Notes: generated by a model from the letters alone, not told the origin. A stretch of DNA of 64,000 bases from Candidatus Thorarchaeota archaeon (GCA_029855935.1 JAGSHN010000005.1:1-64000); one strand, 5' to 3'; positions 1-64,000 are shown, numbered from the stretch's first letter. Numbers and translations: made by a program.

Positions 1-66
1 CGAAGATATAAGTGGGCAAGCAAAAAGATAAACGGCGTGAGGATAAGGTAGTTACTCGGAACTCGT

Positions 67-143
67 GGGCCGGTAGTTTAGCCTGGTAGAATGCCTCCTT
101 GGCATGGAGGAGGTCGCGAGTTCAAATCTCGCCCGGTCCACCA
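67..143 (+). tRNA. tRNA-Ala(GGC)
   Basis: Cloverleaf: acceptor GGGCCGG/CCGGTCC, anticodon arm CCTCC-TT-GGC-AT-GGAGG, T-loop TTCAAAT, encoded CCA. Confidence 0.97.
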
Positions 144-240
144 TTCCTCCTTCTTGCTCGCATAGTTCTCTCTGGCGCCGATATGGACCCAAAGTGATAT
201 GAGAATAGGAACAGCCGTCTGACTGTGAGCGTGTCCAGAG

Positions 241-798
241 ATGAGCTCGCCACCCCTCTTTGAGGAGGTCATACTCGACAATCTCAGGGGACCAGAGAGA
301 ATACTGGATGTTGGTGCGGGCGGGGAGGGCCTTGTTTCACGAATCGCCCGAACAAGAGTGTGTGCGGTCGACATTCGCGTGGACAGGATACGAGAGGCAA
401 GAATCTATGGGGCACCGGCCAACTGGATAGCCTGTGACGCACGTCATCTCTGTTTCAGGGAGGGGGCCTTCGACTATGCGACCATGTGGTTCTCGCTTGC
501 ATATATGATGACCGTGGAGACAAAGTTGCAGGTCCTGAGAGAAGTGAACAGAGTGCTGGTGAGAGGAGGCCACCTGTTGATATTGGCGATGCGGACCAGA
601 CCGGGTGAATCGGAACATACATTCCGGGCCTTGTTCAAGTTCCCAGATGGGACCGTTTCCCAGAGCGGCTATCGGGTGAGGGGAGGACAGGATCAGACGG
701 TTCAGTCCGTCTTGAGAATGGTGGAGTCCTCGGGGTTCTATGTCACCGAAATAGATGACAACGGTACTTGGTTCAGAATTCTCTCGAGGCGAGAGTAG
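241..798 (+). CDS. Class I SAM-dependent methyltransferase
   Basis: Motif I ILDVGAGGEG, AVDI, CDARHL..F..G.FD, EVNRVLVRGG. Confidence 0.85.
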   Translation: MSSPPLFEEVILDNLRGPERILDVGAGGEGLVSRIARTRVCAVDIRVDRIREARIYGAPANWIACDARHLCFREGAFDYATMWFSLAYMMTVETKLQVLREVNRVLVRGGHLLILAMRTRPGESEHTFRALFKFPDGTVSQSGYRVRGGQDQTVQSVLRMVESSGFYVTEIDDNGTWFRILSRRE

Positions 799-880
799 GT
801 CACTTCCATACAGCAACTCCCAAAACCTTAAAGAGTGGACCAAAGTCCCCAGTGCCTCAACCCAGCCAACTACTAGGTAG

Positions 881-1405
881 ATGACTATGAGCCTCGCAAT
901 CTGGTGGCGACGCGGTAGCAAGCCAGGCCTCATCCTGATATTCTTCGGTATAGCAGGTCTGGTACAGGTGCCCGTCTTGTGGCATGCCCAGACATACATC
1001 AAGGTACTGAGCGCTGAGCTGCAGCTCGTCGTGGCGCTTGGAGCAGCTGGTGTCCTCACTGGTGCCTATGTGCTGATGGCCGAGGCCATGTATCGCTGGG
1101 CGAACATAGTGTCAAAGAGGAGAATACGACGCCGTCAGAGGGCCAAGACGGATTGGAAGACCAGACTCTCCTCACTTGCAAGGGCAACAGAGGACATGCC
1201 AGCGTTCGTTGGCGTCGGGTTGCTCACGGCACTGTTTCTGATGTTCTACTTTGTGCCGTTCGGAGTGGCCGATATCACACAGCAACCGTCCTGGCTCGCC
1301 ACCATCGCTTTTCTGGACTCGCTGTATGTATACCCCCTAGCTGTGAATATCGCAGCAATTCTGACCGCGCTTGTTGCAAGCTATGTGAATCACAAGATTC
1401 GGTGA
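881..1405 (+). CDS. Hypothetical membrane protein (about 4 TM segments, basic loop)
   Basis: Hydrophobic segments flanking KRRIRRRQRAK; upstream CTTAAA TATA-like element. Confidence 0.7.
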   Translation: MTMSLAIWWRRGSKPGLILIFFGIAGLVQVPVLWHAQTYIKVLSAELQLVVALGAAGVLTGAYVLMAEAMYRWANIVSKRRIRRRQRAKTDWKTRLSSLARATEDMPAFVGVGLLTALFLMFYFVPFGVADITQQPSWLATIAFLDSLYVYPLAVNIAAILTALVASYVNHKIR

Positions 1406-1482
1406 ACGGCACCATTCGAGATCAGCCATTACGTTTATATCCCAAAACTAGCGGAGTTGATGTTGCAGTAGGTACAACTGGA

Positions 1483-1588
1483 GCCGCGGTAGATCAGCCC
1501 GGGACACGGGGTGTATCTGCCCCTGGCGGGAGAGATCGCTCGACTGAAGATCGAGTTGTCGTGTGTTCAAATCACACCCGCGGCACCA
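1483..1588 (+). tRNA. tRNA-Phe(GAA) with 29-nt D-loop intron (1504-1532, position 20/21)
   Basis: Acceptor GCCGCGG/CCGCGGC+ACCA, D-stem GATC/GATC, anticodon arm CTCGA-CT-GAA-GA-TCGAG, T-arm GTGTG-TTCAAAT-CACAC; BHB-like central helix CCCG/CGGG with GGA and AGA bulges. Confidence 0.93.
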
Positions 1589-1715
1589 ACCCATTCTCCT
1601 GACCCTCCACGTTCGTGGGCAGGCGTCACATCATCTGTGGTATGCCTGTGACCTCTAGCCCATCACCGTATCGTTTTTGTGCCAGTCAGCTGGTCCAATC
1701 GGCCGAGGCAATCCG

Positions 1716-2159
1716 GTGACCACAGAGAGAGTGATTGTGAAAGTCAAGCTGCTCCACTCCGAAGCGAGGATGCCCACAAGAGCACGAGAGGGAGACGTCG
1801 CCTTCGACCTGTACTCCGTTGTGGAACACGTTCTCGAACCTGGTGAGAGATTTGCTGTTCCGACTGGGATAAGCGTCGAGATTCCTCCGGGCTACGAGGG
1901 CGAGGTGCGCCCCAGGAGTGGACTGGCCCTAGAGTACGGTGTCACCGTGCTCAACACACCCGGGACAATCGATAGCGGATACAGGGGAGAGGTTAAGTCG
2001 GTGCTCATCAACTTGGGCGACGAACCATTCGTCATCAAGAAGGGTATGCGAATCAGCCAGCTCGCCATTCGTCCCGTTCCCGAAGTGGAGATGGTACAGG
2101 CGGAGCAGCTGTCGGAAACGGATCGCGGCGATAGAGGGTTCGGCAGTACCGGAGCATAG
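1716..2159 (+). CDS. dut: Trimeric dUTP diphosphatase
   Basis: Motifs AFDLYS, RPRSGLA, GTIDSGYRGE, RISQL, RGDRGFGSTG; GTG start chosen at 1716. Confidence 0.95.
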   Translation: MTTERVIVKVKLLHSEARMPTRAREGDVAFDLYSVVEHVLEPGERFAVPTGISVEIPPGYEGEVRPRSGLALEYGVTVLNTPGTIDSGYRGEVKSVLINLGDEPFVIKKGMRISQLAIRPVPEVEMVQAEQLSETDRGDRGFGSTGA

Positions 2160-2168
2160 GGAGCAGTA

Positions 2169-2423
2169 TTACGCGGCACGGAGGATGTCCTCCGCCACCA
2201 CATCCAACAAGGGGTCAGCGGAAAGTCCCATAAACGAGAAATACTTTCCTCCGCACTTGATTGATACAGAGCTCGTGGTCGTTGTCGCAAGAACCCGGAG
2301 CAGCGCCTTGACGGCCTCTGATGTCCAGCCCGTCACGTCAATGAACGCCTCGCCACTCTGAATGGCCTCGCGAACGAGGCCCTCATAGACTGAGATGTCG
2401 CCATCCTCCAACGTCAATCCCAC
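2169..2423 (-). CDS. Hypothetical protein (84 aa)
   Basis: Fills the gap between dut and tRNA-Val with globular composition; no motif recognised. Confidence 0.55.
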   Translation of the reverse strand: MGLTLEDGDISVYEGLVREAIQSGEAFIDVTGWTSEAVKALLRVLATTTTSSVSIKCGGKYFSFMGLSADPLLDVVAEDILRAA

Positions 2424-2583
2424 ACTTAAGACCCGTTACGCCATCCTTTTCCGATTCCAAAGCGGCACAGGTGTACGGTCCTTCGTGTGCCCAACCCTAT
2501 TTAAGTAGCCACGACGGCAGCCCCTCTGCTCAATGGCGCAATGTTTTTAATCGCCCTGCATCCAACAGCTGAGGAAGGACAAT

Positions 2584-2661
2584 GGGCCGGTGGTCTAGCC
2601 CGGCTATGATACCGCATTGACAGTGCGGTGGTCGCTGGTTCAAATCCGGCCCGGCCCACCA
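2584..2661 (+). tRNA. tRNA-Val(GAC)
   Basis: GGGCCGG/CCGGCCC acceptor, CCGCA-TT-GAC-AG-TGCGG, TTCAAAT, CCA; TTTTTAA TATA about 35 nt upstream. Confidence 0.97.
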
Positions 2662-2676
2662 CTGTTTCTCCGAGAA

Positions 2677-3198
2677 CTAGAAAAACATCCCAGCACGCTG
2701 TGGGTACTTCTCACTGAAAAGCCTCCGTGCCTCCCTGTCAAGATCATCCCTCAGGCGCCTGAGCACCGAGTCGGACGATGTCAGGTCAGGACGCGTGAGA
2801 ACGGGACCGCTGAGGATATGCTTGTGCTTCCGAATATCAGTGAGGGGAATCGGCCTTCGTTGAAGGACTTGGGATAGGACCTCGGGGGACCGTGTCTGCT
2901 GGTCAACAGCATCGACTATGGCGCGCAGGTCGGCCTCCTCCAGAGGACGAAGTCCGAAGGTCACTCTATGACCGAGTGATGAAATGGCATCCAGATCACG
3001 TGGTATCTCTGTCCCAACACCAGTGAACTGAAAGGGGCTCAGCGGAATCAGACGCAACTGGAAGGCGCTCTCAGGACCAATTACAATCATATCGCCATCT
3101 AACGTATTGAGCACGTGCCATCCACTGGGTCGCTTGGAATACTCGTGCATGATCTGCTCGATGAGTTCCTCAGCCGGTTCAAAGCCCTCCGATTTCAT
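2677..3198 (-). CDS. Hypothetical protein (173 aa)
   Basis: Clean ATG ORF; motifs FTGVG and FGLRPL resemble an uncharacterised archaeal family. Confidence 0.75.
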   Translation of the reverse strand: MKSEGFEPAEELIEQIMHEYSKRPSGWHVLNTLDGDMIVIGPESAFQLRLIPLSPFQFTGVGTEIPRDLDAISSLGHRVTFGLRPLEEADLRAIVDAVDQQTRSPEVLSQVLQRRPIPLTDIRKHKHILSGPVLTRPDLTSSDSVLRRLRDDLDREARRLFSEKYPQRAGMFF

Positions 3199-3311
3199 AC
3201 TATAGAATCGAGTACAGACGAACCCTCATATGCCTATTGGTCGCTCCCGGGCCGGACCTGTTGCCCCCACTACGTGAGGTCGTGTTTATGCTGATGCAGC
3301 GCGGAATGCTC

Positions 3312-3692
3312 TCAGATTCTTGCTGACAGTACCTGGCCCAGTGGGCGCCCCGTGTCAAGTGTTCCCTGCACCACGGGGGCCGGCGTGTCAAGCTGCTCGA
3401 CAATTCCTGCGAGAAGGAGATGGATGTCCTCAGACTGCTCGCTCCACTCTCGCGACAGGTCGCGGAGATCGTGATAGTCTATCACGCACTTGAAGGTCAG
3501 AGGCATACCACGGACAGGTACTCCGACTGCCATCAGAGTTATTCTCCGGAGCCGACCTCGATCGTCCTGAAAGGGGCCGTTGAAGTACTCGGGAGCAAAC
3601 GTCACAAGAGCTGCATCACGCGCAAATCTGCGAAAGTCCTCTATGTCGTCCACCACGATTGGGGGGATGTAGACGCGGTTCTCTGTACTCAT
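3312..3692 (-). CDS. Hypothetical protein (126 aa)
   Basis: ATG preceded by SD-like GGTGA; lies downstream of a TATA box and hairpin leader. Confidence 0.75.
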   Translation of the reverse strand: MSTENRVYIPPIVVDDIEDFRRFARDAALVTFAPEYFNGPFQDDRGRLRRITLMAVGVPVRGMPLTFKCVIDYHDLRDLSREWSEQSEDIHLLLAGIVEQLDTPAPVVQGTLDTGRPLGQVLSARI

Positions 3693-3820
3693 CCTGTTTC
3701 ACCACATTGCGATTCCAGTCGAAGCCCCCCCACCCCTCCGTTTCCTATGGAGGGATTCTGGGGGATCGGCCTCGACTAGGCCTCCCGGCCAGTATGTCAA
3801 CACATAATGAGAGTACCTAA

Positions 3821-3875
3821 TCCTATATAAATATATCGTATTAGTTATTCTTTTCGCACCATATCGAAATAAATA
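3821..3875 (-). promoter_or_regulatory. AT-rich promoter/operator region (TTTATATA TATA box on minus strand)
   Basis: Most AT-rich island nearby; TATA at about 3823-3831; TTTCG-N8-CGAAA inverted repeat at 3852-3869. Confidence 0.55.
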
Positions 3876-3960
3876 GGCTAGAACAGGTGTTCTAAGGGAG
3901 CACCGGACTGTGTAGGATGTTAGGCGGTCAGACGCAAGAGTGAGAACAAACTGATAGACT

Positions 3961-4416
3961 TCAGAAGGTTTCGCACACGCGTCGGATTCGCTTGATCTGA
4001 ATGAACTTGGTGTGCGCAAAGTACTGAAAGAGCCTGCTCACAATCTCAGAGTGCGAACGTGCTGCAATCGACAGAAAGAATGTGTACGCCTTTATCTCCT
4101 GTTCAAGAGCCTTGTTGCAGACGAACAGGCGTGGATCTGTCTCTGCGCGCACCAAGTCGAAAGGAGTTGGGTCGGGGTCCTCCTCAAAATCGATGTGAGC
4201 GGCGGTGTCAACAGCCTCCACAATTCCTCGAGCGAGCATCTCCTCGATTCTGCCCGCAAGTTCCTCTTCCTGTTCGGCCAGTACTGTCAACAGGGCACGG
4301 ACAGTTGTCGTCTGCGCGACACGGGCAGCATCGCTATAGAACTTGTAGTGATTCAGCACCGTGGCAAGGGCAAGCCGAAGCATGTGCTTGATGGGTGTAT
4401 AGTCTTCTTGCTTCAT
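3961..4416 (-). CDS. Ferritin-like/rubrerythrin-family protein (degenerate ligands)
   Basis: Two helix-pair repeats (YKFYSDAA..LAEQEEE; ALEQEIKAYTFF..LFQYFA); start overlaps pyrE stop (ATGA). Confidence 0.75.
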   Translation of the reverse strand: MKQEDYTPIKHMLRLALATVLNHYKFYSDAARVAQTTTVRALLTVLAEQEEELAGRIEEMLARGIVEAVDTAAHIDFEEDPDPTPFDLVRAETDPRLFVCNKALEQEIKAYTFFLSIAARSHSEIVSRLFQYFAHTKFIQIKRIRRVCETF

Positions 4417-5165
4417 CTCACACAGATAGGCAACTGGCTGGTGAAATCACTTTCGCTGGTCAGCACCTTCTCGCCAAGATACTCGCTGATGATGGAGTAC
4501 TCTGAAGGGTCCATGACGTCCCGTATCATAGGCAACCCCTCGCTGGCAAACCGGATGAGAGTGTGAAGATGTATCCCCGCCTCTTGGGCGCGCTGTGAGG
4601 CACCCTGCTCACGATCAATTATCACAGCAACATCATCACATCGAACATCCTGTAGGCCTCTCCGGCTGACCTCCGCAAGAACCTGCGACCGCGCCACGAC
4701 TTTGCTCTCCAGTCCGGTGACGAGATCATCGACAAGACAGAGGACGTCACCATCCTCTATCACACCCTCAACAAGCGAGTGTTGACCGTACTCCCTGAGA
4801 AATTGGGCCAGGTCGGCCTCGCTGCGGATGCCAGCAAGCTTCCTCGTATGACACGCGGGAATCCCGGATGCGAGCGACACTGCAGTGGCGAGGGGGACTC
4901 CAGCAAAGGCGATTCCGACAAGCCTGTTGACGTGCGGGGCCTCCTCCCGGATCATCGTAGCTAGGGCTTTTCCCGCATCGCGAAGGACATCAGGAAAGGA
5001 ACAGATGATACGTAGCTGGAGGTAGAAGGGGCTCCACACCCCTGACACCAAGCGCCAGCCCTCGGGGCGATCTCTGACAGAGGTCAGGAGCATCCTTTTG
5101 GAGTAGATTGCGTGCATCAATCGCGATTTGATCTCGGTCAGTGAGCCGTCTGTTGTCGTGTTCAT
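4413..5165 (-). CDS. pyrE: Orotate phosphoribosyltransferase
   Basis: LVSGVWSPFY, GIAFAGVP, PRPP motif CLVDDLVTG, IIDREQGA; start trimmed to MNTTT. Confidence 0.85.
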   Translation of the reverse strand: MNTTTDGSLTEIKSRLMHAIYSKRMLLTSVRDRPEGWRLVSGVWSPFYLQLRIICSFPDVLRDAGKALATMIREEAPHVNRLVGIAFAGVPLATAVSLASGIPACHTRKLAGIRSEADLAQFLREYGQHSLVEGVIEDGDVLCLVDDLVTGLESKVVARSQVLAEVSRRGLQDVRCDDVAVIIDREQGASQRAQEAGIHLHTLIRFASEGLPMIRDVMDPSEYSIISEYLGEKVLTSESDFTSQLPICVR

Positions 5166-5247
5166 TGCTGTGACATTTGAGGAGGCACCACCACAATAAC
5201 GTTTCGATTCATCCCTCGTCGTGTTGTCGGAGTGACTACAATGATAA

Positions 5248-6183
5248 GTGAACGTCTGCATACTCGAAACTATGGAAGAACGCGACCTGCGACAATGGCT
5301 CACTGAGAACGCAGGACCAGTGATTCGATTCCGTACCGTCGTAGACCTGAGCCGCTCCCGCGATATTGGAATGGTCAGCCATGTTCTAGACCAACTGCTG
5401 ACCACGCCCGTGCTGAACGTGTGGCTCGAACGGCTCAGGCGACGACTCACCCCTGGAGATGTGTGGTCGACCAGTCCAGACAGTCTCTCCAACGTAATGG
5501 GCAAGCTCGTTCAACTCGGGATGCGTGCTGGCCTGCAACCGTTCGACAACCTTACCCTTCCAATGAGGGCGTGGTTGACGGATGTCATAGAGGCCGACGA
5601 GAAGCGAAGACTCTCCATCACCAGAGAGATGGTCGTCGTTGCCTGCTTCCTAGCGTTTGCAGGATATTCGGAGATCAAGTACGTCAGAGAGATACTCACT
5701 GCGCGGCTGGGTGAACTGTATCGACAGATAGCCACAGAAACATACGGGGAGAGGCGTCCGCGTATGAGCTTGGTAGAGTTGATGGGGATTGCCAGCTCTG
5801 AGCACATAATGAGAGATGGCAATCTGCGGATGCAGGCGGAAACACTGGTTGAGGAGGTGCTCGACGGAGAATATGGTGACGTGGTACCTGACGTAGATGG
5901 AAGGATTGCACCTCTGCTTGTCGCATTGGAGTTTCTGCCACGCTTTCAGGCTGTGAGGGAGAGCACTTGGTTGCAGAGGGCACTCGAGCGGCTAGAACAG
6001 GGGCGGACTATGGAGAACACGTACGACTTCTCTGAGGGGGAGCTCCCGGAGAGGGAGAGGGGGCATTGGCTTCACGGTGACTTCATGGCCTATGACAGCC
6101 GGGAGTCTGTCCCGCGAGCAACTGAGTGCGAGTCGACATTTCGTGTGCTGTATATCGATAGAGTGATCTCCGATCGTATCTGA
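5248..6183 (+). CDS. Hypothetical alpha-helical protein (possible prenyltransferase-like repeat family)
   Basis: 311-aa ORF divergent from pyrE; N-terminal WLTENAGPVIRFRT; family assignment is tentative. Confidence 0.7.
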   Translation: MNVCILETMEERDLRQWLTENAGPVIRFRTVVDLSRSRDIGMVSHVLDQLLTTPVLNVWLERLRRRLTPGDVWSTSPDSLSNVMGKLVQLGMRAGLQPFDNLTLPMRAWLTDVIEADEKRRLSITREMVVVACFLAFAGYSEIKYVREILTARLGELYRQIATETYGERRPRMSLVELMGIASSEHIMRDGNLRMQAETLVEEVLDGEYGDVVPDVDGRIAPLLVALEFLPRFQAVRESTWLQRALERLEQGRTMENTYDFSEGELPERERGHWLHGDFMAYDSRESVPRATECESTFRVLYIDRVISDRI

Positions 6184-6325
6184 TCAATGCGGAGAGTCGT
6201 GAGTTTCACCCATTGGCCAGGTCACCGACTGCGGAGATATCAGTACATGTCTGGTCGACACTTTGCGCAGAGCACGGCTGTGCGACAAACTTTTTAACCC
6301 TCTCAGTAGCGCCCCTCCCGTGACT

Positions 6326-6400
6326 GCGCCCGTTGTCTAGGGGCTATGATGGCTGCCTGCCACGCAGCCGGCCCGGGTTCGAATCCCGGCGGGCGCACCA
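6326..6400 (+). tRNA. tRNA-Gly(GCC)
   Basis: GCGCCCG/CGGGCGC, GCTGC-CT-GCC-AC-GCAGC, TTCGAAT, CCA. Confidence 0.97.
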
Positions 6401-6535
6401 TCTCCTGATTCTTTGCTCTGTACGCCAGACCGACAAATAGGACTCTACGTAGTGGGGGCTGACCCTAGACAGCAACATCTATTGCTCTCTCGTACGTCTC
6501 AGGATGACATTAGTAATCTCAGGAGTCACGGTCTG

Positions 6536-6976
6536 ATGAACAATGGCAGGATAACCGTTCTGTTCATCTGTACGGGAAACTCTGCTCGGAGCCAGATGGC
6601 AGAGGCTCTGCTGAGGACGATGGGGGGCGATCGATTCGTGGTGATGAGTGGGGGCACGGAGATTCAGAGCAGGGTGAATGAGTTCGCACTTAGAGTCCTC
6701 GAGGAGAGGGGAATTGACACGACTGGACTCCGTCCCAAGAGGGTTGACTCAGTCTACGGGCAGCACTTCAACATCGTCGTCACAGTCTGCGACTTGGCCA
6801 AGGAAACCTGCCCTGTCTTTCCCTCTGCGGACGAGATGTTGCATTGGTCAATAGAGGACCCTGCAGCATACAATGGCACGTATTTTGACATACTTACCAA
6901 GTTCAGGGAGGTGTGCGATGAGATAGAGAGAAGAATTCGCGAGGAGATCATCTCAAGGCGAGAGGGAGAACACTAG
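6536..6976 (+). CDS. arsC: Arsenate reductase ArsC / LMW-PTP family
   Basis: P-loop CTGNSARSQMAE, redox Cys pair VTVCD..ETCP, HWSIEDP. Confidence 0.9.
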   Translation: MNNGRITVLFICTGNSARSQMAEALLRTMGGDRFVVMSGGTEIQSRVNEFALRVLEERGIDTTGLRPKRVDSVYGQHFNIVVTVCDLAKETCPVFPSADEMLHWSIEDPAAYNGTYFDILTKFREVCDEIERRIREEIISRREGEH

Positions 6977-8985
6977 GTGTTCTCGACCCAAGCAAACTTC
7001 CGCTGTAGTGTCTTGGAGTACACCTTGCGCCAGTCGAGGTCCACCTTGTTGCACCAGTTGTATACAATCTTTGGGTGCACGTAGGACTTGAGCGACGTAC
7101 CGAGATTCCAAGTACGACACTCTCTCGCGATGGCAAAGTTTGTTTCCACCTTCTTTTTTGCAAGACGGGCCTTCTCAAGCGCCGCCCTGGCACACTCTAC
7201 TCCTCTCTTCGCCTTGTCAATGCGTTCTTCCGACTTCTCCTTGAAGACCTCAAGCTCCTTCCGCTTCTTGTCGAGCTGTTCGCGCGCCGCCGCATAGCGC
7301 GCCCTCGCAGTTGCCAGAGCCTGCTCTGCCCGCTCCAGACTCGCTCTTGCCTTTGTGACTCGTTCTCTGGCCTTGGCGATACGCTCCTTCTTTGTCGTCT
7401 TGGATCTGCGTCCCCGGCTTGCGCGAACCTCTCTGAGATGCTCTCTCGCGCGAGCTAGGGCCTCCTGTTTCCTGTTGCGTTGCTCGCGCCTTGCCTCGAC
7501 CTTCTGTCTGGCCCTCTCCACACGAGCCCGAAATTTCTCGATGGCGACTCTCTTCTTATTGAGTAGGGTGCGCTCCTTCTTTCTGCGCTCCGCCAGCCTC
7601 CTCTTCGCGTCAGCAAGCCGCCTCTCAGCCTTCTTGATGCGCTCCTCGGCCCTCACGATTCTCAGTCTGTATCGTTCCTCGGTCTTCGGCCAGCCCTTCG
7701 GAGCCTGCTTTGTGTGATTCATCACCCGTGCAACCTCAAGATTAGCGCGCTTGAAGGCCGCCTTCTTCATGAACTCAGGGTCCTTCTTTCTCACCTGTGA
7801 CCGTGACAGCCTGTCGCGCATCGTGACGGTCGCATGATGTGTTCGGAACATCTTCGCAGTCAATCCGGGAACAGCTCTGCTGAGGAACCTGTTCACGTGA
7901 GAGCTGCCAATGTGGGGAAATATCTGCGCGACCTTCTTGGGATCTGCGGATGTATCAGAGGGATGCGACCGTCTGAAGTCCTCAAGACGCTCCTTTGCCC
8001 TCTCATAGAGCTCTCGAAAGACGCTCATCACGTCAGGTGGCATCTCAAGTTCTTTGTGCCACGGGACGCTATCCTTTCCCAGAAAGTCAAAGACTATGGA
8101 GTCCCTCTTGAATGTCAGATGCTCCACTCTCAGAGTGGTGGCACCGACCGTGTCAGCCTCATCAGGGTCCTTCTCATCACCGACCCGAAGACTCAGTCTG
8201 TCTATGAGATAACAGGCGGCCGCGACCTCTCGTGTCCGTGGGTCGCTGCTTTTCAGGCCATCCATTATGTGCTGCCGAATCACGTCCATCTTTGACTCAA
8301 GCCTGAGAGCCTTGTCGAACTTCTCGGCCTCGCGACTCTGCTTGATGGGTGTGCTGTCGTGCAACCAGATGTACTTGGTCTTCCCCGTCAGCTTGTCCTT
8401 CCACTTTGCAATCCACATACAGTCGGGCGCCCAGACTACATCGCCCCAGTTTCCCGGTGGCACCTCCGCCTCAGGATCGAGATTGAGCGTGATGTCCTCG
8501 TGACGCGCACCCTCCTTCCAGCGGCCGCGCAAGGGATGCTTGCCACGTCCCATAAAGATACTCGACGGCTCCGTCATATATGTCGCGAGCTCCATCATCT
8601 CGCCGTCGACGATTGCGTAGCCATACTGCTCTTTCAGACGCTCTCGTTCTGCCTTGCGTCGTTCACGTGCTGCCTTCTTCTCTTCCTTGGTCATAGACTC
8701 CCGAGCGGCACGTTCTGCCTCCACAAACTCGATGACCTCGGAAAAGTCCACCTCGTCGACAGACAGTGGCGGGTTAAAGCCGAGAGCGGCACTGAAGTCC
8801 TTCATGAAATTGCTGACAAAGACGGGGTCCTCCACGTAGGGCGTGCCGAGCTTCTTCACCCAAGCAATCGCCATCTGTTCCTGAATCCGATTGAGCCGAA
8901 TCCTCTTTCCACGGACCGTAATCGACAGACCGTGTGGCTCTGGAGGCTCTATGACAAGGATTCCATTGTGTCGAAGTGTTTCCAT
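6973..8985 (-). CDS. DNA topoisomerase IB (eukaryote-type) with long coiled-coil linker
   Basis: Catalytic set LRVGDEKD, FLGKDS, KMFRT, MNH, SLKSY; FMGRGKHP; start METLRHNG (the listed longer ORF runs into tRNA-Gly). Confidence 0.95.
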   Translation of the reverse strand: METLRHNGILVIEPPEPHGLSITVRGKRIRLNRIQEQMAIAWVKKLGTPYVEDPVFVSNFMKDFSAALGFNPPLSVDEVDFSEVIEFVEAERAARESMTKEEKKAARERRKAERERLKEQYGYAIVDGEMMELATYMTEPSSIFMGRGKHPLRGRWKEGARHEDITLNLDPEAEVPPGNWGDVVWAPDCMWIAKWKDKLTGKTKYIWLHDSTPIKQSREAEKFDKALRLESKMDVIRQHIMDGLKSSDPRTREVAAACYLIDRLSLRVGDEKDPDEADTVGATTLRVEHLTFKRDSIVFDFLGKDSVPWHKELEMPPDVMSVFRELYERAKERLEDFRRSHPSDTSADPKKVAQIFPHIGSSHVNRFLSRAVPGLTAKMFRTHHATVTMRDRLSRSQVRKKDPEFMKKAAFKRANLEVARVMNHTKQAPKGWPKTEERYRLRIVRAEERIKKAERRLADAKRRLAERRKKERTLLNKKRVAIEKFRARVERARQKVEARREQRNRKQEALARAREHLREVRASRGRRSKTTKKERIAKARERVTKARASLERAEQALATARARYAAAREQLDKKRKELEVFKEKSEERIDKAKRGVECARAALEKARLAKKKVETNFAIARECRTWNLGTSLKSYVHPKIVYNWCNKVDLDWRKVYSKTLQRKFAWVENT

Positions 8986-9090
8986 CTGGGTACCCCGCGA
9001 TGAAGAACAATGGTTATCAGTGCGGCAGCCGGTCATGATATGAGGCGCTGTGATGCCACGATCTCCGTCCAGACCAAAGCGGATACCAAG

Positions 9091-9165
9091 TGGTGCGGCC
9101 GCCGGGAATCGAACCCGGGCCACAGGCTTGGAAGGCCTGCATCCTAACCCCTAGACAACGGCCGC
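9091..9165 (-). tRNA. tRNA-Gly(TCC)
   Basis: Reverse complement: GCGGCCG/CGGCCGC, CAGGC-CT-TCC-AA-GCCTG, TTCGATT, CCA. Confidence 0.97.
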
Positions 9166-9242
9166 AGACCACGAGCGCTCTCTTGCTGCTCCTGTGAATG
9201 CAGCCTCGCGACAGAGCCGATTTAAGATTATTGATGTATAGG

Positions 9243-9965
9243 TCAGTCCTCCATCCGCCGTTCAGCCCATCTGTCGAGGCCAGTACGCAGCGTGTATGCC
9301 CAGAGCACCTCGGCACAGACATGCCAGGCCATGAGTACGTCTGGGTCAACTGAGATTCGTGTGTCAAAGAGAGAGATTATGTCTGATGCAAGATCACCGT
9401 GGGGAAATGCACCCACACCGACAACCACGGGGACCGACGGATCCGAGGGTAGAAACTCGACGAGAGCATGAACAGGTGTGGGATCTCCAGACTCGTGGGC
9501 CAGGACTGTGAGCGCCCGCTCATCATCGCCACGCAGGTTGCGAAGAAGTTGAGGCAGGTCAGTCTGGACGACCTCAAGAAGTGGAGGGCCATCTGGAGGT
9601 ACAGAACCGTGGGTCAGAAGCTGCTCAACCAGCCCCACAAATCTGTCGTAGTTCCGGGGCAGACGGACTGACGGGTCTATGCAGATAATCCTTGAGTCCT
9701 GGAGATGAAGGTGAATCGAGAGAAGTCCCGCTTTGCAGAGTGGGGTTTCAAGCAGGGCATGTAGGGCAAGAAACGTTATGTCGGGACGACCACGCCGTTG
9801 GTGATCCTCCAATCTCAGCATAGCACGTCCATGGTGCGTCTGGTCCAGCAGTAGCTCCGACACGGGTCTTCTTCGACGTGATGCATACTGCTGAATCTGC
9901 TTGAGTGCCCTCATCTCCAGAGGTATCAACTCAATCGCGCAGTCCAAGAGGATCACATGGAGCAT
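9243..9965 (-). CDS. nep1: rRNA small-subunit methyltransferase Nep1/Emg1
   Basis: LLDQTHH, RGRPDI, RLPRNYDRFVGL, VGAFPHGD; start MLHVILL. Confidence 0.93.
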   Translation of the reverse strand: MLHVILLDCAIELIPLEMRALKQIQQYASRRRRPVSELLLDQTHHGRAMLRLEDHQRRGRPDITFLALHALLETPLCKAGLLSIHLHLQDSRIICIDPSVRLPRNYDRFVGLVEQLLTHGSVPPDGPPLLEVVQTDLPQLLRNLRGDDERALTVLAHESGDPTPVHALVEFLPSDPSVPVVVGVGAFPHGDLASDIISLFDTRISVDPDVLMAWHVCAEVLWAYTLRTGLDRWAERRMED

Positions 9966-10093
9966 TGTCTGACCTCCCGGTGCGCAGGGTGCTGGAAACA
10001 ATATAAGAGGTTCGAGGTGAGTCAGATGAACAGTAGTATCACATTCCAATGCGATGTAGACAATTCCGCAGCAGCTGCACGAGAGGGTTCTCA

Positions 10094-10420
10094 ATGCCAA
10101 GAGGCAGACCGCCAAAGAGAGACACAAGGGCTATCGCACGGGAGAGAATTGGACGCCTATGGGAACTGGCAGTCCGAACTGCACGCAAGAACCCCGAGCG
10201 CGCTGCACGCTACGCCGAGCTCGCACGCAGGGTTTCCAGGGGAGTCAGGCGGAGACTGCCGCTGCATATGGCACGCAACATATGCCGAGGCTGTGGCAGG
10301 CTCCTCATTCCGGGCGGAAACTGTAGAGTCCGCATCAGACACAATAGGCAACGACACGTGACTGTCACTTGCCTGCACTGCGGAGCAATACGCAGATTCC
10401 CTGTCACAAGAGAAGGTTAA
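10094..10420 (+). CDS. rnp4: RNase P protein component 4 (Rpp21)
   Basis: IARERIGRL, CRGC..LLIPG, CLHCG..RR. Confidence 0.92.
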   Translation: MPRGRPPKRDTRAIARERIGRLWELAVRTARKNPERAARYAELARRVSRGVRRRLPLHMARNICRGCGRLLIPGGNCRVRIRHNRQRHVTVTCLHCGAIRRFPVTREG

Positions 10421-10454
10421 AGTTCGAACGCGGCATGGTGCGGCACGAGGCGGT

Positions 10455-10715
10455 ATGAAGCGTCCTGATCCGACAAGGATAAGCATCGTTTGGCAAGAGA
10501 GTGCTATGATGCAGATTGGAAAGGCGGGACTCACCGACAGGGTGGTAGGTGAGGCAAAGCGCCTGCTGAAGACTCACAAGTATATCAAGGTGAGAGCACT
10601 GCGTAGCTCTGTGGATGAGATCCCAAAGGAGGACCTATTCCGGCAGCTCTGTGACAAGACAGGGGCCACACTTGCGGGGATACGGGGCAATACAGCAGTC
10701 ATCTACAAGCTCTAA
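10455..10715 (+). CDS. YhbY/CRM-domain RNA-binding protein
   Basis: QIGKAGLT, YIKVR, GNTAVIYK; conserved context. Confidence 0.88.
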   Translation: MKRPDPTRISIVWQESAMMQIGKAGLTDRVVGEAKRLLKTHKYIKVRALRSSVDEIPKEDLFRQLCDKTGATLAGIRGNTAVIYKL

Positions 10716-10838
10716 GCGGCAGGTTGCAACGATAATCTTTTATGCGGACTCCTAAGTTGCGAGGGCAGCCTTCTGAGGTGGGCTACCCGCCCAGATGATG
10801 TGCGGTGACCCTCCCTCCACAGAAATGGTGACTGACAA

Positions 10839-11291
10839 ATGCCCACAGTCTATGACATTCCGGCCAACATATTCATTCGCCGTCTGGCCCAGGAGCTCAA
10901 GCACAGCAAGGACATCGAGCCTCCTGAATGGGCCCCCTTCGTAAAAACGGGAGCACACAAGGAGCGCGCGCCAGATGATCCAGACTGGTGGTACGTCCGT
11001 TGCGCGAGTGTCCTGAGGAAAATCTACCTCAAGGGGCCAATTGGCACCGAGAGGCTGAGAGTCGAGTACGGCGGACGAAAACGGCGAGGATGCAAGCCCA
11101 ACAGATTCCAGAAGGGAAGTGGGGCTGTCATCAGGAAAGTATTGCAGCAGTTGGAGAGAGCAGGGTTCATCGAGCGTCGTGCCAACAAGGGGCGGGAGAT
11201 TACCGACGTGGGCAGAGCATACTTAGACAAGCTGGCCGCAGCGATTAAGAGGGATCTTGAACAAGTTATTCCCGAGTTAAGCAAATACTGA
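10839..11291 (+). CDS. rps19e: 30S ribosomal protein eS19
   Basis: PEWAPFVKTG.HKE, DWWYVR, YGGRKRRG, LQQLE. Confidence 0.97.
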   Translation: MPTVYDIPANIFIRRLAQELKHSKDIEPPEWAPFVKTGAHKERAPDDPDWWYVRCASVLRKIYLKGPIGTERLRVEYGGRKRRGCKPNRFQKGSGAVIRKVLQQLERAGFIERRANKGREITDVGRAYLDKLAAAIKRDLEQVIPELSKY

Positions 11292-11294
11292 GAT

Positions 11295-11636
11295 GTGGTG
11301 ACTCCGGTGAGTGAGGACGAACTTGAGGCAATCCGGCAGAGAAAGCTCGCAGCGCTGAGAGAGCAGGCTCTCCAGCAGCAGGCGGCCGAGCAGAGAGCTG
11401 CTGAGTTGGAGGCCCAGAAGGAGGCAGTCCTCAGACAGATACTCACTCCAGAGGCGCGCGCCAGACTTGTCAACATCAAGATGGTACGACCACAGTTCGC
11501 CGAACAGATAGAGCTCCAGCTGATTCAGCTCGCCACTTCTGGACGGCTGAGGGCAAAGCTGACAGACCAGCAGCTGAAGGCACTGCTTCAGCAGATTCAA
11601 CAGCGAGAGCGTGAGCCGAAGATCACGTTCAGATAG
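11295..11636 (+). CDS. PDCD5-like DNA-binding protein
   Basis: ELEAIRQRKL, LTPEARARL, IELQLIQL. Confidence 0.93.
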   Translation: MVTPVSEDELEAIRQRKLAALREQALQQQAAEQRAAELEAQKEAVLRQILTPEARARLVNIKMVRPQFAEQIELQLIQLATSGRLRAKLTDQQLKALLQQIQQREREPKITFR

Positions 11637-11663
11637 GATTCGAGTGCTGCACGAGGTGAAGAG

Positions 11664-11819
11664 ATGGCAAGAAACAAGCCGCTGGGAAAGAAACTGCGAA
11701 TGGCGCGGGCCCTGAAGAGCAACAAGAGCGTTCCCACATGGGTCGTAGTCAAGACTGGAAGCAAGCTGAGAAGGACTCCAGCCCAGCGCAACTGGCGGCA
11801 GACCAAGCTCAAACCATAG
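11664..11819 (+). CDS. rpl39e: 50S ribosomal protein eL39 (51 aa; absent from ORF track)
   Basis: Translated by hand: [31 protein letters not shown]...[10 protein letters not shown]; SD GAGGTG. Confidence 0.95.
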
Positions 11820-11832
11820 ACAGGTGTGCGAG

Positions 11833-12243
11833 ATGACCCCTGAAGAGAGCACCGAGATTGATGTGGAAGAGGCAGAGGGAGAGGATACTTCCGAGGAGGC
11901 CGAGATAAAGGAAACCGAAGAAGAGGCTCCCACTGAGGAGAAACCAACGGCCGCTGAGGAAGCTGTTCCTGAGGAGGAGGAAGAGATAGTTGAGGAGCGA
12001 ATATATACAGTTCCTCTCAGAAAGGCGTACTGGACAGGTAGTAGGCTCCGCAGGGCAAAACGTGCAGTGCGCATTCTCAGGGAGTTTGTCGAACGCCATA
12101 TGAAACCAGAGGAGATGCGGATTCAGCCAGAGGTCAATGAGAGAATCTGGTCAAGAGGTATCCAGAAACCACCAAGAAGGATACGCATAAGGGCAACTAA
12201 GAATGCTGACAATCTCGTACGCGTGTACCTAGCGGAGGGATAG
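11833..12243 (+). CDS. rpl31e: 50S ribosomal protein eL31 with acidic N-terminal extension
   Basis: ERIYTVPL, RAKRAV, VNERIWSRGIQKPP. Confidence 0.95.
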   Translation: MTPEESTEIDVEEAEGEDTSEEAEIKETEEEAPTEEKPTAAEEAVPEEEEEIVEERIYTVPLRKAYWTGSRLRRAKRAVRILREFVERHMKPEEMRIQPEVNERIWSRGIQKPPRRIRIRATKNADNLVRVYLAEG

Positions 12244-12249
12244 CCCACG

Positions 12250-12915
12250 ATGATCGCCCGCACAGACTTCGAGGGCGATTCCAATGTGGGAGCGTTTGCA
12301 ATTGCCACGGACAGGTTTGTATTCCTCTCATCGAACCTGTCGGACAAGTCGGTCGCTCTCATCGAGAAGACATTTGATCTGCCACTGGTGAGGTGCACTG
12401 TTGCCACACTCGATGCGGTTGGGATAATGTCGGCTGCCAACTCCAATGGCATAATCGTTCCGTACACAATCACAGACGAGGAGCTTGCAGTCCTAAGACG
12501 GGCTGCTGATGTCCCCGTTGAGTGGATAGACAGCAAGATGACGGCGCTCGGAAATATCGTCTTGACCAATGATACGGGCGCCATCTGTCATCCCGACTTT
12601 GACACAAAGGCAAGGAGAAAGATTGCGGACACTCTAGATGTTGAGGTGGTGGAGGGCACGATTGCAGGGTTGCCAATCGTGGGATCGACTACCATTGCGA
12701 CCAACTCCGGCGCAGTGGTACATCCTCTGACAACAGCCGATGAAATGGAACTGATATCAGAGCTGTTAAAAGTGGATGTGGAAGTGGGAACGGTGAATCG
12801 TGGTAGCCCATATATCCGGCTCGGTGTGATTGCGAACACCGATGCGATGATAGTAGGGGCGGACACAACGGGTGTCGAGCTTGCACATATCTCGCAGGCA
12901 CTCGGAATCGTATAG
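12250..12915 (+). CDS. eif6: Translation initiation factor 6 (aIF6)
   Basis: SNVGAF, ALGNIVLTND, GTVNRG. Confidence 0.95.
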   Translation: MIARTDFEGDSNVGAFAIATDRFVFLSSNLSDKSVALIEKTFDLPLVRCTVATLDAVGIMSAANSNGIIVPYTITDEELAVLRRAADVPVEWIDSKMTALGNIVLTNDTGAICHPDFDTKARRKIADTLDVEVVEGTIAGLPIVGSTTIATNSGAVVHPLTTADEMELISELLKVDVEVGTVNRGSPYIRLGVIANTDAMIVGADTTGVELAHISQALGIV

Positions 12916-12919
12916 GTAG

Positions 12920-13174
12920 GTGATTCGGATGAGTCGAAAGGTATGGCGCGCAACAGGAGAATATCGAAAGAACAAGAGGAAGTTCAAGTTCAGCCGAGAG
13001 CTCATAGCTATCAACGAGCGTCAAGTGCGAGAGAGAGTCATGTCAGAGCTCGGTAGTCGTCACCGAGTCAAACGCAGGGACATAGTATTTCACGAGATCA
13101 AGGAGATCAGACCAGAGGATGTGAAGAGTCTAGATATCAGAAGACTCCTTGGTGTAGAGAGCGTGGTAGGATGA
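12920..13174 (+). CDS. rplX: 50S ribosomal protein eL20 (L18a/LX)
   Basis: FSREL, SELGSRHRVKR..I; conserved position. Confidence 0.9.
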   Translation: MIRMSRKVWRATGEYRKNKRKFKFSRELIAINERQVRERVMSELGSRHRVKRRDIVFHEIKEIRPEDVKSLDIRRLLGVESVVG

Positions 13175-13608
13175 GCCATGATGAACAGAGAGCCCTGCAG
13201 CAGCTCTCGTTAGAACAGCAGGTTGTATCCAGCAAGATAGAGCTCACTCAGCAGAGAATGGAGTTGACACAGGCCTTCATAAGAGATCAGCGGACAGGCC
13301 TAGCAACGCTGGAGGAACTGGAGAAGCACAAAGAGAACGAAGAGATACTCGTCCACATCGGTGGCGGGATTCTTCTCAAGGCGCGCATAGTCGATCCGAA
13401 CACCGTCATACAGGAGATAGGCAGTGGTGTGAGAGTGGAACTCTCTGTCAGCGATGCCAAGAAGAAGGCAGAGAAGATCATAGAGAGGCTCCAGAAACAG
13501 TATGACGGCCTTGCTGAAGACCTTCGCAAGCTGAGTGCGAAGGCTGCGGACCTCGACTCACAGCTGAGAGAGGCCGTGAAGAAGATACAGACGCCAGCGG
13601 GGAAGTGA
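13171..13608 (+). CDS. pfdA: Prefoldin alpha subunit
   Basis: Coiled coils flanking EILVHIGGG and IGSGVRVE beta hairpins. Confidence 0.92.
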   Translation: MSHDEQRALQQLSLEQQVVSSKIELTQQRMELTQAFIRDQRTGLATLEELEKHKENEEILVHIGGGILLKARIVDPNTVIQEIGSGVRVELSVSDAKKKAEKIIERLQKQYDGLAEDLRKLSAKAADLDSQLREAVKKIQTPAGK

Positions 13609-13612
13609 GGCC

Positions 13613-14521
13613 TTGTTCGAGAAGCTTCGAGGAGCGCTGGACACGGCAATCACCAAAGCAACAACAAAGGAACTGACCGAGAAGAACCTGGCCGATGCGG
13701 TCTGGGAACTGCAGATGGTCCTGATACAGAACGATGTTGCCGTGGAAGTTGCCGAGCGCATATGCGAGCTGACTAAGAACAAGATACTCGGCACGAGAAC
13801 GGGACGATTGGAGAATGTCAAGCAGCTCTTCCGTGAGGCTATTCGTGATGCTGTCCTTGAGATTCTGCAGCCGGAGAAACCCCTTGACCTCATCGATTAT
13901 GTCAGGACCAGCAAGGAACAGGGAAGACCCACTGTCATAATGTTTGTTGGAGTGAACGGGACAGGGAAGACCACGACTCTGGCAAAGGTCGCCTACCTGC
14001 TCAAGAGCGAGGGGTTCTCAGTGGTGGCGGCAGCAGCGGACACGTATCGTGCCGGAAGCATCGAACAGCTGTCAGAACACTGCCGGCGCCTTGGTGTCCG
14101 CGTGATAGCACAGACATACGGTGCAGATGCTGCTGCAGTGGCATACGACAGTGTTGCTCATGCACGGGCGAAGAGAATTGATGCTGTGCTCATTGACACA
14201 GCTGGAAGAATGCAGAGCAACAAGAACCTGCTCGCGGAGATGGCGAAGATTGCACGTGTCACCGAGCCCGACCTCAAGATATTCGTTGGTGATGCCTTGG
14301 CCGGAAACGATGCTCTGTCACAGGCCAAGGAGTTTCACGAGGCCATCGGTATCGATGGGGCAATCCTGACCAAAGTGGATGCGGACCCCTCAGGCGGTGC
14401 TGCACTATCAATCACCTTTGTGACCGGTAGGCCTGTGATCTATGTGGGGGTCGGGCAAGACTACAAGGACCTGCGGCCGTTCGACCCCAAGTGGTTCGCC
14501 GAACGTCTCGTGGGAGGCTGA
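13613..14521 (+). CDS. ftsY: SRP receptor FtsY
   Basis: GVNGTGKTTT, DTYRAG, DTAGR, TKVD. Confidence 0.96.
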   Translation: MFEKLRGALDTAITKATTKELTEKNLADAVWELQMVLIQNDVAVEVAERICELTKNKILGTRTGRLENVKQLFREAIRDAVLEILQPEKPLDLIDYVRTSKEQGRPTVIMFVGVNGTGKTTTLAKVAYLLKSEGFSVVAAAADTYRAGSIEQLSEHCRRLGVRVIAQTYGADAAAVAYDSVAHARAKRIDAVLIDTAGRMQSNKNLLAEMAKIARVTEPDLKIFVGDALAGNDALSQAKEFHEAIGIDGAILTKVDADPSGGAALSITFVTGRPVIYVGVGQDYKDLRPFDPKWFAERLVGG

Positions 14522-14597
14522 ACTGGACAGATTATGGTGATGTTTATTACCATCATCCTGCTGTCACCCGTCAATAACAACGGGTGAGGTAGTCGAA

Positions 14598-15521
14598 TTG
14601 AGCCTAAAGGGTAGAAACTTCATAGACCTCTCGCACTTTGAGCGACGCGAACTTCGAAGAATTCTGGACACAGCACACGACCTGAAGCGCAAGCAGAAAC
14701 GCGGGGAGCGACACGAGCTTCTAAGAGGAAAGTCTCTCGCGATGATCTTCATGAAGTCCTCAACAAGGACTAGGGTCTCTTTCGAGGTTGGAATGACACA
14801 ACTTGGGGGTCACGCACTCTACCTGCAGCCAAGTGGGACCCAGCTTGGACGTGGCGAGACAATCGCTGACACTGCACGCGTGCTCAGTAGATACTGTGAC
14901 GCTATCATGGCGCGAGTCTATGGTCATGATGAAGTTGTTGAGCTCGCCGAGTATGCGACAGTCCCTGTGATCAACGGGTTGTCCGACCTCCTCCATCCCT
15001 GTCAGATAGTGGCAGACATGATGACGATTGAGGAGTATAAGGGGCGGCTTCAGGGACTGAAGATCGCCTATGTGGGCGACTCGAACAATGTGAGTAACTC
15101 GATAATGCAGGGCTGTACAATAATGGGGATGAATGTGACCGTTGGTTCTCCCAAGGGCTACACTCCTCGACCCGAGATTCTCAAGCGTGCCACTGAACTG
15201 AGCGAGCGCTATGACACACAACTCGAGGTCGTGAACGACCCCTACGAGGCTGTCAAGAATGCAGACATCATCTACACAGACACGTTCTTCAGCATGGGTC
15301 AGGAACGGTCTAAGGAGAAAGAAGAGGCGCTCATGCCATTCCAAGTCAACTCAGATCTTGTTGGAGCCGCCAAGAAGGACGTGATAGTGATGCACTGTCT
15401 CCCTGCTCATAGAGGAGAAGAAATCACTGACGACGTCATGGACGGGCCACATAGCGTGGTCTTTGATCAAGCAGAGAACCGTCTGCACGCACAAAAGGCA
15501 ATTCTCGTACTGATTGTCTGA
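14598..15521 (+). CDS. argF: Ornithine carbamoyltransferase
   Basis: SSTRTR, HPCQ, SMG, HCLP, QAENRLH. Confidence 0.96.
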   Translation: MSLKGRNFIDLSHFERRELRRILDTAHDLKRKQKRGERHELLRGKSLAMIFMKSSTRTRVSFEVGMTQLGGHALYLQPSGTQLGRGETIADTARVLSRYCDAIMARVYGHDEVVELAEYATVPVINGLSDLLHPCQIVADMMTIEEYKGRLQGLKIAYVGDSNNVSNSIMQGCTIMGMNVTVGSPKGYTPRPEILKRATELSERYDTQLEVVNDPYEAVKNADIIYTDTFFSMGQERSKEKEEALMPFQVNSDLVGAAKKDVIVMHCLPAHRGEEITDDVMDGPHSVVFDQAENRLHAQKAILVLIV

Positions 15522-15531
15522 GGCAACCGGT

Positions 15532-16494
15532 ATGTCCGTAGAGGTCTTTGCCATCGGCCGAACCAACGTGGATGTGTGCGTTCACTCGGAGGAGATGCCC
15601 CGGACGGGGCAGCACCGAATAGCAGATGAGGGCTGTATGTCGTCGGGCGGATCTGCCGCAAACTTTGCTGCACAGATGGCACGTCTTGGCGTCAAGGTCG
15701 GACTGATAAGCTGTGTCGGCAATGACCTCTACGGGCAGTCCATGCTCAAGAACCTGTCGCAGATTGGTGTGGACACACGCCCAGTGCTACAGCTTGAGAA
15801 CCAGTCCACGGGAATATTCCTGAGTATCACCGACAAGACAGGCCGGCGTATGACCGTGGTCCATCCGGGTGCCAATAGGTTTCTCGAGAGGTACGTGGTG
15901 GACGAGGCCCTGCTGGTGAGGGCCAGCACGATACATATGGCTGGCGGTTTTCCGATGATGACGGAGAGAGTGGCCAAGATAGCGTCCGTGAACGGTATCA
16001 TCTTCTCTTTTGATCCAGGCAGGACTGCACAAGAGGTCGATTTTCAACGGATACTCGCACGGACGGACCTTCTCTTTGTGAACGAACGAGAACTCAAGGA
16101 GTATGTCAGAGTCAGAGCGAATGAGAGAGACCTCAAAGCCTTTGCAAAGACTTTCCCAGGCGTGGTCATCGTGAAGCTCGGAGAGCGGGGGGCCGTGGCG
16201 ACAGACGGCTTTGAGTTCTATCAGTCCTCGGCGTTCCCTGTAGACGTTGTTGACACGCTGGGTGCTGGTGACGCGTTCGCTGCAGGGTTTGTGACGGCAT
16301 GGACCAGGTTTGAGAACATTGAAACTGCTCTACACATGGCAAACGCCGTAGCGGCATTGACTGTGAGGAAAAGAGGCGCTCAGAATGGTCAGCCGACGAT
16401 GGAAGATGTAGCGGCCTTCCTAGCATCGCATAACGTCTCAATCGAGCCTGTCCTACGGACCTTCCGCAAGAGAGTACGCAAGAGAAAGAGATGA
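15532..16494 (+). CDS. PfkB-family carbohydrate kinase
   Basis: GGSAAN, NEREL, DTLGAGDAF. Confidence 0.92.
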   Translation: MSVEVFAIGRTNVDVCVHSEEMPRTGQHRIADEGCMSSGGSAANFAAQMARLGVKVGLISCVGNDLYGQSMLKNLSQIGVDTRPVLQLENQSTGIFLSITDKTGRRMTVVHPGANRFLERYVVDEALLVRASTIHMAGGFPMMTERVAKIASVNGIIFSFDPGRTAQEVDFQRILARTDLLFVNERELKEYVRVRANERDLKAFAKTFPGVVIVKLGERGAVATDGFEFYQSSAFPVDVVDTLGAGDAFAAGFVTAWTRFENIETALHMANAVAALTVRKRGAQNGQPTMEDVAAFLASHNVSIEPVLRTFRKRVRKRKR

Positions 16495-16576
16495 GCGGCC
16501 TGTAATACGGGCGTAGTATTGCAGTTTTTCTTCACAGCCTGCTGTTCAGAGTCTGAACACGGAAGGTGTAGAAAGA

Positions 16577-17734
16577 ATGCATCCGCTTCTCGAAGAGGTT
16601 CTCAGTAGCACTACAGGCACCAGAAGAGAGCCGCATGGCACAAGGGGCCGGCGAGGAACAAAGAAGAGCGAAACGACCGATGAAGAGCTCGCGGACCTGC
16701 TTGAGTCGGTCACCGCCAGAATACTGGTCGTTGGAGTCGGTGGTGCTGGCAACAACGCAGTGACACGACTCATGGAGGTCGGTGTCGAGGGCGCTGAAAC
16801 GCTCGCTGTGAACACTGATGCTCAGGATCTGTACTTCTGTAATGCGGATCACAAACTGCTGCTGGGAAGGGAAACCTGTGGCGGACTTGGTGCTGGAAAT
16901 GACCCAGATGTAGGGGAGGCGGCAGCACTCGAGAGCTACGAGGCCATCAAGGAGAGCCTGCGTGCAGACCTCGTGTTCATAACGGCCGGAATGGGCGGTG
17001 GGACAGGCACTGGTGCGGCCCCCTTGATTGCAAAGGCAGCCCGAGAGAATGGAGCGTTGACTGTGGCCATAGTCTGCCTGCCTTTTGAGGTGGAGGGCGC
17101 CACGAGAAAGAAGAATGCTGCTCGCGGACTCAATGCACTGATGCAGCACGTTGATACACTCATTGCCATCCCCAACGAGAAGCTCCTTGAGATAGCGCCG
17201 GACCTCTCACTCGCCGAGGCCTTCATGGTGGCCGATGAGGTGCTGGTGCGGGCTGTGAAGGGGATTGCCGAGCTGATCTCAAGACCGGGGCTTGTCAACC
17301 TCGACTTTGCCGATGTCCGCACCACAATGAGAAACGGTGGTGTTTCCATAATCGCGCTTGGAGAGGGAACTGGTGACAACAGAGCCGAGGAGGCAGTCTA
17401 CAACGCCCTGCAGAACCCTCTCATCGATGTGTCCATAGAGAATGCGAGAAGCATCCTCATCAATGTCAGCGGCAGTACTGACCTGCAGCTGTCCGAGGCC
17501 AAGCGAGTGGTCGAGCTGGTGACCGAACAGGTGAACCCGGGCGCAGAGGTCATCTATGGGGCCCTGATAATTCCGGAACTCGAGGACCGACTCAGGGTGA
17601 CCATCATCGCGTCTGGCGTAAACTCGCCCTACGTTCTCGACTCTGGGTCAGAGTCTGTCACCCCGCTCGCGGACGACCTTGAGAGAGAGAGGAGCATAGC
17701 CAGCCCTGACGGGACGAGCCTAGGAGTCATGTGA
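16577..17734 (+). CDS. ftsZ: Cell division GTPase FtsZ
   Basis: GVGGAGNN, GMGGGTGTG, T7 loop NLDFADV. Confidence 0.97.
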   Translation: MHPLLEEVLSSTTGTRREPHGTRGRRGTKKSETTDEELADLLESVTARILVVGVGGAGNNAVTRLMEVGVEGAETLAVNTDAQDLYFCNADHKLLLGRETCGGLGAGNDPDVGEAAALESYEAIKESLRADLVFITAGMGGGTGTGAAPLIAKAARENGALTVAIVCLPFEVEGATRKKNAARGLNALMQHVDTLIAIPNEKLLEIAPDLSLAEAFMVADEVLVRAVKGIAELISRPGLVNLDFADVRTTMRNGGVSIIALGEGTGDNRAEEAVYNALQNPLIDVSIENARSILINVSGSTDLQLSEAKRVVELVTEQVNPGAEVIYGALIIPELEDRLRVTIIASGVNSPYVLDSGSESVTPLADDLERERSIASPDGTSLGVM

Positions 17735-17825
17735 TGGGCACCGTGGCCGCTCAGGAAGTATTAAAAGCCCAGCCGAGGGCTCTATCCTCAGTCAGCGACA
17801 GGTACACAGGCTGAGTTGAACAAAG

Positions 17826-18008
17826 ATGGGTCTAGGAGAATTTGTCAGGAGCAGTCTCAGAATACTGAGGCTGGCCACAAAGCCCTCACGGAAAGAGATG
17901 TGGATGAGCACAAAAGTCGCATTCCTAGCGATGATTCTAGTGGGTATGCTCAGCTTTATCGTACAGGTTCTCATGACCATAGTGACATCCAACTGGACCG
18001 GATCGTAG
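17826..18008 (+). CDS. secE: Protein translocase SecE/Sec61gamma
   Basis: RILRLATKPSRKE plus one TM; lies between ftsZ and spt5. Confidence 0.9.
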   Translation: MGLGEFVRSSLRILRLATKPSRKEMWMSTKVAFLAMILVGMLSFIVQVLMTIVTSNWTGS

Positions 18009-18046
18009 ACGCCCACACCAGTTGCAGACAGGATGGATGATGCCCA

Positions 18047-18703
18047 TTGCCGCCAAGAACTAGTATTTTCGCGGTCAGAACGACCATAGGCCAAGAGAGA
18101 AGCGTCACCGATCTCATCACGACAGCCGTGATAGGAGAACCGGACATCTGGGAGTGCCCGTTCTGCTCCGAGCAATTCAATTCAGAGGAGGCAACACGCG
18201 AACATATGGCCACTTGCCCGAAGAAGAAGAGCACTGGTGAGCCGAAGCTCGTCTACAAGAATCCACTTCTCGGCCGTGTGAAGGCGATCCTAGTTCCAGA
18301 GACCCTGAGGGGATACGTCTTCATCGAAACTGAGGAGTACAGAGATGTGGAGATTGCAATATCGGGCGTGCCCCACGTCAGAGGTCGTGTCAGCGGAAAG
18401 GTCACAAAAGAGGAGATAGACAAGTATCTAGTGCCGAAGCCTGCAGCAGAGGGCATCTCCGTTTCTGACATTGTGGAGATAATCTCTGGACCCTTCAAGG
18501 GAGAGAGAGCCAAGGTCACCCGAGTCGACGCTGCAAAGGAGGAGTTGGTGATTGAGCTGATTGACAGCCCTGTCACCATACCGATGAGAATTCACGCGGA
18601 CTTCATCAAGCTTGTCGAGAAGGCGACAGAGGAGGAGGTCCCGGCCGGCGAGGCAGAGGAGGAGGGCGAGGAGGAAGAGGAGTCCTTCTGGTCGAGATCG
18701 TGA
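18047..18703 (+). CDS. spt5: Transcription elongation factor Spt5 with inserted zinc finger
   Basis: NGN (IFAVRTTIGQE; LRGYVFIE) and KOW (VEIISGPFKGE) domains; CPFC-x12-H-x3-C insert. Confidence 0.95.
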   Translation: MPPRTSIFAVRTTIGQERSVTDLITTAVIGEPDIWECPFCSEQFNSEEATREHMATCPKKKSTGEPKLVYKNPLLGRVKAILVPETLRGYVFIETEEYRDVEIAISGVPHVRGRVSGKVTKEEIDKYLVPKPAAEGISVSDIVEIISGPFKGERAKVTRVDAAKEELVIELIDSPVTIPMRIHADFIKLVEKATEEEVPAGEAEEEGEEEEESFWSRS

Positions 18704-18914
18704 GGCGGCCGCTCCACAAGCCTTAAAAAAGCACCAATGAGTGCGAGAGGCAAGTCCCTTAATCTGACACAGGCGCAGGACGTCGTGTCTGGGGTGAAGT
18801 AGAGTTGCCAAATGAACATGCAGTAGACCGGGCAGGATGTACGACGGTATTTTACCTGCAGGTCGACCAGAGTGGCGCCGCGTATGACGGCCCAGACCCA
18901 CTGCATGAGGAGAC

Positions 18915-19424
18915 GTGATTGTTTTGGGAGAGAAGATAACAGTCGAGGCACTAGTGGAGGGCGGAAAGGCCTCAGGAGGCCCGCCCATCGGTCCGGCACT
19001 CGGACCCACTGGAGTGAACATATTCCAAGTCGTACAGAAGATCAACGAGGTGACCAAGCCGTTTGAGGGACTGAAGGTCCCTGTGAAGATCATTGTCGAC
19101 CAAGAAACAAAGGAGTTCGAGGTTGAGGTAGGCGTTCCCCCCACAAGCGCTCTGATTCTCAAAGAGATCGGAGTGTCGAAAGGATCCTCCACACCGAACA
19201 CCGACTATGTTGGTAACCTCACGATTGATCAGCTGAAAGAGATTGCCAAGGCCAAGGCGGCCGAGCTGTCGGCGCTTGATATGAAGAGCGCAGTGATGAT
19301 AGTCGCGGGAACCTGTCTCTCGATGGGAGTGACCATCGAAGGCAAGAATGCCAAGGAGTTCCAGAGAGAGGTGCGAGAGGGTGTGTGGGACGAGCACCTC
19401 AACGAACCCCTGAGGGAGGAGTGA
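18915..19424 (+). CDS. rpl11: 50S ribosomal protein uL11
   Basis: GGKASGGPPIGPALGP, VGVPPTSAL, GTCLSMG. Confidence 0.97.
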   Translation: MIVLGEKITVEALVEGGKASGGPPIGPALGPTGVNIFQVVQKINEVTKPFEGLKVPVKIIVDQETKEFEVEVGVPPTSALILKEIGVSKGSSTPNTDYVGNLTIDQLKEIAKAKAAELSALDMKSAVMIVAGTCLSMGVTIEGKNAKEFQREVREGVWDEHLNEPLREE

Positions 19425-19430
19425 TAGTAG

Positions 19431-20093
19431 ATGTCGTTCAACATCGACGGTATCGAGGCCGCTGTGGCTGAGGCAAGGGCGAAGGGCAAGGAACGCAACA
19501 TCAACTTCGAGCAGAGTTTCGACCTGGCGGTCAACTTTCGCAAGAAGGAGGTTGATGTGTCCAAGCCCGAGAACAGGTTGAACAAGGAGGTCATACTCCC
19601 ACACGAGCTGTACCCGCCAGCCAAGATATGTGCCTTTGGCGATGGTGAGTTTGCCGACAAGGCCCGTGAGGCGGGTGTGGACCGGGTCATCTCAAAGGAG
19701 GAGATACCAAAGATAGCCGAGGAGAAGAGGACGCGAAAGGCTCTCGCAAAGAGCTACGACTTTTTCATCGCGTCGGTCGACTCCATGCCGCTCGTCGGTA
19801 GGTATCTCGGTCAGGTACTCGGTTCGCGTGGAAAGATGCCGAAACCCCTCCCACCCCAGGCAGACCTGAGGCCCATGGTCGAGCAATATCGACGAACGGT
19901 GAGGGTCAGAATGCGAAACACGCCAACCTTTCACGTGAAGGTTGGCCATGAGAGGATGAGCGATCGTGAGATAGCGGAGAACATAGCAGCAGTGCTGTCG
20001 TTCATGGAGCGAGAGGGAATCCTCGGCAAGGTGGCGAGCATCGTCGTCAAGACGACTATGGGGCCGGCAGTAGAGGTGTCCTCGTGGAGGTGA
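19431..20093 (+). CDS. rpl1: 50S ribosomal protein uL1
   Basis: NFEQSFDL, LGSRGKMP, VKTTMGP. Confidence 0.97.
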   Translation: MSFNIDGIEAAVAEARAKGKERNINFEQSFDLAVNFRKKEVDVSKPENRLNKEVILPHELYPPAKICAFGDGEFADKAREAGVDRVISKEEIPKIAEEKRTRKALAKSYDFFIASVDSMPLVGRYLGQVLGSRGKMPKPLPPQADLRPMVEQYRRTVRVRMRNTPTFHVKVGHERMSDREIAENIAAVLSFMEREGILGKVASIVVKTTMGPAVEVSSWR

Positions 20094-20099
20094 CATTAG

Positions 20100-21119
20100 A
20101 TGGCAACGCAACAGCACGAAATCCCGAAGTGGAAGATTGAAGAGGTCAACACTCTTGCAAACATGATCAAGAAGAGCAAGATGGTCGGCCTCGTCAATGT
20201 CGAGGGAGTTGGGGCCAAGCAGCTGGGGAACATCAGAAATAGTCTCCGTGGTAAGGCCACGATCAGAATGGCTAGGAACACACTGATGCGAAGAGCAATC
20301 GAGAAGTCGGGCGTGAAGGGCATAAAGGAACTGTTGGAACACGTCCGCGGTCCCGTTGCCTTTGTCTTCAGCGAGATGGACCCCTTCGTCCTGAGCAAGT
20401 TCCTCAGTGAGAACAAGACCTCAGCGCCTGCTAAGGGTGGACAAATCGCGCCCAAGGACATAGTGATTCCGGCGATGAACACTGGAGTCGCGCCAGGTCC
20501 ATTTATCAGCGAGCTGGCTGCTCTCGGCATCCCCGCTAGGGTGAAGGGAGGCGTCATCCACATCACGGAGGACACCGTGGCCGTCAAAGCAGGAGAGGTC
20601 ATCTCGAACGCAATGGCCCAGATGCTCGGTCGGCTTGGGATAGAGCCGATGGAACTCCAGCTCAAGCTGGTAGCAGCATACACTGATGGCATGGTCCTGA
20701 CTGCGGAGGACCTTGACGTAGACCTTGAAGAACTGTTCCAGATGGTCATTCAGGGTCACCAATACGCGGTCAATCTGTCAGTCAATACCGGATATCCGAC
20801 CAGTGAAACCATTCCACTGATAATCGCGAGGGCCGATATGGATGCGAGAGTCTTGGCACTCAATATCGGGTTCTTCGAGCCCGAGATGGTCAGAGAGTTC
20901 CTTGTCAAGGCAAACTCCGAGGCCTTCGCATTGGCAGCACTACTCGCAGAGAGGAATCCGGACGCAATACCCTCGGACATCCTCAGCCAAGTCCAGAGTG
21001 CGGCGGCAGCAGCAACCGCGCCAGCCGCCTCCCAAGACACGAGCTCGGAGGAGCCTGAGGAAGAAGAGGAAGAGAAGGAAGAAGAGTCCGTGGCAGGCCT
21101 TGGTAGCCTGTTCGGATAA
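20100..21119 (+). CDS. rpl10: 50S ribosomal protein uL10/P0
   Basis: IPKWK, RNTLM, acidic tail ending GLGSLFG. Confidence 0.97.
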   Translation: MATQQHEIPKWKIEEVNTLANMIKKSKMVGLVNVEGVGAKQLGNIRNSLRGKATIRMARNTLMRRAIEKSGVKGIKELLEHVRGPVAFVFSEMDPFVLSKFLSENKTSAPAKGGQIAPKDIVIPAMNTGVAPGPFISELAALGIPARVKGGVIHITEDTVAVKAGEVISNAMAQMLGRLGIEPMELQLKLVAAYTDGMVLTAEDLDVDLEELFQMVIQGHQYAVNLSVNTGYPTSETIPLIIARADMDARVLALNIGFFEPEMVREFLVKANSEAFALAALLAERNPDAIPSDILSQVQSAAAAATAPAASQDTSSEEPEEEEEEKEEESVAGLGSLFG

Positions 21120-21154
21120 GAGAACTAAGAGAACTGAATGAGAGGTAGAGAAAA

Positions 21155-21466
21155 ATGGAGTACGTGTATTCGGCCCTTCTGCTCCACAAGGCAGGCCAGG
21201 AGATCAATGAGAAGAACATGGAGGCCGTACTGACTGCAGCGGGTGTCAAGGCCGACAAGGGCAGGATAAAGGCCCTCTTGGCCGCCCTTGAGGGAGTTGA
21301 CATCGATGAGGCTCTGAAGAGCGCGGCCGCTATGCCAGTGGCTGCAGCTCCCGCTGCGCCGGGACAGGCAGCAGAGGCGGCTCCTGCAGCCGAAGAGGAG
21401 AAGAAGGAAGAGGAAGAAGAGAAGGAAGAGGAGTTCACCGCTGGACTTGGGAGCCTCTTTGGGTAG
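21155..21466 (+). CDS. rpl12: 50S ribosomal stalk protein P1/L12
   Basis: [11 protein letters not shown], Ala-rich hinge, GLGSLFG. Confidence 0.97.
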
Positions 21467-21632
21467 ACCACCAGCTGGTGTCTCCGCCCGAATGATGGCG
21501 AGGACAAGGGGCTTGCTCCTTGCCTCCCACATTCCATCCTCATTTTTCTGACAGTGGGTGCTAATCGGTCAAGCCGAGCCATTGCCTCGCGGAAAGGTTT
21601 ATGACCCGACAGCCCCCGGAGCTACTTGAAGA

Positions 21633-21768
21633 GGGCCCGTTGCCTAGTCTGGACCCGTACGGAATACCGTATGAGGGAAAGATAGGGCGCTAGCCTTCTA
21701 TGGAGCCGTCCGATGATGGCCTCGTAGACAGTTAGAGATCGCCGGTTCAAATCCGGCCGGGCCCGCCA
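21633..21768 (+). tRNA. tRNA-Arg(TCT) with two introns (D-loop about 21654-21682; anticodon loop 37/38 at 21701-21729)
   Basis: GGGCCCG/CGGGCCC+GCCA, D-stem GCCT/GGGC, CTAGC-CT-TCT-A^A-GTTAG, GCCGG-TTCAAAT-CCGGC; both inserts fold into hairpins. Confidence 0.9.
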
Positions 21769-21782
21769 CCTCTCGCGCATCC

Positions 21783-23504
21783 CTACTCGTTGTTGAACTC
21801 AATAGACTCAGCTAGCCAGTCAGGGAGGGTCATATCCAGCTGGCGCTCAATCGAGGCGAGGTTCCGCCACGGACCACCACGTTTGAGGCGAGCTGCTCGT
21901 CGTGCGCCAATTCCCGGGACACTGCGCCACTGGGACAGGGACGCCCGTGATACACGGAATGGAAACGGCAGCACCGTCACAGACCTCGGACCATGGTCAA
22001 CAACAAATACGTCAGAAACCTCAGGAACAGTATCGCCGAGAGGCATATGGCAGAGCAGAGGATACGAACCCAGAGGGCGCAGTAGTGCATAGTTCCCCTC
22101 GACCCGGTCAAGATACGCTGAACGAATGATTGTGCCAAGAGGTGCAACCTTGCGGAGCATATGCACATCCACAGTGTTCCTGACCTCGCGTTTATGGCTG
22201 AAGAACTCATTCCGCCGAATCTTGGTCCCTCGAGTCCGACCGAGGCGAGTGCCCTCGAAACCTATGACCTGCCTGATGTTGATTCTCCGCACCAGCAGGT
22301 CCTCCTCAATCAGTCTGCGCATGAATGCCATATTGTGTTCGAGAGTCCTTCGGCTCTCTCCAGGAAGACCATAGAGAAAGTTGAGGCCAGGGAGGAGGTG
22401 GGGGAGCTCGCGTGGGGGAGCCACGCGCCCCTCCTCGTTGAGTATGCGCACTGCCTCAAACGCCTCCTCGGCGTCGACCTTCAGATTGTTGCGGCGAATC
22501 ACTTCGGGATCCGTCGACTCAATGCCGAATGCGGCAACATCGCCTGTTGTGTGGTATCGCATGATTATGCGTGCCACTCGACGGCTCTCCTCGGGATGAT
22601 GAACTATCGTACCGGGATTGACATTGTCGATGTGCAGTGTCTGCAGCTCAGGGCAGACCACACGAATCTTGGAGAACAGGTCGAGGATTGCGTCGGGGTT
22701 GGGACGTGGAAACTCCTCCTCGCCAATCTCCGATGAACCATAAGTGAACATATCGGCTTGGCGCCCAATTCTAAATGCGCGGACGCCCACATTGTAGAGG
22801 GTCTCTATCTCTCTCACGATGTCATTGACCGTTCTGCTCTGGGGCATACCATAGGTAGGTTCCACGCAGAACGAACAGCCACCTGACACAAATCTCGGAC
22901 ATCCGCGATAGGTCTCAATTTCACAGATGACGTAGCCACGTGGAAAGTTTTGATGCTGGGCGACAATTCGCGCCCCTCGAACAATATACTCCTCTATCTC
23001 ACTCATCGACCTTCGCTGAGAGTCCAGAGGAACAGAGTCGATATCACCAGTTTCGAACACTTCGGCAAGCACTATCTCGGGGTCCCCACTCACAATATAG
23101 TCGAAGGGAGGCGAGAGAGTCTCTGAGGCCACAGACATCCGGCCGCCCTCGATTCCACATCCGAAGCGGCCCCATGGGCCGACCAGCATCTTGGGGACAT
23201 CTCTGACGAGCGGATGAGAGAAGAGTTCTCTCGCCTCGCGGACCGAGATGGGAGTGCCGCCGACGTATTTGCCGGGGACTATCATTCCAGCAATGAGTAT
23301 TATCAGGTCTGCTGTTGACCATACTCGCCAGGCAGACTCGAAGCTCTCTCGGACCTCATCAATGGTCTGGTAGACTATCTCCGTGTGAGGCGAGTGAAAC
23401 CAGATGGCACCAGCAATGTACCTTGGGTAGGTGCTGATGTATGGAGGCACCCCGAGGCACGTTGGCTCGTCGACATATCCGTCAAGCATCACGACTCGTT
23501 TCAG
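21783..23504 (-). CDS. Radical SAM protein with C-terminal helix-hairpin-helix (probable CTG start)
   Basis: LDGYVDEP.CLGVPPY, ETYRGC..GGCSFC, VPGIGARRA; first canonical start at 23492. Confidence 0.88.
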   Translation of the reverse strand: MKRVVMLDGYVDEPTCLGVPPYISTYPRYIAGAIWFHSPHTEIVYQTIDEVRESFESAWRVWSTADLIILIAGMIVPGKYVGGTPISVREARELFSHPLVRDVPKMLVGPWGRFGCGIEGGRMSVASETLSPPFDYIVSGDPEIVLAEVFETGDIDSVPLDSQRRSMSEIEEYIVRGARIVAQHQNFPRGYVICEIETYRGCPRFVSGGCSFCVEPTYGMPQSRTVNDIVREIETLYNVGVRAFRIGRQADMFTYGSSEIGEEEFPRPNPDAILDLFSKIRVVCPELQTLHIDNVNPGTIVHHPEESRRVARIIMRYHTTGDVAAFGIESTDPEVIRRNNLKVDAEEAFEAVRILNEEGRVAPPRELPHLLPGLNFLYGLPGESRRTLEHNMAFMRRLIEEDLLVRRINIRQVIGFEGTRLGRTRGTKIRRNEFFSHKREVRNTVDVHMLRKVAPLGTIIRSAYLDRVEGNYALLRPLGSYPLLCHMPLGDTVPEVSDVFVVDHGPRSVTVLPFPFRVSRASLSQWRSVPGIGARRAARLKRGGPWRNLASIERQLDMTLPDWLAESIEFNNE

Positions 23505-24506
23505 TCACGACCACTCCCTGAAACTGTCGTATCCTCTGGGGGGGATCGGTACGGGATTCGAGCCGGCCTCGCCTAGGAGGACCACACCACGGCCCTGTGT
23601 GACACGTCCAATCCGGGTCATCCCAAATGTACTCTGACGAGATATCTCCACAGCATCATCCCACTTCTCCGGGGGGACTGTGAACACCAGAGCGAACTCC
23701 TCACCGCCTCCGAAGACCAGATCCATTGCGTCCAGCCCATTCGCACTGGCAAAGTCCGCCACTCCAGGGGCCATTGGGATTCGCTCAATCTCAAGACGTA
23801 CATTGCTGTGCTCACTAATCGCATTGAGAGTGACTGCAAGACCGTCACTGGAGTCCATCGATGACGTCACTGCGCTGGCGGACCGCAGTCGGCGTATCAG
23901 GTCGTAGTCAATGACTGGCTTGTAGGCCGCAATCAGAGCACGCTGAGCCAAGGAGGGGGGAGGCTCGAGTCCCTCCAAGAGCATCTTGAACGCGACTGAT
24001 GTCAGACCGAATCTCCCGCTAACAGCCACGATGTCACCCGGCTTGGCCCCGGATCGAGGGACAATCTCAGCAGGATGGGCAGTACCAATGGCAACCCCAG
24101 TGACCACAAGGTCGTCGGCCAGCCCGGTGTCGCCGCCGATGAGCTGCACCCCGTTCTTGAGGCAGTATTGGGACGCGCCACGGACTATCTCGAGCGACTC
24201 CTCCTGATTGGTATCAGGGGGGACTGAGAGAGATAGCATCATCATCGTTGGTTGCACACCTTTGGCAACGAGGTCGCTGAGAGTCATCACTGCCACTTTG
24301 CGTCCAATCTGGGCTGCCGACATACCAGGCAGTCTGTCGGTCGAGCCCACGAGGGTGTCTACATTGATGACCACGTGTCGCTCTGAGTCGAGAGGAATAT
24401 CAGATGCATCATCATCCCACTGCAGAACAGCGTCCTGCGGGACTCTCACAAACGCCGATATCTTTCTGAGGAAGTCGCGTTCACCGATATCGCTGATTCT
24501 CATCAA
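23505..24506 (-). CDS. thiL: Thiamine-monophosphate kinase
   Basis: IGERDF, DDAS, LSDLVAKG, GGDT, MDSSDGL, GGEEF. Confidence 0.93.
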   Translation of the reverse strand: MMRISDIGERDFLRKISAFVRVPQDAVLQWDDDASDIPLDSERHVVINVDTLVGSTDRLPGMSAAQIGRKVAVMTLSDLVAKGVQPTMMMLSLSVPPDTNQEESLEIVRGASQYCLKNGVQLIGGDTGLADDLVVTGVAIGTAHPAEIVPRSGAKPGDIVAVSGRFGLTSVAFKMLLEGLEPPPSLAQRALIAAYKPVIDYDLIRRLRSASAVTSSMDSSDGLAVTLNAISEHSNVRLEIERIPMAPGVADFASANGLDAMDLVFGGGEEFALVFTVPPEKWDDAVEISRQSTFGMTRIGRVTQGRGVVLLGEAGSNPVPIPPRGYDSFREWS

Positions 24507-24639
24507 GACCAGCGAGGCATCTCGCTACACGTTTCATAAAGCTTTGGAGAGATGTTCGACTTGCCCGTGAAGATGGCCCTCGTGATACCCTCAGATGATA
24601 ATAGTTTTATAGATAAGAAAGAGGGCTTGATATTAGCGA

Positions 24640-24743
24640 GCCTCGGTGGCCTAGTGGTTACGGCGCCTGCCTCGTAAGCAGGCGATCGCGGGTTCGAAAT
24701 GATCTGTTGGACGCAGAGCACGAGACTCCCGCCCGGGGCTCCA
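24640..24743 (+). tRNA. tRNA-Thr(CGT) with 28-nt T-loop intron (24699-24726, position 59/60)
   Basis: GCCTCGG/CCGGGGC+TCCA, CCTGC-CT-CGT-AA-GCAGG; BHB with central helix TTCG/CGAG and bulges AAA and ACT. Confidence 0.93.
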
Positions 24744-24903
24744 TCTACTGTATCTCTGTTTGTGTGGTACGCGGCCATCCTGAGTTACTGTCAGCTTGTG
24801 GACTGTAGTCCGCAGGATGACCAGTCACAGTCCAACTTTGTGCAGACATCAATATAGTTAAGTGGACTGATTAGTAGATAATAAGAATACGAGGTGAAAG
24901 GAA

Positions 24904-24990
24904 ATGAAGAAGAAGGACAAGAAGACAAAGAGAGTGTCCCGACAGAGACCACTCCCGCCATTCGAGTGGTTTGCCGCTGCCACTCGATGA
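24904..24990 (+). CDS. Putative 28-aa basic micro-protein MKKKDKKTKRVSRQRPLPPFEWFAAATR
   Basis: SD GAGGTG 7 nt upstream of ATG; AT-rich promoter-like sequence upstream. Confidence 0.45.
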   Translation: MKKKDKKTKRVSRQRPLPPFEWFAAATR

Positions 24991-25178
24991 GTATTGTTGA
25001 TACAATAGCGGCGTATGGTCTGAATAGAATCCCGTGATGAGATTCGACTTTCATCACAACCATCGCTTCACATCCTCATGTGACGGCGAGGGCCACGTTC
25101 GTTGCTCGAGAGCTCCGACATGTTTAAGTGGCCCAGCTGGCCGTCACATGACGTAGACCCTGTCTTTGGTCAACGTAT

Positions 25179-25266
25179 GCGGAGGTTGCCAAGCCAGGTC
25201 AAAGGCGCTAGGTTGAGGGCCTAGTCCCGTAGGGGTTCGCGAGTTCAAATCTCGCCCTCCGCACCA
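25179..25266 (+). tRNA. tRNA-Leu(GAG)
   Basis: GCGGAGG/CCTCCGC, CTAGG-TT-GAG-GG-CCTAG, long variable arm, CCA. Confidence 0.97.
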
Positions 25267-25375
25267 CCGTTTCTCCTCTCCCCTGTAAGGCCAGTTGGAC
25301 TTATGACCTGCCATCTGTTCAGCAGGGCAACCTATAACTACAAGAGTTGAACGAGGTCCTCTCACAGAAGAATAG

Positions 25376-26380
25376 GTGAGAGGCTTGACACCCCGGATCG
25401 GAATCGTCGGAACAGGCAACATGGGCAGGATTCACGCACGCGTCCTGAGCGGCCAGAGGGCGTTGGTGGCTGTTGCGGACACAGACGTTCGTCGGGCGCA
25501 GGAGGTCGCAGACAGATATGATGTCAAGGCCTTCAACAGCGTCGAGAAAATGCTCGACGAGACAGCACTTGATGGCGTCGTGATAGCAACACCGACCAAG
25601 ACCCATGCACAGATTGCCACCGCAATTGCTGAGAACTATGACGTGAAGGGGCTACTCATTGAAAAGCCCCTGGCCAGTACCATAGAGGACGCGAAGAAAC
25701 TGGCTGATGTACTGCACAGACGGAGTATTGGTGTTGTAGTATCGCACACAGAGATATACAATCCTGTGGTAGAACGTGCTATCACACTGATCCGACAGGG
25801 GGCCGTTGGAAAGGTCAGGACTGTAATCCATGATCGCAGGGGATTCGTGCAGCCAGCGAGACTGTCATCACTGGGGGACATATTCGAGGACATCGGCGTT
25901 CACGACTTTGACATAATGTCACGAATAAGCAATGGCTCCGCGAAGCTATACGCGCAGTGCCTGTCTGCAGAGGGCGTGCTTAATTCGGGAGTTGTGATTA
26001 TCAGGTTTGACTCCGGGCCGATGCATGTCTTTCACCTGTCCAGACAATACGTCGGTCGGAGACGCTCCATGGACGTTTCGGGGACCAAGGGCACTCTTGT
26101 CATCGACCTGTTTGGGCAGATCATCAAAGTCCAAGATCTCGACAAGGCACCATCAGCGGATGGACGAACAATCAGTCTTCCCGAACGCGGGGCGACAATC
26201 AAGGCATATGGAGAGCCTGTGGGGGAGGTAATTGGAGACTTCTTGAGGATGATAGAGACTGGTAGCGCTCCTCGCGTGGGTCTTGATGATGGTCTGGCAG
26301 CGCTGAAAATAGTTGAGGCAGCAAGGCTGAGTGCACGCACACAGAGCATAGTCGATGTTCAAGTGGACAGCCGCGGATGA
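25376..26380 (+). CDS. Gfo/Idh/MocA-family oxidoreductase
   Basis: IGIVGTGNMG, IATPTKTH, IEKPL, DIGVHDFD. Confidence 0.92.
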   Translation: MRGLTPRIGIVGTGNMGRIHARVLSGQRALVAVADTDVRRAQEVADRYDVKAFNSVEKMLDETALDGVVIATPTKTHAQIATAIAENYDVKGLLIEKPLASTIEDAKKLADVLHRRSIGVVVSHTEIYNPVVERAITLIRQGAVGKVRTVIHDRRGFVQPARLSSLGDIFEDIGVHDFDIMSRISNGSAKLYAQCLSAEGVLNSGVVIIRFDSGPMHVFHLSRQYVGRRRSMDVSGTKGTLVIDLFGQIIKVQDLDKAPSADGRTISLPERGATIKAYGEPVGEVIGDFLRMIETGSAPRVGLDDGLAALKIVEAARLSARTQSIVDVQVDSRG

Positions 26381-27654
26381 CCCACGAGATGTGTTCGGCC
26401 AGCCTCGACAATCTTGACCTCGACAAGACTGCCCACAGGCACGTTTCCGTGAACTATCACTGGAACATATGATTGATTCCGGGCCATCATTCCGCCACGC
26501 GGAGCCTCTCCAGTGACCAGCACATCACCACGCCATCCTAGCCAGCGGGCGTGTTCCTCAGTTACGATTCTCTCAACAATACGTGATAGTGTGCGACTAC
26601 GCTCTTTCTTGGTCTTGGTGTGCACTTTATTGTCAGAGCGAGCCGCTGGGGTACCGGGTCGATCGCCGTATTTGGAGATATTTACTATCTGAGGACGCAT
26701 CCGTGTTATGGCATCAAGAGTGTCCTCAAAGTCGCGAGCGCTCTCACCAGGAAAACCGACTATGATGTCTGTTGCAATAGTGGCCATTGGGAATCGCGCT
26801 CGGATTGTCCTCACAATGTCAGCCCATTCTTCGAACATGTACCGTCGTCCCATCAGGCGCAAAACCCTATTACTCCCAGACTGAAGGGGTATGTGAAAGA
26901 ACTTGAAGAAGCGAGGAGACGCCATCACATCGAGCAACTCGTCGAGTTGATCTCCCACAAGGTCTGGATTGAACATGCCGAGTCTGAACCGATGATCGCC
27001 AGGAATGGAGTCAAGTGTTCTGAGTAGCGTCACAAGTGACTCACCAGTGTCTCGACCGAATGCGCCCGCATCTTGAGCAGTCAGCCTGATCTCTCGATAT
27101 CCCATGTGAACGACACGCCGGACGACCTGGAGTATCTCATCGATTGTGTAGCTTCGCAACGAGCTTCTGGCGAGACGGACAGCACAGTATGTACAGGCTC
27201 CAAGACACCCCTCACAGATTGGAATCGTGCAGATGACGGTGTTGGGCGGTCCTTCGTAGAAACGAAGCTTTGAGGTTGTGTCAGACTCCAAATGTATGAT
27301 CCCGCGCTCGCCCTCCACCACCCGCCTGAAGATATCCCCCAGAGTGTCGATTGACTGAGGACCAACTATTGCTGCAAAGTCTGGAACCGAGTATTTCACC
27401 CGCTCTAGCGATATCTTGGGAAGACACCCTGTCACAATCAGTGCCGCTGGGAGATGGGAGAGTTGACTGAGACGATACACTATCTTGTCCTCTGTCGGCT
27501 CTTTGACACCGCAGGTGTTTACTATGACTACGTCGGCCTCTTCAGGCCGCTCGACACGTCGGGCACCAAGCTGATGAAGATGACCGACAATCATGTCAGA
27601 GTCGGCTGCGTTGAGAGAACACCCGTATGTTTCCAGGTAGAAGGAAGGGGTCAC
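26359..27654 (-). CDS. mtaB: tRNA methylthiotransferase (archaeal MtaB/CDKAL1-like)
   Basis: ETYGCSLN, VNTCGVK, GCLGACTYC, DIIVGFPGE, C-terminal TRAM-like domain. Confidence 0.9.
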   Translation of the reverse strand: MTPSFYLETYGCSLNAADSDMIVGHLHQLGARRVERPEEADVVIVNTCGVKEPTEDKIVYRLSQLSHLPAALIVTGCLPKISLERVKYSVPDFAAIVGPQSIDTLGDIFRRVVEGERGIIHLESDTTSKLRFYEGPPNTVICTIPICEGCLGACTYCAVRLARSSLRSYTIDEILQVVRRVVHMGYREIRLTAQDAGAFGRDTGESLVTLLRTLDSIPGDHRFRLGMFNPDLVGDQLDELLDVMASPRFFKFFHIPLQSGSNRVLRLMGRRYMFEEWADIVRTIRARFPMATIATDIIVGFPGESARDFEDTLDAITRMRPQIVNISKYGDRPGTPAARSDNKVHTKTKKERSRTLSRIVERIVTEEHARWLGWRGDVLVTGEAPRGGMMARNQSYVPVIVHGNVPVGSLVEVKIVEAGRTHLVGHPRLST

Positions 27655-27657
27655 CAG

Positions 27658-27945
27658 CTATCCCCCACCTCCCTGTACGTGCGGCAGGATCGCGACCTCA
27701 TCTCCGTCACGTACCACAGTTTCCATGCCTTGAAGCGTGTTGACATCGCGCTTATTGACCATGACAATCAGATTACCGCTGAGCTGATTGCCACTCAGTA
27801 TCAACTCGGCCAGCCGGTGGCCATAGATATCAATCAATTTTCTGACTACGTCACCCACTGTGACATTGCCGTCGAACTCCAAAGGGATCTCACTCGAGCC
27901 GCATACGGCCCGCAGTGGACCAAAGGGCTTGAACACGATACGCAA
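27658..27945 (-). CDS. MoaD/ThiS/SAMP ubiquitin-like protein ending in GGGG
   Basis: Beta-grasp pattern FGPLR..TVGDV..IVMVN..DGDEVAILP..GG; TTG start inferred. Confidence 0.88.
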   Translation of the reverse strand: MRIVFKPFGPLRAVCGSSEIPLEFDGNVTVGDVVRKLIDIYGHRLAELILSGNQLSGNLIVMVNKRDVNTLQGMETVVRDGDEVAILPHVQGGGG

Positions 27946-27964
27946 GTCGTTCGGCCTCCTGCGT

Positions 27965-28339
27965 CTACGACTGGAGATAGGATGAGGTGAGGTCCTCAAC
28001 GAGCGCGTCAACGGTCGCGATTATCTGCCGGATGTCATCCTGCGAGGCGCGGTCGAGATGAATTCCGACCACTGCCACGACTGTCACGCCAATCTCCTTG
28101 GCAAGACGCTCTGAGATGTCGCGGGAGAGTACATAGTCCTTGTGACCCGGCAAGGAGATTGTGCTCACACTGACACTGACTCGCCCCGTTTCTGCTGCGC
28201 TTGGAGAGAGGTGGGCAATCGAAACCGCACCTATATGCGAGCGGTCGCCACCGTAGAGCAGCACATGCAGGTCTCGGCCCACCCAGCGGGCATCAAGAGT
28301 TATGGTTCGCCCACGGACTTCCCCGCATAGTTCGACCAC
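27965..28339 (-). CDS. LpdD-like / proteasome-assembly-chaperone-like small protein
   Basis: VGRDL..LYGGD.SHIGAV, LPGHKD, VVGIHLD; start approximate. Confidence 0.65.
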   Translation of the reverse strand: MVELCGEVRGRTITLDARWVGRDLHVLLYGGDRSHIGAVSIAHLSPSAAETGRVSVSVSTISLPGHKDYVLSRDISERLAKEIGVTVVAVVGIHLDRASQDDIRQIIATVDALVEDLTSSYLQS

Positions 28340-28380
28340 AAATGCAACCTCCAGCGACCTGTGAGTCAGCTCAGCGATGA

Positions 28381-29931
28381 TCAATCTCTGTGCTCTTGCT
28401 GCTTCCGCAGGTGCATCCGCCAAGAGAGTGTTAGAGTGGAGGGGTGTGCAGCCTTGTACTCGTCGAGCAGACGTATTGAGGCATTGTGAGGAGCGGTCAG
28501 CACAATCTCGGGGTCTTCATACGCCTCCCTCGATATCTCGGCTATTGCCTCGATGAACCGGTCAAGCTCCTCCTTCGACTCCGACTCTGTGGGCTCTATC
28601 ATCAGCGCCTCGTCCACTATTAGCGGAAAGTAGATGGTCGGAGCGTGCACGCCGAAGTCGAGAAGACGCTTTGCAACATTCAAGGCAGAAACTCCCGTTT
28701 CCTTCTTGAGAGCCGTTGCCGAGATGACACACTCGTGCATCCGTGGAGTGTCCTCAGAACAGGGAAGCGAGAAGCCACGTATTTGTCTGATGTGATGGGC
28801 CACGTAGTTTGCGTTCAACACCGCGACCTCAGAGGCGCGTCTCAGACCCTCTTGGCCCATGGCATAGATGTACGCATAAGCACGCAGGAGTACCCCAACG
28901 TTTCCATAGAACCCGTGAACCTTGCCAATCGACTTGGGGCGGTCATAGTCAAGGTCGAAGAAGCCATCCTGACGCCTGACGACTACGGGCACGGGGAGGA
29001 AGTCGGCAAGATCCTTCTTCACACCAACGGGGCCTGCACCGGGTCCTCCGCCACCGTGTGGGGTCGAGAAGGTCTTGTGCAGATTGAGATGAACAACGTC
29101 GAAGCCCATATCACCAGGCCTGACGATTCCCATGATGGCATTGAGGTTCGCCCCATCATAGTATAGGAGACCTCCCGCGTCGTGGACAATCCCACCAATC
29201 TCCTCTATGTTCTTCTCGAACACGCCAATCGTGTTTGGGTTTGTCAACATCAGACCCGCCGTCCTTGGTCCAACAGCCTCCTTGAGAGCGTCGATGTCAA
29301 CGAGGCCCTCGCTGTCCGATGGAACAACTACCACCTTGAAGCCAGCCATAGTGGCTGATGCGGGGTTGGTCCCGTGCGCGGCATCCGGGATTATCATCTC
29401 CTGCCGCGCCTCCCATTCGCCTGTGACCTGACGATGATACTCCCTGATGATCAGTGCTCCGGTCATCTCGCCCTGAGCACCAGCTGAGGGCTGGAGTGTG
29501 ACCTCATCCATTCCGGTGATTTCGGCGAGCCACTGCTGAAGCTCCCACATCATCTCAAGGGTCCCTTGCGCCATCCGTGGGTCCTGATACGGATGCACCC
29601 ACGCAAACTCAGGCATAGACGCGAGTATCTCGTCCACAACGGGGTTGTATTTCATAGTGCAGCTACCGAGCGGGTACGTCCCCACCGTCACGGAGTAGTT
29701 CATCTGCGACAGACGTGTGTAGTGCCGTACGATACGGGGCTCGGGAACTGTCGGAAGCGATGGTGGTGAGCCGCGGAACAGGGACTTGGGAAGAAGCTCG
29801 CTCAGTGCTGGCATTGCATCACGAATCTCCGGCTCGAGCGGAGGGGGATGATGACTGACCATTCCCGGGCGAGATAGCTCGAAGAGCAGAGGCTCGTGCC
29901 ACTCGGCCTGATGGAACTCTGAGTGTACCAC
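28381..29931 (-). CDS. gcvPB: Glycine dehydrogenase subunit 2
   Basis: PLGSCTMKYNP, AHGTNPAS, NLHKTFSTPHGGGGPG. Confidence 0.97.
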   Translation of the reverse strand: MVHSEFHQAEWHEPLLFELSRPGMVSHHPPPLEPEIRDAMPALSELLPKSLFRGSPPSLPTVPEPRIVRHYTRLSQMNYSVTVGTYPLGSCTMKYNPVVDEILASMPEFAWVHPYQDPRMAQGTLEMMWELQQWLAEITGMDEVTLQPSAGAQGEMTGALIIREYHRQVTGEWEARQEMIIPDAAHGTNPASATMAGFKVVVVPSDSEGLVDIDALKEAVGPRTAGLMLTNPNTIGVFEKNIEEIGGIVHDAGGLLYYDGANLNAIMGIVRPGDMGFDVVHLNLHKTFSTPHGGGGPGAGPVGVKKDLADFLPVPVVVRRQDGFFDLDYDRPKSIGKVHGFYGNVGVLLRAYAYIYAMGQEGLRRASEVAVLNANYVAHHIRQIRGFSLPCSEDTPRMHECVISATALKKETGVSALNVAKRLLDFGVHAPTIYFPLIVDEALMIEPTESESKEELDRFIEAIAEISREAYEDPEIVLTAPHNASIRLLDEYKAAHPSTLTLSWRMHLRKQQEHRD

Positions 29932-31328
29932 TACGCTCCCCTCCTCTGAACAATCTCATCGACAGCCTCCACAAGACTGTCTATGTCCTGCTTACTGTGA
30001 ATCTCTGTCACGGAGAACAACATCGACTCGCCAAACTCAGGAAAGTCGTCCGTCAATACCTTTCCTCCATGAATACCTCGCTGCAGTAGGTCCTCGTGCA
30101 CACCCTTCGCAGACACGTTCTCGAACGACACGACGAAATCACGCCATATGGCGGTGCCTATCGCAGGAGCAGTGACACCATCTATCTCGTTCAGACGCCG
30201 TGCGGCATAGTTGGACTTGTACCCGATTGTGGTGGCCAGTTCACGCAGTCCCTCGGGACCCATCGTGGCGAGATATACGGCAGCACGTACGGCCATCAGC
30301 GCTTGGTTAGAGCAGATATTGCTCGTCGCCTTCTCCCGCCGAATGTGCTGTTCTCTGGCGCTGAGAGTCAGTACAAATCCACGCTCAAGCGGCTCCTCCT
30401 TTGTCGTGGTCATCCCCACAAGTCGCCCCGGCATCTGATAGATGAGCTTACGATCATCCCGACAGCCGAATACCCCCAGCAGCGGTCCACCAAAGGAAAC
30501 AGGATTGCCCAGCGGCTGCCCCTCCGCAATCACGATGTCAGCACCATATTCTCCGGGGGGACGCAGGAGGCCCAATGAGAGCACATCCACGCCAGCAACG
30601 AGAAGTGCACCAGCATTGTGGACGGTTTCTGCAATGCGATCCACCTGCGGCTCGAGGAACCCGAGATAGCTGGGATTCTCAACGTATACGCCCGCGACAT
30701 CCTCTCCAAGCTTTGAGTCAAGGTCGGCAAGGGACATCCCGCCAGAACCGGGCTCGTGCAAGATTGTGTCCACCTTGACACCGATGGGCTCGGTGAATGT
30801 CCTCAGAACACGGAGATGAGTGGGGTTGATTGTGTCGGGGACAAGAAAACGGGTCCGTTTCTTTTTCACACGAGCAGTCATCCTCGCGGCCTCACCCAAT
30901 GAGGTCGCCATGTCATACATGCTGCTGTTGACAACACCCACGCCCAACAGCTCGGCCAGCATGCTCTGGTACTCGAAGAGGGTCTGTAGCATCCCCTGAC
31001 TGATCTCTGGTTGATAGCTGGTATATGATGTCACGAACTCGGACCTCTCAGCAAGAGCGGTCACCGTTGCAGGGATATAGTGGAGGCTTGCGCCTGCACC
31101 AAGGAACACTTTAGCGTTGAGGGCCGGACTGTTCTTCGACGCCAGCTCTCGAAGCCTTGCAACAACCTCGTACTCGGTGTGAGCGTGAGGAATGTCTAGT
31201 GGGCGTCGAAGACGAAACTTCTCGGGAATGTTGACAAGAAGGTCGTCAAAAGTCTTCAGACCCATAGACTCGAGCATCTCTCTCTCAGTATCGGGCGTCA
31301 TAGGAATGTAGGGATGTCTGAATGCCAT
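29931..31328 (-). CDS. gcvPA: Glycine dehydrogenase subunit 1
   Basis: YTSYQPEISQG, REQHIRREKATSNICSNQ; start MAFRHPYIP. Confidence 0.97.
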   Translation of the reverse strand: MAFRHPYIPMTPDTEREMLESMGLKTFDDLLVNIPEKFRLRRPLDIPHAHTEYEVVARLRELASKNSPALNAKVFLGAGASLHYIPATVTALAERSEFVTSYTSYQPEISQGMLQTLFEYQSMLAELLGVGVVNSSMYDMATSLGEAARMTARVKKKRTRFLVPDTINPTHLRVLRTFTEPIGVKVDTILHEPGSGGMSLADLDSKLGEDVAGVYVENPSYLGFLEPQVDRIAETVHNAGALLVAGVDVLSLGLLRPPGEYGADIVIAEGQPLGNPVSFGGPLLGVFGCRDDRKLIYQMPGRLVGMTTTKEEPLERGFVLTLSAREQHIRREKATSNICSNQALMAVRAAVYLATMGPEGLRELATTIGYKSNYAARRLNEIDGVTAPAIGTAIWRDFVVSFENVSAKGVHEDLLQRGIHGGKVLTDDFPEFGESMLFSVTEIHSKQDIDSLVEAVDEIVQRRGA

Positions 31329-31485
31329 GATGCACATCACCAGACTGCAGGTCGGACCAAGATGGACGGATACCCCATAGAAAGCCTTTCGCTTCGGGCC
31401 AGCAAGGTATTTCAGATGCTGGTGAGAATCATTTTTATGTGGACACAGCGACTCGACCCGAATAGGCCACGGGAGGCCATTCGGA

Positions 31486-31824
31486 ATGAAGCCATGGCTC
31501 ATCGAGATCCTCGTCTGTCCTGACGCTGACTGCAGGGGTGACCTGAGTATCACGGTATTTGAGTCACACAAGGAGGACGTCGACGGAGAGACATTTGAGG
31601 AGATTGATGAGGCACTCCTCACCTGTCAGAGATGTGGACGGTGGTATCCGGTCATTGATGGCATTGCCTGTCTCCTACCTGATTCTCTGAGGTTATCGGG
31701 CAAGCAGAGGATTGAAGAGGAGAGGTTTCTGGTGAGATGGCAGGACAGGATAGACGAGAAAATCCTGAACAGCGGCCGCCCGTTCGGCCTTGGCTCGAAG
31801 CGTGACCAGCCGAGCGAAGCATAG
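31486..31824 (+). CDS. Trm112-family methyltransferase activator
   Basis: LIEILVCP..C.GDL, LTCQRCGRWYPVIDGIA.LL. Confidence 0.88.
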   Translation: MKPWLIEILVCPDADCRGDLSITVFESHKEDVDGETFEEIDEALLTCQRCGRWYPVIDGIACLLPDSLRLSGKQRIEEERFLVRWQDRIDEKILNSGRPFGLGSKRDQPSEA

Positions 31825-31898
31825 CCCCGTGGTGTAGTGGTCAAGCATAGCGGGTTTTGGCCCCGCTGACCCAGGTTCGAATCCTGGCGGGGCTGCCA
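31823..31898 (+). tRNA. tRNA-Gln(TTG)
   Basis: AGCCCCG/CGGGGCT (A1-U72), GCGGG-TT-TTG-GC-CCCGC, TTCGAAT, CCA. Confidence 0.96.
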
Positions 31899-31902
31899 TC
31901 TC

Positions 31903-32757
31903 CTACCTCTCACGCATACTGATGCGTTCCTCGGGGTGTTCAATCTGAACACGGAACAGACGTCGGACCCTTGATAGCACCAAGCGCTCACCGTTGACAA
32001 GCACGTCCACGGCTATGTGATCTTTGAGCCCTGTTGTGGAGATCTTCTTCTCAAGCACGGCTTGGACTTGGAACACGCCCGCAGGATTATCCATAGCGAC
32101 TGTGATGAGCAGGGGTCTGTCCTTACCTGGCTCCAGTGTCACATTCTGAATCGCCATTGCGCTGACAGAATGTATGTCAACCTTTCCCTTTTGATACGGG
32201 ATTATGGTGCGCCCCTTGGTCATATCGCATCCGTCGCCAATCTTCGTGACACCGGCCTCAAATGTGAGACATTGAGTGTCATCATCATGTGCGTATATGC
32301 CGTGAAGTGCAAATGAGAGAATGTCCGTGGCCTTACTGGGGTCATCGTATATCTCGTTGAGTTTTGCATCGAGTATGGGAGCCGCGAGATGAACTGCAGC
32401 CTGGGGATGCTCGTTCCGATGAATTACCATCCCGATGTCGTGTAGATACGTCGAGGCCAAGATTACCAACCTAGAGTCATCGATGTCGCCAATTCCCTCG
32501 GCGACAACGTTGGGCCGAAATGTCTGCTCCAAGATCTCGAAGGCACGCAGTGCATTCCACGTTGCAACCTCTGCGTGAATGGGGCCGTGATCCGTATAGC
32601 CCAGACGCGACACAGCCATCCTGTTTGCGGTCCGTAGATACGACTGCACCTTCGGGTGACTGCGGAGATACTCGTACATCTCCATCGCCTTGGAGCCCGG
32701 CTCCAGCAAGTCGCGGACGCTGATTGCCTCTCGATTGAAAACGACTGTGTCATTCAT
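31903..32757 (-). CDS. HD-domain metal-dependent phosphohydrolase
   Basis: YTDHGPIH, YLHDIG, DGCDMTKGR, DIHSVSA. Confidence 0.9.
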   Translation of the reverse strand: MNDTVVFNREAISVRDLLEPGSKAMEMYEYLRSHPKVQSYLRTANRMAVSRLGYTDHGPIHAEVATWNALRAFEILEQTFRPNVVAEGIGDIDDSRLVILASTYLHDIGMVIHRNEHPQAAVHLAAPILDAKLNEIYDDPSKATDILSFALHGIYAHDDDTQCLTFEAGVTKIGDGCDMTKGRTIIPYQKGKVDIHSVSAMAIQNVTLEPGKDRPLLITVAMDNPAGVFQVQAVLEKKISTTGLKDHIAVDVLVNGERLVLSRVRRLFRVQIEHPEERISMRER

Positions 32758-32902
32758 TTACCCCATCACCTGTGGTGATACATAGAGAGAAATGGTCAGG
32801 CACTACGTGAGCTGATAAGCATTACGCAATGGACGAACGAGAGTGCTACGGACTCGACGGTATCCGAGATAGAAAGGTGATGGCGGGACAGCCGATCTAC
32901 GA

Positions 32903-35851
32903 CTATATCTCGCCCGCCTCTTCCTGCATAGAGAGGAGTATTCTGTCGGTGGCGGTCACGGCCTGCTTTATGGTCTTCAGGTATTCCTGGCGAGTCTTCT
33001 CAAAGGCAGCCCGGCTGATGCGCTGCTTCTTCTTCCGCAACAGGAGCTGACGCAGCCCAGCCTTTGCACCCTCCATTCTCTCCTCCTGCAGCTCAAGCTG
33101 GGCAATCATATCGCGATACCGTGAGCCGTATTGCATAAGCTCCTGCTTCAGCGAGGAGAGCTCGGACTCTATCTGCTGCAGCTGGCTCTTGATGTCGCGT
33201 TCGCGAACCATGAATTCGCGTTTGGACACCTTGCCTTTCCTCCGAGCCGACTCCAGCTTCTCCAGGTCAAGATTTAGTGCCGTCTTGCGAGAGTATGTCT
33301 TTGCAAACGAACTCAGGAGCTCGGGTGGTGCGCCCACCTGTGCGGCAACAGGGCCGCCCCTAGCTGCGGCCTCAGTAGTCACTTCAAGACGCGCCTTCCT
33401 TGCCACGACGTAGGCCGCTGCCACAAGTCCCACTATTGCAGAGAATATGAGTGGACGAGCAAAGACGCCAATTGTGACCTGATAGATGAGATAGCTCCGG
33501 GGGGGATTGTGGACAGTGGTGTTGAAGTAGCTATACCGGAAGATTGCATTGAATGGCCCACTGAGCAGTCTGTACTCGCCGGATATGTAGACCACGTTGA
33601 CACTCGTGGGAATGATTATGTCGACAGTGTGACTCCGGACGAGTAGCTCATCGAGAGTGGCCATCGGGAAATCAATCCTAAGGCCCCGGGGGACAACCTC
33701 CTGATACTCGGGCAGATAGATGTCGTATTCCACATTGAAGGTGTACTTGTAGTTCGGCCAGAAGCCCTTCTCACCGAATCGGTCGGCCTTGAGATTAATG
33801 CGCTGGTCGAAGGTGGCATTCCAGTCATAATCGTGAGGCATAGATGCTGCCAAGATTCCCACTTGATCGTAGATTCGGATGTTTGACGCATACGCTGGAA
33901 ACGTGAACGTGAGATCGTTCTCACGCGCGGGACCGATGTTGTCAACGTGTATTGTTTCTTTGTAGTGAAGCCAGCCCCATGGGTCCACAGTTATCTCCGT
34001 TGTCCGCGTGGCGGCAAGAAGTGGTGTGAACGACTTTATGACAATCTCGAAAGACTCTACTGTCATGGGAGCTATGTTCGTGTACACACCCTCTGGATTG
34101 GTACCTGAATGCAGGCTGTCGCCACTCCGAAATCCTATCGTGAATGACAGCCGGGAGATGACATATGGGACCACCGGATACTTCAGAAAGCGCATCTCGT
34201 AGAGGTTGTCATCGGAGTTGATGAGTGTGTGAGTCGAATGGAAGAACATTCGGACCGTGAATTCGTATGTTTCGCCAGGCTCGACTTGATCCAAGAAGTA
34301 GACGCGCCAGCGGTACATTCCGTTGTAGTCACCCACACGGACGACCTGTAGCGCTGCCTCACTCTCACTCTCGGCCTCTATGGACATGAAGTTTGACGTG
34401 TAGGGCTTTGGGAGAAACACGTCGAAAGCGCTGATTGGAACGGCGTCATCGTTTACGATTGTGAAAACGTCTTCAGACTTGACCGAGTGATACAACAGTG
34501 TGCTGACCGTTCGGGCCACCCTAAGAGTGATTCCAAGCAACGGCGTGTAGGGAATCTCGACGGTCACATTGATGAACATCACCGAGGTTGTGTTGGAGGG
34601 GTCTGTTGCATTGAACCAGAGCGTATGGGCCGTGCCCGACTCATAGTCAGACACGTCAAGCACGCCAGTCCACAGATCAGACTTGAAGTCGTACTCAAGC
34701 GGATTCCACGACTCGTTGTCAAATCGGAAAAAGGCCCGTCGCACCCATGAGTTGTCTGTGATGTTGATGCGGAGGTCCATAATCCAGTCAAGTGAGTCGC
34801 CATCCTTGGGACTCACAGGATTAATCCTAGGCGGCGTATTCGGCACGAGCCGAATCATCATCGGGCTCGACCAATCCGTATGACGCACGGGAAAGCCGTC
34901 GATGTCCTCATCAGCACCAATAAGTAAGACAAAGGGATAGTAGATGTTGTTGGCGCTGACAAGAGGAACGTCGTTGGTGTCCGTACTGTTCATCCGAATG
35001 AAGTACTCAATGCTGGTGGTAGCACCGTTGTCGCTAGCGTTTGCTGCCAGTATTCTGGTCGAGTCGTCATCAGGAAGGTGGTTGAACGTGCTGACACCGT
35101 GATCGTCACGATAGACAATTCTGCTGTAGTCAGCCGGGTTCTCCTCGCTGGACCCAATCTTGCGAAGTGTCACCACGTACTCAAGGTCCTTTCCGTAAAG
35201 CTCGTGGCCAGGGGAGTTGTAGGCCTCCTCCGCGGGGATTATGAAGTGTCTGACCTCGCCCACGCGCATGCCAATTATCGCCTCCTTGTAGGCGGTCAGC
35301 AGCTTTTCCTCATTGAGGGGTGTATCCCCGGTTCCGTCCGGGGCCATCCCCTCCTCCAGCAGAGTCCCGTTCCTGTCGTATAGACGATACTCGACCGCCA
35401 CGACCTCATTTCCGGTGACACGTGGAAATGCCTTATGAGGTGTTCCGGGAGCAAAGCCATAGACTAGGTCCGTGTTGTTCAGGCCATCGGTGGTATAGGT
35501 GCCATTGGGAGCCTTCCATCCTATGCCAACCCAACCCGAGGTGGGAGCCTCTAGGCCGACGAATAGAACGGATGAGTTGTGCTCCATATAGACTGTGACT
35601 CCCGTCGCAGGGTCTGTGAAGTTGAGGGCATACTCCTGCGGGTCGATTATCCCATCTGCATAGCCATAGTGCTGGTCGACAAATGGAGCCGAGATGTTGG
35701 GCAAAGAGGATGCCAGCACAGGCTGAGGGCTGTTTGACGACAGAGAAACCGGATGCGTACCGAGTGTACCGTCAGCTGGGAGAGAGCTCAGTCCAACCAA
35801 CAGTGTCAACAATGCCACGACAATGATTTGTCTATGCAGATGGTTCAACAC
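32903..35851 (-). CDS. Type I membrane glycoprotein: signal peptide, DOMON-like domain (FKBP insert), Ig-like domain, ribophorin I-like domain, TM, cytoplasmic coiled coil
   Basis: GWVGIGW..GLNNTDLV (DOMON); VAVEY..EAIIGMRVGE.R.FIIPAEEAY..L.Y.V.L (FKBP); ITVDPWG.L...E.I.V.N.G and FPAYASNIRIYDQVG (RPN1-like); about 15 NxS/T sequons. Confidence 0.8.
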   Translation of the reverse strand: MLNHLHRQIIVVALLTLLVGLSSLPADGTLGTHPVSLSSNSPQPVLASSLPNISAPFVDQHYGYADGIIDPQEYALNFTDPATGVTVYMEHNSSVLFVGLEAPTSGWVGIGWKAPNGTYTTDGLNNTDLVYGFAPGTPHKAFPRVTGNEVVAVEYRLYDRNGTLLEEGMAPDGTGDTPLNEEKLLTAYKEAIIGMRVGEVRHFIIPAEEAYNSPGHELYGKDLEYVVTLRKIGSSEENPADYSRIVYRDDHGVSTFNHLPDDDSTRILAANASDNGATTSIEYFIRMNSTDTNDVPLVSANNIYYPFVLLIGADEDIDGFPVRHTDWSSPMMIRLVPNTPPRINPVSPKDGDSLDWIMDLRINITDNSWVRRAFFRFDNESWNPLEYDFKSDLWTGVLDVSDYESGTAHTLWFNATDPSNTTSVMFINVTVEIPYTPLLGITLRVARTVSTLLYHSVKSEDVFTIVNDDAVPISAFDVFLPKPYTSNFMSIEAESESEAALQVVRVGDYNGMYRWRVYFLDQVEPGETYEFTVRMFFHSTHTLINSDDNLYEMRFLKYPVVPYVISRLSFTIGFRSGDSLHSGTNPEGVYTNIAPMTVESFEIVIKSFTPLLAATRTTEITVDPWGWLHYKETIHVDNIGPARENDLTFTFPAYASNIRIYDQVGILAASMPHDYDWNATFDQRINLKADRFGEKGFWPNYKYTFNVEYDIYLPEYQEVVPRGLRIDFPMATLDELLVRSHTVDIIIPTSVNVVYISGEYRLLSGPFNAIFRYSYFNTTVHNPPRSYLIYQVTIGVFARPLIFSAIVGLVAAAYVVARKARLEVTTEAAARGGPVAAQVGAPPELLSSFAKTYSRKTALNLDLEKLESARRKGKVSKREFMVRERDIKSQLQQIESELSSLKQELMQYGSRYRDMIAQLELQEERMEGAKAGLRQLLLRKKKQRISRAAFEKTRQEYLKTIKQAVTATDRILLSMQEEAGEI

Positions 35852-36046
35852 AGTATCACCCTGCTGATATGGTCTTGGTATCTCGTGCAGAGCCTTTGCT
35901 ACACTGCAAACGCGGCGCCCCAGCAGTCGGGACAGTTAAAACAGTTTCGGACGTCAAAGCAGTGTACGAAGAAGAACAGGAGCGCCTCGCAGAGCCCAAA
36001 GCATAAAATATCGATGTGACAGCCGACTCATCCGGAGTGACGCCAC

Positions 36047-37078
36047 TTGTATCTGCTGCTACTCTCAGTCCTAATCGCCTTCGTGATAGTCATCGTCGTG
36101 ATGCCGAGCACTATCCGGCTTCTACAAGAGAGAGGCCAGATGGGCATTGATGTGCACAAGCCGGATCAACCCGAGGTCCCCAAGGGGGGCGGCTTTGTGG
36201 TGCTGTTCGCCATTGTGACCTCTCTGCTCCTCATCATAGGCGGCACCACATTCACAGATGGAGTTGCCAATCCAGCACTCCTCGCATCACTCGTTTCAAT
36301 TCTGATGGCTGGAATGATTGGTCTACTGGACGACAATCTGGACTTCAGGAATCGGACTAAGATTATCCTCCCCCTATTGGCCTCAATACCATTGGCAGCA
36401 GTACGCGCAGGCACTACAAAGATGGCCATTCCCCTCATAGGCGAGATCAACCTTGGCCTGATGTATCCACTTGTCATCGTGCCACTGATGATGACATTCA
36501 TTGTCGACTCCACGAACATGTACGGCGGCATGAATGGCCTTGAGGCGGGGCTCGCAGCCATCAATTCTTCAGCCATTGTCTTGTATGCGTTCCTGTGGCC
36601 CCTATTTACCGGCTCGACACAACCGCAGTCGACCATTGAGGCAGGCATCGTCGCAGGAGCGCTTATGGGGGCCTCTGTAGCGTTCTGGCTGTTCAACAGG
36701 TACCCGGCCAAGGTTCTGCCCGGCGACGTTGGAAGACTGCCAATGGGTGCGGCGATAGCAGCAGCTCTCATTCTCGGGAATATGGACAGGTTGGCAATAC
36801 TGCTCTACGTTCCCTTCGGCCTCAACTTTCTGTTGTACATAGTGTACCGACTCCATGTGAGGAGGACTGGCATGGAGTATGCGAAGTTTGCATCTCCAAG
36901 GGAGGACGGTACCCTTGAGGTTGTTGGACCATTCACGGTCTACTGGATAGTACCGTATCTGTGGAGAGTCACAGAGAAGAGGAATGTGGAGATTCTTCTG
37001 CTTGTCCAAGCAGTAATAGCGTATGGTACGGTGTTGATGTTGCTGCTGGGGTATCCCTTCGGCGTCGGCTGGATCTAG
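36047..37078 (+). CDS. UDP-GlcNAc:dolichyl-phosphate GlcNAc-1-P transferase (GPT/Alg7/AglH, MraY/WecA family)
   Basis: GIDVHK, GLLDD, NMYGGMNGLEAG, FNRYPAKVLPGD; multi-TM. Confidence 0.9.
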   Translation: MYLLLLSVLIAFVIVIVVMPSTIRLLQERGQMGIDVHKPDQPEVPKGGGFVVLFAIVTSLLLIIGGTTFTDGVANPALLASLVSILMAGMIGLLDDNLDFRNRTKIILPLLASIPLAAVRAGTTKMAIPLIGEINLGLMYPLVIVPLMMTFIVDSTNMYGGMNGLEAGLAAINSSAIVLYAFLWPLFTGSTQPQSTIEAGIVAGALMGASVAFWLFNRYPAKVLPGDVGRLPMGAAIAAALILGNMDRLAILLYVPFGLNFLLYIVYRLHVRRTGMEYAKFASPREDGTLEVVGPFTVYWIVPYLWRVTEKRNVEILLLVQAVIAYGTVLMLLLGYPFGVGWI

Positions 37079-38127
37079 CCCAGCTTGTCAGCCAGATAGT
37101 GCTCCACCACAAAGTCCATGCCATACCTGCTGAAGGCCTGCTGCTCGGCCTTCTTGCGCAGGGACTTGAAGCCAGCAATATGATGCTGACATTCTGGAGA
37201 GCTGTATCGCACATCGTTAGACAGTTCGTCCAGCCGGCGGAGATCTGCATCATTTAGAGGCTCAGTGGGAAGAGTGTAGTCCCGGATATCGTCGGGAGTA
37301 ACACCAATCCAAGCGGCATCAGGTACTACGAGACCAGGGACATGTGCGGCGTTCGCACTACCAGAGATTATGACTCGTGCGATGTGCATCCCCCACGGAT
37401 CACCATCCGTGAAGATGTACACCGGCAGGTCTAGGGCATCATGCAGGAGACGAATCATACGACGGGTTGCACGTGGCGGCTGGCCCCCCAGATGGACGAG
37501 AATTGCTCTGAAACGCTTCCACGCCCCTGTCTCGATGAGGCGGGAGAACATGCCACCAGACTCAACTGCAAGAATGAGTTTCGCATCCGCTGAGATCGGC
37601 TCTGCGGTGACAAGTGCGGGTCCTATTGGGAAACCGTCCGGGCTGAGGGTAAGGTCGATGACCCTGCCCTCATATCCGGGCACTGTATACCTCATCTTGA
37701 CCGCCCCATAGATTGAGGACCTCTCTTCAGGAAATATGCCGAAGTCCTCGCGGGAGAAACCCGTGACACACTCAAGGTCGGCCACTGTACGGTCAGACTC
37801 GGCCTGATCCTTGAACCTTATTCCAAAGGCCTCGGCGGAGTAGTAGAGGTCCCTTAGCGAGCTTGTCCGCCCAGACACAAGAAGACGCTTCGCATACGAT
37901 GCCACCCAGACCAGCTGAGCGAAGCTGCGGATGTGCTTCAGGTTGCTCGAGTCCCTGACCACCTTCTTGGGGCCCATCACAAATTGGTGACGCTGCTCAT
38001 CAAAGACTATGTTTGTAGTTCCCCTGTCGGGAATCTCGAGTACTGGGAACTCGCCAGAGCGAATGCTCTCGACTATGCGATGGCCTATGCCACGAAGCAG
38101 ATGCAGGGGCTGGGCAGGGTCACTCAT
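37075..38127 (-). CDS. top6A: DNA topoisomerase VI subunit A
   Basis: SLRDLYY (catalytic Tyr), VESGGMF, FTDGDPWG, KAEQQA. Confidence 0.93.
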   Translation of the reverse strand: MSDPAQPLHLLRGIGHRIVESIRSGEFPVLEIPDRGTTNIVFDEQRHQFVMGPKKVVRDSSNLKHIRSFAQLVWVASYAKRLLVSGRTSSLRDLYYSAEAFGIRFKDQAESDRTVADLECVTGFSREDFGIFPEERSSIYGAVKMRYTVPGYEGRVIDLTLSPDGFPIGPALVTAEPISADAKLILAVESGGMFSRLIETGAWKRFRAILVHLGGQPPRATRRMIRLLHDALDLPVYIFTDGDPWGMHIARVIISGSANAAHVPGLVVPDAAWIGVTPDDIRDYTLPTEPLNDADLRRLDELSNDVRYSSPECQHHIAGFKSLRKKAEQQAFSRYGMDFVVEHYLADKLG

Positions 38128-39631
38128 CAATATCAACTCCAAACAGTGTCTGGACAAGGTGGCCCGTAGGGGGCACTGGAACATCCGCGAGCTCGGCACC
38201 GTATTTCACAACAAGGGAAAAGAAGCGCTTGAACTCCCTCAATCGCCGCGACTCACGAGCCGCACGTGCTCGAGATCCTGATAGTCTACCTAACTTGCGC
38301 CCCAGGTCCCTGTAGAGATGCTGAACCTCTGTCTCTATCTCAGGAATGGTGTCTATCGACTGTTTTCCTGCTGCCCGGTAGGGAATTCTCGTTGAACATA
38401 CGTGGACGAGGATCACAGGAGTGCCGAGATCCATTATGCCGTATCTTGACCAGTTCGTTTCACGGAGGCCCTTGGTGAGTACACAGCCACTGGCATCATA
38501 GAGCAAAGGTACTCTGTTGGCAAATCTGTAGAGGATTGGGAAACTGCCAGATGTGTTGCGAAACCCCCTCGCGACACAGAGGACCGCCTCGATCAATAGC
38601 GGGTTGCCATTCCACTCTGTGGGGCCCCTCACGGCATATGCGGCAATGTCACACTCAAAGAGAGAACGAACTGCAGTCAGCATCGGTTCCTTTCCTACAG
38701 GGCTGAGGCAGTCTGAGGACGGTTTCTGAATGCCCTGAAAGGAACGCAGCGCGGAGCTCAGGGTAAGAATGTCATCACGGTCCAGTTCCGCTGTCTTCCT
38801 ATTCGGGTCGATGTTTGCAAATCTCAGTAGTCGGCTGGCTGTTCTCGTACCCAGCTGTTGAAACGAACTGACGAGGAACTCCCTGACCCGGATGCCGGGA
38901 CTCGCGGATATCATACGACGCAATAGTTCCACATCAGCAGCTCGAGGGTGCGGCCGACAGACTCGTGACCGTCTTGGGAGTTCGCGCGTGTGTGGACCGA
39001 CACGAATGTGACTATCATCAATTGAGAGGGAGAACAGAACGTGCGGAGATACTATGGTACTCAGGCGCACATAGTCCAGTATACGTTCCTGGGAGCGCGC
39101 GAGATTGCCTCTCAGACGGATTGTCACTGTCGTCCCGGGACCTTCGCGCTCGCCCTCGCTCTCACTGACCACTACGGGCCTGTTCTTCTGTACGTCAATC
39201 AGTATCTCAAATCGCTTGGCCGGCTGTTCGCCACACTTGGTCTCCACCATGACTGGGGAATCTGTCGTAATCTGACCGTACAGAACAGCCATAGTGACAC
39301 CAAGGCCAAAGGTACCTCGTTGCTGACACATAGCGAACTTGCTGCCAAAGAGAACCCGACCGAATGCCTCGGGAACATGCTCATATGAAACCCCTGATCC
39401 ATTGTCTGTCACCGAAACTTCGTAGGTCTTAGGGGCCACTGTGCGGACCCTGATGTCGACTACCGGATTGACACCAGCGAGGTCACATGCATCGAGACTG
39501 TTCTCGACGAGTTCACGAACTGTTGAGAACAGGGCTTGTGCAGGATTGCCAAAGCCCGCCATCTGTCTGTTTCTGTAGAAGAATTCTGCTGGCGAGATAC
39601 TCCCGAATGAGTCATCTGGTAACGAGTCCAT
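38120..39631 (-). CDS. top6B: DNA topoisomerase VI subunit B
   Basis: GHKL motifs ELVENSLDA, DNGSG, RGTFGLG; RFANRVPLLY. Confidence 0.93.
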   Translation of the reverse strand: MDSLPDDSFGSISPAEFFYRNRQMAGFGNPAQALFSTVRELVENSLDACDLAGVNPVVDIRVRTVAPKTYEVSVTDNGSGVSYEHVPEAFGRVLFGSKFAMCQQRGTFGLGVTMAVLYGQITTDSPVMVETKCGEQPAKRFEILIDVQKNRPVVVSESEGEREGPGTTVTIRLRGNLARSQERILDYVRLSTIVSPHVLFSLSIDDSHIRVGPHTRELPRRSRVCRPHPRAADVELLRRMISASPGIRVREFLVSSFQQLGTRTASRLLRFANIDPNRKTAELDRDDILTLSSALRSFQGIQKPSSDCLSPVGKEPMLTAVRSLFECDIAAYAVRGPTEWNGNPLLIEAVLCVARGFRNTSGSFPILYRFANRVPLLYDASGCVLTKGLRETNWSRYGIMDLGTPVILVHVCSTRIPYRAAGKQSIDTIPEIETEVQHLYRDLGRKLGRLSGSRARAARESRRLREFKRFFSLVVKYGAELADVPVPPTGHLVQTLFGVDIDE

Positions 39632-39714
39632 GACCGCTCCGAATGTTCCTAGTGGCAGTCTATATTAGAGAGGGGGTATTACGTTGGGGATCACAGGTCG
39701 GAGTTTCACCTATC

Positions 39715-40284
39715 TCAGGGTGTTGGTTCCCACAGGTCCGCCTTAAGACGATTAATCTCTCTACGCATTCGTTCCAAGTATCTGTACACTGCACTGTGGG
39801 GCGCACCATCAATGAGCATGTTCACCGCACGTGTTGCGTACTCAAGGCCAGGGTCAGCGCCAATCAATGCGACGGTCCGCCCATAGACCGACATCTTGGT
39901 CTCTGTGGTCTGTTCAATCACCCTCCGAGTCCGACCGTGCTCTCCTATTATGCGGCCAGCGACCCTACGTATCTGGGAAGGCGAGGTCCCAACAAACTCG
40001 CGCAGGGAGATTATCACAAGGCGCATGTCGTCATCGATAAGCGTGAGGGCGTTCTTCGGACTGAAGCCGCGCGCCATCGCTCTGACCATATCTCGTGCCT
40101 TCCAAATCAGCACGGGGTCCCTGGGATCAGGCGGGCAGCTGATTGTAACGACTCCATCCCTGCTCACAGTCACGTGCGAGTGCGTCAACTCCTCAATCCG
40201 GCGCTTGACACGTCCATTGCGGCCGACAATCACGCCCACTCTCTCGGCGGGCACACGAACAGTTTCTTGTATCAGCATAATCAT
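39715..40284 (-). CDS. KH-domain rRNA-processing protein (Dim2/Pno1-like)
   Basis: GVIVGRNG, ARGFSP, GRIIGEHGRT, GAPH..VY. Confidence 0.92.
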   Translation of the reverse strand: MIMLIQETVRVPAERVGVIVGRNGRVKRRIEELTHSHVTVSRDGVVTISCPPDPRDPVLIWKARDMVRAMARGFSPKNALTLIDDDMRLVIISLREFVGTSPSQIRRVAGRIIGEHGRTRRVIEQTTETKMSVYGRTVALIGADPGLEYATRAVNMLIDGAPHSAVYRYLERMRREINRLKADLWEPTP

Positions 40285-41078
40285 CCTTCACCTGAGAGAA
40301 TGTATTCAAGTATTACCTCAGGATCCTCTGTTTCAACACCTAGTCTTCGGAAATATCGTGTAATGTTTTGAATGTCACGATATAGATACTCGCGTGCGTT
40401 GCTATGGACCATGAGCACTGACTGGGACACGTCGATGAAGACTGGCTCATCGAACCAGAGGATGTTGTACTCGCTCAGGTCTGCGTGGACGAGCTGGGCT
40501 TTTCGCACTCCACGCTCTATCATCTCAATCACTCTGTTGAACACGTCGACAGAGTCTTCGAGATGAACATCCTTCAAGAGCGGCGCGGGAATCCCCTCCT
40601 CCGCATCACCAATGAACTCCATGACGACCACATTGCGCTCTATCGCGATGGGCTTGGGAACACGCACACCCGCCTCAGAATATCGAACCAGATTCTTGAA
40701 CTCCTTCATTGCCCAGACGGGGATCAGAGCGCGTTTCTTGCGTTTCACACGTCGGAACCGTGGATCGCCCTCGATATACTCCATCATGTAGTCAGACTCT
40801 GCTGTAGTGACTCGATAGATCTTGACCGCTATGGAGCGTCCATCAGGATTGATGCCCCGATACACATTCGCCTCCTTTCCCGTGCTGATGGCACCGAAGA
40901 GCGAACTTATGATTCCGCGATTCAGAAGCCTGTACAGGGCCTTCATTGTGGCAGAGTCGAGCACACCCTCTACTACCTTGAACTCATCAGAGTCGCGACG
41001 ACGAAACCTGCGCCGTTCCAGCTCGTCCTGTATTCTCTTCCACTTGCTCTGAATACGAGTCAAATAGTGTTCCACCAC
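40281..41078 (-). CDS. rio1: RIO1 serine/threonine kinase
   Basis: ISTGKEANVY, AVKIY, LVHADLSEYNIL, IDVSQ; start approximate. Confidence 0.95.
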   Translation of the reverse strand: MVEHYLTRIQSKWKRIQDELERRRFRRRDSDEFKVVEGVLDSATMKALYRLLNRGIISSLFGAISTGKEANVYRGINPDGRSIAVKIYRVTTAESDYMMEYIEGDPRFRRVKRKKRALIPVWAMKEFKNLVRYSEAGVRVPKPIAIERNVVVMEFIGDAEEGIPAPLLKDVHLEDSVDVFNRVIEMIERGVRKAQLVHADLSEYNILWFDEPVFIDVSQSVLMVHSNAREYLYRDIQNITRYFRRLGVETEDPEVILEYILSGEG

Positions 41079-41145
41079 TGCCCTTGTGAACGTGTTGTAG
41101 GCGGATCGAACCATAGATATGAACAAAGAAAAAAGATACGGCAGG

Positions 41146-41472
41146 TCAGAACATCTTCAGGATTCCACGGCGCTTCAGCCACTCAAGCTCGTTGTTGCGA
41201 TAACGCCAGACAACATCGCACTTGGCGTCACTCTGAAAGTCCCACGGGACAATCAGAACGGTGTCGCCAATTCGCATCCACACTCTCTTCTTCATTCGAC
41301 CTGGAATTCGGCCGACACGGATCTCTCCATCCTCACAACGTACCCGCACCCGGTCATGACCGAGCATCTGCACTATGACTCCGAACATCTCCCCCTCGTC
41401 GCGATTGGGGACACGCACTCGGACGAGCTCTCCGTCAGTCTGATCCGGCTTGGACTGTTTGCCTTTGGCCAA
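41146..41472 (-). CDS. eif1a: Translation initiation factor aIF-1A
   Basis: QMLG, GRIPGRMKKRVW, VPWDFQ, WRY; TTG start inferred. Confidence 0.95.
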   Translation of the reverse strand: MAKGKQSKPDQTDGELVRVRVPNRDEGEMFGVIVQMLGHDRVRVRCEDGEIRVGRIPGRMKKRVWMRIGDTVLIVPWDFQSDAKCDVVWRYRNNELEWLKRRGILKMF

Positions 41473-41558
41473 AATTATCCTCCACTTACATTTTGTTCGA
41501 GGTGCACTTGTTGAGAAACTGCTGGTGCTGGGCATTTAAGCGTACCGAAAGAACGGCG

Positions 41559-42644
41559 CTATTCTGGCTCTGATGGGAGAGAATAGAAGCGATTATCAAT
41601 CGTCACAGCACGAACAATGTCACCAACACGTATCGAGGGGTCAAGTAGTTCGGGCTCCACCTCTATGATCTCAAACGTCTGCGAGTCCATCAGATGAGTA
41701 GGCTGGCCATATCCTTGGGAGATCACACTATACTCTCTGCTCTCTGAGGAGGAGGCGAGATACTCTATTGTACGCCACTTGGAGCTCTTTGGGCTCACGC
41801 TGAACCGGGATCTGTCAACGAGGTCGAAGCATCTCAGAACACCATTCCCTATGGACAAGACCTGACAGGGATGGCCAGCAACTGTGATGAAGTCCCCACG
41901 GTGATAGCGAGGAAGACGAAGAAGAATTGTCACACGATATTTCCGTCGGCCAGTCCGATCCTGTGTGATGAGCTTGTAGTTCTCCTTCCTCTCCGCGAGA
42001 AATGTCGACTGTATCTCATCAGCTATCAGGCGCGAGAGATGCTGAGAACCCACGTGAAAGTCAATGCCATGTTTCGTTTCCGCCACCTGTTGTACGAACG
42101 CCTTTGCATCGTGTCCGTGCTCGGAATATGTACGATTCAGCACAATCCCTCGAATCTCATCGATCTCGTCTTGTGTCACTGAGCGGCCGTCCGCACGAAT
42201 CTGCAGTATCGCCTCATGATAGCCGCCACGAGCCAGTGAGCATGTCTGACATGTGCCATACATGACCCGAATCTCAACTGGTACTCGTTCCTCATGTTCC
42301 GGAAGAGCCTCGTGCGACCTTCCGCGTGCTATCACACTCGTCCTCAGTGTGCTATCGAGATGCGAGTCTATCTCCAGTCCGAGCGTGACGCTCGAATTGA
42401 GAACAGAGACGCTGCGGGCCAGCAGTATCTGGAGCTGGCGGTCAAGACGTTCGGAGTCGGTCTTTGGAGGAGGAACGAGTTGTTGCCAGCCACCCGGTAT
42501 CTTGACGGCACCACAATGCCGACAGACCGTGATGACGAGCCGAGGGTCGACTGCCAAGAGAGGGTGCGCATCATTGTAGCAACTGGCGCACAGGCCACCA
42601 ACAACTGCTTCGGCTCCACACACATAGCAAGGGACTGGCATCAT
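41559..42644 (-). CDS. nmd3: NMD3-family ribosome biogenesis protein
   Basis: Four CxxC motifs, YHEAILQIR, GIDF, C-terminal eIF5A-like region (LMDSQTFE). Confidence 0.9.
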   Translation of the reverse strand: MMPVPCYVCGAEAVVGGLCASCYNDAHPLLAVDPRLVITVCRHCGAVKIPGGWQQLVPPPKTDSERLDRQLQILLARSVSVLNSSVTLGLEIDSHLDSTLRTSVIARGRSHEALPEHEERVPVEIRVMYGTCQTCSLARGGYHEAILQIRADGRSVTQDEIDEIRGIVLNRTYSEHGHDAKAFVQQVAETKHGIDFHVGSQHLSRLIADEIQSTFLAERKENYKLITQDRTGRRKYRVTILLRLPRYHRGDFITVAGHPCQVLSIGNGVLRCFDLVDRSRFSVSPKSSKWRTIEYLASSSESREYSVISQGYGQPTHLMDSQTFEIIEVEPELLDPSIRVGDIVRAVTIDNRFYSLPSEPE

Positions 42645-42775
42645 CCGTTCAGGATTGATTCGTGCCGCAGGGGCTTAAAATGTCTATGAAGTGGGCGAAC
42701 ATAGTCTGATACAGCAGCCCGATGGGAGGGAACCTAATCGTAGAACCTATTTGTGAGGATGAGCAAGCCGAAGTC

Positions 42776-43231
42776 ATGCCACGCAAGAAGCGCTGGAGAA
42801 GAGTTTTTCGTGAGCCGACCGTGTCAGTGTTCAAACCTGCGGGAGTTCCCGCCAAGGAACTAGAGGAGATACTCCTAGCGGTCGACGAATTTGAGGCACT
42901 GCGGCTTGCGGACTATGAGGGCATGAATCAGAGAGATGCGAGCGAGATCATGGGAGTGAGCCAGCCTACGTTCCACAGGATTCTCTCCTCAGCCAGGCAC
43001 AAGGTGGCCAAGGGACTGGTCGAGGGCCAGGTGATACGGATAGAGGGGGGCAGGTATATTCTGGCAGATGGCAGCGGAGTATTGGTCTGTCAGGACTGTG
43101 GCCAGGAGATAGATCCCAAAGAGCTGGAGAAGACCGAGACCTGCCCACGTTGTGGTTCAAGGCATATCAGATGGCTTCGCTGGGGGGAGCATCGTGATCG
43201 GCACGGGGCGACGGGTCATCACGGTGGGTGA
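42776..43231 (+). CDS. DUF134-family HTH protein with zinc ribbon
   Basis: MPRKK, FKP.G, DEFEALRLAD, MGVSQPTF, IEGG, CQDC..CPRCGS. Confidence 0.88.
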   Translation: MPRKKRWRRVFREPTVSVFKPAGVPAKELEEILLAVDEFEALRLADYEGMNQRDASEIMGVSQPTFHRILSSARHKVAKGLVEGQVIRIEGGRYILADGSGVLVCQDCGQEIDPKELEKTETCPRCGSRHIRWLRWGEHRDRHGATGHHGG

Positions 43232-43388
43232 GCGAGCTACCGAGACTGTCAGAATGAAGCGGGCAGGCTAGAACTCTCGAGGCGCAATCCACTGAGGCGA
43301 AGCACCTTGACGGAGGGCTGGTATATGTTGCTGGCGACAGGGCGTACGCCAAGTGTGTGGCCGTGACATGGAGTAGTCACTACTGGGA

Positions 43389-43688
43389 CTAGAGACGTAC
43401 CCATTGAGCATGAGGATGCCCATCGATGTAGAGCACTGCAGACTCGTGGACGATTCCTGCCTCAATCGCAGCTCTGACAGTGACCTCGCCTATCATGTTG
43501 ACAATGGTGGCCTGTTTGATATGCTCCAGGCAGGTGGAGAGATCCACGAGGTCACCACCGTAGAACTCTTCGCTCACTGTAAAAGTGATGTCACCATGCT
43601 CAAGCGTCTTTCCCAAGAGCTCCTTGTCGCATACTGCGACAACATAGTGCTCGATTGTCTTTCGCACACGCATGTATACCGAGTTCAT
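43389..43688 (-). CDS. DUF424-family protein
   Basis: VAVCDKELLG, FYGG, NMIG, PHAQ; typical neighbour of aIF2beta. Confidence 0.88.
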   Translation of the reverse strand: MNSVYMRVRKTIEHYVVAVCDKELLGKTLEHGDITFTVSEEFYGGDLVDLSTCLEHIKQATIVNMIGEVTVRAAIEAGIVHESAVLYIDGHPHAQWVRL

Positions 43689-43712
43689 ACAACACCCTCT
43701 TCTACTCGGGAC

Positions 43713-44126
43713 TCACACAGGGCGAATGGCGGTCCTTGCACCACAGGCTGAACAGTGGAGGTAGTAGGCGTTCCCCTCCTTGACTATTGTGGTGTCAGGT
43801 CGCGTACAGACAGGGCAGATGACATACGAGTCGATGTATCGATTGAGCGCCTCCTCAACCGTTTCGGCCGTGAACTTACCATTGAACACTGCAGTACTAC
43901 CCTCAAAGTTTCCAGCAGTGGCAAGTTGTCCAGCGATAAACTTGAGAACCTCCTTGCCCGGGCGGTTTAGAACATTTAGTATCTCCTGAAAGTTCTGCCA
44001 AATGGTGCGATTGCCCTGGATCATTAGCTGCACTCGTGGGACCTTGAATCGCTCACCCGACCTCTTGAAGGCATCCTCCGGAATCTGTGATCGCGCCCGT
44101 TCCAAGAGCTTCTCGTATTCGTCCAT
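43713..44126 (-). CDS. eif2b: Translation initiation factor 2 beta subunit
   Basis: YEKLLERA, RFKVP, CPVCTRPDT, CSACGA. Confidence 0.95.
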   Translation of the reverse strand: MDEYEKLLERARSQIPEDAFKRSGERFKVPRVQLMIQGNRTIWQNFQEILNVLNRPGKEVLKFIAGQLATAGNFEGSTAVFNGKFTAETVEEALNRYIDSYVICPVCTRPDTTIVKEGNAYYLHCSACGARTAIRPV

Positions 44127-44199
44127 ACCGACTGACGGACCATGACCTCTATTGAACCTTGCGACACAGCCATTCAGCAACTGAACGTCGCTGGGTCAA

Positions 44200-44910
44200 C
44201 TACTCGCACCTGTAGACGCCGATGGGGTCCTCAATTATCGCACCATCATCAAGCAGATCCAGTATCTTCAGAGTGATGTCATTCTTGTCGAAGCCCTTCT
44301 CGACAAAGTAGGCGATGATCTCATCGTTGGGTACTGGCCCGCCACTCGAACGGATGAATTCCAGTATCTGCTTGACAAGAGGGCCAGTCATGCCCGAGGA
44401 GCCCTTGGGCGAAGGGGCAGAAGACACCGACTCTTCAGCCGAGGGTGGAGATGCAACAACGAGAGGTGGGCCCTCAACACCTCCCTCGGGCTCCGCGGGC
44501 TCGATACCAGTGAGACCGCTGCGCTCCAAGATTGTCCGCAGCCTCTCTAGCTTGTGTAGAGTAAGATAGTTGGAGTTGGGAATGTCTCGGATAATCTCCG
44601 GCACGATATAGCGCTCCCCCTCGTACTCACGGACACGCCCCACTACAAGAGCAAGACTGTATAGGTTCACTTGGGACAGCATCTCGGCCTCTGCTCCCCA
44701 GCCCTTGACTCGAATCGTTCCTGTGCCATCATCAAGCGTGAGGGTTGCATATTCACTGGAAGAGTAGTTGCCCACTACGAACCCGATCAATACGGCTCTC
44801 CGAATCTCTACACCATAGGGCGACACCACGCGAGGGCTGTCCTCCTCAGAGTATTTCCCGTGGATTATATCTGATATGTCGCAGCGGATGGCGGTCATTC
44901 GTCTTCTCAT
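44200..44910 (-). CDS. RPA2/RPA32-like protein (OB fold, linker, winged helix)
   Basis: LDDGTGTIRV, VVGRVREY; Pro/Ser linker; C-terminal LLDDGAIIEDP.GVY. Confidence 0.8.
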   Translation of the reverse strand: MRRRMTAIRCDISDIIHGKYSEEDSPRVVSPYGVEIRRAVLIGFVVGNYSSSEYATLTLDDGTGTIRVKGWGAEAEMLSQVNLYSLALVVGRVREYEGERYIVPEIIRDIPNSNYLTLHKLERLRTILERSGLTGIEPAEPEGGVEGPPLVVASPPSAEESVSSAPSPKGSSGMTGPLVKQILEFIRSSGGPVPNDEIIAYFVEKGFDKNDITLKILDLLDDGAIIEDPIGVYRCE

Positions 44911-45007
44911 AGATCAGCACACCACATCGGATCGGAGCTCGTAGACCGAGTCACGTCCACACTCTCGTAGTTCGGCCCAGTTAAAAAACTTCGACATGGT
45001 GGCGCCC

Positions 45008-46042
45008 CTAGAAGAAGTCGGTCAGCGAGCTCTGTGCGCCGGACTCTGCCAGTTCCTGTAGTTTCTTCTCAAGGCGTTCAAGAGCAGACTGTACACGATT
45101 CTCACTAAAGTCGTGCTCCTGGCACAGAATCTTGAATATCTCAGTATCGTTAGGCGGATGCCAGTCCAGCTTTGGGACATCGGCCTCTGGAGGATCCAAG
45201 AATATCCTACGGATCTCCTGATACGGAAACTCCAACTTGATGCCCTTCTCCCGTTCAATCGTTTCAAGATTGCCGTACTGCTTTATGAGCTTCAATGCCG
45301 TCTTGGGACCAATTCCAGGCACTCGGTCGTTGTAGTCAGTCCCCACCAAGATGGCAATATCGACCAACTGCTCGCGTGTGATCCCCAGCGCACGAAGGTT
45401 AGACTCGAGCTCGATGAGTTCTGGGTATATCACCTTGTAGCTCTTCGAACGTCCAGACCGTCTTCGTCCTGTGATTGACAGGTTGCGGACCATTCGGGGA
45501 CAGTTGTAGAGTAGAGAGTCATTGTCTTGGCTCGCGCTCGCCCACGCTACACCCGCACGTGTCATCTGAGCAGCCAGTGCCTCGCCCTCCGAGGGGGCCT
45601 GGACAACGGGTATGCCCATTGCCGTGAGAAGACTCTTGCTCTCTTCGATCATCTCAGCCGACAGGCGCGAACTGGCCCGGGCCGCCTTTCTTGCGTCCTC
45701 CATACGCCCCTCCTCAAGAGCACGTCTCCACTCCTGTCGAGCCTCCTCTCTGATCTTGCGACGACGTTCCTTCTCAGGTTCCTTCAGCACTGGGGACTCT
45801 CCATCAAATACGTACACAGGTCGAATACCGTGTTCGAGAAAGTTGAGATTGCGATAGAACAGGCCCGACAGATGACTAGTGACGCGACCCTGCCGGTCCA
45901 TCAACGGGGTCCCATCGGGTTGGCGGATTGTTGACAGGAACTGGTACAACGTGTTGAATGCGTCCACTGCAATTACCCGGTCCCGCAGGTCCTCGAGAGA
46001 GATTGTCTGAGCCGTGATTATGTCGCCCAGCTTTGTTCCCAA
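45008..46042 (-). CDS. fen: Flap endonuclease 1
   Basis: DAFNTLYQFL, YVFDG, APSEGEA, GTDYN, PIP box QSSLTDFF. Confidence 0.97.
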   Translation of the reverse strand: MGTKLGDIITAQTISLEDLRDRVIAVDAFNTLYQFLSTIRQPDGTPLMDRQGRVTSHLSGLFYRNLNFLEHGIRPVYVFDGESPVLKEPEKERRRKIREEARQEWRRALEEGRMEDARKAARASSRLSAEMIEESKSLLTAMGIPVVQAPSEGEALAAQMTRAGVAWASASQDNDSLLYNCPRMVRNLSITGRRRSGRSKSYKVIYPELIELESNLRALGITREQLVDIAILVGTDYNDRVPGIGPKTALKLIKQYGNLETIEREKGIKLEFPYQEIRRIFLDPPEADVPKLDWHPPNDTEIFKILCQEHDFSENRVQSALERLEKKLQELAESGAQSSLTDFF

Positions 46043-46206
46043 AGTATCAGCCCCTTGGCCTGATGATGCACGACCGTGTCTACGGCGGTGTTCCCAGCAG
46101 TAGACAGTCGGTCAGATTCCGCATCCTTCGGTATGCTTATAAGATTCACACTTAGTGGGGGCCAAGACTCTCAGAAAAAGACACCCCTGGTGAGTATTTG
46201 TTGTCG

Positions 46207-46374
46207 ATGCGCGCAATCCGATGTACGTCCTGTCACAGGTCGATATCGCCTCAGGAGGACAGTGTCAAGTTCGAGTGCCCCAACTGCGGAGCCTTCACAA
46301 TAAGAAGATGTGAAACATGCCGCAAGTTCTCTGTCAAGTACAAGTGTCCAAACTGCGGATTTGAGGGGCCATAG
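46207..46374 (+). CDS. Small double zinc-ribbon protein (DUF1610-like; absent from ORF track)
   Basis: [36 protein letters not shown]; conserved position upstream of EF1beta. Confidence 0.9.
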
Positions 46375-46420
46375 TGAGAATGAGATAGTCAGAGTCGATT
46401 CAAGATTGGAGTGAGGATAG

Positions 46421-46687
46421 ATGGCCAGAGTTGTAATGACGCTCAGGATAATGCCCGAGGATGTCGATGTGGACTTGGAGGCGCTACTGGAGGAGATTAG
46501 GAGGAGGATGCCGGAAGGAACCGATGTCCGTGCGACAGAGATAGTGCCAGTCGCCTTTGGTCTCAAGGCTCTACGGATGAATGTTGCAAGGGAAGAGTCT
46601 ATGGGAGGTCCAGATGACATAGAAGCCGCAATCTCGGTCATCAAGGGCGTGGGGCAGATAGAAGTCGAGAGAGTCTCTCGAATGTAG
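46421..46687 (+). CDS. ef1b: Elongation factor 1-beta
   Basis: IMPEDVDVDL, PVAFGLKAL. Confidence 0.94.
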   Translation: MARVVMTLRIMPEDVDVDLEALLEEIRRRMPEGTDVRATEIVPVAFGLKALRMNVAREESMGGPDDIEAAISVIKGVGQIEVERVSRM

Positions 46688-46900
46688 GCTGTAGTCTGGG
46701 CAGACCAAATCATATCTCAGTGCTTATATTCGAAGACAGCGTAGGAGAGAACAGGGTCGGGCCGCAGTGTGGGCTTGACTGTCAACAGAGGTAGACTAAT
46801 TAGATAACGTTGTGGCGACAGTGATGGTCAATGATAGCAATTGGGACGGTCAATCCTGCTTCTCAAGAAACATCAACATGCCGGAGGATGCGTATAGGCC

Positions 46901-49099
46901 GTGGTTGAGATTGTACTGAAGGTCGCAGAGGCCGAACACAGAGACATTGGACGCTTCATAGTAAGGATAGATGCCATCTCCATGGAGAAGCTCGGGATCA
47001 GGACAGGAGACATCATTCAGATCAAGGGAAAGAAGACGACCGCGGCCATTGCATGGCCAGCCTACCAAGGTGACAAGGGTCGTGAGATAATAAGGATGGA
47101 TGGCAGAATCCGGCGGAATGCTGGTGTCAGCCTTGGTGACAAGGTCGTTGTTTCCAGAGCCAATGAGGAGCCTGCACGCAGTGTGACACTGGCGCCAACA
47201 TCTGTTCCGATACGACCGGAGCCACGTTTCGAGGAATTCGTGAAGAGGAAGCTGCTGAACTGTCCCGTCACCGTCGGAGATACTGTATATATTCCAATCT
47301 TGGGTAGGGCCATTCCATTCAAAGTGACAGAGGTAAAACCCAGTGGCACGGTCCTCGTTCAGCACTCGACAATGTTGACGATTGCAGAGAAGCCCACAGG
47401 GGAAACGACAACAGCTGCGCAGGTGACATACGAGGAGATTGGTGGACTCGATGAGGCCATCCAGCGAATCAGGGAGATGGTCGAACTCCCGATGAGGCAT
47501 CCGGAGATCTTCAAGAGGCTAGGAATAGACCCGCCACGAGGCCTCATTCTGCACGGTCCCCCGGGCACTGGCAAGACACTACTTGCCAAGGCGGTTGCAA
47601 GCGAGTCCGAGGCCAACTTCATCCACATCAACGGGCCCGAGATAATGTCCAAGTTCTATGGTGAGTCGGAGCAGAAGTTGAGGAAGATCTTCGAGGAGGC
47701 AGAGGAGAACGCACCGAGCATCATATTCATCGATGAACTCGATGCCATCGCCCCGAAGCGCGAAGATGTGCAGGGAGAGGTGGAGCGACGCGTAGTTGCT
47801 CAGCTGCTCGCCACAATGGACGGTCTCAAGTCACGAGGACAGGTCGTGGTGATAGGCGCTACCAACAGAATCAATGCTCTCGATCCTGCGCTCAGACGAC
47901 CAGGACGCTTCGACCGCGAGATTGAGATAGGAGTACCCGACGAAACCGGTCGACTGGAGATTCTGCAGATCCACTCGAGGGGGATGCCACTGACCAAGGA
48001 GGGCCCCAAGAAGGTCGATCTCAATCACCTTGCGAAGATCACTCACGGATTTGTGGGAGCTGACCTGCAGGCGCTGTGCCGTGAGGCAGCTATGAAGGCT
48101 CTGCGAAGATACCTTCCCGAGATGGACCTCGACCAAGAGGAGATACCCCAGGAAGTACTGGACAAGATGGAGGTGAATGCAGAAGACTTTCAGAATGCCC
48201 TCCGCGAGATACAACCATCTGCAGTACGAGAGGTGTTCATAGAGGTCCCGAATGTCCACTGGGATGACATCGGGGGACTTGAGGATGTCAAACAGCAACT
48301 GATAGAGGTCGTCGAATGGCCTCTAAAGAAGCCCGAGGCGTTCAAACGCATTGGGATAACCCCGCCAAAGGGAGTTCTCATCTTTGGTCCGCCGGGTTGC
48401 GGTAAGACCCTACTGGCCAAGGCGGTGGCCACAGAGAGCGAGGCCAACTTCATCAGTGTCAAGGGTCCAGAACTGCTGTCCAAGTGGGTTGGAGAGAGCG
48501 AGAAGGCAGTCCGAGAGATCTTCCGGAAAGCGAGAACCGCAGCACCCGCAGTGATATTCTTTGATGAGATTGATGCGATTGCACCGACCAGAGGCGGACG
48601 CGCTGGCGACAGTCATGTCACTGAACGGGTCATAAGTCAGATTCTCACCGAGATGGATGGCCTTGAGGCGATGAAGGACGTTCTTGTTCTCGCCGCCACC
48701 AACAGGCCTGACCTTGTCGACCCCGCACTACTGCGGACGGGACGCTTTGACAGGCTCGTATATGTTGGAGTCCCAGACGCACAGGGGCGCAGGGAGATTT
48801 TCAAGATATATACCGCCAACATGCCTCTGGATGACGACGTCGATATGGATAGGCTTGTTGCGGAAACAGAGCTCTTTGTCGGCGGAGACATAGAGGCGCT
48901 CTGCCGAGAGGCGGGAATGCGTGCACTGCGGGAGGACATGAATATCGAGAAGGTCTCGTGGCGGCACTTCGAGGCGGCGCTGAAGGTAATCCACTCGTCC
49001 GTCAGACCACAGGACCTAGAGCGCTATGAGCGGATGAACGAAGAGCTCAGGAAATCCGCCGTCGCTAGTACGACGGCTGAGCCCCCAGCCTACATCTAG
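46901..49099 (+). CDS. cdc48: CDC48/VCP AAA+ ATPase
   Basis: N-domain plus two AAA modules ([16 protein letters not shown]); C-terminal HbYX-like AYI. Confidence 0.97.
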
Positions 49100-49122
49100 T
49101 AAAGTACAGGAGGACGAGAACA

Positions 49123-49383
49123 GTGATAGCGTGGAATGTACTCCCTCTTAGAACCGTCATAATGAATATTCTGAGAAAGCGACGCGGCGTCATGCTTGAT
49201 GACGAGCTGGAGAGGGCCATCAAGAAGGAGATTGGGCGTCATCCAACAGATGCGGAACTGAACGATGCGCTGATGCAGTTGGAGATCAACGGCCTGATCC
49301 ACGTCAGCCAGATCACCAAGACCAAACGGAGAATCGAGATGATAGAAGAGGGAACTGAATTTCTCGCCGTCGATGAGGACTGA
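49123..49383 (+). CDS. Small winged-helix-like protein
   Basis: ELNDALMQLEINGLIHV followed by a beta wing. Confidence 0.7.
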   Translation: MIAWNVLPLRTVIMNILRKRRGVMLDDELERAIKKEIGRHPTDAELNDALMQLEINGLIHVSQITKTKRRIEMIEEGTEFLAVDED

Positions 49384-49418
49384 GCTAGCTGGCTATTAGC
49401 AGATGAAGGTCGCATCCA

Positions 49419-49880
49419 ATGGCAGGGAAGAGAGTACTGGCAGCAGGCAAGTTTGACATCCTTCACCTTGGACATATCGCATATCTTGAGCAGGCAAGAG
49501 AGCTTGCAGGGGAGGATGGCGAACTAATAGTGGTGGTGGCCCGTGACACGACAATCCTCCGAGAGAGAGGCGCCCCGCCAGTCTTCCCACAGGAGCAGCG
49601 AAGACGCATAATAGCGTCGCTCAAGATGGTCGACGAGGCCGTGATAGGCTATGATACGACAGACCGCACAAAGATAGTGGCCGACTACCAACCCGACATA
49701 ATTGCGCTGGGCTATGATCAGGAGATAGATATAGAACAACTCTCCCTCGAGCTCGAACGACGGGGCCTGAGGACCAAGATTGTAAGACTTGAGCGCAAGG
49801 ATGCAGACGGCCTCTCTTCATCGACCACTATTAGAAGACGCATCATAGAGTACTACAAGAATAACGGCACCGTCAGATAG
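49419..49880 (+). CDS. ribL: FAD synthase (cytidylyltransferase family)
   Basis: GKFDILHLGH, VVARD, PDIIALGYDQ, SSTTI. Confidence 0.88.
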   Translation: MAGKRVLAAGKFDILHLGHIAYLEQARELAGEDGELIVVVARDTTILRERGAPPVFPQEQRRRIIASLKMVDEAVIGYDTTDRTKIVADYQPDIIALGYDQEIDIEQLSLELERRGLRTKIVRLERKDADGLSSSTTIRRRIIEYYKNNGTVR

Positions 49881-49881
49881 T

Positions 49882-51240
49882 TCATATGACCAGCTCGCCG
49901 CGTTCCTCCGCCTCTCTAATCAGACGAAGTCTCTTCTCTCTTCTCTCAATGGCCTTTTTCCAGAGAACATAAGCGAGCCCGGTGAACCCAATTATGGCGG
50001 TCAGTCCAAAGAGAGAATACCATCCTGGGACAAAGTGGCTGGTAAAGTCAGGTAGCGGGCCCGTGATGAAGTAGGGCCAATTGCAGGCCACCCCTAGCGT
50101 GTACAGCAGTCCGACCACCGTCATCTCTCTCAAATAGCCGGATGCCTGTTCGTCCTTTTTGAACAACAACACTGCAGGACCTAGCCAGAATAGGTACCAT
50201 GGCATCACCCAACGAAATGCAAATAGTGCCCCAGGGAGAAGATATAGATAGAGAGGGACCATCAGCCCGAGCTTCTCTCTGATAGTGGCCTTCGTGAATT
50301 CCTCGCGCTTTGGAAGGTACCGATGAATAGTGAGTAGCATAAAGGCGACATAGATCGTCAGCGGAATGAACCCGGGGGGCCAGAAGTAGTACTGGACGGG
50401 ATCGGTGGTGAAGTCAGGCGTCGCCAGACCAAGTCCCGGGAACAGGGGGTTGACAATGTATGAACTGTACTCGGAGGTGTTGAGAAAGTGATTGACAAGT
50501 GAGCTGAAGTTTACCCCAAGCAACGTCAGTGGGATGACCGTGAGTAACATGGATATGAAGAACCATATGGCTGCAGTTGGAGCCTCGAGGAATAGAATTG
50601 GAAAGAAGACGGCGGGGTAGATCTTCGTCTGAACCGACAGACCCAATGTGAACATCGACTTTCCATACTGTTTCTCCTGACGCAGTACTAGCGACATCAG
50701 AAGTAGACAGTCCACTATCGGTTCCAGCTTTCCGCCCCCGGCAGACATTATGAGCCCATAGATGAAGTAGCCCCCAAAGAATAGTCGAGCCCATCTTGAG
50801 TAGTAGATCTTGTCCCCAAGCAGTATCGCCACTAGAACAAGGTTGAGATTGAAGGTCAATACCAACAGGAAGTTCAGCCATAGTGGTTGAAGGTCGTTCA
50901 CACCCGGGAACAACCACGTGGCGATTGCAAAGAATATGAGACCAAAGACAGGATATTCGTACTTGACATTGCCTAGGTAGCTGGGAAGCACATGCAGGCC
51001 ATCGTTAAACCCCCACTCTGGTGGTAGCGACTCGGCCAGCTCTTGGTCGGTCATATTGTACACGCCAAAGCCGTAGATCCAGAATGCCTCACCGTACATC
51101 TCGTTCCTGTTCCGGTCACGCTGAATCACAATCATGTTGGCAAAGGGAATCGCTACGATAGATATGACAAGACTGAGAACGAGATAACGCCGCATCTCAT
51201 AAATCTTGAAGGAGATAGCACGAAGCATTCGGTGGACCAC
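49882..51240 (-). CDS. Polytopic GT-C-like (GT87/DUF2029-like) glycosyltransferase
   Basis: YEYPV in first loop, K(IY)P after TM, PWYLFW; about 10 TM segments. Confidence 0.6.
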   Translation of the reverse strand: MVHRMLRAISFKIYEMRRYLVLSLVISIVAIPFANMIVIQRDRNRNEMYGEAFWIYGFGVYNMTDQELAESLPPEWGFNDGLHVLPSYLGNVKYEYPVFGLIFFAIATWLFPGVNDLQPLWLNFLLVLTFNLNLVLVAILLGDKIYYSRWARLFFGGYFIYGLIMSAGGGKLEPIVDCLLLMSLVLRQEKQYGKSMFTLGLSVQTKIYPAVFFPILFLEAPTAAIWFFISMLLTVIPLTLLGVNFSSLVNHFLNTSEYSSYIVNPLFPGLGLATPDFTTDPVQYYFWPPGFIPLTIYVAFMLLTIHRYLPKREEFTKATIREKLGLMVPLYLYLLPGALFAFRWVMPWYLFWLGPAVLLFKKDEQASGYLREMTVVGLLYTLGVACNWPYFITGPLPDFTSHFVPGWYSLFGLTAIIGFTGLAYVLWKKAIERREKRLRLIREAEERGELVI

Positions 51241-51333
51241 CTAGTAGCGTAGCGCCTAGCGCTGTCACAAGGGCCGTGATAATTAAGGTTTCGTAACATA
51301 TGGGCCACAGACATCAGGACCTGACAGCCATTC

Positions 51334-53295
51334 TCACTGCAGATAGGTCGGGCAGGGGAAGGTATCGCACTGCAGACAATGCGTGCACCGTTTGGAGTCT
51401 ACTGCAATCTTACCATCTGGGCCCAGATAGAGAGCATTATGAGGGCACTGCGGAACACAAGACCCACAGCCCTGACAGAAGAGGGCCCGCCGAACCGCAC
51501 GCTCGACCGGAGTGACAAGTTTCCGAACGGTCTGCTCATCAGGGCCACGTATTGTGAGAGAACCAGAGCTGAACAGAACAATGCTCGTCTTGTCAGTTGC
51601 AATACGGACACCGCCAAGCGACTCTGATACGCTGAGTCGTCCGAATATCGGGAGGAGTCTACGAACTCGCTCGATGTCAACACTGGAGGAGAACTGTCCC
51701 TCCACACTGAATCCCGCGGAAACGCATGGCGAGACCCCCTTCACAATCCTAAGGCTCAGCATTTCCGTGGGGGCATCTCTCACGGGTCTGAGAGAGAGCC
51801 CCAGTCGCTCGGCAAGTTCGCGTTGGGCTGGAGGCAGATGCTTCCATCGCCAGAACCCGAGCGTTGCCCACTCTCGGGGAAGACCCTGCTTCTCGGCCCA
51901 GTCCAACAGAAAGTTATGCCAGCGGGCATAGAGGCCCGGATGAGTGACCTTGAGCGACTCCAGCTCTGCCATCGACGAGGCTGGACATAGGTAACATCCC
52001 ATTCGATGATATCCGCGCTCGTAGAGCGGGTTGAACGACACGCCCTCCCGAAATATGTACAACCACACCTCAAGGGCATTCCAGTTCTGAATCGGGTTGG
52101 CAGAAGTCTGTCCCGGCACCCACGGATTGGATGTGACACGAGGCTCCATAGAACGCTGAAACGACTCCAGACGCCGTTGCCCCAGAAATGCCAGTGTGCG
52201 TCCCCCCATCTTCTCGGCAATTGCGGTGGCGGCCGGGCCAAGCTTTAGGACCTTACAGCACCACCGGAAGTCGCGTGCAGGGGGACCAAATGAATCAAGA
52301 GATCTCCAGAAACGACCACCAGCCTTCTCGCCGATTATCTCGACACCGTGCTCCCGTGCTATGCTCCTCACATACTCCACAGTCTCTGGAAGCTCTAGTC
52401 CTGTGTCCATGAAGAACATTGGCGGACTGCGGCCCAGTGCCTTCTCCACAAGCAGATATGTTACAAGAGAGTCCTTCCCCCCACTGAAACCTACGACCAC
52501 AGGAAGGGAGTGACGCTCCACCGTGGAGCGAATGAATTGTATTGCCTCGGCCTCAATCATCTCAAGGTCGGCCCGGTTCGCCTCCACAGCATCAGCCCAG
52601 CTACTGGAGCGGTCGTTGATTGAGGGAGGCTGGGACTCTGCCGACAACCGCACCTTCACGGCCACACCTCTTCGCTCATTCTGCATAGACCGACCGCTCA
52701 TCCGTGCGATGCCGGTTCCGAGGACTTCGTCTTGGGGGCCGAGTATGTATACCTCATCGCCCGGCTCTATGGCGGGGTCACAGTCAGACACACCCGGTAC
52801 GAGCAGACTGCCACCATTCTTGAGATATGGAATCACATCCTCGTGGCACCTCACCCAACTCTTTCTGCTGAAACGAGCAACACGCCTCGCGCCCTCTAGG
52901 GACAGCAGGAAGTTGTAACAAAGACGAGGGATGTCAAAGCGTAGCCTGCCGACGATATGACCATCGACAACTACCTCGAACATTGCATCGATAGCCGATA
53001 CTTTGTTCAACACAATCGTCTTGTTCCGCGGAAAGAGCTTCTCGCCTACGCCAGGCCCGAACTGCCTGTCGACAGCACCAACCATCTGGACGCGATGACC
53101 ATCCATTGCTGGAAAGCTGTCGCCAGGTGGCGAGATTGGTACACGGCGAGGAGGCTGTCCGCACACGCTGCAGAGGGTTTCACGGACTCGCGGTACGTTA
53201 CATGTGTCACACCAGAAGAGGCGAATCTTGCCTAGGTAGGGGGCGTGGCCCCGCCTGAACTTCTTGCGCCTCCTGCGTACATGGCCAGTCCCCAG
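51334..53295 (-). CDS. PAPS-reductase-family protein with N-terminal Zn ribbon, PUA and 4Fe-4S domains (probable CTG start)
   Basis: FSGGKDS, RWCCKVLK, RMGCYLCP, ferredoxin CxxCxxC motifs; conserved YLGK..WCDTCNVP lies upstream of the first canonical start (53166). Confidence 0.88.
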   Translation of the reverse strand: MGTGHVRRRRKKFRRGHAPYLGKIRLFWCDTCNVPRVRETLCSVCGQPPRRVPISPPGDSFPAMDGHRVQMVGAVDRQFGPGVGEKLFPRNKTIVLNKVSAIDAMFEVVVDGHIVGRLRFDIPRLCYNFLLSLEGARRVARFSRKSWVRCHEDVIPYLKNGGSLLVPGVSDCDPAIEPGDEVYILGPQDEVLGTGIARMSGRSMQNERRGVAVKVRLSAESQPPSINDRSSSWADAVEANRADLEMIEAEAIQFIRSTVERHSLPVVVGFSGGKDSLVTYLLVEKALGRSPPMFFMDTGLELPETVEYVRSIAREHGVEIIGEKAGGRFWRSLDSFGPPARDFRWCCKVLKLGPAATAIAEKMGGRTLAFLGQRRLESFQRSMEPRVTSNPWVPGQTSANPIQNWNALEVWLYIFREGVSFNPLYERGYHRMGCYLCPASSMAELESLKVTHPGLYARWHNFLLDWAEKQGLPREWATLGFWRWKHLPPAQRELAERLGLSLRPVRDAPTEMLSLRIVKGVSPCVSAGFSVEGQFSSSVDIERVRRLLPIFGRLSVSESLGGVRIATDKTSIVLFSSGSLTIRGPDEQTVRKLVTPVERAVRRALFCQGCGSCVPQCPHNALYLGPDGKIAVDSKRCTHCLQCDTFPCPTYLQ

Positions 53296-53317
53296 GGCTT
53301 ATCCACTCCATGCCTGC

Positions 53318-53983
53318 TCAGGTTTTGAATCCCGATATGATCTGGACGCCTCTGCTGGCACCAATACGAGTGGCGCCCGCCTCGATCATAGAGATGGCGT
53401 CCTCCAGAGTGCGAATCCCACCTGCAGCCTTGACACCCAGATGATTGCCTACAACACTTCGCATCAGTCGCACGTCCTCCACCGTTGCACCACGAGGACC
53501 AAATCCAGTAGATGTCTTGACAAAGTGCGCACCAGCCTCCTCAGCAAGGCTGCAGCCCAGCCTGACCTCCTCTGTTGTCAGATAGCCGGTTTCGAGAATC
53601 ACCTTCACCGTGTTTCCCTCTGCAGCATCGACAACGGAAACGATGTCATTCCTCACGTCGTCTGTCTGGCCCGCCTTGAGGAAACCAATGTTGATCACCA
53701 TGTCAATCTCAGTGGCACCATCACTGACCGCGGTCTGTGTCTCCAAGGCCTTTGCTCTGCTGCTCATAGCGCCCAGCGGGAAACCCACAACACTACAGAC
53801 CGCTACGTTCTCCCCCTCAAGGAGTGTGCTTGCCAACCTCACGTAGCAGCTGTTCACGCACACAGCGCCGAATGAGAACTCGACTGCCTCGGAGCAGAGC
53901 TCCCGAATCCTGTCCGGGGTCGCAGTGGGTTTCAGCTCAGTGTGATCAATCATCCTTGCAAGTTCGTTTCGCGTTATCTTCAC
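53318..53983 (-). CDS. deoC: Deoxyribose-phosphate aldolase
   Basis: IDHT.L, VGFPLG, KVILET, FVKTSTG, KAAGGIR, RIGAS. Confidence 0.97.
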   Translation of the reverse strand: MKITRNELARMIDHTELKPTATPDRIRELCSEAVEFSFGAVCVNSCYVRLASTLLEGENVAVCSVVGFPLGAMSSRAKALETQTAVSDGATEIDMVINIGFLKAGQTDDVRNDIVSVVDAAEGNTVKVILETGYLTTEEVRLGCSLAEEAGAHFVKTSTGFGPRGATVEDVRLMRSVVGNHLGVKAAGGIRTLEDAISMIEAGATRIGASRGVQIISGFKT

Positions 53984-54055
53984 AGCGAGAGCACCGGGTG
54001 CTGTGCCTCGCCACCACTATTAACCGCTTCGAAACGTACCAGCGGTATGACTCAC

Positions 54056-54394
54056 TCATCGTCCGCCGAGATAACTCCGGATGTCGTCCATCACCTCTTT
54101 CTGTAGTCGAATGACATCGTGAACCTCGATCTCTTCTGCATCCTTGACCACGGAGTTGAGCTGGACGACTGTGCCGACAGTTTCAACCTTCGAGAAGTCA
54201 ACGGGAAACTCCACCTCGGCCCCTTTCACAATGAGCTCGGACCTTGTGGGATGAAGACCTATCCGAACACTGCGGACAATTCCTATGCGGCGGGCCCTAC
54301 TGTCCAGTACCTCCTTGCCAATCAGTCTTCCTGGCATGGTGAGTTCATAGAGTTCGGCTTCAATGCTCGGTATGGTGTCCTCTTTGGCCGTCAT
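54056..54394 (-). CDS. PRC-barrel domain protein
   Basis: LIGKEVLDS.A..IG.V, V.FSKV..VG.VV.L. Confidence 0.8.
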   Translation of the reverse strand: MTAKEDTIPSIEAELYELTMPGRLIGKEVLDSRARRIGIVRSVRIGLHPTRSELIVKGAEVEFPVDFSKVETVGTVVQLNSVVKDAEEIEVHDVIRLQKEVMDDIRSYLGGR

Positions 54395-54668
54395 CGTAAT
54401 GATGCTCCTAAGATCTCAACTCTAAATGGCATAACACACGTTTTTTACGGTAAGTATTACACAGGAGGATGAACAATGCGCACGACAGACGCACCTGACA
54501 ACGGAATGAGGCGTCTTGGAACTGCAAGACTCTGTCCCTGCTGTCGTTGATATAGATTAGGCGCAGAATCGTGACCGAGAGTGCCTGTGCGTGAACATCA
54601 TCAGAGAACATGTGGCAATGTCCGTCGGCCGGGATGATTCTGCACCTATCAAGGAGAGGTAGAGCCCC

Positions 54669-56987
54669 GTGGAGCGCAGACCTGATACAATAGAAATGCC
54701 GCTGATTCGACCGAATACAATCGAGTACAGGGAATATCAGGTCAACTTGGCCAGGATTGCAGCCGAAGAGGACACACTGATAGTGCTCAGCACAGGACTT
54801 GGAAAGACCGTCATAGCAGCCCTTGTGGCCGCAATCCGGCTTGACAGGTTCCATGACTCACAGGTCCTCTTTCTCGCACCCTCAAGACCTCTGGTGGACC
54901 AGCAGGCGAGATTCCTGAGAGCCGCACTCACGCTCCCTGAGAACAGCGTCATTTGCCTCACAGGACAGGATGGTCCTGCCGCGCGGCGAGATAAGTGGGA
55001 CACAGCGAGAGTCATCGTGATGACGCCACAGGCGCTACAGAACGATCTCGTCCAAGGGAGCTACGACCTTGCAGATGTATGTCTGATAGTGTACGATGAG
55101 GCCCACCGCGGCGTTGGGAACTACGCGTATACGTTCATCGCGGGGATGTATGAGAAGCAGGGGATCCACCGACGGTCTCTCGGCCTCACAGCATCCCCGG
55201 GGAGCGATAGCGAACACATCCGTACCGTGTGTAGCAATCTCCGACTCAAGAGGGTGGAGGTCAGGGACCATAGCAGCCCGGATGTCCGGCCATACGTGGT
55301 AGGGGTGAATACGGACATCAAGTATGTACATCTCCCATCGGAGATTGAGGTGCTTCGGGACATGTTGTACGATCTGCTAAAGGTCTATCTCGCTCCGTTG
55401 AAGAACTACGGCTACACCATCTCCGACCCAAAGAGACTCGGCAAACGGGAGATACTGGACCTTCAGATGCAGATTCGAAGGGAGATAGGAACGTACACGA
55501 AACCGCCGCGCCATCTCTTCACTTTGGTCAGAAACCTTACGGCGGCTCTTCGCGTGAACAGTCTTCTTGAGTTCGTCGGAACTCAGGGCCTACTACCAAC
55601 ATTCCGATACATCCAGGGAATATACGAAGAGGTGAGGAATAGGAGAGGGTCCAAGGGGGTAAAGGATTTGATATCAAGGTCAGAGTTCCGGGAGTTCGAG
55701 AAACTCCTGCAGGCCCTGATAGCTAACGGGATGCGACACCCCAAGGCGGACCTCCTGCTGGAGATTGTAGAGGAGCAGCTCTCTATCAATCCTGACTCTA
55801 GAATACTTGTCTTCACACGATACCGCGACACAGCATCAGAAGTAGCAGAGATAATTGACAGTCTCGATGCAGCACGCGTGAGCAGGTTTGTCGGCCAAGG
55901 TTCTCGGTCGCTCGACAAGGGCTTTACTCAGAAGAAACAAGTGGAGGTGCTGGACGCATTCAGGCTGAACGAGTTCAATGTTCTCGTGGCCACGCAGGTG
56001 GGTGAGGAGGGGCTCGATATCCCAGAGTGTAATCTAGTGGTGTTCTACGATTGCGTACCGTCAGTCGTCCCGTTCATTCAGAGAAAGGGACGCACTGGCA
56101 GACGTACTCCTGGCCGAGTCGTGATCTTCGTTGCGAAAGGCACCCATGATGAGTACTACTACTGGAGCGTCAAGAACAAGCTCAGGCGTATGAGTTCCAC
56201 TCTCAGAGAGGTGGGAGAGATTGTGGAGGAAGAGAAACAGACAAGAATTGACGAGTTCGAGGAAGAGGCCGCGCCAGCCATTGAGAGGGAACCAACTGAG
56301 AGAGCCAGCCAGACGTTTCGGGCCAAGTTGATAGTAGACACGAGGGAGATGCCCACAGCAGTGGCCAGAGAACTGGCTAGGCTGGACGTCCAGATTGTCG
56401 GAGAGCAACTCCAGATAGGAGACTATGTGGCCTCAGAGGAGGTGGCCATCGAACGCAAGGATGTGGGCGACTTTGTGCAGTCCCTGATTGATGGCAGACT
56501 CTTCTCGCAACTGACATCACTGAGAGCAGCGTATCGGAGGCCAGTCCTAATAATCGAAGGGGAACAACTTCTGGGACAGAGAGCCGTGAACCCGGCGGCA
56601 ATCTTCGGTGCCTTGGCCTCCATTGCCATCCGCCTCCAAGTCCCAATACTGTGGACTAGGTCTCCAGAGGAAACCGCCCTTCTACTCTACCGAATAGCAG
56701 TCATTGAGCAGAGAGAGGAACGGAGGACCCTGAGGACACGCGCTGCCGATTCTAAGGCGACAGATGCAGAGGTCCTTGAGTATATATTGTCAGGCTTTCC
56801 AGGCGTTGACACTGTGATATCTCGTGCCCTCCTAGAGCATTTTGGAACTCTGGAGAACGTGTTCAATGCCGAAGAGAGAGAGTTGCGCAAGGTCAAGGGG
56901 GTCGGCCCCAAGACTGCCAGCTCAATCAAGAGGCTATTGAGAACGAAGTATCCTTTGTACGGAGAGAGTCGGTCGGCCGATCAGTAG
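54669..56987 (+). CDS. hef: Hef (FANCM-like) DEAH helicase fused to ERCC4 nuclease
   Basis: TGLGKT, DEAH, LTASPG, QRKGRTGR, ERK..DF..S..DGR, HhH. Confidence 0.95.
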   Translation: MERRPDTIEMPLIRPNTIEYREYQVNLARIAAEEDTLIVLSTGLGKTVIAALVAAIRLDRFHDSQVLFLAPSRPLVDQQARFLRAALTLPENSVICLTGQDGPAARRDKWDTARVIVMTPQALQNDLVQGSYDLADVCLIVYDEAHRGVGNYAYTFIAGMYEKQGIHRRSLGLTASPGSDSEHIRTVCSNLRLKRVEVRDHSSPDVRPYVVGVNTDIKYVHLPSEIEVLRDMLYDLLKVYLAPLKNYGYTISDPKRLGKREILDLQMQIRREIGTYTKPPRHLFTLVRNLTAALRVNSLLEFVGTQGLLPTFRYIQGIYEEVRNRRGSKGVKDLISRSEFREFEKLLQALIANGMRHPKADLLLEIVEEQLSINPDSRILVFTRYRDTASEVAEIIDSLDAARVSRFVGQGSRSLDKGFTQKKQVEVLDAFRLNEFNVLVATQVGEEGLDIPECNLVVFYDCVPSVVPFIQRKGRTGRRTPGRVVIFVAKGTHDEYYYWSVKNKLRRMSSTLREVGEIVEEEKQTRIDEFEEEAAPAIEREPTERASQTFRAKLIVDTREMPTAVARELARLDVQIVGEQLQIGDYVASEEVAIERKDVGDFVQSLIDGRLFSQLTSLRAAYRRPVLIIEGEQLLGQRAVNPAAIFGALASIAIRLQVPILWTRSPEETALLLYRIAVIEQREERRTLRTRAADSKATDAEVLEYILSGFPGVDTVISRALLEHFGTLENVFNAEERELRKVKGVGPKTASSIKRLLRTKYPLYGESRSADQ

Positions 56988-57649
56988 ACCTCGGGGTTTT
57001 TCCCTGCACCTCTACGATAGGCATCTCGCAGAGCGTCCGTCACTTCTCGACTGATCTGCCAGTAGTGCTCATAGTCGGTGTCGTGGAGACTTATGATACT
57101 CAGGAGGCGCCGAAGAGCGACATAGACCTCAGGGTCGATGACGGGGACCATCCGGAGCATCTGTTCTGCATGTCCGCGACCCTTTCGCCAGAGCTCGTCC
57201 CACTCCACGTACTTCTTGGCCAGTTCTCTGATCTCCGGCTCACTAGGAATCGCAAATCCCATCTGTTTCATGACTGAAACAATGTTGTAGGCGGTGGCAA
57301 TGTCTGCAGCGCGCCTGGATGGAAGATTATCGAGGTTCTCAGTCGCGATAAAGATATTCTCTGCTGTGGCACGCCAGACCTTTTTCATGATGTGGGTATC
57401 GCCATTCCCCGCTGGCTCGTAGCCGTCCTGCCGAATCAGGCCGCTCCGGGCCAGTTCCTTGAGGTGATACCTCACGGTCTGAGGCTTGATTTCCTTGTTG
57501 GGATCCTGCTGTGATAGGAATTCCACTATCTCGCTCGTTGACATCCTGCGTGCCTTGAGGGCATGAAAAATCCTGCGTCGGGTTTCGTCGGATAGGGCCT
57601 TGAATGCCTGAATTGCCTCATCGCCTGTCAGTATCTTTAGAGAATCCAT
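56981..57649 (-). CDS. ArsR-like winged-helix transcriptional regulator
   Basis: FKALSDETRRRI, QTVRYHLKEL.RSGLI; start MDSLKIL with GGTGA SD. Confidence 0.85.
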   Translation of the reverse strand: MDSLKILTGDEAIQAFKALSDETRRRIFHALKARRMSTSEIVEFLSQQDPNKEIKPQTVRYHLKELARSGLIRQDGYEPAGNGDTHIMKKVWRATAENIFIATENLDNLPSRRAADIATAYNIVSVMKQMGFAIPSEPEIRELAKKYVEWDELWRKGRGHAEQMLRMVPVIDPEVYVALRRLLSIISLHDTDYEHYWQISREVTDALRDAYRRGAGKNPEVY

Positions 57650-57790
57650 CCCACAATCACCCGTCATACAAGAAGAGTTGCCACTCGATATTCCGCCAAT
57701 GATCTCCCGTATCATGCGTCCCGAAGTAATCGTGACTAGGTCGGCGTCCGAGCGAGAGGAGGAGTCATCAGCAGAAGCCATTCGTCTGCC

Positions 57791-58042
57791 TCACGCCGGT
57801 ATGTAGATGTACTGGCGCATGTCCTGTAGACAGGGTACTCTCTTGATCAGCTTCTTCTTGAGTAGCTTTCTCAGTGCATACCTGACAGTCCTAGGCGCGA
57901 AAGACACCTTGTCCAGTAGCTGCTTTGGTGTCACCCCGTCCTTTCCACTGCTGCGCAGGATATCAAGGACTATCATCTGGCTCTTCGTGAGCTTCATGTC
58001 CTTGAGCTCTTCCCGAAGTTCTGCATCGGTCATCATTTCCAA
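57791..58042 (-). CDS. Small winged-helix DNA-binding protein
   Basis: LTKSQ..VL, APRTVRYAL, QDMRQYIY. Confidence 0.85.
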   Translation of the reverse strand: MEMMTDAELREELKDMKLTKSQMIVLDILRSSGKDGVTPKQLLDKVSFAPRTVRYALRKLLKKKLIKRVPCLQDMRQYIYIPA

Positions 58043-58231
58043 TCGGTATCTCCTTCAAATTGTGTTATCGTGTTCCCGGGTGGCAGTCTCTTCACTGCCC
58101 CACGATACACTAGATTGTACACACAGTGACCCTTATTAATTTATCGCCGTCTGGCTATGCGTACCGCGGTCTATCACCGCGCCATAAACGTGCAAATGAT
58201 TTATCCGAGAGCAGGGTGATGGACGGGCCGA

Positions 58232-59518
58232 GTGAAGATGAAGGCAGCAATCCTTGCAGCAGGCGAGTCCACTAGAATGCGACCGTTGTCAGCATATGTG
58301 CCTAAGCACCTCCTCCCAGTAGCGGGGGAGCCGATGATATTTCACACCCTCAGAGGCCTGAGGGCCGCAGGGATAAGGGATGTACTGATAGTCACCGGAT
58401 ATATGGAGGAAGAGCTCAGAAGGACCATTGATGATCGTGACTGGGGACCAATGAGTATCGCCTATGTGACTCAGACCGAGCGGCGGGGGACGGCTGATGC
58501 CGCATCATTTGCAAGAGAGTTCGCTGGCGATGAGAATCTTCTGCTCATGTATGGAGATGTCATGGTGGGACCCGGGACCTTTGAGGGGCTTGTGAGGGCC
58601 CACAGAGAGAGCGGACTGGCACTTACGCTATCAGTCATCGAGATGGAGGACCCGACCGCGTACGGGGTCGTTGTTGTTGGTGATGACGGATGTGTGAAAC
58701 GACTTGTCGAGAAGCCGAGTAGAGATAATCTGCCGAGTAACCTCGTGAATGCTGGTGTATACGTGGTAGGCCCAGAACTGTGGGAGGCTATTGAAAAGAC
58801 GGAGGAGTCGGAGCGAGGAGAACGAGAGATCACGGACTCCATTAGCCTGCTCATTGAGAGAGGGGTCGTGGGAGCCTATTGGTTGCCCTCGTGGTGGATA
58901 GATGTCGGTCGACCGTGGGACCTTCTTGAGGCCAACGAATTGATTCTCAGAGATGCTATGAGAAGGGTCGATGGTGACATCGAGGAGGGCGTAGTTCTCA
59001 AGGGACCTGTGATTGTGGAGAGGGGTGCAACCGTCAGGTCGGGCGCCTACATAATCGGTCCCGCGTATATTGGGCCAGAGTGTGTTGTTGGGCCCAACTG
59101 TTTCATCAGACCGTACACCTGTTTGGTACGGAAGGTCAAGATAGGCAACGCTGTTGAGATAAAGAACAGTATCATCATGGAGGGCACCAATATCGGACAT
59201 CTGTCTTATGTGGGCGACTCTGTCATAGGCAGGAGGGTCAACTTCGGTGCTGGGACTATCACTGCAAACCTGCGACACGACAATCGGCCCGTCAAGGTGA
59301 CAGTCAAGGACCAGAGAGTGAGTTCCGGACGGAGGAAGCTGGGAGCCATCATCGGCGACAACGTGAAGACGGGCATAGGGACCTCCATAGGACCAGGTGT
59401 AGTGATTCATCAGGACTCTAGGACGGGGATTGGCGTGATAGTTGACAGGGACATACCGCCCGGGCGACTCGTTGTGGCGGACCAGCCCCGACGCGTGCTC
59501 GACGTTACAAGGATGTAG
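58232..59518 (+). CDS. glmU: Bifunctional sugar-1-phosphate nucleotidylyl/acetyltransferase (GlmU-like)
   Basis: LAAGESTRMRPL..PK, EKP, hexapeptide repeats, HLSYVGDS, ANLRHD. Confidence 0.92.
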   Translation: MKMKAAILAAGESTRMRPLSAYVPKHLLPVAGEPMIFHTLRGLRAAGIRDVLIVTGYMEEELRRTIDDRDWGPMSIAYVTQTERRGTADAASFAREFAGDENLLLMYGDVMVGPGTFEGLVRAHRESGLALTLSVIEMEDPTAYGVVVVGDDGCVKRLVEKPSRDNLPSNLVNAGVYVVGPELWEAIEKTEESERGEREITDSISLLIERGVVGAYWLPSWWIDVGRPWDLLEANELILRDAMRRVDGDIEEGVVLKGPVIVERGATVRSGAYIIGPAYIGPECVVGPNCFIRPYTCLVRKVKIGNAVEIKNSIIMEGTNIGHLSYVGDSVIGRRVNFGAGTITANLRHDNRPVKVTVKDQRVSSGRRKLGAIIGDNVKTGIGTSIGPGVVIHQDSRTGIGVIVDRDIPPGRLVVADQPRRVLDVTRM

Positions 59519-59544
59519 TAGAGAATCGTAGCTGGTGCGATCAC

Positions 59545-61068
59545 TTGTCACAGTTTCCCCGCGAGATTAACACTGTCACCAAGGATGTGAGACAAGTCAA
59601 CATCCTGTTCGCGCTCTGCTATCCCTCCACATACCGCGCGGGGATGAGCGGACTCGCAATGCATCTCTTTTATTCAGCGCTCAATGCACGCCAGGACACC
59701 TCATGTGAGCGATACTTTAGATTCGACACCCCCTCTCCTGTTCGGTCTCTTGAGAGCGGCCGTGGGCTGAGGGACAATCATATCGTTGGATTCTCCCTGA
59801 CCTATGAAATCGATATTCTTCATCTCGTGCAGATGCTTGAGATGGCGGGCATCCCAGCCTTTGCATCGGACAGGGAGTGTGATGACCCCATAGTCATCAT
59901 CGGAGGACCAGCCGTAAGTGCCAACCCCCTCCCCTTCTCAAGATTTGCTGACGCGTTCGTCATCGGCGAGGGCGATTTGGTAATTCACGACATAGTCGAC
60001 ACTGTGGGGGAAGACAAGAGTCGGAATGATATCATAGATGCAATTGCGGACATAGAGGGGGTGTATGTCCCCCACAGATCGGAGGGGCCGGTCCGTAGGC
60101 TCAAGATTGACAATATTGACCACATCTTCCATCCGACCCGTCAGATAGTCGCGGATGTTCCTGATGGGAGTCGCCATCAACCCATCTTCGGAAGAGCCCT
60201 GCTGGTCGAGGTCACACGAGGCTGTGGTCATGCCTGCAAGTTCTGTCTGATTGGCCATATCCCGGGGCCACGCAGGGCAAGGTCCCTTGAGCGTCTGCAG
60301 TCCATCATCCAGAGAGGTATTGCCGAAACGCCAGTGAAGAAGCTTGCCCTTATCGGGTCGTCGCTAGGTGATATGCCCCGTCTACAGGAACTGATAGACT
60401 GGATTGTGGGAGCGGGACTACAGCTGTCGGTGCCATCACTCAGGGCCGACACGGTCACTCAAGAACTGGTGTCGTCCATTGCGAAGGGTGGACAGAGGAC
60501 GCTCACGATTGCCCCCGAAACTGGTACCGAGGAGTTGCGCAGACGCGTAGGCAAGGGGATTAGGGACGACCAGATAGAGAGAGCAATTGACATGGCAGAG
60601 TCCGCAGGAATGCACGCCGTGAAGTTGTATTTCATAGTAGGTCTGCCAAGCGAGCAAGAGTCCGACGTTGCCGCCATAGCTGAGATGGTGAGGTCACTTG
60701 CAGAGCGGCACCGGATACGCATAACGGTTGGTGTGAACCCCTTTGTACCGAAGGCCCATACGAGGTTCGAGAGAGAGGCCCAACCCTCGCTTGAGGTCAT
60801 CCGTGCCAAGATTCGACTCGTAGAGGAACGTCTCCGCAGTGTGCCGAGGGTCATATTTGAGGGACTCGATCCTAGGGAGGCCCGAGTTCAGGCTGCACTA
60901 TCAATGGGGGACGAGTCCCTCTCCGAGGTGATACTGTTGGCATCAAGATACGGCGGACTTGGAGGATGGAGAAGGGCAGAACGTGAGAGCGGCATCGCAT
61001 TCTTCTCCGTGGCAAGCGACACATCAAGGCGAGAGGGGGATCTCCCCTGGTCATTTATAGTGGACTAG
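59545..61068 (+). CDS. B12-binding-type radical SAM protein
   Basis: YRAGMSGL, IGEGD, EVTRGCGHACKFC, APETG, FIVGLP. Confidence 0.88.
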   Translation: MSQFPREINTVTKDVRQVNILFALCYPSTYRAGMSGLAMHLFYSALNARQDTSCERYFRFDTPSPVRSLESGRGLRDNHIVGFSLTYEIDILHLVQMLEMAGIPAFASDRECDDPIVIIGGPAVSANPLPFSRFADAFVIGEGDLVIHDIVDTVGEDKSRNDIIDAIADIEGVYVPHRSEGPVRRLKIDNIDHIFHPTRQIVADVPDGSRHQPIFGRALLVEVTRGCGHACKFCLIGHIPGPRRARSLERLQSIIQRGIAETPVKKLALIGSSLGDMPRLQELIDWIVGAGLQLSVPSLRADTVTQELVSSIAKGGQRTLTIAPETGTEELRRRVGKGIRDDQIERAIDMAESAGMHAVKLYFIVGLPSEQESDVAAIAEMVRSLAERHRIRITVGVNPFVPKAHTRFEREAQPSLEVIRAKIRLVEERLRSVPRVIFEGLDPREARVQAALSMGDESLSEVILLASRYGGLGGWRRAERESGIAFFSVASDTSRREGDLPWSFIVD

Positions 61069-61161
61069 GTGAGAATAGCCGACAGGAATTATGTTATAAG
61101 CGTGCCAGGACTAGCTCATTATGGATGGCCGAAATGCCCCCTGTCACTGCGGTGAGCACTG

Positions 61162-61506
61162 ATGGAACGAGACGAGTTCGAGAAGGCGTTTCCAGCGCTC
61201 AGTGAGGAGATCAGGACAGGCAAGACAAAGACGTATAGGATTACTGGAGTCCGTCTGGAGATGAAGGAAGAGAGTGAGAGCGACTCGAACCAAGACCAAG
61301 GGACCTTCCTGCCCGATGTCGTTGACTACATCCGCCGATGCGACACAGTGCCACAGGCACTTGAGATAGTCGACTATCTCCTGAAACAGGGTGAGATAAG
61401 CAGGTCGGAGGCGTCATCAATCAAACGTCAATTGAAGACGCAGGGTCTCAGAAGTTTTGGTTCAAAGAAGGAGAAGGACTACTATCTCCACCACGGAATT
61501 GGCTGA
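61162..61506 (+). CDS. DUF2095-like protein
   Basis: FPAL..E, PDVVDYIRRC, GLRSFG.KK..DYY. Confidence 0.82.
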   Translation: MERDEFEKAFPALSEEIRTGKTKTYRITGVRLEMKEESESDSNQDQGTFLPDVVDYIRRCDTVPQALEIVDYLLKQGEISRSEASSIKRQLKTQGLRSFGSKKEKDYYLHHGIG

Positions 61507-61545
61507 GCGGTTCCAGACACCTTCTCACAATTGAGGTCGAATATG

Positions 61546-61557
61546 AAGAAAAAAGAG
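61546..61557 (-). terminator. Oligo-T terminator downstream of atpB
   Basis: TCTTTTTTCTTC on minus strand just after the atpB stop. Confidence 0.5.
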
Positions 61558-61565
61558 GCGGGAGA

Positions 61566-62966
61566 TCAGGGCGGCACATAGACACCCTTCTCTCTGGCCC
61601 ACGCTATTGTGGAGGGGTCACATCTCTTCAGTTCGCGTTCAGGAAACTCGCTGAGCAGTTTCCAGCCCAGGTCGAGCGTTTCCTCAAAGGATCGGTCCTC
61701 GTACTCATCTTGACTTATGAATTCCGCCTCGAACCGGTCAGCAAACTTGAGGTATTTCTGGTCTCGTTCTGTGAGAGCCTCAGATCCAACAACGGCTACC
61801 AAGTCTCGCAAGTCGCGCCCTTCAGAGTACGCGTAGTAGAGCTGGGCTTGAACCTCTCTGTGATCGAAGCGAGTCATCCCCTTACCAATGCCCTCCTTCA
61901 TCAACCGGCTGAGAGAGGGGCCAGGATCAATGGGCGGATAGACGCCACGTCTGTGGAGTGCCCTGCTCACCAGAAGCTGTCCTTCTGTGATGTATCCTGA
62001 CAGATCAGGAATTGGATGTGTCATATCGTCCTGTGGCATAGACAGAATTGGCATCTGGGTGATTGTGCCCTTGCGACCGTGGATACGTCCAGCACGCTCG
62101 TAGATTGTACTCAAGTCAGTGTAGAGATAACCGGGATAGCCGCGTCGCCCTGGCACCTCTGACCTAGCGGCGCTAATCTCGCGAAGAGCCTCGGCATAGT
62201 TTGTCATATCAGTCAAGATGACGAGAACGTGCATGTCTGACTCGTAGGCCAAATACTCAGCTGCAGTGAGTGCTGCGCGAGGCGTGATGATACGCTCGAT
62301 TGCAGGGTCGTTTGCGAGGTTAAGGAACAGTGCTGTGTGCTCAAGAGCGCCAGTTTCCTGAAATGAGGATATGAAGTACTGGGCCTCGGTGGCAGTGATT
62401 CCCATCGCCGCAAAGACTATTGCGAACTCGCTCTCCTCGCCGGGAATCTTGGCCTGTCTCACAATCTGGGCTGCGATGCGGTTATGGGGCAGTCCAGAGC
62501 CAGAGAATATGGGCAGCTTCTGTCCCCGGACCAGCGTGTTGAGGCCGTCAATGACAGAGAGGCCAGTCTGAATAGGCTGACGGGGATACTGTCGGGCGTA
62601 GGGGTTGATTGGGGACCCGTAGATGTCCCAGTGATCCTCTGCTGTGAGCGGTGGCCCTCTGTCAAGGGGGTTGCCCGAGCCATCGAGGACACGACCTAGT
62701 ATCTCAGATGATACGGGGAGCTTCAGAGTTTCGCCGATGAAGCGGACTGCGGTGAGCTCGGTGTCAAGTCCGCGAGTCCCCTCAAAGACCTGGATGACCG
62801 CCCGCCCTCTTCCTGTTTCGAGCACAGTCCCGGTGAGGGTCTCTCCCGACGGCGCACGTATCTTTACGACCTCGTTGTATGCCACATCGTGAATGTTCTC
62901 CACAACAAGAAGAGGCCCGCTGACATCGGACACCGTGCGATAAGTGATTGTGGTTTCCTTCCTCAT
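61566..62966 (-). CDS. atpB: A/V-type ATP synthase subunit B
   Basis: [44 protein letters not shown]. Confidence 0.97.
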
Positions 62967-63041
62967 ACTAGGCAGCCGTCCCGTGAGTGCAAGCGGTAGT
63001 GACCTGTTTTAAGAATTGCTCTGTGAAGGAAACCATTTGGG

Positions 63042-63560
63042 TCACCACAGCCATATGACTGCAGAGAGGGACACGAATATTGTCAGCACGATTAGCGAAC
63101 GCACAATCAGTCTTTTTCCAGTTCGTTCCATCTCAGGGGACAGATGGGTAAAGTATGTAATTGCTCCCACAAGCACGCATATTGCACAGATTGCAGAGCC
63201 GAATGCATAGACCAGGGGAAGAGTTTCGACATCGGACAGCTTTAGCAGCTGCGCGGGAATGAAGTCCACGTTTGCGAGCAGCAGTGCAATGTTCTCAACA
63301 TCCACGATGGTGCCAAGTATGTTCCCCAGTACATAGAAGACAATTCCGATGATGATTGACCCCTTCGCGGCAGAATCGCTCAGTGTCGAGGCATAGACGA
63401 CCAGCCCTATGACTAGAAAGACATAGTAGAAGCGAACGCAGAGTACGTAGGCCACAACGAGAATGTTGTAGACAGTGTCTACACCGTTGAACGAGGGAAG
63501 AGGCGTGTTCTGCAGCAATGCTCTGAAGATTGGCAGGGCTGGAGAAACCATTGATCTCAC
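63042..63560 (-). CDS. Membrane protein with two TM hairpins (VirB2/TrbC pilin-like pattern)
   Basis: IGLVVYAS..AAKGSIIIG and VGAITYFT..RTGKRLIVRSL. Confidence 0.6.
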   Translation of the reverse strand: MRSMVSPALPIFRALLQNTPLPSFNGVDTVYNILVVAYVLCVRFYYVFLVIGLVVYASTLSDSAAKGSIIIGIVFYVLGNILGTIVDVENIALLLANVDFIPAQLLKLSDVETLPLVYAFGSAICAICVLVGAITYFTHLSPEMERTGKRLIVRSLIVLTIFVSLSAVIWLW

Positions 63561-63565
63561 AATGA

Positions 63566-64000
63566 CTAGTGCGAAGTGGCGGATATAACCCCCACTCGAA
63601 TCAGCTCCCGTTGTAACACACGAAGGTCGTGGCGTAACAGGTCAAGTATCGTGCGACTTCGGAGCGCGGCTGCAGGATGATACGTCATGAACATCTTCAG
63701 AGAGTCAGCCTCGTAGAATCGTCCGTGCGCCTCAGAAACCCTCCACGGACCAACAACCGAGGAGATAGCCACCCCGCCGAGAAGGACGACGACCTCTGGC
63801 CGAATGATGTCGATCTGATGTAGGAGATATGGCAGGCATCGTTCGATCTCGCTAGCCGCTGGAGCCCGATTGCGCGGAGGACGGCATTTCAATACCGACG
63901 TTATGAAGACATCACTGCGGTCAATGCCTATCTCACCCAGTAGCTCTGTCAGGAGCCTACCAGAACGCCCTACGAAGGGTCGGCCAGTTTCATCTTCCCT
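63566..64000 (-). CDS. Family 4 uracil-DNA glycosylase (5' end outside window)
   Basis: DETGRPFVGRSG, KCRPP.NR, VVLLG, YHPAA; ORF open to window edge. Confidence 0.93.
   Translation of the reverse strand, partial: REDETGRPFVGRSGRLLTELLGEIGIDRSDVFITSVLKCRPPRNRAPAASEIERCLPYLLHQIDIIRPEVVVLLGGVAISSVVGPWRVSEAHGRFYEADSLKMFMTYHPAAALRSRTILDLLRHDLRVLQRELIRVGVISATSH

Follow-up and report, generated by a model that had tools for sequence, protein, structure and literature searches.

The Thorarchaeal gene at 32903-35851 encodes what its predicted structure identifies as a true ribophorin I/OST1 homologue, extended at its N-terminus by an FKBP domain nested in a DOMON-superfamily beta-sandwich and by an Ig-like domain. 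OST1/ribophorin I is a known kind of protein, a non-catalytic subunit that ties the oligosaccharyltransferase (OST) to the translating ribosome in eukaryotes; the DOMON(FKBP)-Ig extension of the Thorarchaeal OST1 is what is new. According to the structural models, the OST1 scaffold carries both an extracellular FKBP and a DOMON sandwich in the same polypeptide. A literature search found no published account of such a fusion, in line with the initial annotation, which knew of no description of the architecture. The gene lies in a 64,000-nucleotide stretch of a Candidatus Thorarchaeota genome (GCA_029855935.1 JAGSHN010000005.1:1-64000), here called the window, with the following features.

32903-35851, minus strand: whole gene, Thorarchaeal OST1/ribophorin I with N-terminal DOMON(FKBP)-Ig extension (open reading frame, translation)
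35771-35851, minus strand: signal peptide, possibly an N-terminal anchor, aa 1 to ~27 (hydrophobic aa 8-27 behind a basic n-region)
35426-35704, minus strand: DOMON-superfamily beta-sandwich, N-terminal part, aa ~50-142 (AF2 model, structural alignments, Pfam in relatives)
35156-35425, minus strand: FKBP domain in a DOMON loop, aa 143-232, with a short flap and without the IF chaperone insert (Pfam FKBP_C, structure)
34838-35155, minus strand: DOMON-superfamily beta-sandwich, C-terminal part, aa 233-338 (structural alignments as for aa ~50-142)
34550-34837, minus strand: Ig-like (Big_7-type) domain, aa 339-434 (Big_7 in relatives, structure)
33467-34546, minus strand: ribophorin I/OST1 extracellular region, two beta-sandwiches, aa ~436-795 (AF2 model, Foldseek, VIA, hhalign)
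33392-33466, minus strand: single TM helix, aa ~796-820 (hydropathy peak; long helix at model residues 360-393)
32912-33334, minus strand: cytosolic four-helix bundle, aa ~840-980, homologue of the OST1 ribosome-binding domain (phmmer, profile, VIA to 8WHN)
36047-37078, plus strand: divergent neighbor, polyprenyl-phosphate HexNAc-1-P transferase of the GT4 (GPT/AglH/MraY) superfamily (Pfam Glycos_transf_4, E 1.5e-27)

The reading frame is open from end to end. Its 982-aa product has the predicted layout of a type I membrane protein, running from a signal peptide, which would be cleaved, through the DOMON with its nested FKBP, the Ig domain, the two ribophorin I beta-sandwiches and the TM helix to the cytosolic four-helix bundle; the initial annotation had this order right in every element. 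The protein contains no Cys. When it was scanned directly with Pfam and NCBIfam, FKBP_C was the sole match and neither Ribophorin_I nor DOMON was reached. Public annotation names its relatives only “FKBP-type peptidyl-prolyl cis-trans isomerase” or “Ig-like domain-containing protein”, and their OST1 identity is therefore hidden. Conservation counts given below refer to 61 relatives at ~47-60% overall identity.

An assembly chimera, or a mis-called gene joining unrelated FKBP, DOMON, and ribophorin genes, had been named as something that would undo the proposal. We found nothing in support of this reading, and it is refuted by several observations. Full-length relatives (930-1010 aa) number more than 190, most of them labeled Thorarchaeota at NCBI, and occur on independent contigs reaching 1.5 Mb; the long frame is present in 74 of 76 genomes of family f1. 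In the Logan assembly of the source run, made with a separate assembler, one 8.5-kb contig spans 32500-36300 with zero differences at a depth of 32. Both halves of the protein also gave confident single-chain models. Among public sequencing runs, DNA of the gene was found in the source hydrothermal-vent sample only and no RNA run was found to contain it. Thorarchaeota are uncultured.

Structure was one line of evidence for the identity of the C-terminal half. Its AF2 model (pLDDT 88) shows the complete OST1 body plan within the last 550 aa: two extracellular beta-sandwiches, a TM helix, and a cytosolic four-helix bundle. With Foldseek, OST chains took all eight top positions (E 1e-29 to 2e-18). 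With VIA, the model aligned at Z 31.5 to 8b6l_O and 6s7o_E (RPN1 residues 28-607) and at Z 29.4 to 6ezn_A, while the next unrelated match reached only Z 13.5. We take chains 6S7O E and 8B6L O to be RPN1 and 6EZN A to be Ost1 from their residue ranges (28-607 and 26-476). Fold and domain order are thus the same as in human RPN1 and yeast Ost1 across the whole half (Z 29-31.5), although sequence identity is only 13-16% and an N-terminal FKBP/DOMON module is absent from the eukaryotic proteins.

Profile comparison gave the same answer. With hhalign, the family profile matched an Asgard protein that passes Pfam Ribophorin_I (PF04597, E 4.5e-21) at 99.4% and E 1.3e-21, collinear over 523 columns; the match to this other Asgard Ribophorin_I takes in the whole Thorarchaeal C-terminal half. 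PF04597 itself matched 22 of the 61 relatives (best E 1.3e-10) but not the 982-aa protein alone, and a search of the genome with it returned no match at all, this gene included. Searching PDB sequences with the C-half family profile (hmmsearch) recovered 8WHN and neither RPN1 nor Ost1, and phmmer with a bona fide Asgard OST1 likewise found 8WHN alone. The link to the eukaryotic proteins therefore rests on structure and profile-profile comparison. Together these results bear out the earlier assignment of this half to ribophorin I.

The cytosolic bundle matched 8WHN, the cytosolic, ribosome-binding domain of the OST1 of the Lokiarchaeon MK-D1 (“Ca. Prometheoarchaeum syntrophicum”, 607-aa OST1; PMC11417166), from the single sequence (phmmer, E 1.2e-6), by family profile (E 3.4e-9) and by structure (VIA Z 17.3, rmsd 1.9, 141 of 142 residues aligned). 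The tail, which the initial annotation called a coiled coil, is a four-helix bundle homologous to 8WHN. Hydropathy peaks only at aa 8-27 and 792-820 and the model places a helix at 795-828, consistent with the one TM segment expected. The MK-D1 protein shares the two extracellular beta-sandwiches, TM, and four-helix bundle; it and the other Asgard OST1s sampled differ in being without the ~400 extra N-terminal residues. The cytosolic domains of the MK-D1 and human OST1 pull down ribosomes (PMC11417166).

The first 400 aa form, in the model, a confident and conserved module in which a short-flap FKBP sits within a DOMON loop and an Ig domain follows (N-half AF2 model, pLDDT 91, pTM 0.85). DOMON-superfamily structures align to model residues 10-300 (aa ~49-339), skipping 104-196, and FKBP structures align only to 104-196 (aa 143-235). 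The FKBP therefore sits within the DOMON sandwich as an insert, which confirms the proposal that DOMON is split into two halves.

For the insert, Pfam FKBP_C (PF00254) matched aa 146-229 (E 1.7e-7, 31.9 bits against a curated cut-off of 21.1), and 60 of the 61 relatives matched as well. The best structural match was SlyD (3cgm: Z 12.8, rmsd 1.8, 32% identity, 85 of 157 SlyD residues aligned); SlpA (Z 12.1), FKBP2 (2pbc, Z 11.8), and human FKBP11 (9ygy_A, Z 10.7) also matched. A complete FKBP-like domain at aa ~143-232 (nt ~35156-35425), as originally called, is thus present. The best matches by both single sequence and structure are of the prokaryotic SlyD/MtFKBP17 type, not ER FKBPs. Among SlyD and the archaeal short FKBPs (T. 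thermophilus SlyD 3CGM, MtFKBP17 1IX5, and MjFKBP26 3PRB), identity to both archaeal proteins is 29%, and the insert shares with the group a C-terminal strand motif, H-x-L-x-G-K-D-L. These relatives are cytosolic and carry the IF (insert-in-flap) chaperone domain, whereas the Thorarchaeal domain lacks it and is itself an insertion: alignments jump ~88-131 of MtFKBP17 (1ix5) and ~66-108 of SlyD, and the flap is 13 residues where the skipped insert is ~45 aa.

Within the N-terminal module, conservation is highest in the FKBP. Y155 and Y211 occur in all 61 relatives, Y188 in 60, and Y225 in 59; by comparison with FKBP12, these four would form the aromatic pocket. Three of them, Y155, Y188, and Y211, correspond in alignment to Y, W, and Y in the active wheat FKBP73 FK1 domain.

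The surrounding sandwich matched ethylbenzene dehydrogenase gamma (2IVF_C, Z 16.1, 168 aa aligned), NxrC (7b04_C, Z 14.8), the dopamine beta-hydroxylase DOMON (4zel_B, Z 13.8), CBM9 (1i82, Z 12.7), and the CDH cytochrome domain (1d7c, Z 12.6), and an Atlas DOMON cluster superposed on the module at rmsd 1.8 over 163 aa. It is thus a beta-sandwich like those of the DOMON superfamily (PF03351, 2IVF_C, CBM9 1I82, CDH cytochrome 1D7C; 150-177 residues at Z 12.6-16.1), but interrupted by a whole FKBP domain and with no invariant Met. Pfam DOMON (PF03351) did not match the 982-aa protein and matched 15 of 61 relatives (best E 1.9e-6). Across these relatives W327 is invariant, W107 and W112 are invariant or nearly so, and H61, H91, H258, and H324 are kept in 51-59. 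To the initial annotation, the heme-ligating Met appeared to be replaced by Leu, which would favor sugar binding. The first part could be followed only to a degree: this protein has Leu at position 310, where 49/61 relatives have Met, but it is one of three hydrophobic columns (287, 310, and 332) that alternate between Met and Leu, and an invariant DOMON Met is absent from the family. For the idea that Leu favors sugar binding, this alternation is the sole support.

The Ig-like unit expected after the DOMON was recovered too: Big_7 matched 44/61 relatives (best E 1e-10), and residues 299-395 of the N-half model matched Ig/CBM modules at up to Z 13.5 (rmsd 1.7). The estimate of about 15 NxS/T sequons proved exact. 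All 15 are extracellular, whereas composition predicts 6.6, and the family retains most of them, with N92, N125, N161, N363, N678, and N777 kept in 56-61 of 61 relatives. The protein itself is probably heavily N-glycosylated.

A survey across Asgard genomes confined the architecture to two families. Searches with the N-half profile found the module in 27/27 sampled genomes of families f1 and f2 and in 0/124 other Asgard genomes, and a stand-alone module copy used as query matched 0/314 genomes outside f1/f2. Within this sample the module is therefore known from a single Asgard order, labeled Thorarchaeota at NCBI. For other Asgard families the listed OST1 frames span 560-710 aa, and none of the four inspected contains the module. 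A few Thorarchaeota carry the module without the OST1 part; these copies surfaced only in an exhaustive representative search, and a shared-word search for shorter or split forms returned contig-end fragments only. The module is thus a lineage-specific elaboration of OST1. The initial annotation had suggested a prokaryotic precursor of ER co-translocational quality control. Restriction to one order among the genomes searched, together with an FKBP of the prokaryotic SlyD/MtFKBP17 type, instead indicates a parallel invention within the lineage and not an ancestor of ER quality control.

The gene is the only OST1 copy in a 97%-complete genome that also encodes STT3 and an OST3/6-like gene. Its divergent GT4 neighbor scores under the MraY equivalog cut-offs, and the head-to-head GT4-OST1 pairing is kept in 7/7 loci checked (six f1 genomes and an f2 genome). 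The possibility that the conserved downstream gene at 31903-32757 encodes a hidden OST subunit was dropped, since its product lacks a TM segment and matches only an HD domain, weakly. As a weak lead, the STT3 of the same genome may carry a C-terminal DOMON/CBM9-like domain; hhalign of the DOMON-FKBP profile against its unassigned C-terminal 210 aa gave 6%, which is not significant. A co-fold of the N-half with the extracellular C-terminal half of this STT3 (score 0.00, mark 0.32) was uninformative either way.

Two eukaryotic systems resemble this arrangement by analogy. Human FKBP11 binds ribosome-associated OST-A translocons (PMC12804085) and places an FKBP on their luminal side with a ribosome link through a cytosolic element, as the Thorarchaeal protein would on the outer side. 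It is, however, a distinct polypeptide that is recruited and has a TM helix of its own, whereas the Thorarchaeal FKBP lies covalently within OST1, nested in DOMON; we found no evidence of common descent for the two arrangements. In structure 9YGY, CCDC134 buries the FKBP11 ligand pocket, and the authors of that work doubt that FKBP11 acts as a prolyl isomerase (PMC12804085). Malectin is reported to act via ribophorin I in animals and rice (PMC9144812), and the likeness would be a carbohydrate-binding beta-sandwich placed on ribophorin I for glycoprotein quality control. Malectin is nevertheless a separate protein of another fold family, while the Thorarchaeal DOMON is fused and its sugar binding only putative. 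The Thorarchaeal module parallels FKBP11 and malectin at the OST.

We favor, at a probability of roughly 60%, the reading that this OST1/ribophorin I orthologue docks at the ribosome-SecY-AglB/STT3 site and that its FKBP handles nascent chains on the outer face. The C-terminal half would dock the protein at that site in the cell membrane, and the FKBP and DOMON would thereby be kept on its outer side, at the point where nascent chains exit and receive their glycans. In this position the FKBP would most likely bind proline-containing unfolded segments, isomerizing or merely holding them, while the DOMON sandwich may supply a substrate-binding surface for polypeptide or glycan in place of the IF chaperone domain of SlyD-type proteins and the Ig domain may act as a spacer. 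The head-to-head GT4 (GPT/AglH-type) neighbor favors a link to glycosylation. The stand-alone copies in a few Thorarchaeota count against a role bound to OST1, as they indicate that the module can work away from it.

One alternative, which we consider unlikely, is that the FKBP is a non-catalytic adaptor or structural element that recruits or positions another factor. Position 167, which would correspond to the Asp of FKBP12-type enzymes, is Glu here and in 56/61 relatives, and the missing IF insert is the element that gives SlyD-type enzymes high activity on protein substrates. The precedent is FKBP11 and CCDC134 at the OST-A translocon, where burial of the ligand site in 9YGY suggests that a translocon-bound FKBP need not be catalytic (PMC12804085). 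Yet the pocket aromatics are invariant or nearly so in the 61 relatives, as expected of a pocket in use, and besides the glycosyltransferase no conserved partner gene adjoins the locus.

It could also be speculated that the extension mainly binds glycans or lipid-linked oligosaccharides, with the DOMON as a CBM9-like, malectin-like lectin, the FKBP secondary, and glycan handling or glycoprotein retention, not folding, as its task. The CBM9 match, the conserved W107, W112, and W327, the lack of an invariant Met, the possible DOMON/CBM9-like domain of STT3, and the reported action of malectin through ribophorin I (PMC9144812) all point this way. This is nonetheless quite improbable, as heme-binding DOMON relatives outscore CBM9 (Z 16.1 and 14.8), sugar-binding residues could not be mapped, and the FKBP is the best-conserved part of the module. 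Those same top matches, heme-b subunits, and the four conserved His residues would suit a DOMON that binds heme b in an extracellular redox device fused to OST1 by chance. The Met/Leu alternation, with Leu at 310 here, and the lack both of Cys and of a redox partner in the conserved neighborhood make this very hard to sustain.

Returning to the favored reading of an OST1-docked FKBP acting on nascent chains, a bolder form can be put forward only tentatively: Thorarchaeota may have independently built an ER-like device to glycosylate and fold at the exit site. A ribosome-docked OST1 would hold a working isomerase or holdase and a lectin-like DOMON beside AglB/STT3, and nascent secreted proteins would be isomerized, held, or checked during glycosylation. 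If true, eukaryotes reach the same end with separate recruited proteins, FKBP11 and malectin.

OST1/ribophorin I is a eukaryote-signature protein of Asgard archaea whose function is poorly defined even in eukaryotes. That a whole archaeal order fused a folding-type domain and a putative ligand-binding sandwich onto it is natural “Rosetta-stone” evidence that the position of OST1 at the translocon suits the handling of nascent chains, and it offers a single-polypeptide system for testing how folding helpers are coupled to glycosylation. Such coupling would have arisen more than once, which calls for caution when the eukaryotic ancestor is reconstructed directly from Asgard gene content.

The gene under study encodes, in one open frame, a 982-aa protein (OST1). 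We place the protein in the OST1/ribophorin I family; it also contains a genuine FKBP domain and a domain of DOMON fold. The gene lies in the following setting:

31903-32757, minus strand: conserved 284-aa gene directly downstream of OST1, 72-81% identity in relatives
32903-35851, minus strand: OST1
36047-37078, plus strand: GT4, a polyprenyl-phosphate HexNAc-1-P transferase (GPT/AglH/MraY superfamily); it and OST1 stand head-to-head, 195 bp apart
37075-39631, minus strand: topoisomerase VI subunits A and B, an overlapping pair within the conserved block beside GT4

Hydropathy found only two hydrophobic segments in OST1 (aa 8-27 and aa ~792-820), which predict a type I topology: a signal peptide/anchor, ~770 extracellular residues, one TM helix and ~160 cytosolic residues. 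The 982 residues include no cysteine. The NxS/T sequons, put at about 15 in the initial annotation, number exactly 15 against 6.6 expected from composition; all are extracellular, with none in the tail, and nine are conserved in 51-61 of 61 relatives.

The C-terminal half is ribophorin I/OST1. OST1 itself did not reach Ribophorin_I in a direct Pfam scan; 22 of the 61 relatives matched PF04597 independently (best E 1.3e-10), and the matches are collinear, with profile positions 12-235 lying on the first sandwich and 250-436 on the second. An Asgard protein from another family passes PF04597 by itself (E 4.5e-21), and the family profile of the relatives matches it over 523 columns (99.4% probability, E 1.3e-21) that begin in the first sandwich and end in the last helix. 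The ribophorin motif originally read from the sequence (…VDPWGWL…ETI…N.G) falls inside the Asgard Ribophorin_I profile alignment, where the second sandwich begins.

An AF2 model of aa 436-982 was confident (pLDDT 88). Its top eight Foldseek matches in the PDB were human and yeast OST complex chains (E 1.4e-29 to 2.4e-18), followed at rank nine by an integrin (E 7.6e-8). On VIA re-alignment it matched 8b6l_O (chain residues 28-607) and 6s7o_E (29-594) at Z 31.5 and 6ezn_A (26-474) at Z 29.4, compared to Z 13.5 for the best unrelated fold; given their residue ranges and the content of the entries, we take these chains to be RPN1 and Ost1. The tail superimposed by VIA on 8WHN, the cytosolic ribosome-binding domain of OST1 from Lokiarchaeon MK-D1 (Z 17.3, rmsd 1.9, 141 of 142 residues), and the profile of the 61 relatives matched 8WHN better than the single sequence did (E 3.4e-9 against 1.2e-6).

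In the N-terminal half, Pfam placed FKBP_C at aa 146-229 (E 1.7e-7, over the cut-off), and among the relatives it recovered FKBP_C in 60/61, Big_7 in 44/61 and DOMON in 15/61 (best E 1.9e-6). The AF2 model of aa 40-440 was very confident (pLDDT 91, pTM 0.85), and exhaustive comparison with 48,161 PDB representatives gave three sets of matches. DOMON-superfamily sandwiches (ethylbenzene dehydrogenase gamma, Z 16.1; NxrC, 14.8; dopamine beta-hydroxylase, 13.8; CBM9, 12.7; CDH cytochrome, 12.6) cover model residues 10-300, yet just 150-177 residues are aligned. FKBP structures align at 104-196 (SlyD, Z 12.8 with 32% identity; SlpA, 12.1; FKBP2, 11.8; FKBP11 of 9YGY, 10.7), and Ig/CBM modules at 299-395 (Z up to 13.5). 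Since the DOMON alignments span the stretch within which the FKBPs align, the FKBP is a domain inserted in a loop of the DOMON sandwich, and this bears out the interrupted DOMON that had been proposed. An Ig domain follows the sandwich.

The alignments skip the ~45-residue insert-in-flap (IF) domain of MtFKBP17 and SlyD, and the Thorarchaeal FKBP is of the short-flap type. SlyD-type chaperones carry the IF domain whereas this FKBP lacks it, and we therefore rejected a SlyD-type chaperone as its identity. The only other FKBP in the source genome (contig G000:C21:8858-9136; extracted locus L013 1057-1974, minus strand) is a 305-aa cytosolic long-type protein; it has an IF-like insert, and its N-terminal tail is basic.

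The gene is real and is the organism's OST1. For the hydrothermal vent metagenome that is the source run, a Logan assembly made with a separate assembler holds 32500-36300 in one 8.5-kb contig with zero differences. The whole architecture is common to over 190 proteins (930-1010 aa, 46-62% identity), most labelled Thorarchaeota, and full-length relatives sit on independent contigs of up to 1.5 Mb. OST1 is the sole match to the C-half profile in the 97%-complete source genome. We found no RNA runs with the gene. A 311-aa fragment of Thorarchaeal OST1 (P0123, 56% identity) on a 2.6-kb contig bears the NCBI label 'Deltaproteobacteria bacterium'; that contig is probably mis-binned.

The head-to-head pair with GT4 was kept in 7/7 Thorarchaeal loci checked, and the order Top6B-Top6A-GT4 <> OST1-hyp284-Trm112-GcvP in six other genomes of family f1 and the single genome of its sister family f2. 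The 284-aa product is soluble and belongs to no assigned family; it gave just a weak match to the HD domain (E 0.09). Short OST1 genes also adjoin the glycine-cleavage P-protein gene in two non-Thorarchaeal Asgard genomes (L005 2038-5736; L012 4128-7397), so this adjacency seems older than the Thorarchaeal fusion. About 110 kb from OST1, the same contig carries the STT3/AglB gene (934 aa) and an OST3/6-like gene:

G000:C14:148213-148530 (L015): OST3/OST6-like gene with a frame of 153 aa, scoring above the cut-off at 32.5 bits, ~4 kb from STT3
G000:C14 about 141446-142075 (L002 70-699, minus strand): last ~190-210 aa of STT3/AglB, conserved in Thorarchaeal STT3s

The latter region has no Pfam match in the source-genome STT3. 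Protein-language-model features pointed to EB_dh/DOMON/CBM9 clusters at a score of 0.91, which is below the safe range, and its hhalign comparison with the OST1 DOMON profile was non-significant. The two OST subunits STT3 and OST1 may both bear DOMON-like sandwiches.

Of the 301 Asgard genomes sampled, 225 have an OST1 that the C-half profile detected, with frames of ~985-1034 aa restricted to f1 (74/76 genomes) and f2 (1/1); the matches listed for other families measure 560-710 aa. Two short Asgard OST1s are plain Ribophorin_I in Pfam, and the f2 protein has FKBP_C and Big_7. Across 151 genomes, the whole N-half profile matched only in f1 (26/26) and f2 (1/1), with isolated Ig, FKBP or DOMON pieces elsewhere. 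Among 1.84 billion representative proteins, only about eight contain the complete DOMON(FKBP) module as a single stretch. Three of these (567-586 aa) come from complete genes that lack ribophorin and add to the module a linker and a TM anchor of their own. Stand-alone paralogues of 567-598 aa occur at:

G299:C125:6129-7886 (L021)
G179:C23:20560-22281 (L022)
L018 2542-4260
L020 798-2501

Each has a signal peptide, DOMON with nested FKBP, Ig, Ser/Thr-rich linker and TM anchor, and no ribophorin part. The Thorarchaeota genomes in which they sit have the fused OST1 as well (G299, G179), and none of 314 genomes outside f1/f2 holds a stand-alone copy. In a module tree with a midpoint root only and an unresolved f1 backbone, these four fast-evolving copies group in a single clade (96/95), placed on f1's side of the long branch leading to f2. 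This fits a fusion that would predate the f1/f2 split and a later partial duplication yielding the stand-alone copies.

Homologues of Ost1 and Ost3 are well established in Asgard archaea (PMC10307638), and pull-downs with the cytosolic bundle of OST1, from MK-D1 as well as human, recover ribosomes (PMC11417166). The C-half would put OST1 at the ribosome-SecY-AglB site, and the N-half would hold the FKBP and a ligand-binding sandwich above the chain exit point, where the sandwich would replace the absent IF domain as a substrate-binding surface. In our view the most likely role for the FKBP would be that of a nascent-chain prolyl isomerase/holdase. The main rival reading is a non-catalytic adaptor, by analogy with the role suggested for human FKBP11: that protein binds OST-A translocons associated with ribosomes, and CCDC134 buries its pocket (PMC12804085). 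In the Thorarchaeal FKBP, Y155 (61/61 relatives), Y188 (60/61) and Y211 (61/61) occupy the alignment positions of the Tyr, Trp and Tyr that line the pocket in an active plant FKBP, and Y225 is conserved in 59/61; such near-invariance shows strong purifying selection on the pocket, which speaks for a binding site in use.

For the DOMON part, a lectin function is possible, with malectin on ribophorin I as a parallel (PMC9144812). A heme role is unlikely. The replacement of a DOMON Met by Leu, once taken to favour sugar binding, stands as far as Leu310 (Met in 49/61 relatives). Across the 61 relatives no DOMON Met is invariant, and columns 287, 310 and 332 alternate between Met and Leu as hydrophobic-core positions do, which says little on heme or sugar.

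Our literature search found no paper joining ribophorin, FKBP and Thorarchaeota, or Asgard, oligosaccharyltransferase and DOMON. The initial annotation saw a precursor of ER co-translocational quality control; this is unsupported, given that the module is restricted to a single order, and nothing in this analysis signals descent of ER FKBPs from the Thorarchaeal one. The Thorarchaeal module is a parallel solution to ER quality control.
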